Source of the DNA: Phyllobacteriaceae bacterium
GTDB lineage: Bacteria; Pseudomonadota; Alphaproteobacteria; Rhizobiales; Rhizobiaceae
Direction: 5' to 3'
NCBI GenBank assembly: GCA_024645155.1
Contig: JAHEGF010000002.1
Coordinates: forward strand, 1-43,013
DNA: 43,013 bases
The position numbers were made by a program, and so were the translations under genes. Positions 1 to 43,013 of this stretch are shown piece by piece. The notes below the pieces were generated by a model. That model worked only from the letters and a program-made list of their open reading frames with translations. It was not told where the DNA came from and made no database searches. Positions within the stretch are counted from its first letter, which is position 1. Every line of letters begins with the position of its first letter.

Positions 1-1647
1 GCCCTTGCCGGCAACCGGATAACTGTACCCGGAATCCGGGCGCACCTGTCTGCCACCGATATAGAGCTTGACGGTGCGGTCGATGCCGCCTTCGCCACGG
101 CTGGAGGCGGGGGCCGGGACCGGCGCCGGTAATTTGCCGGGCGGCGGCAGGGCCTTTGCCCTTTTCTGCCAGCCTGGCAGGAGGTATTCAAACATGCCCT
201 CGCGACCGCCCTCGCGGCCAAAACCGCTTTCCTTGTAGCCGCCAAACCCCGCCGATGCATCAAACAGATTGGTGGCATTGATCCAGACGACCCCGGATTT
301 TACCCGACGTGCCATGTCGAACGCCTCGTCAAGATCCTGCGACCAGATCGATGCGGCAAGTCCGTATCGGCTGTTATTGGCCAGTTCGATGGCTTCACCG
401 GGGGTGCGGAATGTCATCGATGCCAGTACCGGGCCGAACACTTCCTCCTGTGCCAGGCTGGATCCGGGCGAAACATTGGTGAAAAGCGTTGGCGGAAAGA
501 AGCAGCCCTTGTCGCTGGTGACGAGACCGGCCGCCCAGCTTGGTTGCCAGGCGGTTGCACCTTCCTTGATGCCGGCATTGACCTTTTCGGTAATGGATTT
601 GAGTTGCACGGGTGCGACGACGGCGCCCATGTCCATTGCCTTGTCGAGCGGATCCCCGACGCGCAGTTTTTCCATGCGTGCACGCAGCTTGTCATAGAAT
701 TGCGGAGCAATGCCCTCCTGCACCAGGGCCCGCGACCCGGCGCAGCAGACTTCTCCCTGGTTGAACCAGATCGCGTCGACAACGCCTTCGACCGCGGCAT
801 CGATGTCGGCATTGTCGAGGACGATGAACGGTGATTTACCGCCAAGTTCCAGCGACAGTTTCTTGCCAGATCCGGCGGTCTGGCGGCGCAAAATGCGACC
901 GACATTGGTCGATCCCGTAAATGCCAGTTTGGCGACCTTGTCGTGGCCTGCAATGGCGGCGCCTGTCGAGCCATCGCCATTGACGAGATTGAAAACGCCG
1001 GCCGGCAGCCCGGCTTCGGCGCAGATTTCGGCAAAGGCGATGGCCGTCAGCGGCGTGTGGTCGGCTGATTTCAGGACAACGGTGCATCCGGCTGCAAGTG
1101 CCGGCGCCACCTTCCAGGCAAGCATCAAAAGCGGGAAATTCCACGGGATTACCTGACCGCAAACGCCGGCAGGCTCGTACCCCGGGAATTCACTATCACG
1201 CAATTCGGCCCAGCCTGCGTGATAGTAAAAATGCCGGGCGACGAGCGGTACGTCGATATCGCGGGTCTCGCGAATGGTCTTGCCGTTGTCGAGTGTTTCC
1301 AGCACGGCGAGGAAACGCGAATGTTTCTGGATGTGGCGGGCAAGGGCGTAAAGATGCCGGGCGCGCTGGTTGCAGGAAAGCGCCTGCCATTTCTTCAGTG
1401 CCTTGGCGGCTGCGTCCACTGCACGGTCGACGTCCTTGGAACTGCCAAGCGCGACGTCGGCAAGTTTCCCGCCATCTGCCGGGTTGGTCACGGTAAAACT
1501 CTTGCCGCTTTCAGGCTTTGTGAACGCACCTCCGATGAAATGGCCGAATTTGGCCTTGTGGCCGGCAAGCCAGGTCCGGACATCCCTGGCGCCTTCGGGG
1601 GCAGGACCGTAGTCCATGGTTTGCAATATATCGCGAACTTCGTTCAT
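1..1647 (-). CDS. Aldehyde dehydrogenase: a complete N-terminal ALDH domain plus the start of a second ALDH-like domain. The 3' end lies beyond the left edge of the window.
   Basis: Absent from the ORF track because the frame is open at the window edge. My own minus-strand translation from the ATG at 1647-1645 gives MNEVRDILQTMDYGPAPEG... with ALDH motifs VIPWNFPLLM, ELGGKSP, QGEVCCAGSR and EEVFGPV. A GAGGAG Shine-Dalgarno sits 6 nt upstream. The start is 10 nt after the deoC stop. The frame is still open at base 1 (549 codons). Confidence 0.85.
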   Translation of the reverse strand, partial: MNEVRDILQTMDYGPAPEGARDVRTWLAGHKAKFGHFIGGAFTKPESGKSFTVTNPADGGKLADVALGSSKDVDRAVDAAAKALKKWQALSCNQRARHLYALARHIQKHSRFLAVLETLDNGKTIRETRDIDVPLVARHFYYHAGWAELRDSEFPGYEPAGVCGQVIPWNFPLLMLAWKVAPALAAGCTVVLKSADHTPLTAIAFAEICAEAGLPAGVFNLVNGDGSTGAAIAGHDKVAKLAFTGSTNVGRILRRQTAGSGKKLSLELGGKSPFIVLDNADIDAAVEGVVDAIWFNQGEVCCAGSRALVQEGIAPQFYDKLRARMEKLRVGDPLDKAMDMGAVVAPVQLKSITEKVNAGIKEGATAWQPSWAAGLVTSDKGCFFPPTLFTNVSPGSSLAQEEVFGPVLASMTFRTPGEAIELANNSRYGLAASIWSQDLDEAFDMARRVKSGVVWINATNLFDASAGFGGYKESGFGREGGREGMFEYLLPGWQKRAKALPPPGKLPAPVPAPASSRGEGGIDRTVKLYIGGRQVRPDSGYSYPVAGKG

Positions 1648-1657
1648 GGCGTGCTCC

Positions 1658-2677
1658 TCAGGCAATGCCGTGGCGATCGGCTGACGAATACCGGCCGGTC
1701 ACATGATGTTCGAGCTGGCGCTCGATGTCGCCAAGCAGCGACGATGCGCCGAACCGGAACAGGTCGGGTTTCAGCCATTCGCCGCCGAGCTCCTCCTTCA
1801 TCAGGATCAGCCAGGCCAGCGCATCCTTGGACGTGCGAATGCCGCCGGCAGGTTTGAAACCGCAGATGTAACCGCTGTGGGACTGATAGTCGCGCACCGC
1901 GCGCACCATGGTCAGGCTGACCGGAAGGGTGGCATTGACCGCTTCCAGTCCGGTAGATGTCTTGATGAAGTCGGCACCGGCCATCATTGCCACCATGGAT
2001 GCCTTGTAAACATTGGTCAGGGTTTTCAACTCGCCGGTCGATAGGATCGCCTTCATGTGGGCATGACCGCAGGTCTCGCGCATCTTGCGCACCTCGGCAT
2101 AGAGTGCCGGCCAGTTGCCCGTCAGCACATGGGCGCGGGTGATGACGATGTCGATCTCGTTTGCGCCTTCTCCGACAGCGTAGGATATCTCTGCCAGTCG
2201 CTGAGCAAAGGGTGTGAGCCCGGCGGGGAATCCGGTTGCTACAGACGCGACGGGTATGCCTGACCCGTCCAATGCCTTGACGGCGGTTGCCACCATTGTC
2301 GGGTAGACACATACCGCGCCGGTCTTCAGGTCATAGTTTTGCAGGCCGACAGCTGCCAGCAGATCCGCCCGCAACGGATTGCGGGCCTTGGCACAAAGGC
2401 GCACGACACGACCGGGTGTATCGTCACCAACCAATGTCGTCAGGTCCATGCATTCGATCGCGCGGATCAGCCATGCCGCCTGCCAGGCCTTTTTGACAGT
2501 CCGCCTTGTAGTCAGGGTCGATGCGCGGCGTTCTGCCGCTGACAGGTTGACGGAGATGTGATCAAACCATTCCGGGGTCAGGCTGGTGCCCTCATTACGC
2601 GGCCTCTGGCTGTGCAGGGCGACAAGCTCCATCCCTTTGGCAACACTGACTTTCGCGGTCCTTGTCTTTGCGTTCAT
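1658..2677 (-). CDS. deoC: Deoxyribose-phosphate aldolase (long DERA type)
   Basis: 339-aa ORF with a class I aldolase Schiff-base lysine context (GADFIKTSTG) and the FPAG motif. Its start overlaps the PNP stop by 4 nt. Confidence 0.9.
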   Translation of the reverse strand: MNAKTRTAKVSVAKGMELVALHSQRPRNEGTSLTPEWFDHISVNLSAAERRASTLTTRRTVKKAWQAAWLIRAIECMDLTTLVGDDTPGRVVRLCAKARNPLRADLLAAVGLQNYDLKTGAVCVYPTMVATAVKALDGSGIPVASVATGFPAGLTPFAQRLAEISYAVGEGANEIDIVITRAHVLTGNWPALYAEVRKMRETCGHAHMKAILSTGELKTLTNVYKASMVAMMAGADFIKTSTGLEAVNATLPVSLTMVRAVRDYQSHSGYICGFKPAGGIRTSKDALAWLILMKEELGGEWLKPDLFRFGASSLLGDIERQLEHHVTGRYSSADRHGIA

Positions 2678-3471
2678 GCCAGGTCTCCGATGGCGCGCTT
2701 CAGGATACGGGCAAGCTTGGCACCGCCCATTGGCGCCATTTCCTTGGTTTCTCCGTGGCTTAGCTCGGCGCCGGTCATGCCGGCCGCAAAATTGGTGATG
2801 ACCGAACAGGCGGCGACCCGCATGCCAAAAAAGCGCGCCAGTATGACCTCAGGTACCGTCGACATGCCGACGGCATCGGCGCCCATTGTCCGGGCCATGC
2901 GGATTTCGGCAGGGGTTTCGAATGACGGACCGGAAAACCACATGTAGACCCCGCCCTTCAGGGCAATCCTCTCCGCCTTCGCCGCCTTGGTCAGCGCAGC
3001 CGACATTGATCGGTCATAGGCTTCGGTCAGTCCGACAAAACGGGCATCGCTGGGTTCGCCGAACAGCGGATTGGTGCCGGAAAAGTTTATGTGATCCGTT
3101 ATCAGCATCACCGATCCGGGCGGAATGGTCTTGCGTAGTGAACCGGCGGAGTTGGTCAATATCAGCGACGTGACGCCGAGGCCGGTCAGCGTTTCCAGGA
3201 TTGGCCGCATGGCGGCAGGATGACCCTGTTCGTAGTAATGAATGCGTCCTGACAGGATGATCACCTGGCGGCCGCCAAGGTTCCCGGCGACTACATCGCC
3301 GCTGTGGCCGGTAACACCGCTTTCGGGGAATTCGGGCAATTGCGAATAGGGCACACGCACTGCATTTTCCAGTTCGTCAACCAACCCGCCAAGGCCGGAG
3401 CCAAGCACGATTGCGAGTTTGGGAACCCGCCCCTCCAGGCGTTCGGCGAGAATGTCGACAGAGCGCGTCAC
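2674..3471 (-). CDS. Purine nucleoside phosphorylase (trimeric PNP/PunA type)
   Basis: 265-aa ORF with LGSGLGGLVD, GHSGDVVAG..GR..I.LSGR.HYYEG-like and MSTVPEV motifs typical of PNP family 2. It has 4-nt overlaps with both cdd and deoC. Confidence 0.9.
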   Translation of the reverse strand: MTRSVDILAERLEGRVPKLAIVLGSGLGGLVDELENAVRVPYSQLPEFPESGVTGHSGDVVAGNLGGRQVIILSGRIHYYEQGHPAAMRPILETLTGLGVTSLILTNSAGSLRKTIPPGSVMLITDHINFSGTNPLFGEPSDARFVGLTEAYDRSMSAALTKAAKAERIALKGGVYMWFSGPSFETPAEIRMARTMGADAVGMSTVPEVILARFFGMRVAACSVITNFAAGMTGAELSHGETKEMAPMGGAKLARILKRAIGDLA

Positions 3472-3860
3472 TTCAATACCTCCGCTTCAAATCCACGTGG
3501 AAACAGGTCGGCCAGCGTGGTCGTCTCGACAATACCGCCAGTGTCGCACAGATGCAGCCGCGTATCCGGCCCGGCAAATTCAGCAAGGCGCTGGCGGCAG
3601 CCGCCACAGGGTGTCACCGCCGCCTTCTTTTCCGCAATGACTGCGATTTCGGTAATGTGCCCGCCGCCACCCATGACAAATTGCGACAGTGCCGTGGTCT
3701 CTGCGCACCACCCTTCCGGATAAGAAATCACCTCGATATTGCAGCCGGCATATATCCGTCCGTCATCGGTACGCAGCGCGGCACCGACCGGGAATTGCGA
3801 ATAGGGCGAATGCGATTTCGCCATCGCCGCCCGTGCCGCTTCAAACAGGTCGCGTGCCAT
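3468..3860 (-). CDS. cdd: Cytidine deaminase
   Basis: 130-aa ORF with the zinc-ligand motifs CAE (..GWCAETTAL..) and PCGGCRQ. Confidence 0.9.
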   Translation of the reverse strand: MARDLFEAARAAMAKSHSPYSQFPVGAALRTDDGRIYAGCNIEVISYPEGWCAETTALSQFVMGGGGHITEIAVIAEKKAAVTPCGGCRQRLAEFAGPDTRLHLCDTGGIVETTTLADLFPRGFEAEVLK

Positions 3861-3863
3861 TGC

Positions 3864-4841
3864 TCAGCGTTCCTTGACATAGGGTACGCCGCCGGCTTTC
3901 GGAGGGATTGCCTTGCCGATGAAGCCGGCGAGCAGAATGACCGTCAGCACGTAGGGCAGCGCCTGGAAAACCTGAACGGGAACATGGCCGACAAACGGGA
4001 TTTCCTTGCCCTGAAGAACGATAGCCACGGCGTCGAGATAGCCGAACAGCAGGCAGGCAAACATGGCATTGAGCGGCCGCCACTTGGCGAAGATCAATGC
4101 AGCCAGCGCGATAAAGCCGCGGCCCGCGCTCATGTCTTTGACGAAGCCTGCATTTTGCGCCATCGACAGATAGGCCCCGGCAACTCCGCACAATGCCCCA
4201 CAGATGATAACCGCACGATAGCGCAGCCAGATCACCGAGATACCGGCGGTATCGACGGCGGCGGGGTTCTCACCAACCGCACGCAGGCGCAGTCCGAAGC
4301 GGGTGCGAAACAGGATCCACCATGTTATCGGCACCATGGCAAAGGCGAAATAGACCAGAATGGAATGTCCGGAGATCAGTCCCGAATAGATCGGGCCGAT
4401 AAATGGCACGTCGCTTATCGCGGTTGCAAAGGGCAGATCGATGGCATTGAACCGGGCCTCGTTTGGCAATGATGGTGTGCGCCCGCCCTGGCGGAACCAG
4501 GCCTGTCCGAGAATGACGCCGGAACCGGCAGCAATGAAATTGATGGCGACGCCGGAAACGATCTGATTGCCGCGATGGGTAATCGATGCAAAGCCGTGCA
4601 CGAGCGCCAGGAATACGGATGCCGCTATGGCCGCGAGCAGGCCAATCCAGGCCGAACCGCTGACATAACCCGCCGATGCCCCGGCGAATGCGCCGGCCAG
4701 CATTTTCCCTTCAAGGCCGATATCGAATACGCCGGATCGCTCTGAATAGAGTCCGGCCAGGCAGGCGAGTAGCAGGGGAGCTGAAACCCGTAGCATGGAA
4801 TCGAAAACGTTAAGTCCGAATATGAGGCCGAAGAACTCCAT
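3864..4841 (-). CDS. ABC transporter permease (Bmp/nucleoside-type uptake system)
   Basis: Polytopic hydrophobic ORF. The ATG at 4841 lies 1 nt after the stop of the upstream permease (the longer ORF reaches 4865). It is followed by cdd after a 3-nt gap. Confidence 0.8.
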   Translation of the reverse strand: MEFFGLIFGLNVFDSMLRVSAPLLLACLAGLYSERSGVFDIGLEGKMLAGAFAGASAGYVSGSAWIGLLAAIAASVFLALVHGFASITHRGNQIVSGVAINFIAAGSGVILGQAWFRQGGRTPSLPNEARFNAIDLPFATAISDVPFIGPIYSGLISGHSILVYFAFAMVPITWWILFRTRFGLRLRAVGENPAAVDTAGISVIWLRYRAVIICGALCGVAGAYLSMAQNAGFVKDMSAGRGFIALAALIFAKWRPLNAMFACLLFGYLDAVAIVLQGKEIPFVGHVPVQVFQALPYVLTVILLAGFIGKAIPPKAGGVPYVKER

Positions 4842-4842
4842 G

Positions 4843-5982
4843 TCAGTTGTCCCCCGCAACAGCACCGTCGACCGTCATTGATGACGGCTTCATGCTGGCA
4901 AACAGTGTTGAAACAGTGGGTCGCAACATGTGCTCCAGAGCACCGGCAAACAGGATCACCAGCCCCTGGATGATGACGATCATGTCGCGCGAAATGTTCG
5001 GCATTTCAAATGAAATTTCCGCACCGCCCTGATAGAGCATGCCGAACAGGATGGCGGCAGGAATGATGCCCGCGGGGTGCGAGCGGCCCATCAGCGCCAC
5101 GGCGATGCCAACAAATCCGGCACCGGTGACGAAATCGAGTTGCAGGCGGTGCTGGTCGCCCATGATCGGGTTGAGCGCCATCATGCCGGCAAGCGCTCCG
5201 GAGATCATCATGGTGATGACGATGATTTTCGCTTCGTTGATGCCGGCATATCGCGCCGCCTTGGGACTGAAGCCGAGTGTGCGGATCTCATAGCCGAGCT
5301 TGGTGCGCCAGACCAGCGCCCACACGACTGCCGAAGCCACGAGTGCCAGTAGGAAGGTAACATTGAGTGGTGTTGACCGTATCGAAGCGCCGAACAGTTC
5401 GAGCAGCCAGTCGAGCTTGGGAAGGTGACCACCTTCGAGGAACGTACGTGTTTGAGGTGCCATGGAGCCCTTCGGCTTCAGCGCTCCGACAAGCAGGTAG
5501 ACCATGACACTTGATGCAATAAAGTTGAACATGATCGTGGTGATGACAATGTGACTGCCACGCCTGGCCTGCAAATAGGCAGGAATGAAGGCCCATGCAG
5601 CGCCGATTGCCGCCGATCCGAGGATAGCTACCAGAAAAACGACAGGCCACGGCAGGAAGCTGTCGAGCATTAGGCAGGGAACGGCAACACCCAATCCGGC
5701 GATATATGCCTGACCTTCGCCGCCAATATTGAACAGGCCGCAGTGAAAGGCGACAGCTACCGCCAGTCCGGTGAAAATAAAATTGGTCGCATAAAACAGC
5801 GTATAGCCGACACCTTCGCCGGAACCGAATGCGCCCTTGACCATTAGCGTCGCGGCGTGAAGCGGGCTTTCACCGACAAGCAGCACAACCATCCCGGCCA
5901 CGATGAAAGCGACAAGAAGATTGATGAAGGGGATCAGACCGAAATCGACCCAAGCCGGTAGTTTTGCATAGGGTGTTGCCAT
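4843..5982 (-). CDS. ABC transporter permease (Bmp/nucleoside-type uptake system)
   Basis: 379-aa polytopic ORF. Its ATG overlaps the ATPase TAA stop (TAATG at 5982-5984). Confidence 0.8.
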   Translation of the reverse strand: MATPYAKLPAWVDFGLIPFINLLVAFIVAGMVVLLVGESPLHAATLMVKGAFGSGEGVGYTLFYATNFIFTGLAVAVAFHCGLFNIGGEGQAYIAGLGVAVPCLMLDSFLPWPVVFLVAILGSAAIGAAWAFIPAYLQARRGSHIVITTIMFNFIASSVMVYLLVGALKPKGSMAPQTRTFLEGGHLPKLDWLLELFGASIRSTPLNVTFLLALVASAVVWALVWRTKLGYEIRTLGFSPKAARYAGINEAKIIVITMMISGALAGMMALNPIMGDQHRLQLDFVTGAGFVGIAVALMGRSHPAGIIPAAILFGMLYQGGAEISFEMPNISRDMIVIIQGLVILFAGALEHMLRPTVSTLFASMKPSSMTVDGAVAGDN

Positions 5983-7514
5983 TATTCAGCAGCCTCCTGA
6001 CTTTCCACGCCTGCCATCAACAGGCCGAGTTCGCCCTCTGTTGCTTCCGGCGTACGTTCGCCGACCACGCGGCCGGCAAACATCACCAGAATCCGGTCGG
6101 AAAGCGAGCGGATTTCGTCAAGCTCGACAGATACCAGCAGGACCGCCTTGCCCTGATCACGCATTTCGATAATGCGTTTGTGGATGAATTCGATCGCACC
6201 GACATCGACACCGCGTGTCGGCTGGGCGACGACGAGGACTGAAGGGTCGCGTTCCATCTCGCGTGCCAGCACGATCTTCTGCTGGTTGCCTCCTGAGAAG
6301 TTGGCAGTTTTCAGGCGGCAATTGTCAGGCCGGATATCGTATTTGCCAATCTTGACGCGGGCATCGTCACGGATCGCATCCATGTCTAGAAACGGCCCGG
6401 ATATATAACGCTTGTCATCGTGATACCCGAGAATGGAATTCTCGTATTCCTCGAACGGCAGGACGAGACCCATATGATGGCGGTCCTCGGGAACGTGGGC
6501 CATACCGCGCCCGCGCAGTTCGTTAGGGTCGGCCGAACCGGTGACGCCGATTGGCTGGCCGTCAAGCAGGGCAGTGCCGGACAGGGCTTTGCGTATTCCG
6601 GTAATCGCCTCGATCAACTGGGACTGGCCGTTGCCCGCGACGCCGGCGATGCCGACAATCTCTCCGGCGCGCACGTTGAACGAGACATCATCGACCATGG
6701 TGACGCCGCGTGAATCGCGAACCGTCAGTCCTTCGACCGAAAGCATGACATCACCTGGATTGGCCTCGCCCTTCTCGACACGCAGCAGGACGCGGCGGCC
6801 AACCATCAGTTCGGCCAGTTCCTCGACTGTGGTTTCTGCGGTCTTGCGAGTGGCGACCATGGTGCCCTGGCGCATGACGGAGACATTGTCGGTCACCGCC
6901 ATGATTTCACGCAGCTTGTGGGTAATCAGGACGATGGTTTTGCCCTGTTCCTTCAACTGGCGAAGAATTCTGAACAGGTGGTTGGCTTCCGCAGGTGTCA
7001 GCACGCCGGTCGGTTCGTCAAGGATCAAGATTTCGGCGCCGCGATAAAGTGCCTTGAGAATTTCCACGCGCTGCTGCAGGCCGACTGGCAATTCCTCTAT
7101 GACTGCGTCGGGATCGACTTCGAGACCGTATTCCTTCTCCAGGCGGTCGAGTTCGGCGCGGGCATCGGAGATGCCGCCGGCAAGAAGCGCAGCATTCTCG
7201 GCGCCAAGCATGACATTTTCCAGCACAGTAAAATTTTCTACCAGCATGAAGTGCTGATGAACCATGCCGATGCCGAAAGCGATGGCGTCGTTGGGCGTGT
7301 GGATGGTTACTGTCTTGCCATCGATACGGATTTCACCGCTGTCGGCCTGGTAGAAGCCGTATAGGATCGACATCAGCGTTGACTTGCCCGCGCCGTTTTC
7401 GCCGATGATGCCGTGAATCGTTCCGCGCGGTACCTCCAAATGGATGTCACGGTTTGCATGGACGGCGCCGAAGCTCTTGTTGATGCCGATGAGTTCGATG
7501 GCCGTTTCAGACAT
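5982..7514 (-). CDS. ABC transporter ATP-binding protein with duplicated ATPase domains
   Basis: Walker A GENGAGKST, signature FSGGNQQK and Walker B ILILDEPT, plus a second degenerate half. The ATG at 7514 is preceded by a GGGAGGG RBS. The ORF-track start is at 7532. Confidence 0.85.
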   Translation of the reverse strand: MSETAIELIGINKSFGAVHANRDIHLEVPRGTIHGIIGENGAGKSTLMSILYGFYQADSGEIRIDGKTVTIHTPNDAIAFGIGMVHQHFMLVENFTVLENVMLGAENAALLAGGISDARAELDRLEKEYGLEVDPDAVIEELPVGLQQRVEILKALYRGAEILILDEPTGVLTPAEANHLFRILRQLKEQGKTIVLITHKLREIMAVTDNVSVMRQGTMVATRKTAETTVEELAELMVGRRVLLRVEKGEANPGDVMLSVEGLTVRDSRGVTMVDDVSFNVRAGEIVGIAGVAGNGQSQLIEAITGIRKALSGTALLDGQPIGVTGSADPNELRGRGMAHVPEDRHHMGLVLPFEEYENSILGYHDDKRYISGPFLDMDAIRDDARVKIGKYDIRPDNCRLKTANFSGGNQQKIVLAREMERDPSVLVVAQPTRGVDVGAIEFIHKRIIEMRDQGKAVLLVSVELDEIRSLSDRILVMFAGRVVGERTPEATEGELGLLMAGVESQEAAE

Positions 7515-7535
7515 GCCCCCGGACCCTCCCATTTG

Positions 7536-7563
7536 ATTTTTATCGTTTGGTCAAATTTTTATC
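7536..7563. repeat. Direct repeat ATTTTTATC x2 (7536-7544 and 7555-7563, 19-bp period) in the divergent promoter region
   Basis: Read directly from the sequence. It lies 22-49 nt upstream of the ATPase start on the minus strand and about 85 nt upstream of the Fe-ADH start. Confidence 0.35.
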
Positions 7564-7645
7564 ATGGCGTGGCGCGATCGCCAATAGCGGACAGGAACCA
7601 TTTACACTCTCGACAAATCAGGCCCCGCTTGTCAATTTCGCAATC

Positions 7646-8833
7646 ATGAATAGTGCACAATTGACGTCTTTCATCTTCAATACAACCGCGCGCATCATCT
7701 TTGCCGAAGGTGCGGCCGCCAATCTCGGCGACAGCGCAGCCAAACTGCTGGGGCCGCGTGTGCTGCTGGTGACCGATCCGGGCATTCGTGCTCTCGGCCT
7801 GGCTGACGCCGCCATTGCCTCCCTTGAAGCGGCAGATGTCCGGGTTACGGTGTTCGATGCGGTGGAGGCCGATCCGTCGCTAGCCACGCTGGGGCAGGCC
7901 GAAGAACGCGCGCGTGAAACGGGTTCCACAGGTATTTGCGGATTTGGCGGCGGCTCTTCGCTCGATATCGCCAAGCTGACGGCTCTGCTGGCGGGCTCCG
8001 GCGAGGATATCGATGAAGCGTGGGGTGTTGGCAACGCCAGGGGACCACGCCTGCCGCTGGTACTGGTGCCGACCACTGCCGGAACCGGTTCGGAAGTAAC
8101 GCCGGTATCGATCATCACCGTCGAGGGCGATGAAAAGCGCGGTGTCTCCTCGCCGGTCATCCTGCCCGATATCGCCGTGCTCGATCCCGCGCTAACGCTC
8201 GGCCTGCCCGCACACATAACCGCGGCAACCGGCATTGACGCCATGGTTCACGCGATCGAGGCTTATGCATCGAAATCGCCTAATAACAATCCGCTGTCGC
8301 GCATGATCGCGGTGGAAGCGTTGCGGCTGCTCGGCGCCCATATCGAAACGGCGGTATTCGACGGGGCAAACCGTGAAGCGCGAGCGGCGATGCTGCTTGG
8401 TTCGATGCTGGCCGGTCAAGCGTTTGCCAATTCGCCGGTTGCCGCCGTTCATGCACTTGCCTATCCCGTAGGCGGCATCTTCCATGTGCCGCACGGACTG
8501 TCGAATGCACTGGTGTTGCCGCATGTGTTGCGCTTTAACGCTGCCGAACGCGCCAACGGTTCCGAACAGCTTTACGCTGCACTTGCGCCGCATGCCTTTT
8601 CGGATCTTGGCGAAGAGGGCGGCACCCAGGCGACCTGCGCCGCCTTTATCGACCGCCTGGCAGCGCTTTCAGAAAAACTCGGTCTTGAAACCGGACTGCG
8701 CCAGGTCGGTGTTGGTGAAGACGATCTGGCGCGCATGGCTGCCGACGCGATGAAGCAGCAGCGCCTGCTGGTCAACAATCCGCGCGAAATGTCCGAGACC
8801 GACGCGCTTTCAATCTACAAGGCTGCCTGGTGA
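7646..8833 (+). CDS. Iron-containing (group III) alcohol dehydrogenase
   Basis: Contains the GGGSSLDIAKL motif and His-rich metal-site blocks (DAMVHAIEAY, HGLSNALVLPHV). The ATG at 7646 gives an N-terminus typical of the family. The ORF-track start is at 7547. Confidence 0.8.
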   Translation: MNSAQLTSFIFNTTARIIFAEGAAANLGDSAAKLLGPRVLLVTDPGIRALGLADAAIASLEAADVRVTVFDAVEADPSLATLGQAEERARETGSTGICGFGGGSSLDIAKLTALLAGSGEDIDEAWGVGNARGPRLPLVLVPTTAGTGSEVTPVSIITVEGDEKRGVSSPVILPDIAVLDPALTLGLPAHITAATGIDAMVHAIEAYASKSPNNNPLSRMIAVEALRLLGAHIETAVFDGANREARAAMLLGSMLAGQAFANSPVAAVHALAYPVGGIFHVPHGLSNALVLPHVLRFNAAERANGSEQLYAALAPHAFSDLGEEGGTQATCAAFIDRLAALSEKLGLETGLRQVGVGEDDLARMAADAMKQQRLLVNNPREMSETDALSIYKAAW

Positions 8834-8839
8834 AAGGCG

Positions 8840-9394
8840 CTAGGTGCGCCGAAATAGGTGAACGCCTTTGTTTCTTGCCAAATGAGAAAACATGCCGGAC
8901 CGGCCAATCGATCCGGGTACCCAGCCGTCGGCGGGGAACTGCCAAAGCGCCAAGATACCTTCGGATTTCAGCACCCGGTGCATTTCCGGCAACAATTTTT
9001 CCAGTGGCAGGGATGGAAATGGCAGGACGCCAAACAACAGCACACGATCAACGCTTTCGTTTGCAAGCCCGGTTTCCAATGCATCGCGGCAGACAACCTC
9101 GACGTTTTGCAGGCTTTCAACCTCAGCCTTTTCGCGCAACCGCTCGGCATAGGATGAAAGGGGTTCCATCGCGATCAGCTTTCCGCTGCTGCCGATCAAC
9201 CGGGCGGCGCTTGGTGTGAAGAACCCCGTGCCGCTGCCGACTTCGAGAACGGTTTGACCCGATCTGACATCGGCAGCCTTTACTATCCGGTCGGGATTGT
9301 GCAGGAGCCGGCGAAACCGGCTCTCCATCGCCCAACCGGCAGGCTTGAGCAGGAGGTTGAGTACCCTTGACCTGCCGAGGTTGGCCTCGTTCAT
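8840..9394 (-). CDS. Class I SAM-dependent methyltransferase
   Basis: Motif I VLEVGSGTGFFT. The ATG at 9394 is preceded by GGGGTGA. The ORF track extends to a TTG at 9424. Confidence 0.7.
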   Translation of the reverse strand: MNEANLGRSRVLNLLLKPAGWAMESRFRRLLHNPDRIVKAADVRSGQTVLEVGSGTGFFTPSAARLIGSSGKLIAMEPLSSYAERLREKAEVESLQNVEVVCRDALETGLANESVDRVLLFGVLPFPSLPLEKLLPEMHRVLKSEGILALWQFPADGWVPGSIGRSGMFSHLARNKGVHLFRRT

Positions 9395-9427
9395 GCAATC
9401 ACCCCGAATTTGCGCGGTGCACAAATC

Positions 9428-10084
9428 CTATTTTGGCTGCTTGGTTTTTCGAAGATAGGGCAGAACCCGTTCGAAACTGCCGAAGCGTTTTTCTGCATCC
9501 TCATCGGAGACGGCAGCCGTCACAATGACATCTTCGCCCTGCTTCCACTGGGCCGGCGTCGCGACCTGATATTTGGCGGTCAACTGGATGGAATCGATGG
9601 CGCGGAGAATTTCATCGAAATTACGGCCCGTGGTCATTGGATAGGTCAGGGTCAGTTTGACCTTCTTATCCGGCCCGATCACGAAGACTGAGCGAACCGT
9701 CTGGTTGTCGGCGGGCGTGCGGCCTTCGGCGCTGTCGCCTGCCTCGGCAGGCAGCATGTCATAGAGTTTGGCAACCTTGAGGTCCTTGTCGGCAATCAGC
9801 GGATAGTCGACATCGTGGCCGGTCGCGGTCTTGATGTCTTCCTTCCACCTGACATGGCTTTCCACCGGATCAACCGAAATGCCGATGATCTTGGCATTGC
9901 GTTTTTCGAACTCACCCATCAGCCCGGCCATGTAACCGAGCTCTGTCGTGCAGACCGGGGTAAAGTCTTTGGGATGCGAAAACAGGATCGCATAACCATC
10001 ACCGATCCAATCGTGAAAACTGATATCGCCATGGGTTGTTTCGGCGGTAAAATCGGGTGCGGTATCGTTGATACGCAGGCTCAT
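9428..10084 (-). CDS. Peroxiredoxin (1-Cys / Prx6-like)
   Basis: Contains FSHPKDFTPVCTTE with the peroxidatic Cys. The ATG at 10084 has an AGGGAG RBS 8 nt upstream. Confidence 0.85.
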   Translation of the reverse strand: MSLRINDTAPDFTAETTHGDISFHDWIGDGYAILFSHPKDFTPVCTTELGYMAGLMGEFEKRNAKIIGISVDPVESHVRWKEDIKTATGHDVDYPLIADKDLKVAKLYDMLPAEAGDSAEGRTPADNQTVRSVFVIGPDKKVKLTLTYPMTTGRNFDEILRAIDSIQLTAKYQVATPAQWKQGEDVIVTAAVSDEDAEKRFGSFERVLPYLRKTKQPK

Positions 10085-10158
10085 GATGCATACTCCCTGA
10101 TTTGCAAGGTTTGCGGCCAACCGGCAAGAGCAACGTGCTGCTCATTCCTTTGTGTACG

Positions 10159-10812
10159 CTAGCCGGTAAAAAAGACCAAAACCGGGACGGGTGCAACAGC
10201 GATTGCAACCGAAACCAGAAACCCGGGGAATGAAAACAATCGGCAAAAACCGGCAACCAGGCAAATGCCGCCGCCGCCGCCTACCACTGCGTTTCCAGGA
10301 ATATTTAAAGCGATCATCACCGCCAGAAACCGGTATCGGACAAGGTAAGGCGTAATTCGATATGAAGAATTTTGAAGAATAAAATCCAGCCGTTCCTCAG
10401 TGGAGAGCGTTTGCAGGTTTTTCAGGAGTGACGCGGTCCGGTTTAGCCGCACCGTTTCGAAAGCGCGAATAATCGTTTGCTGGGGAACCAGGCGGCCGGT
10501 CAGGAAGGCGAGCGACAATGCTAGCACCGTGGCACCGTAGACCAGGGGCGCGATATTTGGCCCAAAAGTCGCCATCATCCCCAAGCCGATCTCGACGCCT
10601 GGCACAAATGGCAACGTCATCAGCACAACATAGACTGATATCGCAATCATGATCAGGCGGTGAAGCGCCGGTTCGGTGCTTGGAGTCAAATGCAGCGAGA
10701 GTTGTCCCAGGACCCAATTGCCGGCATATTTTGCGGCAATCAACACGGCAATCAGCAAGGCCATTTTCCATGCGATGCCAAAGAGCGAATGCAGTTTTAC
10801 CGGAGAAGCCAT
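10159..10812 (-). CDS. Polytopic membrane protein of unknown function
   Basis: 217-aa ORF with several hydrophobic segments and normal codon usage. I recognise no motif. The start is uncertain because there is no clear RBS. Confidence 0.55.
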   Translation of the reverse strand: MASPVKLHSLFGIAWKMALLIAVLIAAKYAGNWVLGQLSLHLTPSTEPALHRLIMIAISVYVVLMTLPFVPGVEIGLGMMATFGPNIAPLVYGATVLALSLAFLTGRLVPQQTIIRAFETVRLNRTASLLKNLQTLSTEERLDFILQNSSYRITPYLVRYRFLAVMIALNIPGNAVVGGGGGICLVAGFCRLFSFPGFLVSVAIAVAPVPVLVFFTG

Positions 10813-10856
10813 TAATTCATGCAGCCATTACCGGTCAGAGAGGTCCCGAACGGTTT

Positions 10857-11345
10857 TCACTTCACTTCGCCGCGGATATTGTGCTCGACGTCGATAGTCC
10901 AGTACCAGCGCTTTCGGGTCCAGCGCATCGTACCTTCAAGTTTGCCGTCGCGGACCGTGCCCTGCCACACCATCTTGCCATCAGTCGGACTTGAAAGCTC
11001 CGCCAGGAAATGAATTTGCTCGCTATCCTGCCGGATCCAGTAAGGTGCCGACGAGAAATTGTATCGCTCGCAAATCGCGGAAGAAAATTCCCCGTCCTTG
11101 AATACAAGGGTGTCGCCAAGAGGCGCATTGCCACTGTCAGCTTCGCTGGAGCGAATGATGCCGGCACTGAACTGAAGTCCGTCCAGTGACTGTGCGGGGG
11201 TAGTAACGGGATTTGTCCCGTTGGTTTGTGCGTTGTCCTGGCCGAGCGCCGATTGCGGTCCAGCCAGTCCAGCGCCGAGGAAAAGTGCCACCGTTAACAG
11301 CCACAGGGCACAATACATGCCTTTGCTGTCAAGAACCGGCTTCAT
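10857..11345 (-). CDS. Secreted/periplasmic protein of unknown function
   Basis: Has an N-terminal signal-peptide-like segment (LWLLTVALFLGAGLAGPQSALG) and a GGGAGG RBS 5 nt upstream of the ATG. Confidence 0.6.
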   Translation of the reverse strand: MKPVLDSKGMYCALWLLTVALFLGAGLAGPQSALGQDNAQTNGTNPVTTPAQSLDGLQFSAGIIRSSEADSGNAPLGDTLVFKDGEFSSAICERYNFSSAPYWIRQDSEQIHFLAELSSPTDGKMVWQGTVRDGKLEGTMRWTRKRWYWTIDVEHNIRGEVK

Positions 11346-11484
11346 CCAGACCTCCCGTAATTATCAAACAGGTATATCCGCTAATGTATTCGTCCGGCAA
11401 TCATCGGCAGCCAAATACTATAGTGTTTGCGAAATAAACGCGATTGAAGACTTGGTATTTCCGTTTTGTGTTTATCCGGCAGCG

Positions 11485-13083
11485 TCACGCCGCTGCCTTG
11501 TCCTTGAACTGCTGGTAGTCCTTGATAGCGGTAAAGCGGATCGCCTTCCAGCGTTCGGCCTCGTAGTTCAGCGAAAAGGTGTTTTGCGCCAAAAACACCG
11601 GATCTCCGTCGAGGTCGCGTGCAATGTCGGCACGGTGAGCGTTGGAGAACCTCTCCACCTCGGTGTGTTCGTCCGCTGATATCCAGCGGCACACGGAAAA
11701 CCGCGCCAGTTCGAAATCGACCGGCAGGCCGTATTCCTGCGCCAGCCGCTCCTTGAGTACATCCAGTTGCAAGGCGCCGACGACGCCGACGATCGCCGGT
11801 GAGCCGTCTTCGGGCTGAAACAGTTGCACCACGCCTTCCTCGGCCATCTGCAGTAGCGCTTCCTTCAGCTTCTTGGCCTTCATGGCATCGCCGAGCTTGA
11901 CGCGGCGCAAGATTTCCGGCGCGAAATTGGGAACGCCGCGAAACAGGATGTCCTCCCCCTCGGTCAGCGTATCACCAATGCGCAGCAGGCCGTGATTTGG
12001 AATACCGACGACGTCGCCGGCATAGGCCTCGTCGGCGATCTGGCGTTGATGGGCAAAAAAGAACTGCGGTGCCGAAAGGCTCATTTGCTTGCCGGTGCGC
12101 ACCAGTTTGACTTTCATTCCGCGCGCCAGCTTGCCCGAGCAAATGCGGGCAAAGGCGATACGGTCACGGTGGTTGGGATCCATGTTTGCCTGGATCTTGA
12201 AGACAAACGCGCTCATTGCCGGTTCCGTCGCCGTCACCATGCGGCTGTCGGCTTCCTGTGCGCGCGGCGCCGGACCAAATTCGCTCAGCGCCTCGATCAG
12301 GTCGCGGACGCCAAAATTTTTCAGGGCTGAACCGAAGTAAACCGGCGTCAAGTGACCTTCACGAAACGCCTGTTCGTCGAATGGTTTGCAAGCCTCGCGC
12401 GCCAGGTTTACTTCCTCGATAAAACTCTCGCGTTCGTTTTCAGGCAATTTGCCAGCTGCGCTATCTGCTTCTGGACCGTTGACCGGTGTGCGGACCAACT
12501 CCGAATCCGAGCCGCGTATCGTGTTGGACGCCAGGTCATAGGTGCCGCAAAACGTCTTCGAGCGGCCAATCGGCCAATTGACGGGCGCAGTATCGAGTGC
12601 CAGTTTTTCCTCTACCTCGTCAAGGATTTCGAAGGGATCACGGCTTTCCCGGTCCATCTTGTTGATGAAGGTGATGATCGGTATGTCGCGCAAACGGCAG
12701 ACCTCGAACAGCTTCAGGGTGCGCGGTTCGATGCCTTTGGCGGCGTCGATCACCATGACCGCCGAATCGACCGCCGACAATGTTCGGTAGGTATCGTCGG
12801 CAAAGTCCTCGTGTCCTGGTGTATCGAGCAGGTTGAAGACATGGTCGCCATACTCGAAAGTCATCACCGAGGTGACGACCGATATGCCGCGTTCGCGTTC
12901 GATCTTCATCCAGTCGGACCGCGACTGGATGCGGTTCTTCTTGGCCTTGACCTCACCGGCAAGCTGGATCGCGCCGCCAAACAGCAGCAGCTTTTCGGTC
13001 AGGGTGGTCTTGCCTGCATCTGGGTGGGCAATGATCGCAAAAGTGCGCCGCCGCGCCACCGCTTTTTTCAATGTCTCGGACAT
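11485..13083 (-). CDS. prfC: Peptide chain release factor 3
   Basis: 532 aa with the translational GTPase motifs AHPDAGKTT, DTPGH and NKMD. Length and N-terminus are typical of RF3. Confidence 0.95.
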   Translation of the reverse strand: MSETLKKAVARRRTFAIIAHPDAGKTTLTEKLLLFGGAIQLAGEVKAKKNRIQSRSDWMKIERERGISVVTSVMTFEYGDHVFNLLDTPGHEDFADDTYRTLSAVDSAVMVIDAAKGIEPRTLKLFEVCRLRDIPIITFINKMDRESRDPFEILDEVEEKLALDTAPVNWPIGRSKTFCGTYDLASNTIRGSDSELVRTPVNGPEADSAAGKLPENERESFIEEVNLAREACKPFDEQAFREGHLTPVYFGSALKNFGVRDLIEALSEFGPAPRAQEADSRMVTATEPAMSAFVFKIQANMDPNHRDRIAFARICSGKLARGMKVKLVRTGKQMSLSAPQFFFAHQRQIADEAYAGDVVGIPNHGLLRIGDTLTEGEDILFRGVPNFAPEILRRVKLGDAMKAKKLKEALLQMAEEGVVQLFQPEDGSPAIVGVVGALQLDVLKERLAQEYGLPVDFELARFSVCRWISADEHTEVERFSNAHRADIARDLDGDPVFLAQNTFSLNYEAERWKAIRFTAIKDYQQFKDKAAA

Positions 13084-13346
13084 GGCTGGAATTCCGCAAA
13101 TGAGTTGCGCGGGTTCTAAAGCAATTCCGGTAAAAGGGGAAACCGGTTTTCGGGCGGAAATGCGAAAAGATAAAAACGCTTCTGCCGGTTACCCTGACGG
13201 AAATGCCAAGAAACGAATTTTTCCGACAGATATACCTGATTGCGCTACACGGATGATTGATAACAGGAATAGGCATCGCACCTTTCAATGCAAACGGAGT
13301 TTCATTACAGAAAGTACTTTAACGTGACTATCCAAATGGAACCCCG

Positions 13347-13610
13347 ATGCTCCGTACTTCGCAGTCACCTGCCGAACCGACTTTGCTGCACATGGCGTTT
13401 GGCGGCGGGACACCTGTACGGGCGCTGGCGACAGCTGCGGTCGTTGGTACAGTGCTTACCGCGATAAACCATGGCGATGTTGTTGTTGCCGGTGATTTCC
13501 CGCCGTTCATCAAGGTTGTCCTGACCTATTGCGTGCCCTATTGCGTGACGACATGGGGTGCTATCATCGGCAAGCGTGCGCAATGGCGGCAAGATCAATC
13601 CATGCTGTAG
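13347..13610 (+). CDS. Small two-TM membrane protein, NrtS-like (putative nitrate/nitrite transporter family)
   Basis: The block AAVVGTVLTAINHGD....LTYCVPYCVTTWGA matches my memory of the NrtS family. The assignment is memory-based. An alternative start is the ATG at 13392. Confidence 0.5.
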   Translation: MLRTSQSPAEPTLLHMAFGGGTPVRALATAAVVGTVLTAINHGDVVVAGDFPPFIKVVLTYCVPYCVTTWGAIIGKRAQWRQDQSML

Positions 13611-13632
13611 CGCCCATCTGGGGGAGCCAGAC

Positions 13633-14934
13633 ATGCAGATTGAGGATTTTTTCAACAGGCAAAACATTATCGACCTGTCATTCTTCAATTTCGGCAATGC
13701 GATCACAGCGGCATATTTCGCTGATCACGACTTGCGCATTCTCAAGGTAAACGAGAATTTCAAGAAATTCTTTCCGGTTCTGGGGAATGTCACAAATGCC
13801 AGTTTTCCCGACGTGCTCGAGCAGATCGGAATGCCTGCGAAGCAGATTGCGTCATTCGTTACCGATCTTGAAACCAAGGGCTCCGTTCTGATACCGCAAT
13901 TGCAAATCCGCATTGACGGACAGGACCGTGTGTTTTCACTTCTGTCCACACGCACCGGTCACGATGCCTTTACATATCTAAACGGTGTGCAAGGGCAGTT
14001 TGTCGACCGAACCGAAGAGTGGACCTTGAGGCGTGAGCGAGAAGAGCTGGTAAAGCAGAAACTGCGTGATCGTGAACTGATCGAGGAAAAGAGCAGGCAA
14101 CTGGAGAATCTCGCGACACGGCTCGCGAAATATCTTTCGCCGCAGATTTACCAGAGCATTTTTTCCAATACCGAAGATGAGCGCCGGTCACCGACGCGCA
14201 AGAATTTGACGGTGTTCATGTCCGACATCGTGCAGTTTACGAACCTGACCGAAGCTCTCGATCCCGAACGCCTTGCCCTGATCATCAATTCCTACCTGTC
14301 GGAGATGGCGGCGGTTGCGCTTGATTGCGGCGGGACCATCGACAAGTTCATCGGTGATGCAGTGCTGGTGTTCTTCGGCGACCCGGAAAGCGAGGGCGAA
14401 ACAGAGGACGCCCTGAAATGTATCGAGATGGCGCTCCGCATGCGGTTGCGGATCGAGGAATTGCAGAAATACTGGCGCAAGCAGGGTGTCTCCGACGGAC
14501 TGTTCGTGCGCATGGGCATTTCAACGGGCTATTGCACGGTCGGCAATTTTGGTTCCGAACAATTGCTGGAGTATACCGCGCTTGGCCGTCCGGTGAACCT
14601 TGCCTCGCGTATCCAGGACCTTGCCGAGCCCGGAGCGATCGTCATCGACGACAGTACCAACACGCTGGTATCCGAGCACGTCGAAACGACGCCATTGCCT
14701 CCGCTAACACCGAAAGGTTTTTCTCGCCCGGTTCCGGTTTTTGCCGTCAGCGACTTCAAGTCCGACGAACATCGTGAAAACCGCCAACGGCTGTCACGCA
14801 CCGGCGAACACGTTGAAGTCAACGTCATCAACAGTTCCAACATTCGCGCTGCCATTGAAGAACTGCTGCGTATCCAGCAGGATTTCGAGAAACAATATTC
14901 CGGCGTGCAATCACGGGATACCGGCGACAGCTAG
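13633..14934 (+). CDS. Sensor class III adenylate/guanylate cyclase with N-terminal PAS-like domain and coiled coil
   Basis: Cyclase motifs FMSDIVQFT, DKFIGDA, FFGDPES, GYCTVGNFGS and VNLASR. The ATG at 13633 is preceded by GGGGAG. The ORF-track start at 13558 overlaps the upstream gene. Confidence 0.85.
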   Translation: MQIEDFFNRQNIIDLSFFNFGNAITAAYFADHDLRILKVNENFKKFFPVLGNVTNASFPDVLEQIGMPAKQIASFVTDLETKGSVLIPQLQIRIDGQDRVFSLLSTRTGHDAFTYLNGVQGQFVDRTEEWTLRREREELVKQKLRDRELIEEKSRQLENLATRLAKYLSPQIYQSIFSNTEDERRSPTRKNLTVFMSDIVQFTNLTEALDPERLALIINSYLSEMAAVALDCGGTIDKFIGDAVLVFFGDPESEGETEDALKCIEMALRMRLRIEELQKYWRKQGVSDGLFVRMGISTGYCTVGNFGSEQLLEYTALGRPVNLASRIQDLAEPGAIVIDDSTNTLVSEHVETTPLPPLTPKGFSRPVPVFAVSDFKSDEHRENRQRLSRTGEHVEVNVINSSNIRAAIEELLRIQQDFEKQYSGVQSRDTGDS

Positions 14935-15003
14935 GGTTTCGAGCGCTTCGACCTATATCTGCGGATGTTTGGAACATACGGACAATTGCGGCTGCCCACA
15001 TGG

Positions 15004-16434
15004 TCAGCGCTCAAGTTTTGCCAGTGCACTCCTGAGCGCGTTCTTCGTTTTGCGCCAATCCGCGTGTTCCGTGTGGATTGATATGATCACGCCTTCGTCT
15101 TCGTGGTGGAAATAACCTTCATCGCGGTCAATATCATCGAGTGTACCGATAACCTGAAAGACCCTGATTGGCTGCGAAAACCCTTTCATCGCGACGGCTT
15201 CCTGTTCCTGTGCAAACAACCAATCCTTTACCAATGAGTAGGTCTCGGCAGACATCAGGATACCGCCTGGCTCGGCGTGCGATTCCAGTCTTGCAGCAAG
15301 ATTCACCTCATGCCCGATGATGGTGTAATCCATCCGGTCCTGGCTGCCGAAGTTTCCCACGGTGCAGTAGCCGGTATTGATCCCCATTCGCGCCAGAAAC
15401 GGGCGATCGATCCATCCGGCATCCTGCCAGACTGCCTGTAGCTGATGCAGCCGCTCCTGCATTGCCAGCGCCATGCGAACACACGCTTCGGCGTCTTCTT
15501 TCACGCCGGGACTTTCGGGGTCGCCAAAAAAGCACATGATTGCATCGCCTATGAACTTGTCGAAAGTGGCTCCGTATTCTTCGGCAATTGCAGACATCTC
15601 CCGGAGGTATTCGTTGAGCAGTGCCGTCAGTTCCTCTGACTCCAGCTGTTCGGTTATTTGTGCAAAGCCGACGATGTCAGAAAAGAATATTGTCAGTTTT
15701 TTCCGCTTTGACTCAATGGCCACATTTTTTTCGTCATCGATAATCGACTGGTAAAGTTGCGGTGGAACATATTTTGCCAGTTGGTGAGATATGTTTTCGA
15801 CAACGGTTTTGGAGTTGCGGAGTTCGTTGACCAGACGGGTATTGTCGATGGCGATCACGGCCTGCGCAGCGAATGTCCGTAATACCGATAGCTGTGCTTT
15901 TGTCAGCGGCCCCGGAGTCTGCCGAATTACTCCAAGCACGCCGATTGCCTTGCCGTCGCGCAGCATCGGCATCATCGTCACGGCGCGGTAACCACTGAGC
16001 AGGAAATTCTTCGCCCCCGTACTGTTCCTGCTGGGGGAGTTGGCTACATCCGGAATATCGATTTCGGTTCCTTCCAAAATGGCCATGCCGTGCATGTATT
16101 CGCGATTTAGCGGAAACGGGAAGCGCCTGCGCCAGGCATCGGCCCGTATCGGGTCCTCATCGGCAACGGCAACGGCGTCAACGATGTCGCCCATCGGCAG
16201 AGCCACACTGATTGCGGCACCTGGAAACAATTTCGAACCGCTGCGAACTATCGCATCGAAGACCGGTTGTGTATCACTTGGGGAACTGCTGATGACATGA
16301 AGAATTTCATTTGTTGCAGATTGGCGATCAAGCGCTTCGCGCAGTTCGCGTTTTACCATATCCAGTTCGGCACCGGGTTCAGAGCCACCGCCGCTGTGGT
16401 CAGTTTTCGCACGCTTTTTCCGGTCTCGGGTCAT
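15004..16434 (-). CDS. Sensor class III adenylate/guanylate cyclase with N-terminal GAF-like domain
   Basis: Cyclase motifs FFSDIVGFA, DKFIGDA, FFGDPES, GYCTVGNFGS and VNLAARL. The N-terminal block QSATNEILHVISSSPSDTQPVFDAIV is typical of GAF sensor modules. The ATG at 16434 is preceded by GGAGGTG. The ORF extends to 16572. Confidence 0.85.
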   Translation of the reverse strand: MTRDRKKRAKTDHSGGGSEPGAELDMVKRELREALDRQSATNEILHVISSSPSDTQPVFDAIVRSGSKLFPGAAISVALPMGDIVDAVAVADEDPIRADAWRRRFPFPLNREYMHGMAILEGTEIDIPDVANSPSRNSTGAKNFLLSGYRAVTMMPMLRDGKAIGVLGVIRQTPGPLTKAQLSVLRTFAAQAVIAIDNTRLVNELRNSKTVVENISHQLAKYVPPQLYQSIIDDEKNVAIESKRKKLTIFFSDIVGFAQITEQLESEELTALLNEYLREMSAIAEEYGATFDKFIGDAIMCFFGDPESPGVKEDAEACVRMALAMQERLHQLQAVWQDAGWIDRPFLARMGINTGYCTVGNFGSQDRMDYTIIGHEVNLAARLESHAEPGGILMSAETYSLVKDWLFAQEQEAVAMKGFSQPIRVFQVIGTLDDIDRDEGYFHHEDEGVIISIHTEHADWRKTKNALRSALAKLER

Positions 16435-16662
16435 GTCACCTCCGGCGTCATCCTTCACCTTTCCATATTTTCGGGATGCTTCCAAATGACCGCAAAGCTT
16501 CTGATCAAGCGTCCATTTGGCCGCAACTGTTTTCGGCAGGTGAAATTTCATCACGAATATGCTGACTGCCATCTGATGGATGGTAGTTGCAGTCCAAACT
16601 GCCGTTCAAGAACCGTCACCCGAACTTCCCAGTCCGGAGCCTGCGTTACCGTGCATGTCTTG

Positions 16663-17463
16663 TTACGGATTGATTGCCTTGACCGCCAGGGCACGTGCCA
16701 TCATTTTTATCGGTTCTGCGGTCCCGACATTATTTCTGAGCACATTCTGGAGCTTGTCCTGCTGCGATTTGTCGAGGCTGATATAATAGCCTGGTGCCGG
16801 CCCTGTGCCCAAGGTGAAGGGGTGCAAGAAATCAGCAAATGTATCAAACACAGTAGGTATCTCGATATTGGTGATTTCGACACTTGAAAATCCCGCGTCA
16901 GTACACAACTTCATCAGCCCGTCTGACGTACAGTCGGGAAACCGGGCAGCTTCATCGAGTTGAATTGACTTCTCGTCAATTTCTGCCGCTGCTTTCCAGA
17001 ACTTGTCAATAAATCCGACACCGCCCGACGGATAGTTCCAGACATAAAAGGAGATGACGCCGCCCGGACGCGTAACACGATTCATCTCGGCAAATGCCTG
17101 ACGTTTGTCGGAAACGAAATTCAAAACGAGAGCCGAAGTGGTGACATCAACCGCATTGGCCGGGAGGGGCAGATGTTCAGCGTCAGCGACCTCGAACTTT
17201 GCACGGTGATCCCCTATCGTGTTCCTTGCGTGATCCGCAAATCCTTCTGATGGTTCTATCGCGAACAGTGATCGGGGTGCACAGTTATCCAAAATCGTGC
17301 GCGACAATGCGCCGGTTCCGCAGCCGATTTCCAGCCAGTCGCAGTTTCGCGGAGCGTCCAGCCACCCGAGAAATTCGAGAGCGATCTTATGGCTCCAACG
17401 ACCCATGTAGTGTTCGTAATTGTCGCTGGCACTCCATGCGTCGTGTTTGTTGGTATCGCTCAT
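16663..17463 (-). CDS. Class I SAM-dependent methyltransferase
   Basis: Motif I WLEIGCGTGALS. The ATG at 17463 gives MSDTNKHDAW.... The 58 extra codons of the ORF-track model are Cys/Arg-rich and look non-coding. Confidence 0.75.
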   Translation of the reverse strand: MSDTNKHDAWSASDNYEHYMGRWSHKIALEFLGWLDAPRNCDWLEIGCGTGALSRTILDNCAPRSLFAIEPSEGFADHARNTIGDHRAKFEVADAEHLPLPANAVDVTTSALVLNFVSDKRQAFAEMNRVTRPGGVISFYVWNYPSGGVGFIDKFWKAAAEIDEKSIQLDEAARFPDCTSDGLMKLCTDAGFSSVEITNIEIPTVFDTFADFLHPFTLGTGPAPGYYISLDKSQQDKLQNVLRNNVGTAEPIKMMARALAVKAINP

Positions 17464-17540
17464 TATCAGTTTCCTCGATACGTTTTCGCAGGAGCATTTT
17501 TTCGAGCAGCAAGCTGCACAACTTTCCGGAAACTTACAAG

Positions 17541-17555
17541 ATGAACGCTGTTCAT
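17541..17555. promoter_or_regulatory. Perfect inverted repeat ATGAAC-gct-GTTCAT in the methyltransferase/pncB divergent intergenic region
   Basis: Read directly. It lies 139 nt upstream of the pncB ATG and 78 nt upstream of the methyltransferase ATG. Confidence 0.3.
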
Positions 17556-17693
17556 CGCCTGAAGCATTTTGACCCCTCTGTCGTTCCCGGTTTGTGCCTT
17601 GTTCGATGTTGCCGCAGCGAGGGACATCCCTTCCCATTGTGCGTCACCTCCGTTAAGTATCAGCACAACCCCTGACAGCCGACGGATAAAAAC

Positions 17694-19001
17694 ATGGCCC
17701 GCATTCTCGATATCGCCAAACGGGTCCATGACCATACCTGGAAGCTCGATCCGATCGTGCGCTCACTGCTCGACACGGATTTCTATAAGCTGCTGATGCT
17801 GCAGATGATCTGGAAAATGCATCGCGATGTACGTGTCACGTTTTCGCTGATCAACCGCAATCCGAAAGTGCGTTTGGCAGACGAGATCGATGTCGGCGAA
17901 TTGCGGGAACAGCTTGACAATGCGCGCACGGTAGGGCTGTCGAAGAAGGAACTCATCTGGCTGGCGGGTAACTCGTTTTACGGCAGCAAGCAGATATTCG
18001 AGCCGGAATTCCTCGCCTGGTTTACCGACTTCAGCCTGCCGGGCTACGATCTTTCCGTGCGTGACGGACAATTCGAGCTGGAGTTTGATGCGCCGTGGAC
18101 TGACGCCATGATGTGGGAGATTCCGGCGCTCGCCATCATCAACGAGTTGCGGTCACGTGCGGCTGTGCGTTCGCTCGGGCCATTTGCACTCGACGTGCTT
18201 TATGCTCGCGCCAAAGCCAAGATGTGGGGCAAGGTGGAGAGCCTCAAACAACTCGAGGGTTTGCGGCTGTCGGATTTCGGGACGCGCCGGCGCCATTCGT
18301 TTCTGTGGCAACGCTGGTGCGTGCAGGCGCTGGCGGAAGGAATTCCCGGTGCCTTTACAGGCACGTCAAATGTATTGCTCGCCATGGACAATGACCTGGA
18401 AGCTGTCGGCACCAATGCGCACGAATTGCCGATGGTGTACGCGGCGCTTGCCGATAGCGAGGACGCGATCCGGGCAGCGCCTTACAAGGTGCTCGAAGAC
18501 TGGAACAAGCTTTATGGCGGTAACCTGCTTATCGTGCTGCCAGACACTTTCGGAACGGCGGCGTTTTTGCGGGATGCACCGGACTGGGTCGCTGACTGGA
18601 CCGGCTTCCGGCCTGATTCCGCACCGCCGGTCGAGGGCGGCGAACGGATCATCGAGTGGTGGAAATCGCGTGGCAGAAACCCGAAAGAAAAGCTGCTGAT
18701 CTTTTCCGACGGGCTTGATACCGGCACCATCACCAAGACGTTCCACCATTTCAACGGCCGTGTGCGCATGGCCTTTGGCTGGGGCACGAACCTGACCAAT
18801 GATTTTCGTGATTGTGCTCCGCAGGCCAATGATCAGTTGCAGGCGATATCCCTGGTCTGCAAGGTGACTTCGGCCAATGGCCGACCGGCGGTCAAACTGT
18901 CGGATAATCCGCGCAAGGCTACCGGTGATGGCGATGTAGTCCGGCGCTATCTGGAAATCTTCGGCTCCGAGGAAAGGGTCGAACGCAAGGTCGTGGTCTG
19001 A
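17694..19001 (+). CDS. pncB: Nicotinate phosphoribosyltransferase
   Basis: 435 aa with the N-terminal [11 protein letters not shown] motif and SDFGTRRR and GTSN blocks typical of PncB. Confidence 0.95.
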
Positions 19002-19003
19002 AG

Positions 19004-19738
19004 ATGGCATTAATTCCGGCTGCAGTACATCGCGGGTACCGTTTTCTCCGGCGCCTCAATAACCGCCTTTACCGGCAGGACGTCGAGACTTCAGAGGCCG
19101 AACACCGCGCCGAGTTCATGCGCCGCGCCTTTCACGCCCTGAGCTTCAACGGCATTTCCGGTGATTATGCTGAATTCGGATCGCATGGCGCCACCACCTT
19201 TGCGCTGGCCCATGGCGAAATCAGCCGCTGGAAGGCGAAACGCAAATTGTGGGCGTTTGATTCATTCAGCGGTTTGCCGGACCAGCAAAGCGAGGCCGAC
19301 TATCACCCTGGTTGGAAAATGGGAAAGATGGCGACGTCTCAGGCGGATTTCGCCGAGTTGTGCAGGAAGCGTGGAATTCCCGATGAGGCCTACCGCATGG
19401 TGGCGGGTTATTACGATGATACACTTGCCGGCAAGGCCGATAATGATCCGGACCTGCCATCCGATATCGCGCTTGCATATATCGATTGCGATTTGCATTC
19501 GTCGACCCGGACAGTGCTGGAATTCCTGGTGCCGCGCCTGAAGCACGGCATGATCATCGCCTTTGACGACTATTTCTGCTTTTCGGACAAAACGGTCTCA
19601 GGCGAGCGGCTTGCGTGTCTCGAGGTTTTTGAAGGACATGCCCGGTTCTCGCTATTGGATTACGTGCAATATGGCTGGCACGGCATGTCGTTTATAGTTG
19701 AAGACAGGACCTTACGGCCGGAACCGGCGCGCAGTTGA
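19004..19738 (+). CDS. TylF/MycF-like SAM-dependent methyltransferase
   Basis: GDYAEFGSHGATTF (SAM loop) and AYIDCDLHSSTRTVLEF (metal/SAM acidic motif) resemble macrocin-O-methyltransferase-family proteins. The ATG is 2 nt after the pncB stop. Confidence 0.7.
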   Translation: MALIPAAVHRGYRFLRRLNNRLYRQDVETSEAEHRAEFMRRAFHALSFNGISGDYAEFGSHGATTFALAHGEISRWKAKRKLWAFDSFSGLPDQQSEADYHPGWKMGKMATSQADFAELCRKRGIPDEAYRMVAGYYDDTLAGKADNDPDLPSDIALAYIDCDLHSSTRTVLEFLVPRLKHGMIIAFDDYFCFSDKTVSGERLACLEVFEGHARFSLLDYVQYGWHGMSFIVEDRTLRPEPARS

Positions 19739-19811
19739 CATCGAACGGTACTTGTCTCATGAATCGCTGATGGGGTTGGCGAATACCCCGTGAGGAGACA
19801 GCCCAAGTTTC

Positions 19812-19844
19812 GCATCCTGATTTGATCGTTTAACGATAGGATGC
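19812..19844. promoter_or_regulatory. Nested palindrome: GCATCCT...AGGATGC enclosing ATCGTT-t-AACGAT, immediately upstream of the chrB-like start
   Basis: Read directly. The outer arms are 19812-19818 and 19838-19844, and the inner 13-bp palindrome is 19825-19837. The right arm contains the AGGA RBS of the ATG at 19848. Confidence 0.4.
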
Positions 19845-19847
19845 ATC

Positions 19848-20666
19848 ATGCCGTCACCGACACAGATTTCCGTATCCCAACTTTCCCGCCTGATCGGCAC
19901 GCCGGACGCACCGGCCATTATCGATATTTGCATCGATGATGATTTCGCGCTGGATCCGGCACTCATACCGGGCGCCTTCCGCCATCCTTTCACGGATATC
20001 GAGGCGCTCTTACCGCGCCTTGCGGGCCATAACGCGGTTATCGTCTGCCAGAAAGGCAGGAAAATAAGCGAGGGCGCCGCTGCGCTGCTGAGGACGTACG
20101 GGGTTGCAGCCGAAAGCCTGGAAGGCGGTATGGTTGCTTGGCGTGAAGCAGGAATGGCAGCGGTTCCCTGGTCGTCGTTGGCCCATGCCGGCGGTCAACT
20201 GCCGACGCTTTGGGTCACGCGGCAAAGGCCGAAAATCGATCGCATCGCCTGCCCGTGGCTGATCCGGCGCTTTGTCGATCCGCAGGCGCGGTTCCTGTTT
20301 GTCGCCCCATCGGAAGTTGAAGCTGTGGCGGAGAAATTTGCGGCCATTCCGTTCGATGTTGACGGAGTATTCTGGAGCCATCGCGGTGATTCGTGCACAT
20401 TCGATACCATGGTTGACGAATTCGGTCTTGGCGGCGAAGTGGCGCTGGCGCGCCTTGCAACCATCGTTCGAGGAGCCGACACAAACCGCCATGACCTTGC
20501 TCCACAATGTGCCGGCTTGCTGGCGATGTCGGTCGGTCTGTCGCGCATGTATCGTGACGACCTGGAACAGCTGAAGGCCGGAATTGCCATCTACGACGCC
20601 CTTTACCGATGGTGCCGCGACGGTGTTGACGAGGGGCATGACTGGCCGGCGGGGTCCGGGTCGTGA
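19848..20666 (+). CDS. Rhodanese domain fused to a ChrB C-terminal (chromate-resistance) domain
   Basis: The N-terminal ~110 aa carry a rhodanese active-site loop (VIVCQKGRKIS). The C-terminal block WVTRQRPKIDRIACPWLIRRFVDP is typical of the ChrB_C/Chrome_Resist domain. Confidence 0.8.
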   Translation: MPSPTQISVSQLSRLIGTPDAPAIIDICIDDDFALDPALIPGAFRHPFTDIEALLPRLAGHNAVIVCQKGRKISEGAAALLRTYGVAAESLEGGMVAWREAGMAAVPWSSLAHAGGQLPTLWVTRQRPKIDRIACPWLIRRFVDPQARFLFVAPSEVEAVAEKFAAIPFDVDGVFWSHRGDSCTFDTMVDEFGLGGEVALARLATIVRGADTNRHDLAPQCAGLLAMSVGLSRMYRDDLEQLKAGIAIYDALYRWCRDGVDEGHDWPAGSGS

Positions 20667-21967
20667 CTGCAATGGCCGACGCTGGCAAGGGGGCAGACGA
20701 GTTGCCGTTTCCCGGCTTTGCAGAGGCATTGAAAGTGTGGGCGCGTATTGGCGTATTGTCGTTTGGCGGGCCGGCAGCGCAGATCGCATTGATGCATCGT
20801 GAGATTGTCGAAGAACGCAAGTGGCTGTCGGAGAAACAGTATCTCGATGCGCTGGGATTTTGCATGCTTCTGCCCGGACCCGAAGCAATGCAGCTTGCGA
20901 CCTTCGCGGGCTGGCGGCTGCATGGTGTCCGTGGTGGACTGGCCGCCGGATTGCTGTTCGTCCTGCCCGGCGCGGCAATGGTGCTGTTGCTGGCAGCGCT
21001 TTACTCCGCATTTGGCAATGTACCGGTTGTTGATGCGGTGTTTCTTGGCATCAAGGCAGCAGTTGTCGTTGTCGTGCTCGAAGCGCTGCTGCGGGTTTCA
21101 AAACGGGCACTTGGGACCCTTTCTCACCGGCTCATCGCATTTGCTGCCTTTGCCGCGATATTCTTTTTTTCCATACCGTTTCCGGTTGTCGTCGCGGTTG
21201 CAGCATTGTGGGGCTTTATCGCGGAGCCTTTGGGGGTACAGGAGTTGGCGCAACCGGCTGCCGTGCGCCATGACTGGCGAAAGACGGCAGTCACGGTTCT
21301 GAGCTGGCTGGTGATCTGGTGGGCACCGCTGCTGCTTCTTTTGTTGTCACCTGCAACCGGACTTCTGTGGGAACTCGGAATGTTTTTCTCCAAGCTTGCG
21401 GTCGTGACATTCGGCGGCGCCTACGCTGTACTCGCCTACATGGCGCAGGATGTCGTCAACGCGCATGGATGGCTTAGCGCCGGTGAGATGCTCGACGGGC
21501 TGGGGCTTGCGGAAACCACCATGGGGCCGCTCATTTTGGTGACCGAGTTTGTCGGATTTCTCGCCGCGCACAAACACGGTGGCTTTGCGCTCGGGCTGGC
21601 GGCGGCGGCGGTCACGTTGTGGGCAACATTTGCGCCGTGTTTTCTGTGGATTTTCGCGGGCGCGCCCTACATTGACTGGATCGGAACACAGCCGCGGCTG
21701 CGTGGTGCGCTATCGGCCATAACTGCAGCCGTAGTCGGCGTGATACTCAATCTGGCAATCTGGTTTGCGATTCACGTGTTCTTTGCGAGAATTGCCGATA
21801 TCGACAATAGTTTGCTCCACTTCCCGATGCCCGAACCGACCAGCCTCGATTGGCGGGTCGTGGCGATGTTTGCGGTTTCGGCATTGCTGCTGTTCCGCTT
21901 TCACTGGGGGATAGCTGGCGTGCTTTCAGTGGCAGGCATGCTTGGTGCCCTGACTGCGCTCTTGTGA
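20663..21967 (+). CDS. chrA: Chromate ion transporter (CHR family, two-domain)
   Basis: 434-aa polytopic ORF with FGGPAAQIALMHRE..W and a second FGGAYAVLAYM repeat. The GTG start overlaps the upstream TGA (GTGA). An alternative start is the ATG at 20672. Confidence 0.9.
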   Translation: MTAMADAGKGADELPFPGFAEALKVWARIGVLSFGGPAAQIALMHREIVEERKWLSEKQYLDALGFCMLLPGPEAMQLATFAGWRLHGVRGGLAAGLLFVLPGAAMVLLLAALYSAFGNVPVVDAVFLGIKAAVVVVVLEALLRVSKRALGTLSHRLIAFAAFAAIFFFSIPFPVVVAVAALWGFIAEPLGVQELAQPAAVRHDWRKTAVTVLSWLVIWWAPLLLLLLSPATGLLWELGMFFSKLAVVTFGGAYAVLAYMAQDVVNAHGWLSAGEMLDGLGLAETTMGPLILVTEFVGFLAAHKHGGFALGLAAAAVTLWATFAPCFLWIFAGAPYIDWIGTQPRLRGALSAITAAVVGVILNLAIWFAIHVFFARIADIDNSLLHFPMPEPTSLDWRVVAMFAVSALLLFRFHWGIAGVLSVAGMLGALTALL

Positions 21968-21973
21968 TGGAGC

Positions 21974-22186
21974 TTACTGCCCGCGATTGTGTGTGCGCTG
22001 ATAAAGCGTGGCAATAATCCGGCTGGCGGTCTTTTCAAAAAGGAACGGCAGGATCGCATGAACAGTCGCGGCAAAGGCTGCGGCAAACAGCATCGCTGCA
22101 AAACGGCCGGCAAACGCCATATGCTCGAGATAGCTCTCATCGACCGAGGCGGGATGATCGGAAAACAGGCGGGTCAGTGATGGCAT
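21974..22186 (-). CDS. Small membrane protein (DUF6356-like)
   Basis: 70 aa from the ATG at 22186 (MPSLTRLFSDHPASVDESYLEHM...), with one hydrophobic helix. The family assignment is from memory only. Confidence 0.45.
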   Translation of the reverse strand: MPSLTRLFSDHPASVDESYLEHMAFAGRFAAMLFAAAFAATVHAILPFLFEKTASRIIATLYQRTHNRGQ

Positions 22187-22291
22187 TGTGGGATCCCCTT
22201 TATGATTTTGTGTACACATTCGCATGTTTCAGCCGAAAACATGTCTCAAATATCTATTGATTTCCAGGAATTTTGGGATGATTATCCCGAT

Positions 22292-22759
22292 ATGTCACTG
22301 ATTGACGAGATAGACAGACGAATACTCGGGGAATTGCAACGTGATGCAACCCTTTCAGCGGACCAGTTGTCGGAACGGGTCAACCTGTCACGCAATGCCT
22401 GCTGGCGAAGAGTCCGGCGCCTGGAAGACGACGGTATTATCTCTGGCCGTGTTGCACTGGTCGATGCGGAAAAGCTTGGACTCGGGCTGTCGGTGATGAT
22501 CCTGATCCGAACCAAGAACCATGACCCGGAGTGGCTGGACGGATTTCGCAAGGCGGTAGCTGCAATGCCGGAAATCACCGGTGTCTACCGTATGACCGGT
22601 GACCTTGATTACGTGCTGCGCGCCCGCATCGCCGACGTGAAGGCCTATGACCGGCTTTACCAAAGGCTGATTGCCAAGGTGCCGCTGGCCGATGTATCTG
22701 CGTCTTTCGTCATGGAAGAAATCAAGGATACCACGGTCGTTCCACTGGAAATCCGCTGA
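22292..22759 (+). CDS. Lrp/AsnC family transcriptional regulator
   Basis: Typical N-terminus LDEIDRRILGELQRDATLS..LSERV.LS...C.RRV..LE..G.I and a C-terminal RAM domain. The ATG at 22292 is preferred. The ORF-track start is at 22202. Confidence 0.85.
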   Translation: MSLIDEIDRRILGELQRDATLSADQLSERVNLSRNACWRRVRRLEDDGIISGRVALVDAEKLGLGLSVMILIRTKNHDPEWLDGFRKAVAAMPEITGVYRMTGDLDYVLRARIADVKAYDRLYQRLIAKVPLADVSASFVMEEIKDTTVVPLEIR

Positions 22760-22795
22760 TCGATTTTCCTGAAACTGACGATTGCAAATCACGGG

Positions 22796-23281
22796 ATGGA
22801 AGCAGCGGTAATGGCGATGAAAAACAACAGCCCTGAAATCGGCATCATCCGCCTACCGCACGGTGCGGGGATCGATCTGCCCGCGTATGAGAGCGCGGGT
22901 GCGGCAGGGATGGATTTGCGTGCGGCGATACCGGATGGGGAGAGCCTTGCCATTGCACCTGGGGCACGCGCATTGATTCCGACGGGACTGGTGTTTGAAA
23001 TTCCGCAAGGCTTTGAAGGCCAGGTGCGCCCGCGTTCGGGGCTGGCGCTGAAACACGGAATAACCTGCCTCAACACGCCTGGCACGATCGACAGCGATTA
23101 CCGCGGCGAGGTCGGTGTGCTGCTGGTCAATCTAGGCTCAGCCGATTTCAACATAGTACGCGGGCTGCGCATCGCCCAGCTTGTGGTTGCACCGGTCACG
23201 CAGGCCACGATTTGCGAGCACAAGCTGGCGTCAGCCACCGAGCGCGGCGCTGGCGGATTTGGTTCAACGGGGACAAAATGA
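22796..23281 (+). CDS. dut: dUTP diphosphatase
   Basis: Motifs [25 protein letters not shown] and GGFGSTG. The ATGs at 22811 and 22817 are alternative starts. Confidence 0.9.
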
Positions 23282-23374
23282 ACTCCAGATCCGGTTTTGC
23301 AAGTACTACGCCAGCCACCTAGCGTCGGCTGTTAAAAGCAGTCCGGGATCGGGAACAGGCAAGGGAATAATGTC

Positions 23375-24499
23375 ATGGTCAGTTTCAAGGCGGCAGTACT
23401 CGAAAAATGCATGACGGATCGGCCGTTTTCAAAAAGCCAGCCATTGGCAATCGAGACCATCGAAGCGGAACGCCCCCATGACGGCGAAGTCCTCGTGCGG
23501 ATCAATGCGGCCAGTTTGTGCCGCTCCGACCTTTCGGTCATCACGGGTGTTCGCGCTTGGCCCATGCCGATTGTTCCGGGCCATGAGGCAAGCGGAACCG
23601 TCGAAGAGGTTGGCAACGGCGTCACCCAGCTCTCGCCCGGCGATCAGGTCGTGCTTGTCTACCAGGCGCAATGCGGCGCCTGTCCATGCTGCGTTGCGGG
23701 CGATGCCCACTTGTGCGAACCGGGTCTTGCGGCAAACCGCGCCGGTTCTTTGCTGACCGGCGGTCCAAGATTGTCATTCAAGGGGCAAAAGCTCCATCAC
23801 CACATGGGGCTTTCAGCATTTGCGGAAATGGCAATCGTCTCCGAGCATTCGCTTGTCAAGGTGGACACCGCCTTGCCGCCCGATATCGCGGCGCTATTTG
23901 GCTGTGCTGTGATGTGCGGGGCCGGAAGCGTCATCAACACGGGCAGGGTCCAGGCGGGAGAAACAGTCGTCATTGCAGGTATCGGGGGGGTAGGCGCCAG
24001 CGCCATACTCGGTGCCCGGCTTGCAGGCGCTGGCCGGATTATCGCGGTCGATCCAAGCCCGGAAAAAAGAACGGTGGCGGCCGATCTCGGTGCGACCGAT
24101 ACTGTTACTGCCGGACCTGGTGCCGCCGGCGAGATCCTGGAGATGACCGGCGGCGGGGCCGATTGCGCCCTTGAAACCGCCGGAACACTCGAGGCCTTTG
24201 AAACCGCCTATGCGTCAGCCAGGCGTGGCGGACGTGTCGTCAATGTCGGGCTGGTCAATCCGGCAACACCGTTTGCGCTGGATCTTGCCGCTCATGTCAC
24301 CAGTGCCAAGGCGGTGACCGGCAGCTACATGGGCAGTTGCAATCCGCAGGTGGATATCCCGAAATTTGTCGAGCTATACAAGGAAGGCCGGTTTCCTGTT
24401 GACCGGTTGATCACACACCGGATGCCGCTTGGAGATATCAATACGGCGCTGGAGAACATGGCAGCGAGCAAGGCGCTGCGCCAGATTATCATTCCGTGA
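23375..24499 (+). CDS. Zinc-dependent alcohol dehydrogenase (MDR superfamily)
   Basis: GHEASGTVEEVG catalytic zinc motif, CGACPCCVAGDAHLC structural zinc motif, and GIGGVGAS Rossmann loop. Confidence 0.85.
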   Translation: MVSFKAAVLEKCMTDRPFSKSQPLAIETIEAERPHDGEVLVRINAASLCRSDLSVITGVRAWPMPIVPGHEASGTVEEVGNGVTQLSPGDQVVLVYQAQCGACPCCVAGDAHLCEPGLAANRAGSLLTGGPRLSFKGQKLHHHMGLSAFAEMAIVSEHSLVKVDTALPPDIAALFGCAVMCGAGSVINTGRVQAGETVVIAGIGGVGASAILGARLAGAGRIIAVDPSPEKRTVAADLGATDTVTAGPGAAGEILEMTGGGADCALETAGTLEAFETAYASARRGGRVVNVGLVNPATPFALDLAAHVTSAKAVTGSYMGSCNPQVDIPKFVELYKEGRFPVDRLITHRMPLGDINTALENMAASKALRQIIIP

Positions 24500-24986
24500 C
24501 AGCCGGCCTGTCTGAGGCTTGGGCATGTCGCGTATTCGGAATTGATCGCTTTTCCAGAATGGCATCCAGCGACCAATGATCCCGGTGGCGCAAAAGCCAA
24601 AGGGCAACCATGGCCAACAAGGCACACAGCGAAATCGTCATGTTGCGGTTCACCGGGAAACCGTTTTCGTCAATTCTGAAGGGATCGAAATAGCCGGGCA
24701 ACTGCCGGTAGACCGAATAGGCGTGCATCACGGCCAAAGCGCCATAACTGGCGATTCTTGCCCAACCGGCGAAAACCAGTATGCACAGGGCGATCTGCAC
24801 ACCGGCAATCATGTAGACCTGCCAGAGGCCGATATCGACGCCGTCAAAATATCTGGCGAGTTTGATGTATTGCTGCGGGGCGAAAAACTTGTTTGCCGCC
24901 CAAACAAATATGAACCATGCGCAGCCGAAGCGGAGCAACAACAATGCCAACGCCTCACGGCTGTGCGGTGTCCAAAAACGTGTCAT
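24489..24986 (-). CDS. Integral membrane protein (about 4 TM; DoxX-like is only a guess)
   Basis: 165-aa hydrophobic ORF, convergent with the Zn-ADH gene and overlapping its end by 11 nt. Confidence 0.5.
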   Translation of the reverse strand: MTRFWTPHSREALALLLLRFGCAWFIFVWAANKFFAPQQYIKLARYFDGVDIGLWQVYMIAGVQIALCILVFAGWARIASYGALAVMHAYSVYRQLPGYFDPFRIDENGFPVNRNMTISLCALLAMVALWLLRHRDHWSLDAILEKRSIPNTRHAQASDRPAVTE

Positions 24987-25085
24987 TCAATCCTGCCGAT
25001 TTCGGAAAACCATTGGCAGAACCGGTGGTAACGTACAATTAAATCAGGCTAACATTTGCGTGAGAAGAAAACCGGCCGAAGAACC

Positions 25086-26090
25086 ATGATACAGCCATTG
25101 ACTGTCATCGACATGCATACCGGCGGCGAGCCACTTAGGATCGTCACCGGCGGCTATCCGGACCTTCCCACGGGTACCATCCTTGAAAAGCGCGCCCATG
25201 TTCGTGACAATCTTGATCATTTGCGGAAAATCCTGATGTTTGAGCCGCGTGGTCATTTCGACATGTATGGCGCACTTCTGGTGGAGCCGGATTTGCCTGG
25301 CGCGGACATCGCGGTGCTTTTCATGCACAATGAAGGCTATTCGACGATGTGCGGCCATGCGATCATCGCACTGGGACGCTATGCAATTGATGAAGGCCTT
25401 GTCGAGGCGCGCGAACCGGTCACGACTGTCAACATCGAATGCCCGTGCGGACTGGTGGTGGCGAGTGTTGACGTAAAAGATGGCCGGACAGGATCGGTTT
25501 CCTTCGACAGCGTTCCGGCTTTCCTTTTTGCCCAAAACAGGCAAATAGCCGTTCCGGGGTTCGGTACTGTGGATGCCGATATCTCCTATGGCGGTGCCTA
25601 TTATACTTTGGCCGATGCAGGTCAGTTCGGGCTGGAATTCGGCCGCGATTCCGTGCGCGCATTTGCCGATGCAGCGAGCGCACTGACCAAGGAGGTCCGG
25701 CGCAGGGTTCCGCTTGCCCATCCCGACCATGATGATCTCGCGTTTTTGTATGGTTCGATCCTGACCGATGGCGGCAACGGCGCAGACGGGAAACCGTCAC
25801 GCAACATATGCGTATTTGCCGATGCCCAGGTCGATCGCTCACCGACAGGTTCGGGCGTTACCGCAAGGCTCGCAGCCATGCATGCCAAGGGAGAAGCCGA
25901 TACGGCAGATACGCGCCTGTTTGAGAGCATAATCGGTTCCCGGTTTACCGGCATGGTCGTGCGCAAAACCAAATGCGGTCCGCATGATGCGGTCATTGTC
26001 CGCGTTTCGGGACGCGCCCATTACAGCGGGCGTGCCGAATACATAGTCGAAGAAGACGATCAACTTGGTGGCGGGTTCCTGGTGCGGTGA
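25086..26090 (+). CDS. Proline racemase-family enzyme with a Cys/Thr active-site pair: probable trans-3-hydroxy-L-proline dehydratase
   Basis: Contains DMHTGGEP. The first catalytic residue is Cys in STMCGH (TGC at 25350-25352). The second position is Thr in DRSPTGSG (ACA at 25845-25847) rather than the Cys of racemases and epimerases. Confidence 0.7.
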   Translation: MIQPLTVIDMHTGGEPLRIVTGGYPDLPTGTILEKRAHVRDNLDHLRKILMFEPRGHFDMYGALLVEPDLPGADIAVLFMHNEGYSTMCGHAIIALGRYAIDEGLVEAREPVTTVNIECPCGLVVASVDVKDGRTGSVSFDSVPAFLFAQNRQIAVPGFGTVDADISYGGAYYTLADAGQFGLEFGRDSVRAFADAASALTKEVRRRVPLAHPDHDDLAFLYGSILTDGGNGADGKPSRNICVFADAQVDRSPTGSGVTARLAAMHAKGEADTADTRLFESIIGSRFTGMVVRKTKCGPHDAVIVRVSGRAHYSGRAEYIVEEDDQLGGGFLVR

Positions 26091-26220
26091 AAATGGTATT
26101 CCATGCAATTTCGAGCTTTTCGAATACGTTTCCATACTGTGGCCGCTGCCGAGAACGAAGCTGACTCGAGATTTTCGTCCGGAATGATTAAAGTGCGGCC
26201 AAACAACAAGGAGAGGCATC

Positions 26221-27210
26221 ATGAGCAAGACGCGAAATCCCCGGACAACCAAAGGCCGCGGCCGTGTCTATGACAGTATCATCGACACGATCGGGGACAC
26301 TCCACTGGTGCGACTTGCCAAGTTCGAAAAGGCGCAGGGGTCGAAAGCGAAAATTCTTGCAAAGCTTGAATTCTTCAATCCGATTGCCTCGGTCAAGGAT
26401 CGTATCGGCGTATCCATGATCGAAAGCATGGAAGCGGCCGGCACGATCACACCCGGCAAGACGGTCCTGATCGAACCGACTTCCGGTAATACCGGAATTG
26501 CCCTGGCCTTTGTTGCAGCAGCAAAAGGTTACCGGCTGATATTGACCATGCCGGAGACCATGTCGATGGAACGCCGCAAGATGCTGGCGCTGTTTGGAGC
26601 CGAGTTGCATCTGACGGAGGGTGCAAAAGGCGTGAAAGGTGCAATCGCCAAGGCCGAGGAACTGCTTGCGGAAATCAAGGATTCGGTAATGCCGCAACAG
26701 TTTGAAAATCCGGCGAACCCCGAAATTCACCGCACTACCACTGCCGAAGAAATCTGGAACGATACCGGCGGCGATATTGACATTTTCATATCCGGGGTGG
26801 GCACCGGCGGCACGATTACCGGTGTTGGTCAGGTATTAAAGAGCCGGAAACCGGATCTGCACGTCGTGGCAGTTGAACCGGAAGACTCTCCGGTCCTATC
26901 GGGCGGGGAACCGGGACCGCACAAGATCCAGGGCATTGGTGCCGGTTTTGCCCCGGCGATTTTGGACCGTGAAATCTACGACGAGGTTGCCCAGGCATCC
27001 AACGAGGACAGCATCGTGACCGCGCGAGCTGTCGCGATGCTCGAAGGCTTGCCGGTCGGAATTTCATCGGGAGCGGCGCTGACGGTGGCAGCACGCGTTG
27101 GTGCGCGGGCGGAAAATGCGGGCAAAACCATTGTTGTCATCATTCCATCCTTTGCCGAGCGCTATCTGTCGTCGGCCCTTTTTGACGGTATTTCAGTAGT
27201 AGGGGTATGA
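26221..27210 (+). CDS. cysK: Cysteine synthase A (O-acetylserine sulfhydrylase)
   Basis: PLP-lysine context NPIASVKDR, plus the [10 protein letters not shown] and [10 protein letters not shown] loops. An AGGAGAGG RBS lies upstream. Confidence 0.9.
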
Positions 27211-27236
27211 GGCAGGCCGGCACCAGCGGGTAACAT

Positions 27237-27258
27237 GCTCCGGATGCGTATCCGGAGC
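27237..27258. terminator. 9-bp GC-rich hairpin (GCTCCGGAT-gcgt-ATCCGGAGC) between convergent cysK and the TRAP large permease gene
   Basis: Read directly. It sits 27 nt after the cysK stop and 3 nt after the permease stop. Neither side has a clear U-tract. Confidence 0.45.
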
Positions 27259-27260
27259 GG

Positions 27261-28643
27261 TTAGCCGAAGACCAGCCGCGGCAGCCACAACACGATGCCG
27301 GGGAAAGCGATAAGGACACCGACCGTAATGACGTCGGCTACGAAGAACGGCGAAGCGCCGCGAAATACATCCTGAACCGAAATATCGTCGCGCACGCCGG
27401 CGACGACAAAACAGTTGAGACCGATCGGCGGCGTGATGAGGCACAACTCGGCCATTTTCACTACGATGATGCCGAACCAGATGGCGCACTCGGCACCGGA
27501 CATGCCGAGTGCCGAATCTGCAGCAGAGATGCCTTCACCACCATTCAATGCAATTACGGCGGGAAAAGTTACCGGCAATGTCAATATCAACATGCCGATG
27601 GCATCCATGAACATGCCGAGAATGACATAAGCACCGAGGATGCATAGCAATGTCAGCATTGGGGGTTGCTCGAGAGTCGTCAGCCAGGCTGCAAATGTTC
27701 CTGGAAGGTCTGCAAATCCGAGATAACGCACATATATCAGCACACCCCAGATCATGGTGAAAATCATTGTTGTGAGCTTGGCCGTTTCCATCAGCGCTCC
27801 GCCGAGGTTCTTCCAGCGCATGCCGTGCCAAAGCGCCAGCATAAGCACAATGAAGGCGCCAAGAGCACCGGCCTCGGTCGGCGTGCCCCAACCGAAATAG
27901 ATGCAGTAAATGATGATTGCGACGACAGCGAAGATGGGAAGTGCGCCGGGAATGCTCTCGAACCGTTGCTTCCAGGTGAAGCCTGAAATCGGGGGACCGA
28001 GGTCCTTTCGCCATTTCGCCAGACCGATGATCAAAACCGCGTAAATTACCGCTGAAACCAGTCCTGGCAGAAAACCAGCCATCAACAGCTGGCCGACGCT
28101 GGCTTCGACGATGATGGCATAAATTACAAGAATGGCAGATGGCGGGATGAGTGATGCGAGTGTTCCGCCGGCAGCGACGACGCCGGCGGCAAACCGCTTG
28201 TCGTATCCAAGTGCCAGCATTTCCGGGATCGCGATACGCGCAAACACTGCCGATGTTGCTACAGAAGCGCCCGACACCGCGGCAAAACCGGCAGTCGCAA
28301 ACACCGTTGCGACGCCGAGGCCGCCCGGCAGCCAGCCGACCCACCGTTTAGCCGCCTCAAACAGCGCCTTTGTCAATCCGGCATAGTAGGCAAGATATCC
28401 GATCAGGATAAATGTCGGAATTAGTGCCAGCACGTGCGTGGAGGTTTTGGAATGGGGAATTTGGCCGGAAATCTTAATGGCTGTCACGAATCCGCGTGCA
28501 AAGCCCTGGTTCTTGTCGATCGAGAAGATGATGAACAAGCCGATAAAACCGATAAGTGCGGTGGCAAATGCGACGCGGACACCGATCAGAACAAGGACAA
28601 TCAATACGCCGGCAAGAAGGATGGAGACCTCAATGGTGGTCAT
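27261..28643 (-). CDS. TRAP transporter large permease subunit (DctM family)
   Basis: 460-aa polytopic ORF with length and composition typical of DctM. It has a 4-nt overlap with the small subunit gene. Confidence 0.9.
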   Translation of the reverse strand: MTTIEVSILLAGVLIVLVLIGVRVAFATALIGFIGLFIIFSIDKNQGFARGFVTAIKISGQIPHSKTSTHVLALIPTFILIGYLAYYAGLTKALFEAAKRWVGWLPGGLGVATVFATAGFAAVSGASVATSAVFARIAIPEMLALGYDKRFAAGVVAAGGTLASLIPPSAILVIYAIIVEASVGQLLMAGFLPGLVSAVIYAVLIIGLAKWRKDLGPPISGFTWKQRFESIPGALPIFAVVAIIIYCIYFGWGTPTEAGALGAFIVLMLALWHGMRWKNLGGALMETAKLTTMIFTMIWGVLIYVRYLGFADLPGTFAAWLTTLEQPPMLTLLCILGAYVILGMFMDAIGMLILTLPVTFPAVIALNGGEGISAADSALGMSGAECAIWFGIIVVKMAELCLITPPIGLNCFVVAGVRDDISVQDVFRGASPFFVADVITVGVLIAFPGIVLWLPRLVFG

Positions 28644-29260
28644 CCGCGAGTCTCCTCGAAGCCGGATACGGTTTCGGCCTCATGGGCCGCCTGGGTTGCG
28701 GGATCCTCGATCAGAGGCACGGCCACCGGCGTGTCGTCTCCGCCCCGGATTGCAATGGCGTAGGCCCAGGCTTGCAGGAGCAGGCGCAGCAGCATCAGGG
28801 ACAGCGCAATCGGGACGGCGATTTTTACCGGCCAGGTTGGCAGGCGGATATCACCGGTGGAATCGCCGATATTGAACGCCCGCATTGCATGATCCAAGGA
28901 TCCGTAAATCAGTGCTGCGGTAATCGCAATCATCAGAATGACGCTGGCAAATTCGGCAATCCACAGCGGCCGGCCCTTCAATTTGCCGATCAGGATGTCC
29001 ATGCGGATATGGCCACCAAGTCTCTGGCAATAGGCGAGTCCGAGAAATGCCATCAGCGGCACTGCCGTTATCATCCAGTCGATAAATCCTGGTATGGGCC
29101 AATTAAACAGCTTGCGGCCGAGAATATTGGCAACCGACAAAAGCATGACCACGAGGATGACGATACCCGCTGCAAGATTGAGCCAGCTTTCAAAGCGGAA
29201 CATGAACCTGTCGGCTTGGCTGACAGCAGTATCGTTTTCACGAACATTTCCAGAAGACAT
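28640..29260 (-). CDS. TRAP transporter small permease subunit (DctQ family)
   Basis: 206 aa with 4 hydrophobic segments, positioned between the DctP-type and DctM-type genes. Confidence 0.8.
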   Translation of the reverse strand: MSSGNVRENDTAVSQADRFMFRFESWLNLAAGIVILVVMLLSVANILGRKLFNWPIPGFIDWMITAVPLMAFLGLAYCQRLGGHIRMDILIGKLKGRPLWIAEFASVILMIAITAALIYGSLDHAMRAFNIGDSTGDIRLPTWPVKIAVPIALSLMLLRLLLQAWAYAIAIRGGDDTPVAVPLIEDPATQAAHEAETVSGFEETRG

Positions 29261-29280
29261 GTGACCGTTTCTCCGTTAAT

Positions 29281-29311
29281 GCGCCGCGGCGTCAACAAAA
29301 CGCCGCGGCGC
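29281..29311 (-). promoter_or_regulatory. Intercistronic 11-bp all-GC hairpin (GCGCCGCGGCG - 9-nt loop - CGCCGCGGCGC) between the TRAP binding-protein and small-permease genes
   Basis: Read directly. It begins 11 nt after the binding-protein stop and ends 20 nt before the small-permease ATG. Confidence 0.6.
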
Positions 29312-29322
29312 CATGAAGCCGG

Positions 29323-30342
29323 CTACATGCCTTTGGTTTCGCCAATTGTCTTGATTACGAAATCATAGAGTTCGCGGGCCGGAAGTCCGGCTTCGGTATT
29401 GGCCTTGATCCAATCGTCGCGAACCGGACCAGCGGCGGCTTCGCGCATTTTGGCCACTTCGTCATCGGGCAGGGTGATCTTTTCGATGCCTTTTTCCGCC
29501 ATTAGCGGATCCCATTTGTCATACACTGCCTGATAGGCTGTGTAATATGCTTCCATCGCTTCCGGTATCGAGGACAGCAATGCTTCACGGTCGCCATCAG
29601 AAAGGGATGCGAGCGCATCAGTATTGGCAACCACCGGGCAGTTGACCGAGCCCGGATCGAGATTTGTCGTCCACCATTTCGCGATGTCGGTGGTGCGGAA
29701 CGACATATGTGCGTGCGGCGCAAAAGCGACCGCGTCAACGACACCGGATTCCAGCGCGTTGTAGGCTTCTGACGATGTCACCGAAGTTGGTACGGCACCA
29801 ACCTTTTCGAAAGCGTTGCCCATGCCGCCGGTGGCGCGAACCCTCATGCCCTTGAAATCTTCAACCGACTTTGGAGGATTGCCAACGCCAGCCAGATTAT
29901 ACTGTGGAAGAGGGGACGCCATGACGATCGTGGCATTCCAGCGGGACAGGTCCTTTACGGCCTCGGGATGCCTGTAAAGCGCTTCATCGAGCGCGCCCTC
30001 CTGACGCAATGTGTTGACGCCGATAAACGGTAGATCGAGCACCATCAATGTCGGGTTCTTGTCGGGATGATAGGCAGCACAAAATTGCGCCATCTCGAAT
30101 GCACCTATGGATATGCCGTCGAGATTTTCAGTGTTTTTCGACAGGCCGCCATAGGAAATGTTGAGTGTGAATTCGCCATTGGTCTTGGCCGAGACAAGAT
30201 CTGCCAACTTGTGGATATGCTCGGTAAATGCCCGGCGTTTTCCCCAGACCGATACGTTCCACTCGGTCGCGGCAAGTGCATCGCCAGCAATTATCGAAAA
30301 AGCGATTGCAGGGAAAACTGCAAGTTTCAGTGATGTTTTCAT
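29323..30342 (-). CDS. TRAP transporter substrate-binding protein (DctP family)
   Basis: Signal peptide MKTSLKLAVFPAIAFSIIAGDALA and the conserved-Arg block FKGMRVR. The ATG at 30342 is preceded by GGGAGA. The ORF-track start is at 30363. Confidence 0.85.
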   Translation of the reverse strand: MKTSLKLAVFPAIAFSIIAGDALAATEWNVSVWGKRRAFTEHIHKLADLVSAKTNGEFTLNISYGGLSKNTENLDGISIGAFEMAQFCAAYHPDKNPTLMVLDLPFIGVNTLRQEGALDEALYRHPEAVKDLSRWNATIVMASPLPQYNLAGVGNPPKSVEDFKGMRVRATGGMGNAFEKVGAVPTSVTSSEAYNALESGVVDAVAFAPHAHMSFRTTDIAKWWTTNLDPGSVNCPVVANTDALASLSDGDREALLSSIPEAMEAYYTAYQAVYDKWDPLMAEKGIEKITLPDDEVAKMREAAAGPVRDDWIKANTEAGLPARELYDFVIKTIGETKGM

Positions 30343-30673
30343 TGTTGTTTTCTCCCAAAACATTCTTGTTGTGGGGGAATGCTAGCAACTGGTTGGAAAT
30401 GCGCAACCCATTCAATGGGTCAATTGGATATTGGCTGGTCGGCTTGCGGATTCCGTTGCGCGCAGGCGGGGCCGGGGCCACGCATGTAGTGGCATTCAGG
30501 ATGATACCGGCCGAAAGATAACCGGCGTAGTGTGCGGGCACAAAGGCGCATTGCGCGCGAAAAATACATTGCCATCTCCACGGGAACCGTCGCGAGACCG
30601 ACGATTGGCGCGATCATAACTGCGATCGGTGAAGAAATGACTAAATCGGATGGACTGATTGCGTTGATATTGG

Positions 30674-31657
30674 TCAGGCATTGCCAATCAGCATTCCGGC
30701 GGCAAACACCAGTGAGCCACCCAGCACCACCTGGAAAATCGCCCGGCTCCAGGGTGTTTCCATATAACGGTTCTGGATCCAGACGATGGCCCACAGTTCA
30801 ATGAAAACGACAACGAATGCGATGACAGTCGCAGTCCAAAAGTCGGGGATCAGGTAGGGGAGGGCGTGACCGAGACCTCCTACAGTGGTCATGATACCGG
30901 TCGCCAGACCGCGCTTTATGGGTGAACCCCTGCCCGATATCACACCGTCATCAGATGCAACTTCCGTAAATCCCATCGAAATTCCCGCGCCGATTGATGC
31001 CGCCAGACCGACGAGAAATGTTGTCCACGTATTATGCGTTGCAAAGGCGGTGGCGAAGATCGGTGCGAGTGTCGAAACGGATCCATCCATCAGCCCTGCC
31101 AGTCCGGGCTGGACATAGGTCAGGATAAATTGCTTGCGCTCGGTTTCCTCTTCTTCTTCGCGCACGTCCTCGGGCGTATGCCTGGCTTCAAGATCGAGAG
31201 CCTTTTTTTCGTGGCCACTTTCGGCAATCGCCAGTTCGCCGAGCAGCTTGCGGGTGTCGGCATCGTGTGAACGCTGTGCGGCGGCAACATAGAAACGGTG
31301 CGCCTGCCGCTCCATCTCGGCGGCCTGGGCCCGGGCCTTTTCAATACCCAACGGACGCACCAGCCAATCGGGCTTCCGTTCGTAGTATCCGCGGACATGT
31401 TCACGGCGGATCAACGGAATGTGGTCGCCAAAGCGTTTCTTGTGCAAATCAATCAGGATCGCACGGTGGTGTGTTTCCTCCTTGGCCATGTCCTCGAATA
31501 TTTTTGCAGATTGCGGAAACTCGTCGCGCAGCCCGTCGGCATAGGCAAGATAAATCCGGGAATCATCCTCTTCCGCCGATATGGCCAGCGCGAGGATCTC
31601 CTGTTCGGAAAGCGAGTCAAAGGACCGGCGTCCGCCGTTGAAGAAGCGGCTAATCAA
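30674..31657 (-). CDS. mbfA: Membrane-bound ferritin-like / VIT1-CCC1 iron exporter
   Basis: N-terminal ferritin-like (erythrin) domain with EExxH motifs (AKEETHH, AESGHE) fused to a C-terminal VIT1-type membrane domain. This is the architecture of MbfA in Bradyrhizobium and Agrobacterium. Confidence 0.85.
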   Translation of the reverse strand: MISRFFNGGRRSFDSLSEQEILALAISAEEDDSRIYLAYADGLRDEFPQSAKIFEDMAKEETHHRAILIDLHKKRFGDHIPLIRREHVRGYYERKPDWLVRPLGIEKARAQAAEMERQAHRFYVAAAQRSHDADTRKLLGELAIAESGHEKKALDLEARHTPEDVREEEEETERKQFILTYVQPGLAGLMDGSVSTLAPIFATAFATHNTWTTFLVGLAASIGAGISMGFTEVASDDGVISGRGSPIKRGLATGIMTTVGGLGHALPYLIPDFWTATVIAFVVVFIELWAIVWIQNRYMETPWSRAIFQVVLGGSLVFAAGMLIGNA

Positions 31658-31825
31658 ATTGCGTCTCCCCGCGTATGTTCATTCGAGCATGGTCGGTGCA
31701 CAGCTAGGCATTCACTTCGCCCGGGTCAATGCCCGGTATTTTCGCTACTTCACATAGCTCACACAATTATGCGAAACCATTGCGCCGTGAAAATTGCTGC
31801 ACCATGTTGAGAAAATAACGGCAGA

Positions 31826-32638
31826 ATGAAAGTTATGGACCTACCAGATACCATATTTGACCGAATGGGGCGATGGATGGCTGACCGGCTGGAGGCCGAA
31901 TCCTCCGGTTACGAACCCTATACGCCGTCAGACCCCGATACGTTACGGCGGACGCTGGAACCCGGCGACATTTTGCTGGTTGAGGGCAACCAGCGCATAT
32001 CCGCAGTTATCAAATACCTCACCCAATCGACGTGGAGCCATGCAGCGCTATATGTGGGCGATGCCCTGCCGATACCCGAGGACGGATCGGACCAGCCGCG
32101 GCTTATCGAAGTCAATCTCGGCCAGGGTTGCATCGCTGTCCCGCTGACGAAATACCGTACCTACAATACACGTATCTGCCGGGCGAGCGGGCTGACACCT
32201 GAAGACCGGGAAACGGTCGTCAGTTTCATGGTTGACAAGATCGGACTGAAATACGACCTAAAAAATATCATTGATCTGCTGCGGTACTTTTTCCCGACGC
32301 CCCCTGTGCCGGTGCGCTGGCGACGGCGAATGATAGCATTTGGCTCCGGCGAACCGACGCGAGCAATTTGTTCGTCCCTGATAGCCCAGGCCTATCAGCA
32401 GGTTCGCTACCCGATATTGCCGGAAGTCACGCGTGCGCCTGGCCGTATGACGGCGCAGTCACGGTATTCGCGGCATGAGATCCTCGCGATCCGTCACCAT
32501 TCGCTGTTCACGCCTCGAGATTTTGACCTGTCGCCGTTTTTCCAGATCGTAAAACCGACACTTGCCTATGGTTTTGACTACAAGCAGCTGACCTGGAAGG
32601 CATGGGACAAGGACGATACTGACCTGCGGACTGGATAG
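31826..32638 (+). CDS. YiiX-like permuted papain/NlpC-P60-fold hydrolase
   Basis: The blocks GDILLVEG..., STWSHAALYVG and ICSSLIAQAY (permuted catalytic His/Cys arrangement) fit the YiiX/lipo-like family from memory. Confidence 0.6.
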   Translation: MKVMDLPDTIFDRMGRWMADRLEAESSGYEPYTPSDPDTLRRTLEPGDILLVEGNQRISAVIKYLTQSTWSHAALYVGDALPIPEDGSDQPRLIEVNLGQGCIAVPLTKYRTYNTRICRASGLTPEDRETVVSFMVDKIGLKYDLKNIIDLLRYFFPTPPVPVRWRRRMIAFGSGEPTRAICSSLIAQAYQQVRYPILPEVTRAPGRMTAQSRYSRHEILAIRHHSLFTPRDFDLSPFFQIVKPTLAYGFDYKQLTWKAWDKDDTDLRTG

Positions 32639-32661
32639 CCGCACGTGGATTCACGGGTAAA

Positions 32662-33684
32662 TCAAGCGGCAACGTGAGACCCTGTTCGGCGTCCCAATTC
32701 ACGAAACGAGATCAGTCGTCTGGAGCTTTCATCCCATAGTGCCAGCGGAATGCACTTCAAACTCTGCCAGAAGGTCAGCCGGCCGATATCCTTGAGTTCC
32801 GGATAGTCGCGAATTATTCTCGGCAACCGGTGGAACGGAACATTGCTCGACAGGTGATGGACATGATGGATGCCGATATAGCCTGTCATCCACATTAACG
32901 GCTTGGGCAGGTCATAATAGGAACTGCCGTAAAGCGCCGACACCTCGCGCTTCCAGTCCTGTGCCCGGTCCCAGTGGGTTGGGTCGAACTGGTGTTGAAC
33001 ATAAAAAAACCAGACGCCAAGAGAGGCGCCTATCACGACTATCGGCAATTGCGTGAGAATGAAATCGTGCAATCCAACGAGGTAGATCATCAGGCCGTAT
33101 ACGGCGACTATTCCCAGATTGGTTGCAAGGATCCCGATCCACGCTGTGCGGCCTTTTTTCCAAGCGCCATAAGGCATGCGATGGCGGACGATAAACAAAT
33201 AGGCTGGCCCGATGATGAACAGTACCACAGGGTGCCGGTAAAGCCGGTATTTGAGCTGCTCAAATGGAGACAGTTCGAGATACTCCTCGACGGTTAGCGT
33301 ATCGATGTCGCCAAATCCACGCTTGTCTAGATTCCCTGAACTTGCATGATGCAGCGCATGTGAATGGCGCCAGTAGTCATAAGGTGTGAGCGTAAAGACA
33401 CCCATGACGCGTCCGACCCAGTCATTCGTCGCACGTGAGGAAAACAAAGCGTAGTGCCCGCAATCATGTTGGATAATAAACAGCCGCAGCATGAAGCCTG
33501 CCGCTGGAATTGCAGCGATCACTGCGAGCAGAAAGCTGATCTGCAATGCCGCCCAAACGATAAACCAAGAAACAAGATAGGGAATTACCGAGATCGCTGT
33601 TTCGAAGACAGCGCGCCGGTTATCTGGACGCTTGTAAGGTGCCAGTCTTGCGACCCACGCCTTTTCTGTGACGCCGGTCACCAT
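32662..33684 (-). CDS. Membrane fatty-acid desaturase
   Basis: Three His boxes: HDCGH, HSHALHH and HHVHH. I prefer the ATG at 33684 (MVTGVTEKAWVARLAPYKRP...) by comparison with the usual N-terminus of the family. The ORF is open to 33753. Confidence 0.85.
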   Translation of the reverse strand: MVTGVTEKAWVARLAPYKRPDNRRAVFETAISVIPYLVSWFIVWAALQISFLLAVIAAIPAAGFMLRLFIIQHDCGHYALFSSRATNDWVGRVMGVFTLTPYDYWRHSHALHHASSGNLDKRGFGDIDTLTVEEYLELSPFEQLKYRLYRHPVVLFIIGPAYLFIVRHRMPYGAWKKGRTAWIGILATNLGIVAVYGLMIYLVGLHDFILTQLPIVVIGASLGVWFFYVQHQFDPTHWDRAQDWKREVSALYGSSYYDLPKPLMWMTGYIGIHHVHHLSSNVPFHRLPRIIRDYPELKDIGRLTFWQSLKCIPLALWDESSRRLISFRELGRRTGSHVAA

Positions 33685-33771
33685 GTTTTGCTCTGCAAAG
33701 GTAGCCCCACCCGCTTTGGTGCCGCGCATCCCGGCACATGATTCTGTGATCATGTATCAGCGAAACAACGC

Positions 33772-33798
33772 GCCGGGAACCGCCCGGCACCATTTTTT
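33772..33798 (+). terminator. Terminator-like element: GCCGGG-aaccg-CCCGGC followed by ACCA-TTTTTT (plus-strand orientation)
   Basis: Read directly. It lies in the desaturase/helicase intergenic region, and no plus-strand gene sits upstream. The T6 run is part of a T6-ATC-A6 palindrome (33793-33807). Confidence 0.3.
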
Positions 33799-33835
33799 AT
33801 CAAAAAAGCATGCGACAAATTTTCCGGCGGCGGGT

Positions 33836-33852
33836 GCGGTTTCCGAAACCGC
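33836..33852. promoter_or_regulatory. Perfect 17-bp palindrome GCGGTTTC-C-GAAACCGC upstream of a candidate promoter (TTGACT 33879-33884, 17 nt, CATATG 33902-33907)
   Basis: Read directly. The promoter call is weak because the -10 hexamer matches TATAAT at only 3 of 6 positions. Confidence 0.3.
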
Positions 33853-34177
33853 AAATGCTGCACTGCAACAAGAATGACTTGACTTGTCGATGGTAAAAGA
33901 CCATATGCACAGCGTACGTCATTTGGCTGCCGCGTGAGCAGCCCGCACCCGAACAATCCGCACATGCTCAAATGCATTGCGCCAAACGGTGCAGGAGACG
34001 GTACGCCTGCGCGGCATTGAGAACAATGACCGGCAGTTATTTCCAAGTTCCCATTTCACGCGGGGTTCTGACGGCCAGCCGGCCCCAACGGACAATCCGG
34101 TCCGGGGCGAGTATTTGGCCGCAACCTCAAGACGTCAGGCATCCGCCGGCCGAACAGGTCAGGTGGTGGCCAGGCGT

Positions 34178-35662
34178 ATGTCTACACAGCCCGGGCAGCA
34201 TGATGTTGCTCGCTGCACAAATAATGAAAGCATATACATTTTGAACCATTTTGAAGCCCTCGGGCTCTCCCCCGTCATAACAAAACCTCTTTCCGCGCTC
34301 GGCTATGACACGCCGACACCCATACAGCGCGAAGGCATACCTCTTCTTTTAAGTGGCCAAGACCTGATGGGTCTTGCGCAAACCGGCACCGGTAAAACCG
34401 CTGCATTCGGCTTGCCGCTGGTCCAGCATTTGCTGGGTATAGGCACCAAGCCGGCATCCAGGACAGTGCGAGCGCTTATCCTTGCGCCAACGCGTGAACT
34501 GGTAAACCAGATCGCCGTCAACATGCGTACCTTTGTTCGGCCGACCCATCTTCGTGTAACGACCGTTGTCGGCGGCTCATCGATAGGCGTGCAAATACGC
34601 AACCTGTCGCGCGGTACGGATATTCTGGTTGCCACCCCCGGCCGGCTGCTCGATCTCGTCGACCGGCGCGCCGTTCAGCTCGAAACCGTGAAGTTCCTCG
34701 TGCTGGACGAAGCCGATCAGATGCTTGATCTCGGATTTATTCACGCGTTGCGCAAAATCGCCAACCTCGTCGGAACTCCGCGCCAGACCATGCTGTTTTC
34801 GGCAACGATGCCGAAGCAGATAGCAGATCTAAGCCGCGCTTACCTGACCGATCCCGTACGCATCGAGATGACTCCTCCCGGCCGCGCTGCTGACAAGGTG
34901 CGCCAGACGGTGCATTTCGTTTCGCAACGCGCCAAGTCTGACCTGTTGAAATCCTGTCTCGGCGAACGGCCAGATGATTTGTCACTGGTATTCTCGCGCA
35001 CGAAACATGGCGCTGAAAAACTGATGAAGCACCTGGTGGCAAGCGGATTTTCCGCCGGTTCCATCCACGGGAACAAAAGCCAGGGGCAGCGCGAACGCGC
35101 TATCAAGGCCTTTCGTTCGGGCGAGATCCGTATCCTGGTCGCGACCGATGTCGCCGCCCGTGGTATCGACATACCAGGTGTCAGCCATGTGTATAATTAT
35201 GATCTTCCGGAAGTCGCGGAAAACTACATCCATCGCATTGGCCGGACCGCGCGCGCAGGCGCTGGAGGCGAGGCTATCGCGTTTTGTTCTCCCGATCAGG
35301 GAAAGCTGTTGCGCGGTATAGAGAAGCTGATGGGGCTCGGAATTGAGGTCGCCGGTGGCGACCCTTCTGCAACGGAAGATAATTCACCGGTTAGCGAGAA
35401 GAAACCTCATCACCGCGGCCAGGGGCCCGGCGGCAAAGGCCGGAACCGGCAGTCAGACCGCAATCCCCGCAAAAGCTCGCACCGGAAACAAGCGTCAGGC
35501 GGCGAGATTGAAACCGGAAATGAGCCGCAACGCGTCTTTGACGGTGACCGGATAAGCGAAAAACGGGACAGGCCAGCTAACGCCAACCGTCCGCAAAAAG
35601 GCCGGACAGGCCGTTCCACCAGTGCAAAATGGCGTGCCCGCCGCAGAAGGCCTGCAGCCTAA
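34178..35662 (+). CDS. rhlE: DEAD-box ATP-dependent RNA helicase with a basic C-terminal tail
   Basis: Q motif GYDTPTPIQ, AQTGTGKT, PTRELV, DEAD, SAT and HRIGRTARAG, followed by an Arg/Lys/Gly-rich tail. The start is uncertain: either the ATG at 34178 or the in-frame TTG at 34241 just before NHFEALGLS. The ORF-track start at 33977 is unlikely. Confidence 0.85.
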   Translation: MSTQPGQHDVARCTNNESIYILNHFEALGLSPVITKPLSALGYDTPTPIQREGIPLLLSGQDLMGLAQTGTGKTAAFGLPLVQHLLGIGTKPASRTVRALILAPTRELVNQIAVNMRTFVRPTHLRVTTVVGGSSIGVQIRNLSRGTDILVATPGRLLDLVDRRAVQLETVKFLVLDEADQMLDLGFIHALRKIANLVGTPRQTMLFSATMPKQIADLSRAYLTDPVRIEMTPPGRAADKVRQTVHFVSQRAKSDLLKSCLGERPDDLSLVFSRTKHGAEKLMKHLVASGFSAGSIHGNKSQGQRERAIKAFRSGEIRILVATDVAARGIDIPGVSHVYNYDLPEVAENYIHRIGRTARAGAGGEAIAFCSPDQGKLLRGIEKLMGLGIEVAGGDPSATEDNSPVSEKKPHHRGQGPGGKGRNRQSDRNPRKSSHRKQASGGEIETGNEPQRVFDGDRISEKRDRPANANRPQKGRTGRSTSAKWRARRRRPAA

Positions 35663-35713
35663 CCTGCCTGGTACCGGTACAGCGGGTTGACCGGCGGCAA
35701 AGTGCCTGCTCTT

Positions 35714-35738
35714 GTGCGCGGATAACGTTCCCGCGCAC
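35714..35738 (+). terminator. 8-bp GC hairpin (GTGCGCGG - 9 nt - CCGCGCAC) between the helicase and RidA genes
   Basis: Read directly. There is no U-tract, and it sits 15 nt upstream of the RidA ATG. It could be an attenuator, a processing site or nothing. Confidence 0.3.
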
Positions 35739-35753
35739 GAGAGAATCAACCTG

Positions 35754-36101
35754 ATGACTGTCAAACGGCTGCACAAAGGCTCCCGCATGAGCCAAATCGT
35801 AATTTACAACCGAACCATCTACCTCGCCGGACAAGTTGGCACGGGTTCAACCGTCGGCGAACAGACGGCGGATATGCTCGCTAAAGTCGACCGCCTTCTA
35901 AATGAGGCCGGTGCGTCGAAGTCAAATATTCTGTCGGCAATGATTTGGCTGTCTGATATGGCGAATTTCGCGGAAATGAACCTGGTATGGGACAACTGGA
36001 TCGACAGCGACAATCCGCCCGCGCGCGCGTGTGGTGAGGCCCGGCTGGCAACCGCGGAACATCTTGTCGAAGTTGTCATCGTTGCGGCCAAACCGGACTG
36101 A
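35754..36101 (+). CDS. RidA/YjgF-family protein (enamine/imine deaminase fold)
   Basis: 115 aa from the ATG at 35754. The pattern IYLAGQVG....Q....L.K.D.LL..AG..K..IL....WL.DM..F..MN.VW is typical of the family. Confidence 0.8.
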   Translation: MTVKRLHKGSRMSQIVIYNRTIYLAGQVGTGSTVGEQTADMLAKVDRLLNEAGASKSNILSAMIWLSDMANFAEMNLVWDNWIDSDNPPARACGEARLATAEHLVEVVIVAAKPD

Positions 36102-36107
36102 TCTGCG

Positions 36108-37049
36108 GTGCGCATTTTTGATGCAGCCCAGACTGCCGCGGCCCTTGAGTGGAAACCGCTGATAGATGCGCTTCGGGAGCAGTTTGCATCCGAATGCGTT
36201 ATGCCGCTCAGGCATCACCACAGTTTCGAGATTCCCGATGAACCTGATGGCACATTGCTGCTGATGCCCGCCTGGCAGGTGGGTGGCTATCTTGGCGTCA
36301 AGCAGGTCTGCGTGGTTCCGGGAAATTCCGGGCGCGGCCTGCCTGCGATTTATGGCATATACATCTTGTCATCGGCACGTACCGGGGAAGCGTTGGCGCT
36401 TTTTGACGGGGCGGAATTGACTGCGCGGCGAACAGCTGCCGCATCGGCGCTTGCCGCCGATTTTCTCGCTCGTCCAAACGCTACCCGGTTGCTAATTGTG
36501 GGTGCCGGCCGTTTGTCCCTCAATCTGGCGTTGGCCCATGCGGCGGTACGAAACATTACCGATATCAGGATTTGGGCTAGGCGGCGCGAGCAGGCTGTGG
36601 ACGTGTGCAGGGCAGGGGTTGCAGCCGGGCTGAACATGATGCCGGCCGAAGATTTGCGAGATGCCGCCGAACACGCCGATATTATCAGCTGTTGCACGCT
36701 TTCGCAGAAACCGTTGATCAAGGGTAACTGGTTGAAAAACGGCACTCATCTTGATCTCGTCGGAGCTTTCAAGCCGACCATGCGGGAAACGGATGATATA
36801 GCCGTGAAGCGCGCCAGCCTGTTTGTTGACACCCGCGACGGCGCTCTTGCAGAAGGCGGGGATATCGTCCAGCCAATCCGGGCTGGCGTTATCGCTGCGG
36901 CGGATATCAGGGCGGATTTATTCGATTTGTGCAGGGCAGGTTATCCGGGCAACCGAACCAGCAATGAGATTACGCTCTTCAAATCTGTGGGTGCGGCCCT
37001 TGAAGATCTTGCCGCTGCCAAGCTGGCCTATGAGACTGCGACAGACTGA
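36108..37049 (+). CDS. Ornithine cyclodeaminase / mu-crystallin family NAD(P)-dependent enzyme (possible ketimine or pyrroline-2-carboxylate reductase)
   Basis: 313 aa from a GTG start, with MPAW, LTARRTAAASALAA and the Rossmann loop LLIVGAGRLS. It starts 6 nt after the RidA stop. Confidence 0.85.
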   Translation: MRIFDAAQTAAALEWKPLIDALREQFASECVMPLRHHHSFEIPDEPDGTLLLMPAWQVGGYLGVKQVCVVPGNSGRGLPAIYGIYILSSARTGEALALFDGAELTARRTAAASALAADFLARPNATRLLIVGAGRLSLNLALAHAAVRNITDIRIWARRREQAVDVCRAGVAAGLNMMPAEDLRDAAEHADIISCCTLSQKPLIKGNWLKNGTHLDLVGAFKPTMRETDDIAVKRASLFVDTRDGALAEGGDIVQPIRAGVIAAADIRADLFDLCRAGYPGNRTSNEITLFKSVGAALEDLAAAKLAYETATD

Positions 37050-37078
37050 CGGTAGATATATATCCACCGGGAGACTAC

Positions 37079-37627
37079 CTAACCCCGGGTTTCAGAAATG
37101 GATTCGGCGGTGCCATGTGCCTCCAGATGCGCTTTGATCACCTTGAGACCGTTCGCAAGATTGCGTTTCCAGTCGAGTGTTACAAACAGCTGTAACAGGG
37201 GACGGGCAATGGCATTGCGGGGATGAAATCCATAGTCCCAAACGATCCGGCAATTGCCGCCTTCCGGGACTGCCTGCATAGTTGATACCGCGTAATCGGA
37301 CAGCAGGCGAACCGGGCTGGTGTAGGCCCAGGGCTGGTATCTGTAGGATGCGGGCAGGTTGGTTTCAAGTATCCGTTCAAGTGATGTCGTTCCGTCCTTG
37401 AAGAAGATCTTGCGGCAGGCTCCAGCCTTGCCCCATTCTGGCCCGGAGACAGGCTCGGTACCTGTAATCGGCGGAACGATGAGTGTGCCGAGCATAAAGT
37501 TCTCAATCGGCTCGAACATGTACCAGTCGAAAAATGTTTTGGCCGGAATGGCGATTACGGTCTCGACCCTGCACCTGGCGTAATTTTCGTCGTGGGTGTC
37601 GGGATCCGGTGGCGATGAATGCTTCAT
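37079..37627 (-). CDS. SRPBCC (START/Bet v1-like) fold protein, a putative hydrophobic-ligand binder
   Basis: 182 aa. The alternating beta/long C-terminal helix pattern and length fit SRPBCC/polyketide-cyclase-like proteins. The call is from memory. No RBS is visible before the ATG. Confidence 0.55.
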   Translation of the reverse strand: MKHSSPPDPDTHDENYARCRVETVIAIPAKTFFDWYMFEPIENFMLGTLIVPPITGTEPVSGPEWGKAGACRKIFFKDGTTSLERILETNLPASYRYQPWAYTSPVRLLSDYAVSTMQAVPEGGNCRIVWDYGFHPRNAIARPLLQLFVTLDWKRNLANGLKVIKAHLEAHGTAESISETRG

Positions 37628-37691
37628 GTTTTTATACTTGGCAGATATTACATATTGTGAAAATGCCGGACGAATGTGCGCCTGACGGCAC

Positions 37692-40079
37692 TTACACGGC
37701 TTTTTTCAGTTCCTGGATTTCAGGCGCCGAAGCAATTTGCTTGTCGGCAATAAAGCTCTTGAGCAGATAAGCGGCGACCGCGGTCTGATCCATCGGTTTG
37801 GAGAAAAAGAACCCCTGCAACTGGTTGCACGCGATTTCGCTGAGAAACTTGGCCTGTTCCGGCGTTTCCACGCCTTCCGCTGTGACGGTCATCTGCAGTG
37901 TCTGGCCAAGCGATGCTATGGTTCTCAGAATATCTTGAGCGACGAGGTCTTCGGAAGATGCCATGACAAAGGACCGGTCGATCTTGATCTTGTCGAAGGG
38001 GAACTTCAACAGATATGACAGGCTCGAATAGCCGGTACCGAAATCATCAAGCGCGATGTTTACGCCGATTTTCTTGAGGCCCGAAAGGCGATCACGGACT
38101 TCCTCCTGATTTTTGATCAGCAGGCTTTCAGTCACCTCTATTTCGAGGCAATGAGCGGGCAGTCCGCTTTCCTTCAGTGCCGATGATACAGTTTCAACGA
38201 TGTCGGATGACTGAAAGTGCCTTGCAGACAGATTGACCGCGACAGTAAGGTCCTCCGTCCAAGTTGCGGCAATGCGGCAGGCCTCGCGCACCGTCCAATC
38301 GCCGATCTCACATATCATGCCACCCAGTTCGGCGATCGGGATGAATTCCGAAGGCGTAACGATGCCGCGAATCGGATGGTTCCAACGTATCAGCGCCTCA
38401 AAGCCCATCGGTTTTTGGCTGTCGGCGCCAATCAAAGGCTGGAAGTACAGCTCCAGTTCGCCGTTTTCCAGTGCCTTGCGCAATTCGGATTCGAGCATCC
38501 GCTTTTCGCGCAGATCGGTGTCCATCCGCGATTCAAAGAAGCAATGCAGACCGCGGCCTTCAGCCTTGGCGCGGTAAAGCGCCAAATCCGCATTTCGCAA
38601 AAGCTGATCGGGACGCGTACCGTTGATCGGTGCAATGGCAATACCAATACTGATGCCTATCAGGACCGTTTCGCCGTCGATTTCATAAGGTTTGCTGACT
38701 TCCGCAATCAATCTCTTTGCTATTTTTTCCAGCTCTTCGGCGGTCGCATCGTCCTGGATAATGATGGCGAACTCGTCCCCGCCAAGGCGGGCGATATTTT
38801 CCGTTCCGCGTAATGTCGTGCGTATCCTCTTGGCCACGGCACTCAGCAAGCTGTCGCCAACCAGGTGCCCGCGTGTATCGTTGACAGATTTGAAGTTGTC
38901 GAGATCCATATACAATACCGCAAACGGTGAGCCGTAGCGCTCCAGTCTTGCGACACAATGCTTGAGGTGTTCGGTGAATTTTGCACGGTTTAATAGACCG
39001 GTAAGCGGATCATTGTGCGCAAGGAAACTGATTTGGCGCTCGGCAAATTTCTTCGCCGTGATGTCTGATGCGGTGCCGACGTATCCGCGGTAAGACCCGC
39101 TTTCTGAATATATCGGCTTGCCGGTCAGCCGCCACCATTGTTCCTGGTCCCCAACGAGAACCCGGATCTCGAGGTCCTTGAATGTCTTCTGGTCTTCGAT
39201 CGAGAACCTGATTTCTTCAAGTGAAGAGTTGTTTCGGCCTGCAATGGTTGCCAGAAATTCGATAAAATCCTGCCCTTCGAGCGACGCGTCGGAGTGGGTG
39301 ACGCTTGCAAACCGGTCGGATACGCGGTCGATTTTTCCCTCGGAATCGAATTCCCAAAGCCAGTCGCTGGCGTTTTCCTCGAATTCCTTCAGCAGCAGCC
39401 CGATGATATCCCGCTGCGAGCGTACGGTTGCTTCCTGCTTAAAATTGCTGACGAAATCAAAGGACCTGCGGACCGATTCCGTGAAAATGATCACCGAGAA
39501 GCATGCAAGAAGCGAAAGAGCAGCGATGGTGTCTGTCATGCTCGGCAAGGCATATGCTGCAAATATTCCGCCAGCTATCGTAGGGAGCAGAAACGCGATC
39601 AACGCCTGAGGCAATATGGTCAGCATAAATCCGGTGACACAGATGATACCGGTATATTCGACTGCGCCAATCATACGGATCGAGGCTGTTGCCTGTGGCA
39701 TCACCAGTATCGGCATCAATCCCCAGAAAAGGCCGAAAATAAGGGAGTTGGCGATCAGTTTGTTCAACCGGTCAGGTGTCGCTGAACGGTGAACCGGCAG
39801 TTTGCGCCTGTCCAGCCAAACAACCAGCCTGCAAACCGCGAAAAAGTTCAACGCGCCGGCCCACAGCACGATCATGTTGAAATTTTCCATATCCACACAA
39901 ATTGCCAGCAATATCAACGTTATAGCGATATTGCCCAATGCCAATGCCGGAGTGGCGTCAGATACCGCCGAAATCTGCTTTGCATATAATACCGAAAGCA
40001 TATCATCATCGACTCTGTCGAGTGCGTCCGATGGAGCCGCAATTGCAGTATCAGCGTTTTTTTCTGGTTCCGGATGCAT
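37692..40079 (-). CDS. Membrane sensor (about 6 TM) - PAS - GGDEF - EAL protein (c-di-GMP turnover)
   Basis: About six hydrophobic helices in the first ~205 aa, then a PAS-like segment. Intact GGDEF (RLGGDEFAIII), and EAL motifs EALIRW, DDFGTGYSSLSYL and KIDRSF. An AGGAAG RBS precedes the start. Confidence 0.9.
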   Translation of the reverse strand: MHPEPEKNADTAIAAPSDALDRVDDDMLSVLYAKQISAVSDATPALALGNIAITLILLAICVDMENFNMIVLWAGALNFFAVCRLVVWLDRRKLPVHRSATPDRLNKLIANSLIFGLFWGLMPILVMPQATASIRMIGAVEYTGIICVTGFMLTILPQALIAFLLPTIAGGIFAAYALPSMTDTIAALSLLACFSVIIFTESVRRSFDFVSNFKQEATVRSQRDIIGLLLKEFEENASDWLWEFDSEGKIDRVSDRFASVTHSDASLEGQDFIEFLATIAGRNNSSLEEIRFSIEDQKTFKDLEIRVLVGDQEQWWRLTGKPIYSESGSYRGYVGTASDITAKKFAERQISFLAHNDPLTGLLNRAKFTEHLKHCVARLERYGSPFAVLYMDLDNFKSVNDTRGHLVGDSLLSAVAKRIRTTLRGTENIARLGGDEFAIIIQDDATAEELEKIAKRLIAEVSKPYEIDGETVLIGISIGIAIAPINGTRPDQLLRNADLALYRAKAEGRGLHCFFESRMDTDLREKRMLESELRKALENGELELYFQPLIGADSQKPMGFEALIRWNHPIRGIVTPSEFIPIAELGGMICEIGDWTVREACRIAATWTEDLTVAVNLSARHFQSSDIVETVSSALKESGLPAHCLEIEVTESLLIKNQEEVRDRLSGLKKIGVNIALDDFGTGYSSLSYLLKFPFDKIKIDRSFVMASSEDLVAQDILRTIASLGQTLQMTVTAEGVETPEQAKFLSEIACNQLQGFFFSKPMDQTAVAAYLLKSFIADKQIASAPEIQELKKAV

Positions 40080-40120
40080 GTAACCAACTTCCTGCTTATT
40101 TACCTGACAGGTTAGTGGCA

Positions 40121-40142
40121 GTTTATGGATTTGAGGTTTATG
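40121..40142 (+). repeat. Direct repeat GTTTATG x2 (40121-40127 and 40136-40142, 15-bp period) in the AT-rich divergent control region
   Basis: Read directly. Confidence 0.3.
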
Positions 40143-40335
40143 AAAAGCGCCTGATGCCGGATCAACCGCGGTATCTCTGTGTTTGGTAACTGAAGTATGA
40201 ATTGCGTGCTCTTGTGCTGTTGAAATTTTTTCCTTGAAGATGCCAGGTTATCGATGTGTAAACCTAATCGTTTAAAAACATTTTCAGACATCGCTGATAA
40301 CCATGCTCCAAACAAAAAACATACAGGAGCAGGTA

Positions 40336-41718
40336 ATGAGCAGGAACAAGGCAACAGGACATTCTGATGGCAATGACATACCAGAAGCCGCATTAACCGG
40401 AAGTCTTCGTGACTTCCGTGCCCCAACGGGTACAGACCTGCTTGGCCGCACAGAGGGTTTTTTCAAATGGCAGGACCTTCGCCGTAAAAACGGCCTGTGG
40501 CCTTACACGCGCTCTACTGCTACCGCCCCGAAATCGCACTGCACCGCAAAAAGCGATGCCGGTGAAAACATGCATGGCGTCAATTTTGCCTCGCAAGACT
40601 ATCTCAGCCTGTCCTCGCACCCTGAAATAAAGCAGGCTGCAATGGAGGCGATTGAAGAATATGGCGTTCACAGTGCCGGGTCAGCCGTGCTGCTGGGGAA
40701 TACGCGTCATTCGCTGAGACTTGAAAGAACGATATCGGAATTCATCGGCGGCCACGACGTCGTACTTTATCCGTCCGGCTGGTCAGCGGGCTTTGCAGCC
40801 GTTCAAGGGTTTGTTCGTCCGAATGACCACGTTGTCCTGGATGTCCTGGCACACTCCTGCCTTCAGGAAGGTGCCCGCGCGGCAACCCAGAACATCTATT
40901 TTCATGGCCACCTCAATGTTGATGGGTTGCGCAGACGGTTGCAGCGGATCAGGGCAAATGACAAGGAGAACGGCATTCTGGTGGTAACGGAAAGCCTGTT
41001 TTCGATGCATGCCGATACGCCGGATATTGCCGCTCTGCGTGAAGCCTGCGATGAATTCGACGCGAAATTGCTGGTCGATTGCGCCCATGATTTCGGTTGC
41101 ATCGGTGAGGATGGTCTTGGCCATATCGGGCTGCAAGGGATGATGGACAAAGTCGACATCATCATTGGCAGTTTCTCGAAAACCTTCGCTTCGAATGGCG
41201 GCTTTATCGCGATCAAATCGCGCGGTGTAGCCGAGTATCTGAAATGTTACAGCGCGACACATACATTTTCGAACGCATTGTCGCCGGCGCAGGCGGCGTC
41301 GGTTCTTGCCGCATTCAAGATCGTGATGTCAGCGGAAGGTGCGGAGCGCCGGCGCGCCCTGATGGACAATATTCTTTACATGCGCAGTGAGTTTGCGAAA
41401 TACGACATGGAAGCATTGGGTGACCCGTCGCCGATTGTACCGGTGCGGATCGGAGCCGAAGGCCTCGCCCGCATAGCTTCACGCGAGCTGGTCAAGCTGA
41501 ACGCCATTGTAAATCTCGTCGAATATCCGGCAGTTCCGCAAGGCGGTGCGCGATTCCGGATTCAGGCCATGGCGGATCACAGCCGCGGCGATGTCGATGA
41601 ACTGGTGGCAGCGACGCGAAAGGCAATGAAGATGGCGGATCTCGAATTCCGTATCATCCGTGAAAGCGGCAGCCTTTCACCGCAGAAAACAATTGGCGGG
41701 AACCGGCAGGCTGCCTAA
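40336..41718 (+). CDS. PLP-dependent alpha-oxoamine synthase family enzyme (BioF/Kbl/Spt/CqsA superfamily; possibly CqsA/LqsA-like)
   Basis: NFASQDYLSLSSHP, SGWSAGF, LAHSCLQEGAR, VDCAHDFG and the PLP-lysine context GSFSKTFASNGGF. The ATG at 40336 is preceded by CAGGAGCAGG. About 90 aa of N-terminal sequence precede the conserved core. Confidence 0.85.
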   Translation: MSRNKATGHSDGNDIPEAALTGSLRDFRAPTGTDLLGRTEGFFKWQDLRRKNGLWPYTRSTATAPKSHCTAKSDAGENMHGVNFASQDYLSLSSHPEIKQAAMEAIEEYGVHSAGSAVLLGNTRHSLRLERTISEFIGGHDVVLYPSGWSAGFAAVQGFVRPNDHVVLDVLAHSCLQEGARAATQNIYFHGHLNVDGLRRRLQRIRANDKENGILVVTESLFSMHADTPDIAALREACDEFDAKLLVDCAHDFGCIGEDGLGHIGLQGMMDKVDIIIGSFSKTFASNGGFIAIKSRGVAEYLKCYSATHTFSNALSPAQAASVLAAFKIVMSAEGAERRRALMDNILYMRSEFAKYDMEALGDPSPIVPVRIGAEGLARIASRELVKLNAIVNLVEYPAVPQGGARFRIQAMADHSRGDVDELVAATRKAMKMADLEFRIIRESGSLSPQKTIGGNRQAA

Positions 41719-41742
41719 TTGCCGATAGCAGGGAAACAGAAA

Positions 41743-42141
41743 ATGACATATGACCGGATACCCAGGCTCCTGGCAGTCGATGACGACCCGGATTCTGCGG
41801 AGCTCATCGTCCGTGTGGCGGAACGGTGCGGATATGAAGCATTTGCAACTTCGGATTCCCGAGGCGTCGTTAGCCTGACCAAGGCCCTTGATCCCGATAT
41901 CCTGACCGTCGACATCTGCATGCCGAACATAGACGCCGTTGAGCTGTTTCATCTTTTGAGCGAAGCAGGAATCAACGCCCAGATCCTGATCGTCAGTGGC
42001 CAGGACGAAACAGTGCTTGAAGATACCCGCCAGATAGCGCTGAAACTGGGCCTTAAAGTTCCCTACACTCAACAAAAACCGCTGGATTTCCAGCGGTTAA
42101 GGGAGATGTTCGTAGCGCCTGAAGTTCAGGCGGCGTGCTGA
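41743..42141 (+). CDS. Stand-alone receiver-domain response regulator (CheY-like, no output domain)
   Basis: Acidic pocket LLAVDDD, phospho-acceptor context ILTVDICMP, conserved Ser (IVSGQ) and Lys (QQKP). 132 aa. The ATG is 24 nt after the synthase stop, with an AGGGA RBS. Confidence 0.85.
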   Translation: MTYDRIPRLLAVDDDPDSAELIVRVAERCGYEAFATSDSRGVVSLTKALDPDILTVDICMPNIDAVELFHLLSEAGINAQILIVSGQDETVLEDTRQIALKLGLKVPYTQQKPLDFQRLREMFVAPEVQAAC

Positions 42142-42152
42142 TGGAATAGTAA

Positions 42153-42182
42153 CGGCTGGCCGATGTTGAAAATCGCCAGCCG
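42153..42182. terminator. 11-bp hairpin with one bulge (CGGCTGGC(C)GAT - 7 nt - ATCGCCAGCCG) between the convergent receiver and porin genes
   Basis: Read directly. It sits 11 nt after the receiver stop and 8 nt after the porin stop. It has no strong U-tract. Confidence 0.5.
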
Positions 42183-42190
42183 TGGTCAAT

Positions 42191-42796
42191 CTAGAATTTT
42201 ACACCGACCCTCATGGTCAAGGTGTCGATCCCCGCATCAATCAGGGTACCGTCAAAAGTATCGTAGAACTGGTGGCTGTAATTTGCCCCGACGGTGAGGT
42301 AATCGTTGACCATGTAGTCGACACCGGCACCTGCAACGATGCCCCAGTCATCAAGGCCGATGCTGGTCGTCGCGTAAACGGCACCGAGATGGGCAGTTGC
42401 CAGCCATTGATCATATGCAACACCCGCCTTTGCCTTCATCATGTAGGCATCTTCGGTATCGATCGGGAATCCCTCGAAGTTTATTTTCTGGCGCTGGTAT
42501 TCAGCTTCGACTCCGCCGACAAACATGCCGTACTGGTATAAATAACCGGCATAGACACCGAAGACAAAATCGTCTCCCTTTGACCGCAACGGAGGAACAA
42601 AGGACCGGTCGACATCGCGAAGCCAGCCGTAACCGCCTGACACGCCGACATAGGCACCAGTCCAGCTTCCAAATCTTTCGGGATTTGGTGCTTCGTATTC
42701 GGGAGCTTCATCGGCACGTATTATCGCGGGATCAGCTGCAAGCGCCGGTGAAACAAACAGTACCGAGGCGCATAAAATTGCTCCGATTTTTCCCAT
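42191..42796 (-). CDS. Outer-membrane beta-barrel protein (Omp25/Omp31/RopB-like porin family)
   Basis: Signal peptide MGKIGAILCASVLFVSPALA, alternating aromatic/Gly-rich strands (GAYVGVSGGYGW) and a C-terminal ...MRVGVKF ending in Phe. An AGGAGA RBS precedes the ATG at 42796. Confidence 0.8.
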   Translation of the reverse strand: MGKIGAILCASVLFVSPALAADPAIIRADEAPEYEAPNPERFGSWTGAYVGVSGGYGWLRDVDRSFVPPLRSKGDDFVFGVYAGYLYQYGMFVGGVEAEYQRQKINFEGFPIDTEDAYMMKAKAGVAYDQWLATAHLGAVYATTSIGLDDWGIVAGAGVDYMVNDYLTVGANYSHQFYDTFDGTLIDAGIDTLTMRVGVKF

Positions 42797-43013
42797 TTTG
42801 TTATTCTCCTGGATCAATGTACAGGAGGAATTTACCGAGTTATGGTTATCCAACGGTTAATAAGGATGAGATTGTTAACCATGATACTTAAGTCGGAGAC
42901 TGAGGCGGAAATCGGTGTCAGCGCCATGATCTTATTTGCTTCACGACAATTTGGGCAATGCGTGGCCAAACCAGGCACGCCACGATCCGTCATTGACAGC
43001 TAGAATGTCGTAT

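Follow-up and report, generated by a model that had tools for sequence, protein, structure and literature searches.

The DNA analyzed here, a stretch of 43,013 nucleotides referred to below as the window, has in our judgment about an even chance of holding an incomplete copy of a conserved alphaproteobacterial signaling module that resembles the CqsA/CqsS or Lqs systems, is built of non-orthologous parts and has c-di-GMP added to it. The full module consists of six genes, which encode an outer-membrane barrel (OMP), a PAS-GGDEF-EAL protein, an alpha-oxoamine synthase (AOS), a co-transcribed receiver (REC), a convergent second receiver and a hybrid histidine kinase with approximately six helices. 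It is common to many soil and marine alphaproteobacteria. By analogy with known systems, the module looks like a cell-to-cell signaling system with a hydrophobic signal. We found no literature on a module of synthase, kinase, receiver, GGDEF-EAL protein and barrel, and it appears to be undescribed as a cell-to-cell signaling system. The hypothesis put forward in the initial annotation is supported in part.

Gene layout and composition of the locus

The anatomy and domain content of the locus were observed directly, and the five open reading frames reported in the initial annotation are all present at their coordinates, with the same spacing between genes. On the minus strand, the PAS-GGDEF-EAL gene (37692–40079; 795 aa; Pfam PAS_4, GGDEF and EAL), whose stop lies at 37692, is separated by 64 nt from the start at 37627 of a gene for an SRPBCC protein (37079–37627, minus strand), and there is no predicted terminator between the two. 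The Pfam score of the SRPBCC protein (Polyketide_cyc2/SRPBCC) barely exceeds the cut-off, with 30.5 bits compared to 27.4, and the protein has no NCBIfam match and no solved relative by sequence. On the plus strand, the AOS gene (ORF 40303–41718; Pfam Aminotran_1_2) starts at Met12, position 40336 (460 aa from there), as seen in an alignment with 13 homologues that corrects the earlier ORF start at 40303. A gap of 24 nt separates its stop at 41718 from the ATG of REC at 41743 (ORF 41719–42141, plus strand; 132 aa from the ATG). OMP, an Omp25/Omp31-like outer-membrane beta-barrel (Pfam OMP_b-brl), is encoded on the minus strand, convergent with REC (ORF 42191–42853, probable start 42796; 201 aa from the ATG). 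A strong hairpin with no T-run after it lies between these convergent genes (42152–42183, assigned to no strand). Its fold energy is −22.5 kcal/mol (z = −3.75), 0 of 200 shuffled sequences fold equally well, and it is a candidate two-way terminator for REC and OMP.

The divergent intergenic region (40080–40335, likewise without strand) is indeed AT-rich, with 40.6% G+C compared to 56.3% in the whole window, and presumably contains the promoters for the two divergent operons. There is no match to the sigma-70 consensus within 40080–40335, and no motif common to 45 orthologous divergent intergenic regions was found. The G+C content of the locus is 53.0% compared to 56.8% for the remaining window, and the earlier hand counts of 34/60 and 33/60 are exact. 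Because the GC3 of the locus genes resembles that of neighboring genes, recent transfer is not clearly indicated, in agreement with the initial assessment.

Properties of the encoded proteins

AOS is a PLP-dependent alpha-oxoamine synthase in which the catalytic residues His184, Asp259, His262 and Lys293 (numbered as in the first row of alignment A1) are all present; these residues are invariant across the family. The Lys motif GSFSKTFASNGGF resembles the motif of serine palmitoyltransferase (SPT). AOS falls outside the BioF, Kbl and HemA families, as the initial hypothesis presupposed, as well as outside SPT and CqsA, and misses all NCBIfam equivalog cut-offs widely: it scores 261 bits with bioF (cut-off 426), 232 with Kbl (460), 183 with ALAS (338), 177 with the CqsA-type model (428), and 225, 206 and 142 with the three SPT models (640, 500 and 670, respectively). 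Its solved relatives by sequence are bacterial SPT with 201 bits (3a2b, 8guh), BioF with 187, KBL with 182 and CqsA with 122. Since AOS is closer in sequence to SPT, BioF and KBL than to CqsA, a membrane-lipid role is possible. Homologues of AOS are publicly annotated as '7-keto-8-aminopelargonate synthetase-like' or 'glycine C-acetyltransferase'.

By sequence, AOS and its orthologues form a distinct clade apart from the named alpha-oxoamine synthase families, whose members in different families of the Hyphomicrobiales are 66–79% identical to the window AOS. Such cross-family identity is higher than we would expect for quorum-sensing synthases and counts against the signaling reading. The nearest outgroup (41–51% identity, 350–460 bits) comprises AOS domains fused to FAAL, ACP, acyl-CoA dehydrogenase or FeeM, and also includes FAD-monooxygenase-AOS multidomain enzymes. 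The acyl-derived amino-ketone product that had been proposed is consistent with the fusions to FAAL (fatty-acyl-AMP ligase) and ACP, and judging by these relatives the product is probably hydrophobic.

AOS contains the C-terminal motif PAVPQGGARFR, and its variable tail closes with Ala-Ala. The same Ala-Ala terminus occurs in 57 of 68 AOS orthologues, on hypervariable tails that are otherwise variable yet retain a C-terminal AA or xA. REC ends in AA or VA in 28 of 40 orthologues, and the window REC ends in AAC, not AA. The conserved Ala-Ala suggests that a ClpXP-type protease sets the level of AOS.

REC has Response_reg as its only Pfam domain and reaches none of the NCBIfam equivalogs; it is not CpdR (32.6 bits, cut-off 180). 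Its conserved residues include the DDD acidic pocket, the phospho-acceptor Asp of TVDICMP, and the Ser and Lys. In the PAS-GGDEF-EAL protein the GGDEF motif (433) is intact, the I-site reads RxxE rather than RxxD, and the EAL catalytic motifs are complete. The protein's membrane domain of about six hydrophobic helices belongs to no known family; the six N-terminal helices initially assigned to it are plausible, as judged from hydropathy only (stretches 44–88, 106–128 and 136–205).

Conservation of the gene neighborhood

The neighborhood was compared among 80 AOS-related genome loci, where the denominators given below are the loci evaluable for each gene. The same gene set recurs beside AOS in several families and dozens of their genomes, which places the arrangement far beyond chance. 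REC lies downstream of AOS in 54/73 loci and a GGDEF-EAL orthologue is divergent from AOS in 53/66, with both REC and GGDEF-EAL present in 42 loci, neither in 11 and a single one in 7. The neighborhood conservation that the initial annotation suggested checking thus extends across Hyphomicrobiales for the AOS–REC pair with its divergent PAS-GGDEF-EAL gene but not for the SRPBCC gene, which is found in 0 of 62 evaluable related loci. The latter is a lineage-specific neighbor outside the conserved module, contrary to its proposed membership as a signal chaperone.

The commonest partners of AOS are the hybrid histidine kinase (62/65 loci) and the second receiver (65/71), and the window is without both. 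The earlier statement that no CqsS/LqsS-type kinase is present is correct for the window, where no kinase of the conserved type was found anywhere in the 43 kb, but does not apply to the relatives. With these two genes as the most constant partners in the relatives, the proposed output through c-di-GMP instead of a phosphorelay likewise applies to the window only. The membrane domain of the kinase has approximately 59 invariant positions among eight diverse members and belongs to no known family. It is confidently modeled as six helices, with helix 6 continuing into the kinase (pLDDT 90), and with these features the hybrid kinase looks like a receptor. A search from the kinase side found AOS convergent within 3.5 kb in 27 of 30 evaluable metagenome loci. 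No Hpt protein or DNA-binding output gene linked to the module was found, which weighs against the signaling reading.

OMP had been regarded as possibly unrelated. It proves to be a frequent member of the neighborhood: the module includes a homologue in 24/49 loci, and in 19/30 when only loci with an AOS at least 70% identical to that of the window are counted. In many metagenome loci OMP and the kinase gene are divergently oriented. Omp25-like eight-stranded barrels are not known to be channels, a further point against the signaling reading. The genes flanking the module are housekeeping genes that vary by lineage; same-strand and inverted module orders are also seen, and adjacency is kept through rearrangement. 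A Pseudorhodobacter chromid has the genes in the order OMP-AOS-HK-REC, all on one strand and flanked by IS elements. In a distant soil subgroup, a FadL/TodX barrel, present instead of the Omp25-like OMP, and a short-chain dehydrogenase adjoin two paralogous sensor kinases, which also points to a probably hydrophobic product. Both this subgroup and Pseudorhodobacter retain the kinase and wholly lack the GGDEF-EAL gene, which is an addition to the kinase/receiver module.

The module is patchy, and some genomes have two copies, so the kinase may be encoded elsewhere in the genome from which the window derives. Alternatively, the missing kinase and second receiver may lie past the right window edge or may have been lost. 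Given the absence of the kinase, the system here may be non-functional or otherwise wired. At least one genome besides the window (L041) lacks a kinase within 8 kb while having GGDEF-EAL, AOS and REC.

Proposed system and alternative explanations

In the proposed signaling system, AOS would condense an amino acid with a fatty acyl thioester to form a hydrophobic alpha-amino-ketone, possibly converted onward to a hydroxy-ketone. The signal would enter membranes by partition, the barrel could aid outer-membrane crossing, and the conserved membrane domain of the hybrid kinase would sense the signal and lead to transfer of phosphoryl groups to the single-domain receivers. In Hyphomicrobiales, the module's first receiver may act with the PAS-GGDEF-EAL enzyme to turn the signal into a c-di-GMP change, while a ClpXP-type protease would govern the AOS level via the C-terminal Ala-Ala.

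A role in envelope-lipid homeostasis is possible, although we consider it rather unlikely. The long-chain amino-ketone would in that case be a sphingoid-base-like or aminolipid precursor that remains within the membranes of the producing cell, and the kinase and GGDEF-EAL protein would sense membrane composition or stress and tune c-di-GMP, the barrel and, through AA-tail-dependent proteolysis, the AOS level. Serine palmitoyltransferase is among the best solved and HMM relatives of AOS, the FAAL/ACP fusions in the outgroup indicate long-chain lipid products, the module includes an outer-membrane protein, both sensors are almost all membrane helix with short loops, and sequence conservation is high, as for a structural pathway. 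However, AOS is far below the SPT equivalog cut-offs, the Hyphomicrobiales loci have no linked ACP, reductase, ceramide-synthase or other lipid-pathway genes, and the patchy, sometimes duplicated and, in Pseudorhodobacter, IS-flanked module behaves as accessory genes do; the FadL uptake channel of the distant group suggests outer-membrane transit. Next to no probability remains for AOS being an ordinary BioF, Kbl or HemA paralogue that lies among signaling genes by chance. The public names of its homologues would fit such an origin, but it is effectively refuted by the neighborhood statistics, as the linkage is seen from both sides, extends across orders and persists despite rearrangements; moreover, AOS misses all equivalog cut-offs and bio, tdh and hem genes are not adjacent to it.

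The mechanism of the initial annotation, with the six-helix domain of the GGDEF-EAL protein as receptor, the SRPBCC protein as chaperone and c-di-GMP as the only output, appears improbable. It agrees with the lack of a conserved-type kinase in the window and near AOS in L041, with the co-occurrence of REC and GGDEF-EAL, and with the short, terminator-free gap before the SRPBCC gene, but that gene is absent from all evaluable related loci, and Pseudorhodobacter and the distant subgroup keep the kinase without GGDEF-EAL. Moreover, the median identity of the GGDEF-EAL membrane domain is 26% compared to 70% for AOS, and with AOS so conserved a cognate binding site should exceed this value, which speaks against the domain as the main receptor. 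As a database query alone the domain gave no matches, and it does not resemble the conserved kinase membrane domain. Catalysis might also be secondary: CqsA is reported to bind CqsS on its cytosolic part and to inhibit it even without catalysis (PMC13174287), and on this model AOS could be mainly a protein partner of the kinase or receivers, its abundance set by proteolysis and no diffusible product needed. The very tight AOS–kinase adjacency and the degron-like AA terminus, conserved on AOS and frequent on REC, are compatible with this scenario. We nevertheless hold it to be very improbable, as the invariant catalytic residues indicate that catalysis is under selection, and the linked barrels, FadL and dehydrogenase speak for a small molecule.

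Comparison with known systems

The signaling module shares features with several known systems. The AA termini of AOS and the AA or VA termini of REC are like those of alphaproteobacterial ClpXP substrates (CtrA, ssrA-type tags), and the linkage of a receiver-only protein with a c-di-GMP enzyme recalls the logic of the adaptors CpdR, itself receiver-only, and PopA. Unlike in CpdR/ClpXP systems, REC is not CpdR, the window REC ends in AAC, and proteolysis of AOS is only putative. The best solved relatives of AOS connect it with the SPT/cysteate acyltransferase group, and its outgroup fusions imply fatty acyl donors, as for long-chain alpha-oxoamine synthases. In contrast to SPT, it scores below all three SPT models and is linked to two-component and c-di-GMP genes, with no linked sphingolipid-pathway genes. 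The FAAL-ACP-AOS and FAD-monooxygenase-AOS enzymes of the nearest outgroup are uncharacterised natural-product or lipid enzymes; unlike these, the window AOS is standalone, has no linked carrier-protein or ligase gene and lies in a signaling cluster.

As in Vibrio CqsA/CqsS (CAI-1), the gene of an AOS-family enzyme adjoins a hybrid histidine kinase gene in the relatives of the window, and the signal is expected to be hydrophobic and acyl-derived. CqsS is a six-helix membrane sensor with helix 6 continuing into the kinase (PMC13174287), and in the relatives' kinase a six-helix sensor likewise appears to lead straight into the DHp helix, with CA and a C-terminal receiver after it. The differences are that AOS is far below the CqsA cut-off and nearer to SPT, BioF and KBL, that the module kinase is without the Rec-like domain (His-to-Asp distance of 306–322 residues compared to 423 in V. 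harveyi CqsS), and that the module has no linked LuxU or LuxO-type partners. The module adds single-domain receivers, a GGDEF-EAL enzyme and an outer-membrane barrel in an alphaproteobacterial host, and its kinase is missing from the window.

Compared with the Lqs system, the module kinase is hybrid, AOS is no LqsA orthologue, the GGDEF-EAL gene lies within the cluster, and REC is receiver-only, whereas LqsR has an output domain besides its receiver. The analogy in gene order is closer than the initial annotation held. In Legionella, lqsA-lqsR is followed by convergent lqsS (lqsA-lqsR-hdeD-lqsS, LAI-1; PMC3376566), and in the relatives of the window the synthase and receiver genes are likewise followed by a convergent sensor kinase. 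The two paralogous sensor kinases of the distant subgroup are similarly reminiscent of LqsS and the orphan LqsT.

A conserved synthase-kinase module

The alpha-oxoamine synthase (AOS) encoded at 40336-41718 (+) lies in a conserved gene neighbourhood, and its most constant partners in related loci are two genes without a counterpart in the window, a hybrid histidine kinase of ~640 aa and a second single-domain receiver. One genome per species was scanned for the synthase, yielding 569 relatives, and the best 80 loci were analysed by tblastn and ORF clustering, with counts taken only over loci with enough flanking DNA. The kinase was found at 62 of 65 evaluable loci and the second receiver at 65 of 71, both convergent to the pair formed by the synthase and the receiver-only protein downstream of it (REC, 41743-42141 (+)). 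The initial annotation had proposed a small-molecule signalling locus with c-di-GMP output, and the synthase, REC (54 of 73 evaluable loci) and the divergent membrane PAS-GGDEF-EAL protein (GGDEF-EAL, 37692-40079 (-); 53 of 66) do recur together. REC and GGDEF-EAL co-vary, with both present at 42 loci, neither at 11 and one alone at 7. The Omp25-like outer-membrane beta-barrel (OMP, 42191-42796 (-)) accompanies the synthase at 24 of 49 evaluable loci, and at 19 of 30 with a synthase of at least 70% identity. The SRPBCC gene (37079-37627 (-)), counted in the same proposal, occurs at none of 62 evaluable related loci and is not retained as a member. Genes outside the module vary by lineage and have housekeeping roles (OpgGH, acyl-CoA dehydrogenase, UxuA, ABC permeases), and no Hpt or ACP gene was linked in the analysed synthase loci.

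The association is also apparent from the side of the kinase. When an alignment of the kinase membrane domain was used to search JGI metagenomes, 344 relatives were obtained. Of the best 80, 30 loci extend far enough downstream to be judged, and 27 of these have the synthase convergent within 3.5 kb. The adjacency of synthase and kinase outlasts rearrangement, as same-strand and upstream arrangements also exist among the metagenome loci. The linkage and anatomy of the module are thus directly observed, and a description of this synthase-kinase module was not found in the literature. Cultured strains carrying it belong to Devosia, Nitratireductor, Neomesorhizobium, Roseitalea, Oceaniradius and Pseudorhodobacter.

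The synthase and its likely product

The synthase has the features of the alpha-oxoamine synthase superfamily, scoring 118.9 bits with PF00155 (Aminotran_1_2), and His184, Asp259, His262, Lys293 and the C-terminal PAVPQGGARFR are invariant in our alignment A1. Family membership was judged by the whole-protein score relative to the curated equivalog cut-offs of NCBIfam, and every AOS cut-off was missed: BioF (TIGR00858, 260.6 bits against 426.45), Kbl (NF005394, 231.9 against 460; TIGR01822, 195.1 against 493), ALAS (TIGR01821, 183.2 against 338.55), SPT (NF047600, 225.3 against 640; NF047599, 205.7 against 500; NF047603, 142.1 against 670) and CqsA/LqsA (NF005526, 176.6 against 428). This HMM classification places the enzyme outside the BioF, Kbl and HemA-type families, in keeping with the proposal of the initial annotation. 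Among solved structures the family profile scores highest with SPT (201 bits), followed by BioF (187) and KBL (182), and lower with cysteate acyltransferase (159), ALAS (155) and CqsA (122). The AlphaFold model of the synthase is of low confidence (pLDDT 48).

Close homologues have ~460 residues and come from Rhizobiaceae, Phyllobacteriaceae, Devosia and Hyphomicrobiaceae, with 68-99% identity to the window synthase among the best 120 database matches. In a search of 1.8 billion representative proteins a continuum extends beneath this clade, consisting of a 53%-identity subgroup and then multidomain proteins with 41-51% identity. By Pfam, the latter include fusions of a fatty-acyl-AMP ligase, with or without acyl-CoA dehydrogenase, to ACP and then AOS; of FAD-monooxygenase to AOS; of ACP, AOS and then the N-acyl amino acid synthase FeeM; and of AOS to a cyclic-nucleotide-binding domain. 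By Rosetta-stone logic, the fatty-acyl fusions suggest that the ancestors of the clade used activated fatty acids, so that a long-chain alpha-amino-ketone is the most likely product. Three plasmid-borne homologues share 41-47% identity with the window synthase: a FAD-monooxygenase-AOS fusion on a Kitasatospora plasmid (L163, 6675-9290), an unannotated homologue on the Streptomyces clavuligerus megaplasmid pSCL4 (L165, 8001-9257) and a 46%-identical homologue behind a LuxR-family regulator on a Salipiger plasmid (L162, 6792-9287).

The C-terminus of the synthase (41704-41718) belongs to a hypervariable tail, and the orthologues end in Ala-Ala in 57 of 68 cases and in VA in 4 more; the terminal xA is kept even by synthases of a distant subgroup with 53-60% identity. 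Of 40 REC orthologues, 28 have AA or VA at the C-terminus; the window REC ends in AAC. In alphaproteobacteria such C-terminal ends are typical ClpXP recognition signals. The tails of both proteins look like a ClpXP-type degron, and since the conserved Ala-Ala ends are typical of such signals, regulated turnover of the synthase is a reasonable prediction from sequence.

The kinase and its membrane domain

In related loci the kinase begins with ~200 residues that match neither a Pfam nor an NCBIfam family. HisKA, HATPase_c and a Response_reg receiver come next, with ~40 residues linking HATPase_c to the receiver, and the His-to-Asp spacing is 306-322 residues. The membrane domain has ~59 positions that are invariant among eight diverse members. 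AlphaFold models it with six membrane helices and an N-terminal amphipathic helix (pLDDT 90), and helix 6 of the model continues into the cytosol towards the DHp domain. A Foldseek comparison of the model with the PDB gave nothing significant (best E-value 0.23, TM-score ≤0.33), and a database search with the domain returned family-internal matches only, mostly truncated and none named CqsS.

The locus in the window

All five ORFs of the initial annotation were found where it had placed them, and Pfam bears out their domain assignments: an SRPBCC/Polyketide_cyc2 protein with a marginal match (37079-37627 (-)), a PAS-GGDEF-EAL protein with an unassigned hydrophobic N-terminus (37692-40079 (-)), an enzyme of the class I/II aminotransferase fold (the synthase ORF, 40303-41718 (+)), the receiver-only REC (ORF 41719-42141 (+)) and an OMP_b-brl barrel (ORF 42191-42853 (-)). 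Alignment with homologues shifts the synthase start to Met12, position 40336. The coordinates reproduce the gaps of 24 nt between synthase and REC and of 64 nt between GGDEF-EAL and the SRPBCC gene, the divergent intergenic region is indeed AT-rich (40.6% G+C compared with 56% in the window), and the two G+C counts made by hand are exact. The locus has 53.0% G+C against 56.8% in the rest of the window, with similar GC3. This composition is unremarkable and carries no clear sign of transfer, as had been claimed, and recent horizontal transfer into the window was rejected on this ground. No sigma-70 consensus promoter was seen in the intergenic region between GGDEF-EAL and the synthase, and no common motif emerged from 45 orthologues of this region. 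A strong hairpin (42152-42183; -22.5 kcal/mol, z = -3.75) lies between REC and OMP, which converge; it has a 12-bp stem and one bulge and is followed by a T-run on neither strand.

The remaining genes of the window are ordinary chromosomal ones. They include two adjoining, convergent class III adenylate/guanylate cyclase genes (13558-14934 (+) and 15004-16572 (-)), of which one product has a GAF domain and the second is a soluble protein whose N-terminal half (~210 residues) is unassigned; the cyclase at 13558-14934 was considered as a six-helix-anchored enzyme and rejected, as hydrophobic segments are absent. Unrelated to the module, a rubrerythrin-VIT1 fusion of an iron-transport family (30674-31657 (-)) lies beside a TRAP transporter operon.

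REC matches PF00072 (51.3 bits) as its sole domain and has the features of a receiver: the acidic pocket, the phospho-acceptor Asp and the Ser and Lys residues are intact in the window and conserved in 41 orthologues. Its identification as CpdR or DivK was rejected with scores far under the equivalog cut-offs, and the CtrA equivalog was likewise unreached. The SRPBCC protein scores 30.5 bits with Polyketide_cyc2 relative to a gathering score of 27.4, and the match covers residues 78-169 only. GGDEF-EAL scores 162.6 bits for GGDEF and 242.4 bits for EAL and contains the catalytic motifs GGDEF433, EALIR561, NLS, EVTE, DDFGTG, KID, EGVE and QGFFF; its I-site reads RxxE, compared with RxxD in most orthologues. 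The six N-terminal helices proposed for this protein are compatible with hydropathy. The membrane domain has a median identity to orthologues of 26%, compared with 61% for REC and 70% for the synthase, its N-terminal 240 residues gave zero matches in a database of 5.8 billion proteins, and a profile-profile comparison detected no relation to the kinase membrane domain (0.6% probability). Taken together, these results make the GGDEF-EAL membrane domain, which had been put forward as the receptor, a poor candidate for the primary co-conserved one.

The whole 43-kb window contains neither a kinase of the conserved type nor a second receiver. The earlier statement that no kinase is present thus holds for the window, but not for its relatives from either side of the search. 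In close relatives the gene order is REC (+), second receiver (-), kinase (-), OMP (+). In the window, the next gene after REC is OMP, encoded on the other strand, and from the OMP start the sequence continues for 217 nt to the edge. Inversion of the three-gene block is a candidate explanation, as it would yield the order of the window and place the kinase just past the edge. Translation of the last 230 nt revealed no recognisable kinase start, and a sensitive blastn of the same segment against all 160 loci found no homologous intergenic DNA. An exact-protein look-up for an extension of the right edge gave zero matches for OMP and matched REC only on a 949-nt contig, and an exact 30-mer scan of metagenome contigs past the right edge gave zero matches. 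One related MAG (L041) likewise has no kinase within 8 kb, and several genomes contain two modules, so it is equally possible that the kinase is encoded elsewhere in the genome. Duplicated modules were seen at L001 and L008 (~36 kb apart on one MAG contig), at L004 and L005 (Neomesorhizobium albiziae) and at L013 and L017 (one MAG); in one MAG with two modules, a core-type copy lacking both GGDEF-EAL and REC coexists with a copy of the extended type. Such genomes may run parallel channels, and a kinase-less copy could then borrow a kinase.

Other versions of the module

In Pseudorhodobacter turbinis (Rhodobacterales; L164, NZ_CP039965 4673-13667) genes for an OMP_b-brl barrel, synthase, six-helix kinase and receiver lie on the same strand. 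The synthase is 53% identical to that of the window; the kinase shares the membrane domain of the module kinases (37-39% identity) and is not a hybrid. This cassette is located on a 1.58-Mb chromid with transposase genes on both sides (IS110, rve and DDE types), and the module is possibly mobile. In a distant subgroup from soil, whose synthases have 53-60% identity, the kinase, both receivers and the synthase are kept, GGDEF-EAL is missing and there are two extra kinases, one of them with the same membrane sensor domain. This version is exemplified by L125 (1903-11034) and by ten or more comparable metagenome loci (L126-L131, L136, L151, L155, L159, L161). A FadL/TodX channel for hydrophobic compounds lies beside the kinases in at least 11 loci of the subgroup, and in four a short-chain dehydrogenase gene adjoins it. 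Two unrelated barrels consequently occupy the outer-membrane slot of the module, depending on the lineage, a pattern that fits a hydrophobic molecule crossing the outer membrane. In Devosia algicola (L057, NZ_CP118246) the module seems to be decaying: the GGDEF-EAL match (~5444-7434) is in three abutting or slightly overlapping pieces, and the kinase is split into a 401-aa ORF and a 243-aa "hypothetical protein" comprising the membrane domain only.

Possible function

The reading with the best support, to which we give about even odds, is that the genes form a synthase-receptor signalling module which, by analogy, would work like CqsA/CqsS or LqsA/LqsR/LqsS. Such a system would combine a synthase from another alpha-oxoamine synthase clade with a sensor domain of no assigned class, the outer-membrane barrel would be part of it, and in Hyphomicrobiales REC and GGDEF-EAL would form a branch leading to c-di-GMP. 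The nature of the product, its ability to diffuse, the sensing of a ligand and phosphotransfer are all inferred. In its fullest form, which we advance tentatively and with confidence a little short of even, the proposal is that Alphaproteobacteria and some soil bacteria possess a hitherto unrecognised family of systems for signalling between cells, in which a distinct AOS would make a long-chain amino- or hydroxy-ketone sensed by the new six-helix kinase with the aid of a dedicated Omp25-like or FadL barrel, with c-di-GMP wiring in Hyphomicrobiales through the receiver and PAS-GGDEF-EAL, and with ClpXP-type control of the synthase.

Other explanations appear less probable in varying degrees. 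The module could serve envelope-lipid homeostasis, which we regard as unlikely, with perhaps one chance in a few; the synthase is SPT-like, its outgroup is fatty-acyl based and OMP is linked to the module, all of which would suit such a role. The kinase-free model of the initial annotation is improbable even for the genome of the window, where the kinase is absent from 43 kb of sequence; the model assigns perception of the signal to the GGDEF-EAL membrane domain or its chaperoning to the SRPBCC protein, of which the former is poorly conserved and the latter is confined to the window among the loci compared. We find it more doubtful still that the synthase acts mainly at the protein level on the kinase, a notion modelled on the reported inhibition of CqsS by CqsA (PMC13174287). 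Chance adjacency would have to account for a pairing that was recovered from both sides of the search and survives rearrangement, and is very improbable.

Alphaproteobacterial quorum sensing as known is dominated by acyl-homoserine lactones. If signalling is the correct reading, the module would give Hyphomicrobiales, Rhodobacterales and soil bacteria a second chemical language, with a synthase that is not orthologous and a membrane sensor domain of a new kind as its components. It would bring a further signal class and receptor fold, and possibly a step of uptake through the outer membrane. c-di-GMP generally governs the choice between attached and motile life, and the language would be tied directly to this second messenger and probably to that choice. 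Should the product be an envelope lipid, the module would instead represent a new circuit for membrane homeostasis. It is compact and widespread, with 569 matches among species-representative genomes and 344 among JGI metagenomes, and its presence in cultured strains makes the idea directly testable.

Comparison with the Cqs and Lqs systems

CqsS of Vibrio harveyi consists of six helices followed by DHp, CA, a Rec-like domain and a receiver, with 423 residues between H190 and D613 (PMC13174287, preprint). Relative to this published description, the kinase of the related loci is similar in that six helices are joined directly to DHp, followed by CA and a C-terminal receiver, and differs in lacking the Rec-like domain, with a His-to-Asp distance of 306-322 instead of 423 residues. 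The gene order matches that of the Lqs cluster, where lqsA-lqsR is followed by the convergent lqsS, and alpha-hydroxyketone signalling was described in a 2012 review as confined to a few gamma- and betaproteobacteria (PMC3376566). The window synthase differs from CqsA/LqsA in scoring below the NF005526 cut-off (176.6 against 428), and the adjoining six-helix kinase typical of these enzymes is absent from the window and present in its relatives (62/65; 27/30). Because the synthase fails the CqsA/LqsA test and the kinase lacks one feature of CqsS, we do not file the module under the Cqs/Lqs systems; we regard it as a different version of the same kind of system.

Follow-up and report, generated by a model that had tools for sequence, protein, structure and literature searches.

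To our knowledge, autoinducers derived from alpha-oxoamine synthases (AOS) are known only from the Cqs, Lqs and Jqs systems of Gamma- and Betaproteobacteria. Alpha-hydroxyketone quorum sensing in Vibrio (CqsA/CqsS) and in Legionella (LqsA/LqsS/LqsT/LqsR) pairs a PLP-dependent AOS that stands alone with a histidine kinase that has a six-helix membrane sensor without a large periplasmic part (PMC3376566). A receiver protein is also present in these clusters, and the kinases are either hybrid (CqsS) or non-hybrid and paired (LqsS/LqsT).

Here, we describe a locus with a comparable plan, the synthase of which is located in a 43,013-nt stretch of a Phyllobacteriaceae MAG (contig JAHEGF010000002.1 of assembly GCA_024645155.1; hereafter the window). 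It likewise combines a stand-alone AOS with a six-transmembrane (6-TM) kinase and receiver proteins, and both the hybrid and the non-hybrid paired kinases have counterparts among the loci linked to this synthase. It differs from the Cqs and Lqs systems in the clade of its AOS, in a sensor without detectable homology to theirs, and in its conserved partner, a GGDEF-EAL c-di-GMP enzyme, where the Cqs and Lqs outputs are LuxU/LuxO or LqsR. We consider the synthase a strong candidate for the enzyme that makes the signal in a new bacterial signalling system.

The synthase gene and its predicted protein

The synthase is encoded on the forward strand by an open reading frame (positions 40,336 to 41,718) whose stop-free translation yields a protein of 460 aa (P0001). 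A Shine-Dalgarno sequence, AGGAG (40,325 to 40,329, forward strand), is located 6 nt 5′ of the ATG at 40,336, and the 256-bp intergenic region that separates the synthase gene from a divergent GGDEF-EAL gene (40,080 to 40,335) is presumably the site of both promoters. The protein matches the Pfam family Aminotran_1_2 (PF00155; E = 3e-34), AOS profile models align with it over its full length, and its AF2 model (pLDDT 86.5) superimposes on Spt (serine palmitoyltransferase) and Kbl with TM-scores of 0.92–0.94, normalised to the target. The motifs SGWSAGF (residues 147–153), LAHSC (171–175, with His173), VDCAHDFG (247–254, with Asp248 and His251) and GSFSKTF (278–284, with the PLP lysine Lys282) are all present, and His173, Asp248, His251, Lys282 and Arg406 are invariant in the 27 members of the synthase family. 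The AOS fold is accompanied by the complete set of family residues, i.e., the stacking His, the Asp to the pyridinium nitrogen, the second His, the Schiff-base Lys and the carboxylate-binding Arg. The synthase is a real gene for a PLP-dependent AOS with all catalytic residues, and is predicted from its family and these intact residues to be catalytically competent.

The reading frame, the motifs and the catalytic completeness of the core were correctly recognised in the original prediction, which went too far on the terminal extensions. The approximately 90 residues that it placed before the conserved core mostly form an ordinary AOS N-terminal domain: the alignment with Spt begins at residue 42 and the model displays a helix (37–51) and three strands, so that only around 35 residues are additional. 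The C-terminal tail that it mentioned does exist and is limited to about 15–20 poorly conserved residues modelled with low confidence.

Relationship to CqsA-type and housekeeping synthases

The motifs of the synthase had been described as closer to those of CqsA than to those of BioF, Kbl, HemA or Spt. The CqsA letters given in that description are correct, the V. cholerae CqsA (PDB 3hqt) reading QSGWNANVGLLQ...FFAHMSLWEGARYA (SGWNAN...AHMSLWEGAR). In an alignment of 101 sequences, including 13 CqsA-type proteins, the position of Trp149 is occupied by Trp in nine and by Tyr in four of these 13 proteins, and by Phe or Tyr in BioF, Kbl, HemA and Spt, as had been proposed. The likeness was nevertheless overestimated: within the active-site region it is limited to about three positions, Trp149 (SGW), Ser279 (before the PLP lysine) and the xEGAR stretch. 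Met224 and Asp227 (FSMxxD) as well as Arg406 are of the housekeeping type, unlike CqsA, and Gln87, His112, Gly152, Cys/Val249 and Asp252 resemble none of the reference families, CqsA included. Of the CqsA-family signatures (SGW/Y-x-AN, AH(M/A/T)S-x-WEG, YSTxG(T/S), VDESHSLG and (V/A)SLAK), no more than the Trp, EGAR and the Ser preceding the Lys block recur in the synthase, the rest being housekeeping-like or clade-specific; YSTxGT, VDESHSLG, SLAK and PATxKN are absent from it in the same alignment. The sequence SHSC, comparable to LAHSC of the synthase, is also present in an alphaproteobacterial BioF.

The synthase scores below every NCBIfam equivalog cut-off. The CqsA-type model NF005526 (cut-off 428 bits) gives 176.7 bits and ranks eighth, behind BioF, Kbl, Spt and 5-aminolevulinate synthase (ALAS) models, whereas bona fide members from 12 genomes reach 524–684 bits. 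The top NCBIfam match is the BioF model TIGR00858 (260.7 bits for a cut-off of 426), and the values are 232 and 195 bits for the Kbl models NF005394 and TIGR01822 (cut-offs 460 and 493), 183 bits for the ALAS model TIGR01821 (cut-off 338.55), and 225, 206 and 142 bits for the Spt models NF047600, NF047599 and NF047603 (cut-offs 500–670). Spt, Kbl and BioF outrank CqsA in both sequence and fold searches; the PDB sequence search gives 185 bits for Spt versus 104 bits for CqsA, and no CqsA chain appears among the 50 best fold matches of the model. Identity with the 13 CqsA-type proteins is 23–28%, and these proteins obtain the lowest phmmer scores among all reference groups.

The closest proteins of known structure are the bacterial Spt of Sphingobacterium multivorum (8guh/3a2b) and Sphingomonas (2jg2), which match the synthase best both in sequence (29–30% identity) and in fold (TM 0.94 to the target), with the same dimeric AOS fold and the same catalytic His/Asp/His/Lys. 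The acyl donor of the synthase is probably long-chain, as in Spt. In contrast, the Asn of the Spt motif SNDYLGL (Asn100) is replaced by Gln in the synthase, VD(D/E)AHS becomes VDCAHD, the Spt clades exclude the synthase, and its neighbours are signalling genes, without sphingolipid genes nearby. BioF and Kbl of E. coli (1bs0, 1fc4) share with the synthase the FSMxxD block, the Arg of the PAVPxGxARxR block and the overall architecture; they differ from it by those scores, by their separate clade and by its distribution as an accessory gene.

Two maximum-likelihood trees, unrooted because any outgroup aminotransferase is too distant, place the synthase in a separate, uncurated AOS superclade, apart from CqsA/LqsA and from BioF/Kbl/HemA/Spt; a position within a housekeeping clade, which the original prediction had named as a result that would refute it, was not observed. 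Both trees separate this superclade from all reference families with 100% support, the kinase-linked family to which the synthase belongs is supported within it at 97/95, and the 13 CqsA-type proteins form their own clade without the synthase (100/100). Forcing the synthase family and CqsA together costs 83 log-likelihood units and is rejected by the AU test (p = 1.1e-6), whereas a sister pairing of the whole superclade with the CqsA clade gives p = 0.34, both values coming from an unrooted 48-row LG+G4 analysis and carrying the long-branch weaknesses of that model, which is not site-heterogeneous. Model score, pairwise scores, fold ranking, tree topology and AU test agree: the synthase belongs to a distinct AOS superclade and not to the CqsA family.

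A genuine CqsA/LqsA/JqsA synthase would make a CAI-1- or LAI-1-like product, a 3-amino or 3-hydroxy-alkan-4-one, from SAM or aminobutyrate and a medium-chain acyl-CoA. The three shared positions, the deep sister relation allowed by the AU test and a genomic association with a 6-TM kinase, analogous to that of CqsA, speak for such an enzyme; membership is largely refuted by the results above and by a sensor that is not homologous to CqsS/LqsS. Neither the 16 genomes sampled from the same taxonomic family nor the other listed genomes of the order yielded a CqsA-type gene. We consider this reading, proposed in the original prediction, very improbable.

We attach still less weight to the possibility that the synthase is a divergent BioF, Kbl, ALAS or Spt with a housekeeping role, even if BioF is the top NCBIfam match and no canonical BioF was found in the MAG. 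The synthase misses all cut-offs, lies outside the four housekeeping clades at 100% support, and is located in a region without genes for biotin synthesis, threonine degradation, haem or sphingolipids, none being encoded over some 23 kb on the upstream side or over the remaining 1.3 kb downstream, in agreement with what had been noted initially. The genome already encodes a bona fide Kbl (contig C240, 663 bits) and two ALAS (662 and 631 bits). BioB is absent from it, leaving no biotin pathway for the synthase to serve, and a role as substitute BioF was rejected because of this absence, the sporadic distribution of the gene and its linkage to signalling genes. Moreover, one carrier of the synthase family (G230) also has a BioF close to the cut-off.

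The superclade lies outside solved structures and curated family models. It includes fusion proteins of the FAAL-ACP-AOS, FAD monooxygenase-AOS and ACP-AOS-FeeM types, as well as megaenzymes containing acyl-CoA dehydrogenase, and the fusions to FAAL-ACP point to fatty acyl donors. The AOS domains of such proteins (P0139, P0146, P0142, P0148 and P0134) are 42–48% identical to the synthase over their whole length, including the N-terminal region, and share with it the clade signature Q87, H112, W149, G152 and D252; these cluster representatives are multi-domain proteins, whereas the synthase of the window stands alone.

Genomic linkage to a 6-TM kinase and c-di-GMP enzymes

Downstream of the synthase gene, a receiver-only response regulator of 132 aa (RR1; 41,743 to 42,141, forward strand), with an acidic pocket (D13–D15) and Asp57 in TVDICMP, starts 24 nt past the synthase stop codon. 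The divergent gene on the other side (37,692 to 40,079, reverse strand) encodes a multi-TM PAS-GGDEF-EAL protein of 795 aa in which the motifs GGDEF (433), EAL (561), DDFGTG (678) and KIDRSF (699) are intact. An SRPBCC gene located downstream of the latter was left out of the module because it is not conserved in two related loci (L001 and L003). RR1 is followed by a gene for a small outer-membrane beta-barrel protein (OMP_b-brl; 42,191 to 42,797, reverse strand; likely start ATG at 42,797, preceded by AGGAG), homologues of which (44–51% identity) adjoin the kinase in some of the related loci, making it a possible accessory part of the module. The last 38 nt of the window (42,976 to 43,013) match the end of contig C287 of the same MAG exactly when that contig is reversed; C287 encodes a 6-TM hybrid histidine kinase (C287:2456-4366) and a second receiver, RR2 (C287:2097-2459), both on its reverse strand. 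This terminal overlap, on which the adjacency rests, implies the order synthase and RR1 (forward), OMP_b-brl (reverse), about 1 kb, then kinase and RR2 (forward).

Among 41 related loci with at least 6 kb of flanking sequence on both sides, a kinase with the same 6-TM sensor domain is encoded within about 3 kb of the synthase in 37 (median distance 2.2 kb), RR2 is present in 34, GGDEF-EAL in 31 and RR1 in 19; no kinase was found within 10 kb of the synthase in the other four. The genes occur in at least four orders, e.g., synthase and kinase on one strand, or kinase-synthase-kinase-REC-GGDEF-EAL, a REC-GGDEF-EAL protein taking the place of the GGDEF-EAL homologue in other architectures. The gene set of our locus is found again in Neomesorhizobium albiziae and other MAGs, with different outer flanks. 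The carriers are mostly Hyphomicrobiales and include Devosia, Nitratireductor, Neomesorhizobium, Rhizobium cremeum, Pseudaminobacter and Bradyrhizobium-like MAGs.

The synthase family is present in six of 301 genomes of the order (2%), and the sensor domain in exactly five, which belong to five different families and are those encoding a synthase with at least 54% identity (hypergeometric p of about 5e-11, a value that ignores phylogeny). The query for this census was an approximate copy of the N-terminal sequence of the kinase (94% identical to it), adequate for a homology search. In one of these genomes (G230), the synthase and the kinase are unlinked, two kinase copies being located on another contig. 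The only synthase-family genome without the kinase (G515) encodes a divergent relative (43% identity) surrounded by genes for an LpxO/OlsC-type hydroxylase, a flavin monooxygenase, a lipase or thioesterase and an MFS transporter. The idea of a signal synthase draws strong support from conserved synteny with the kinase, the receivers and c-di-GMP enzymes and from their strict joint occurrence. The original prediction, mistaken on CqsA membership, had made no use of this evidence for its suggestion of a signal synthase distinct from housekeeping enzymes.

The sensor domain corresponds to no Pfam family and to no fold in the PDB (best E 0.29, TM of at most 0.32). Homology with CqsS/LqsS was rejected (hhalign probability 0.4%, similar to a reversed-sequence control), as was homology with the 6-TM domain of the neighbouring GGDEF-EAL protein (0.1%); the kinase linked to the synthase is a 6-TM kinase whose sensor profile does not match the CqsS/LqsS type.

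Alternatively, the synthase might supply the membrane with a lipid for structure or remodelling, such as a sphingoid-like or amino-lipid base, and the 6-TM kinase might monitor membrane composition or stress, or feed back on that lipid. This would be a membrane-homeostasis circuit instead of a signal-receptor pair. Multi-TM sensor domains often sense membrane properties, and such a circuit would agree with the proximity to Spt, with the FAAL-ACP fusions of the superclade and with the lipid-type neighbourhood of the G515 relative. However, this relative is found precisely in the genome without the kinase, no reductase, N-acyltransferase or head-group genes are linked in the kinase-associated loci, and the outputs are c-di-GMP enzymes and bare receivers rather than transcription factors for lipid genes. 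We regard this alternative as rather unlikely.

The fusions of the superclade, typical of natural-product assembly lines, would also suit a secondary-metabolite enzyme (for a pyrazine, a pyrrole, or an amino-polyketide antibiotic or pigment) that is controlled by the neighbouring two-component proteins and whose product is not their ligand. This appears improbable, as the synthase is the lone biosynthetic gene in the kinase-linked family, no other tailoring or resistance genes being conserved, the linked regulators lack DNA-binding domains and the sensor domain is confined to genomes with the synthase.

Proposed role in signalling

We favour, with moderate confidence, a conserved accessory module for signalling in which the synthase is the biosynthetic component and an aminoketone signal would act through the 6-TM kinase on c-di-GMP. 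The synthase would condense a fatty acyl-CoA or acyl-ACP thioester with an amino acid under decarboxylation, giving a lipid-like alpha-aminoketone or a derivative of it. The co-inherited kinase could sense this product in the membrane via its six-helix domain and transfer phosphate to RR1 and RR2, which are single-domain receivers, or directly to REC-GGDEF-EAL proteins in other genomes, the output being c-di-GMP turnover. The computational evidence suggests that the synthase is probably a functional analogue of CqsA, making a signal for a dedicated kinase that feeds c-di-GMP. We infer in this way the substrates and the product, the identity of this product with the kinase ligand, the direction of information flow and a possible action from cell to cell. 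No DNA-binding output was detected in the regulators of the module, which speaks for a position of the synthase upstream of the kinase rather than as its transcriptional target.

Hybrid kinases normally require an Hpt protein; none was detected in the loci examined, and the synthase loci show no consistent linkage to genes for tailoring, export or uptake. We found no description of the synthase family or of the module in the literature searched, an absence that is not in itself proof of novelty. Tentatively, the module may represent an undescribed autoinducer-type system of Hyphomicrobiales, present in at least several hundred species genomes, that would follow the plan of CqsA/CqsS with a different AOS clade and an unrelated sensor, and would couple an aminoketone-derived lipid to c-di-GMP.

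If so, it would be a second, independently assembled synthase-receptor pair, in soil, plant-associated and marine Alphaproteobacteria. Its sensor would be a new type of ligand-binding domain in the membrane, connected directly to c-di-GMP and hence to biofilm and motility decisions, and the pair would offer a first functional handle on the large AOS superclade. Culturable carriers exist (Neomesorhizobium albiziae DSM 21822, Nitratireductor arenosus CAU 1489, Devosia sp. Root436 and Rhizobium cremeum S302), so that the signalling hypothesis is directly testable.

The co-occurrence of synthase and kinase fits equally well a kinase that senses a membrane state set by a lipid made by the synthase. 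It is also compatible with a post-translational regulation of the synthase by the receivers.

The synthase and its relation to CqsA-type proteins

The 460-aa synthase (P0001) is the clean translation of the ORF at 40336-41718 (+), and a Shine-Dalgarno-like AGGAG, read from the sequence on the same strand, ends 6 nt 5′ of its ATG. A longer form starting at the ATG at 40303 was rejected: no ribosome-binding site precedes this codon, and alignments with homologues begin within residues 1-15 of the shorter form. The protein matches the Pfam family Aminotran_1_2 and contains all motifs quoted in the original prediction (SGWSAGF, LAHSC, VDCAHDFG and GSFSKTF). Its catalytic core is complete, as proposed, with His173, Asp248, His251, Lys282 and Arg406 invariant in 27 family members. 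The expected C-terminal tail is present (about 15-20 residues, low confidence). The N-terminal extension, initially put at about 90 aa, shrinks to about 35 truly extra residues in the AF2 model (pLDDT 86.5) and in an alignment with Spt, because the N-terminal domain of alpha-oxoamine synthases (AOS) begins around residues 37-42. P0001 aligns end to end with every AOS model of NCBIfam and reaches none of their cut-offs, scoring 261 bits for BioF (cut-off 426), 232 for Kbl (460), 225 for Spt of the CFB type (640), 183 for ALAS (339) and 177 for the CqsA-type model NF005526 (428).

The motifs of the synthase had been considered closer to those of CqsA than to those of BioF, Kbl, HemA or Spt. The CqsA motifs cited for this were right, since the PDB chain of Vibrio cholerae CqsA, found with one CqsA-type protein as probe, reads QSGWNANVGLLQ...FFAHMSLWEGARYA. 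For comparison, we collected from 400 genomes of the phylum 12 CqsA-type proteins above the cut-off (524-684 bits) and one sub-threshold relative. In the alignment of 101 sequences, the resemblance holds for the Trp of SGW (W in 9 and Y in 4 of the 13 CqsA-type proteins, F or Y in BioF, Kbl, HemA and Spt) and for Ser279 and EGAR, common to P0001 and CqsA-type proteins, but not for the remaining positions. Unlike CqsA, P0001 agrees with the housekeeping enzymes at Met224 and Asp227 (FSMxxD block) and at Arg406; SHSC also occurs in an alphaproteobacterial BioF. Gln87 (Asn in all other groups), His112, Gly152, Cys/Val249 and Asp252 are confined to the query's own clade. P0001 shares 23-28% identity with CqsA-type proteins, which give the lowest phmmer scores of the reference groups (70-115 bits, versus 123-154 for BioF and 116-132 for Spt). 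A PDB search yielded 185 bits for Spt versus 104 for CqsA, and the 50 best fold matches of the AF2 model are Spt, Kbl, BioF and ALAS structures and include no CqsA chain.

Among 1.84 billion cluster representatives searched, the nearest relatives of P0001 (35-53% identity) form a large uncurated AOS group, hereafter the superclade. It includes AOS fused to a cNMP-binding domain (P0134), to FAAL, acyl-CoA dehydrogenase and ACP (P0139), to a FAD monooxygenase (P0142), to FAAL-ACP (P0146) and to ACP with a FeeM-type N-acyl amino acid synthase (P0148). These five fused representatives match no curated family, and none of eight tested superclade members reaches a curated family cut-off. Two maximum-likelihood trees (101 rows, LG+C20 PMSF, quick search; 48 rows, LG+G4, careful search) both separate the superclade from all reference families with 100% support. 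Both also recover the CqsA-type proteins as monophyletic on a long stem (100/100), one clade each for BioF, Kbl and HemA, two groups of Spt on the same side of the superclade split, and a monophyletic kinase-linked family including the query (97/95). The alignment and tree originally proposed as a check thus set the query apart from the CqsA clade and outside BioF, Kbl, HemA and Spt. A clade uniting the kinase-linked family with CqsA was rejected by the AU test (delta lnL 83, p = 1.1e-6). The test did not reject an unrooted tree in which some branch has CqsA and all of the superclade on the same side (p = 0.34), which would allow a very deep sister relation. Given the sub-threshold score, the low rank of CqsA in the phmmer, PDB and fold searches and the AU test, we rejected membership of the CqsA/LqsA family: P0001 belongs to a new, uncurated AOS clade.

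In the alignment of 60 superclade rows, the PLP lysine or the stacking histidine is missing from its column in a few representatives (8 rows have P, R or D in place of K282); they are inactive paralogues or else fragments that were misaligned.

Housekeeping enzymes and neighbouring genes

The window is the entire contig C406 of a MAG of 441 contigs that is 93.5% complete. On other contigs this MAG encodes a true Kbl (663 bits) and two ALAS (C409:2821-4125 and C322:615-1934; 662 and 631 bits on TIGR01821), a paralogue pair comparable to hemA/hemT of Rhodobacter. It contains no canonical BioF and no BioB, so that there is no biotin pathway for P0001 to serve; one carrier genome encodes a near-cut-off BioF in addition to a P0001-type synthase. 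Pfam scans of the neighbours (17.7-43 kb) detected no biotin, threonine-degradation, haem or sphingolipid genes, in agreement with the original prediction, and a relative of P0001 is carried by just 6 of the 301 genomes sampled from the order. A housekeeping role was rejected on the basis of the MAG's own Kbl and ALAS, the absence of BioB, this sparse distribution and the unrelated neighbours.

Upstream, and divergent from the synthase gene, lies a multi-TM PAS-GGDEF-EAL gene (37692-40079), whose GGDEF, EAL, DDFGTG and KIDRSF motifs are intact. The receiver-only regulator RR1 (41743-42141, +) starts 24 nt after the synthase gene and is followed before the contig end by a small outer-membrane beta-barrel (OMP) gene. 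Over its final 38 nt, the window is identical to the reversed end of contig C287. This contig carries the MAG's single copy of a 6-TM hybrid kinase (C287:2456-4366, -; 65% identical over its full length to the kinase of related locus L001), followed by a second receiver-only regulator, RR2. This overlap suggests a gene order in which synthase and RR1 are followed by an oppositely oriented OMP gene and, after about 1 kb, by kinase and RR2 in the orientation of the synthase; RR1 is therefore probably not an orphan receiver. The SRPBCC/Polyketide_cyc2 lipid-binding-fold protein encoded just downstream of the GGDEF-EAL gene (37079-37627, -) could bind a hydrophobic ligand; its gene is absent at the matching position in related loci L001 and L003, and it is therefore probably not part of the core module.

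Linkage of synthase and kinase

A scan of one genome per species yielded 489 relatives, of which we studied the loci of the best 80 (58-78% identity). These belong to Nitratireductor, Neomesorhizobium, Devosia, Roseitalea, Minwuia, Rhizobium cremeum, Pseudaminobacter, Bradyrhizobium/Xanthobacteraceae MAGs and a few MAGs labelled Betaproteobacteria. The full set consists of a GGDEF-EAL gene divergent from synthase and RR1, followed on the opposite strand by RR2 and the hybrid kinase, with an OMP gene after the kinase in some loci; it is kept in Neomesorhizobium albiziae and other MAGs despite unrelated outer flanks. Other arrangements surround synthases of 54-60% identity, e.g., kinase-synthase-kinase-REC-GGDEF-EAL on one strand, and at least four gene orders occur across the best 80 of 489. 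In the 41 loci whose flanks reach 6 kb or more in both directions, a kinase with the same N-terminal sensor domain is present within 10 kb in 37, RR2 in 34, GGDEF-EAL in 31, RR1 in 19 and two kinase paralogues in 7, the distance between synthase and kinase having a median of 2.2 kb and a maximum of 3.1 kb. Twelve of the best 80 loci lack a kinase, and six of these end within 3.4 kb downstream. One MAG carries two synthase modules about 35 kb apart on contig CAVSAU010000007.1 (227513-248835 and 263758-279113), each with its own kinase and a synthase 75-76% identical to the query.

In the 301-genome sample of the order, the N-terminal domain of the kinase occurs in exactly five genomes, namely the five whose synthase has 54% identity or more. 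Each represents a different taxonomic family, and one has the two genes on separate contigs. By our own arithmetic, which ignores phylogeny, the hypergeometric chance of this match is about 5e-11. The sole genome that has a synthase but no kinase carries the copy that diverges most (43% identity; locus L045, G515:C70, 6495-12674). This copy clusters with genes for an LpxO/OlsC-like Asp/Asn beta-hydroxylase, a flavin monooxygenase, a hydrolase resembling a lipase or thioesterase, and an MFS transporter, and probably represents a superclade offshoot that modifies lipids.

The first ~215 residues of the kinase match no Pfam family. In their AF2 model (pLDDT 88.6), an N-terminal helix precedes six transmembrane helices joined by short loops, and a long helix then leads into the DHp domain; no PDB fold matches it significantly (best E 0.29, TM ≤0.32). 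Profile comparison detected no homology to the CqsS/LqsS sensor domains from CqsA loci (probability 0.4%, similar to the reversed control), nor to the 6-TM domain of the GGDEF-EAL neighbour (0.1%).

Proposed function of the module

The synthase is tightly linked to a dedicated membrane kinase, receivers and c-di-GMP enzymes, and the link withstands rearrangement; a Cqs/Lqs-like logic explains this most economically. The synthase would produce a hydrophobic aminoketone-type molecule, which the 6-TM kinase would sense, and phosphotransfer would then modulate c-di-GMP. In this reading, what the enzyme uses and makes, which way the signal runs and whether it acts between cells are inferred. The main rival is a membrane-lipid homeostasis circuit. 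Three observations favour a position of the synthase upstream of the kinase: the linked regulators carry no DNA-binding output, some architectures wire the kinase directly to REC-GGDEF-EAL, and in the 301-genome sample the sensor domain occurs only where the synthase is. The FAAL-ACP fusions among superclade members hint that the donors are fatty acyl groups. The known distribution of lqs/cqs clusters does not cover these taxa (PMC3376566), and the literature searched contained no description of the synthase-kinase system.

In the carrier whose synthase does not adjoin a kinase (locus L043, G230:C11, 4543-8738), the synthase gene lies directly downstream of genes for a HlyD-type membrane-fusion protein and an AcrB-type RND pump, through which a hydrophobic product might be exported. 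Elsewhere in the window, a ChrB-ChrA chromate-resistance pair (19848-21967) and, within 17.7-30.4 kb, genes for NAPRTase, a TylF-like methyltransferase, an AsnC regulator, a Zn alcohol dehydrogenase, a proline-racemase-family enzyme, a PALP enzyme and a TRAP transporter are unrelated to the module. Positions 1-126 match, at 99.2% and in reverse orientation, the end of contig C338, which probably marks another assembly junction.
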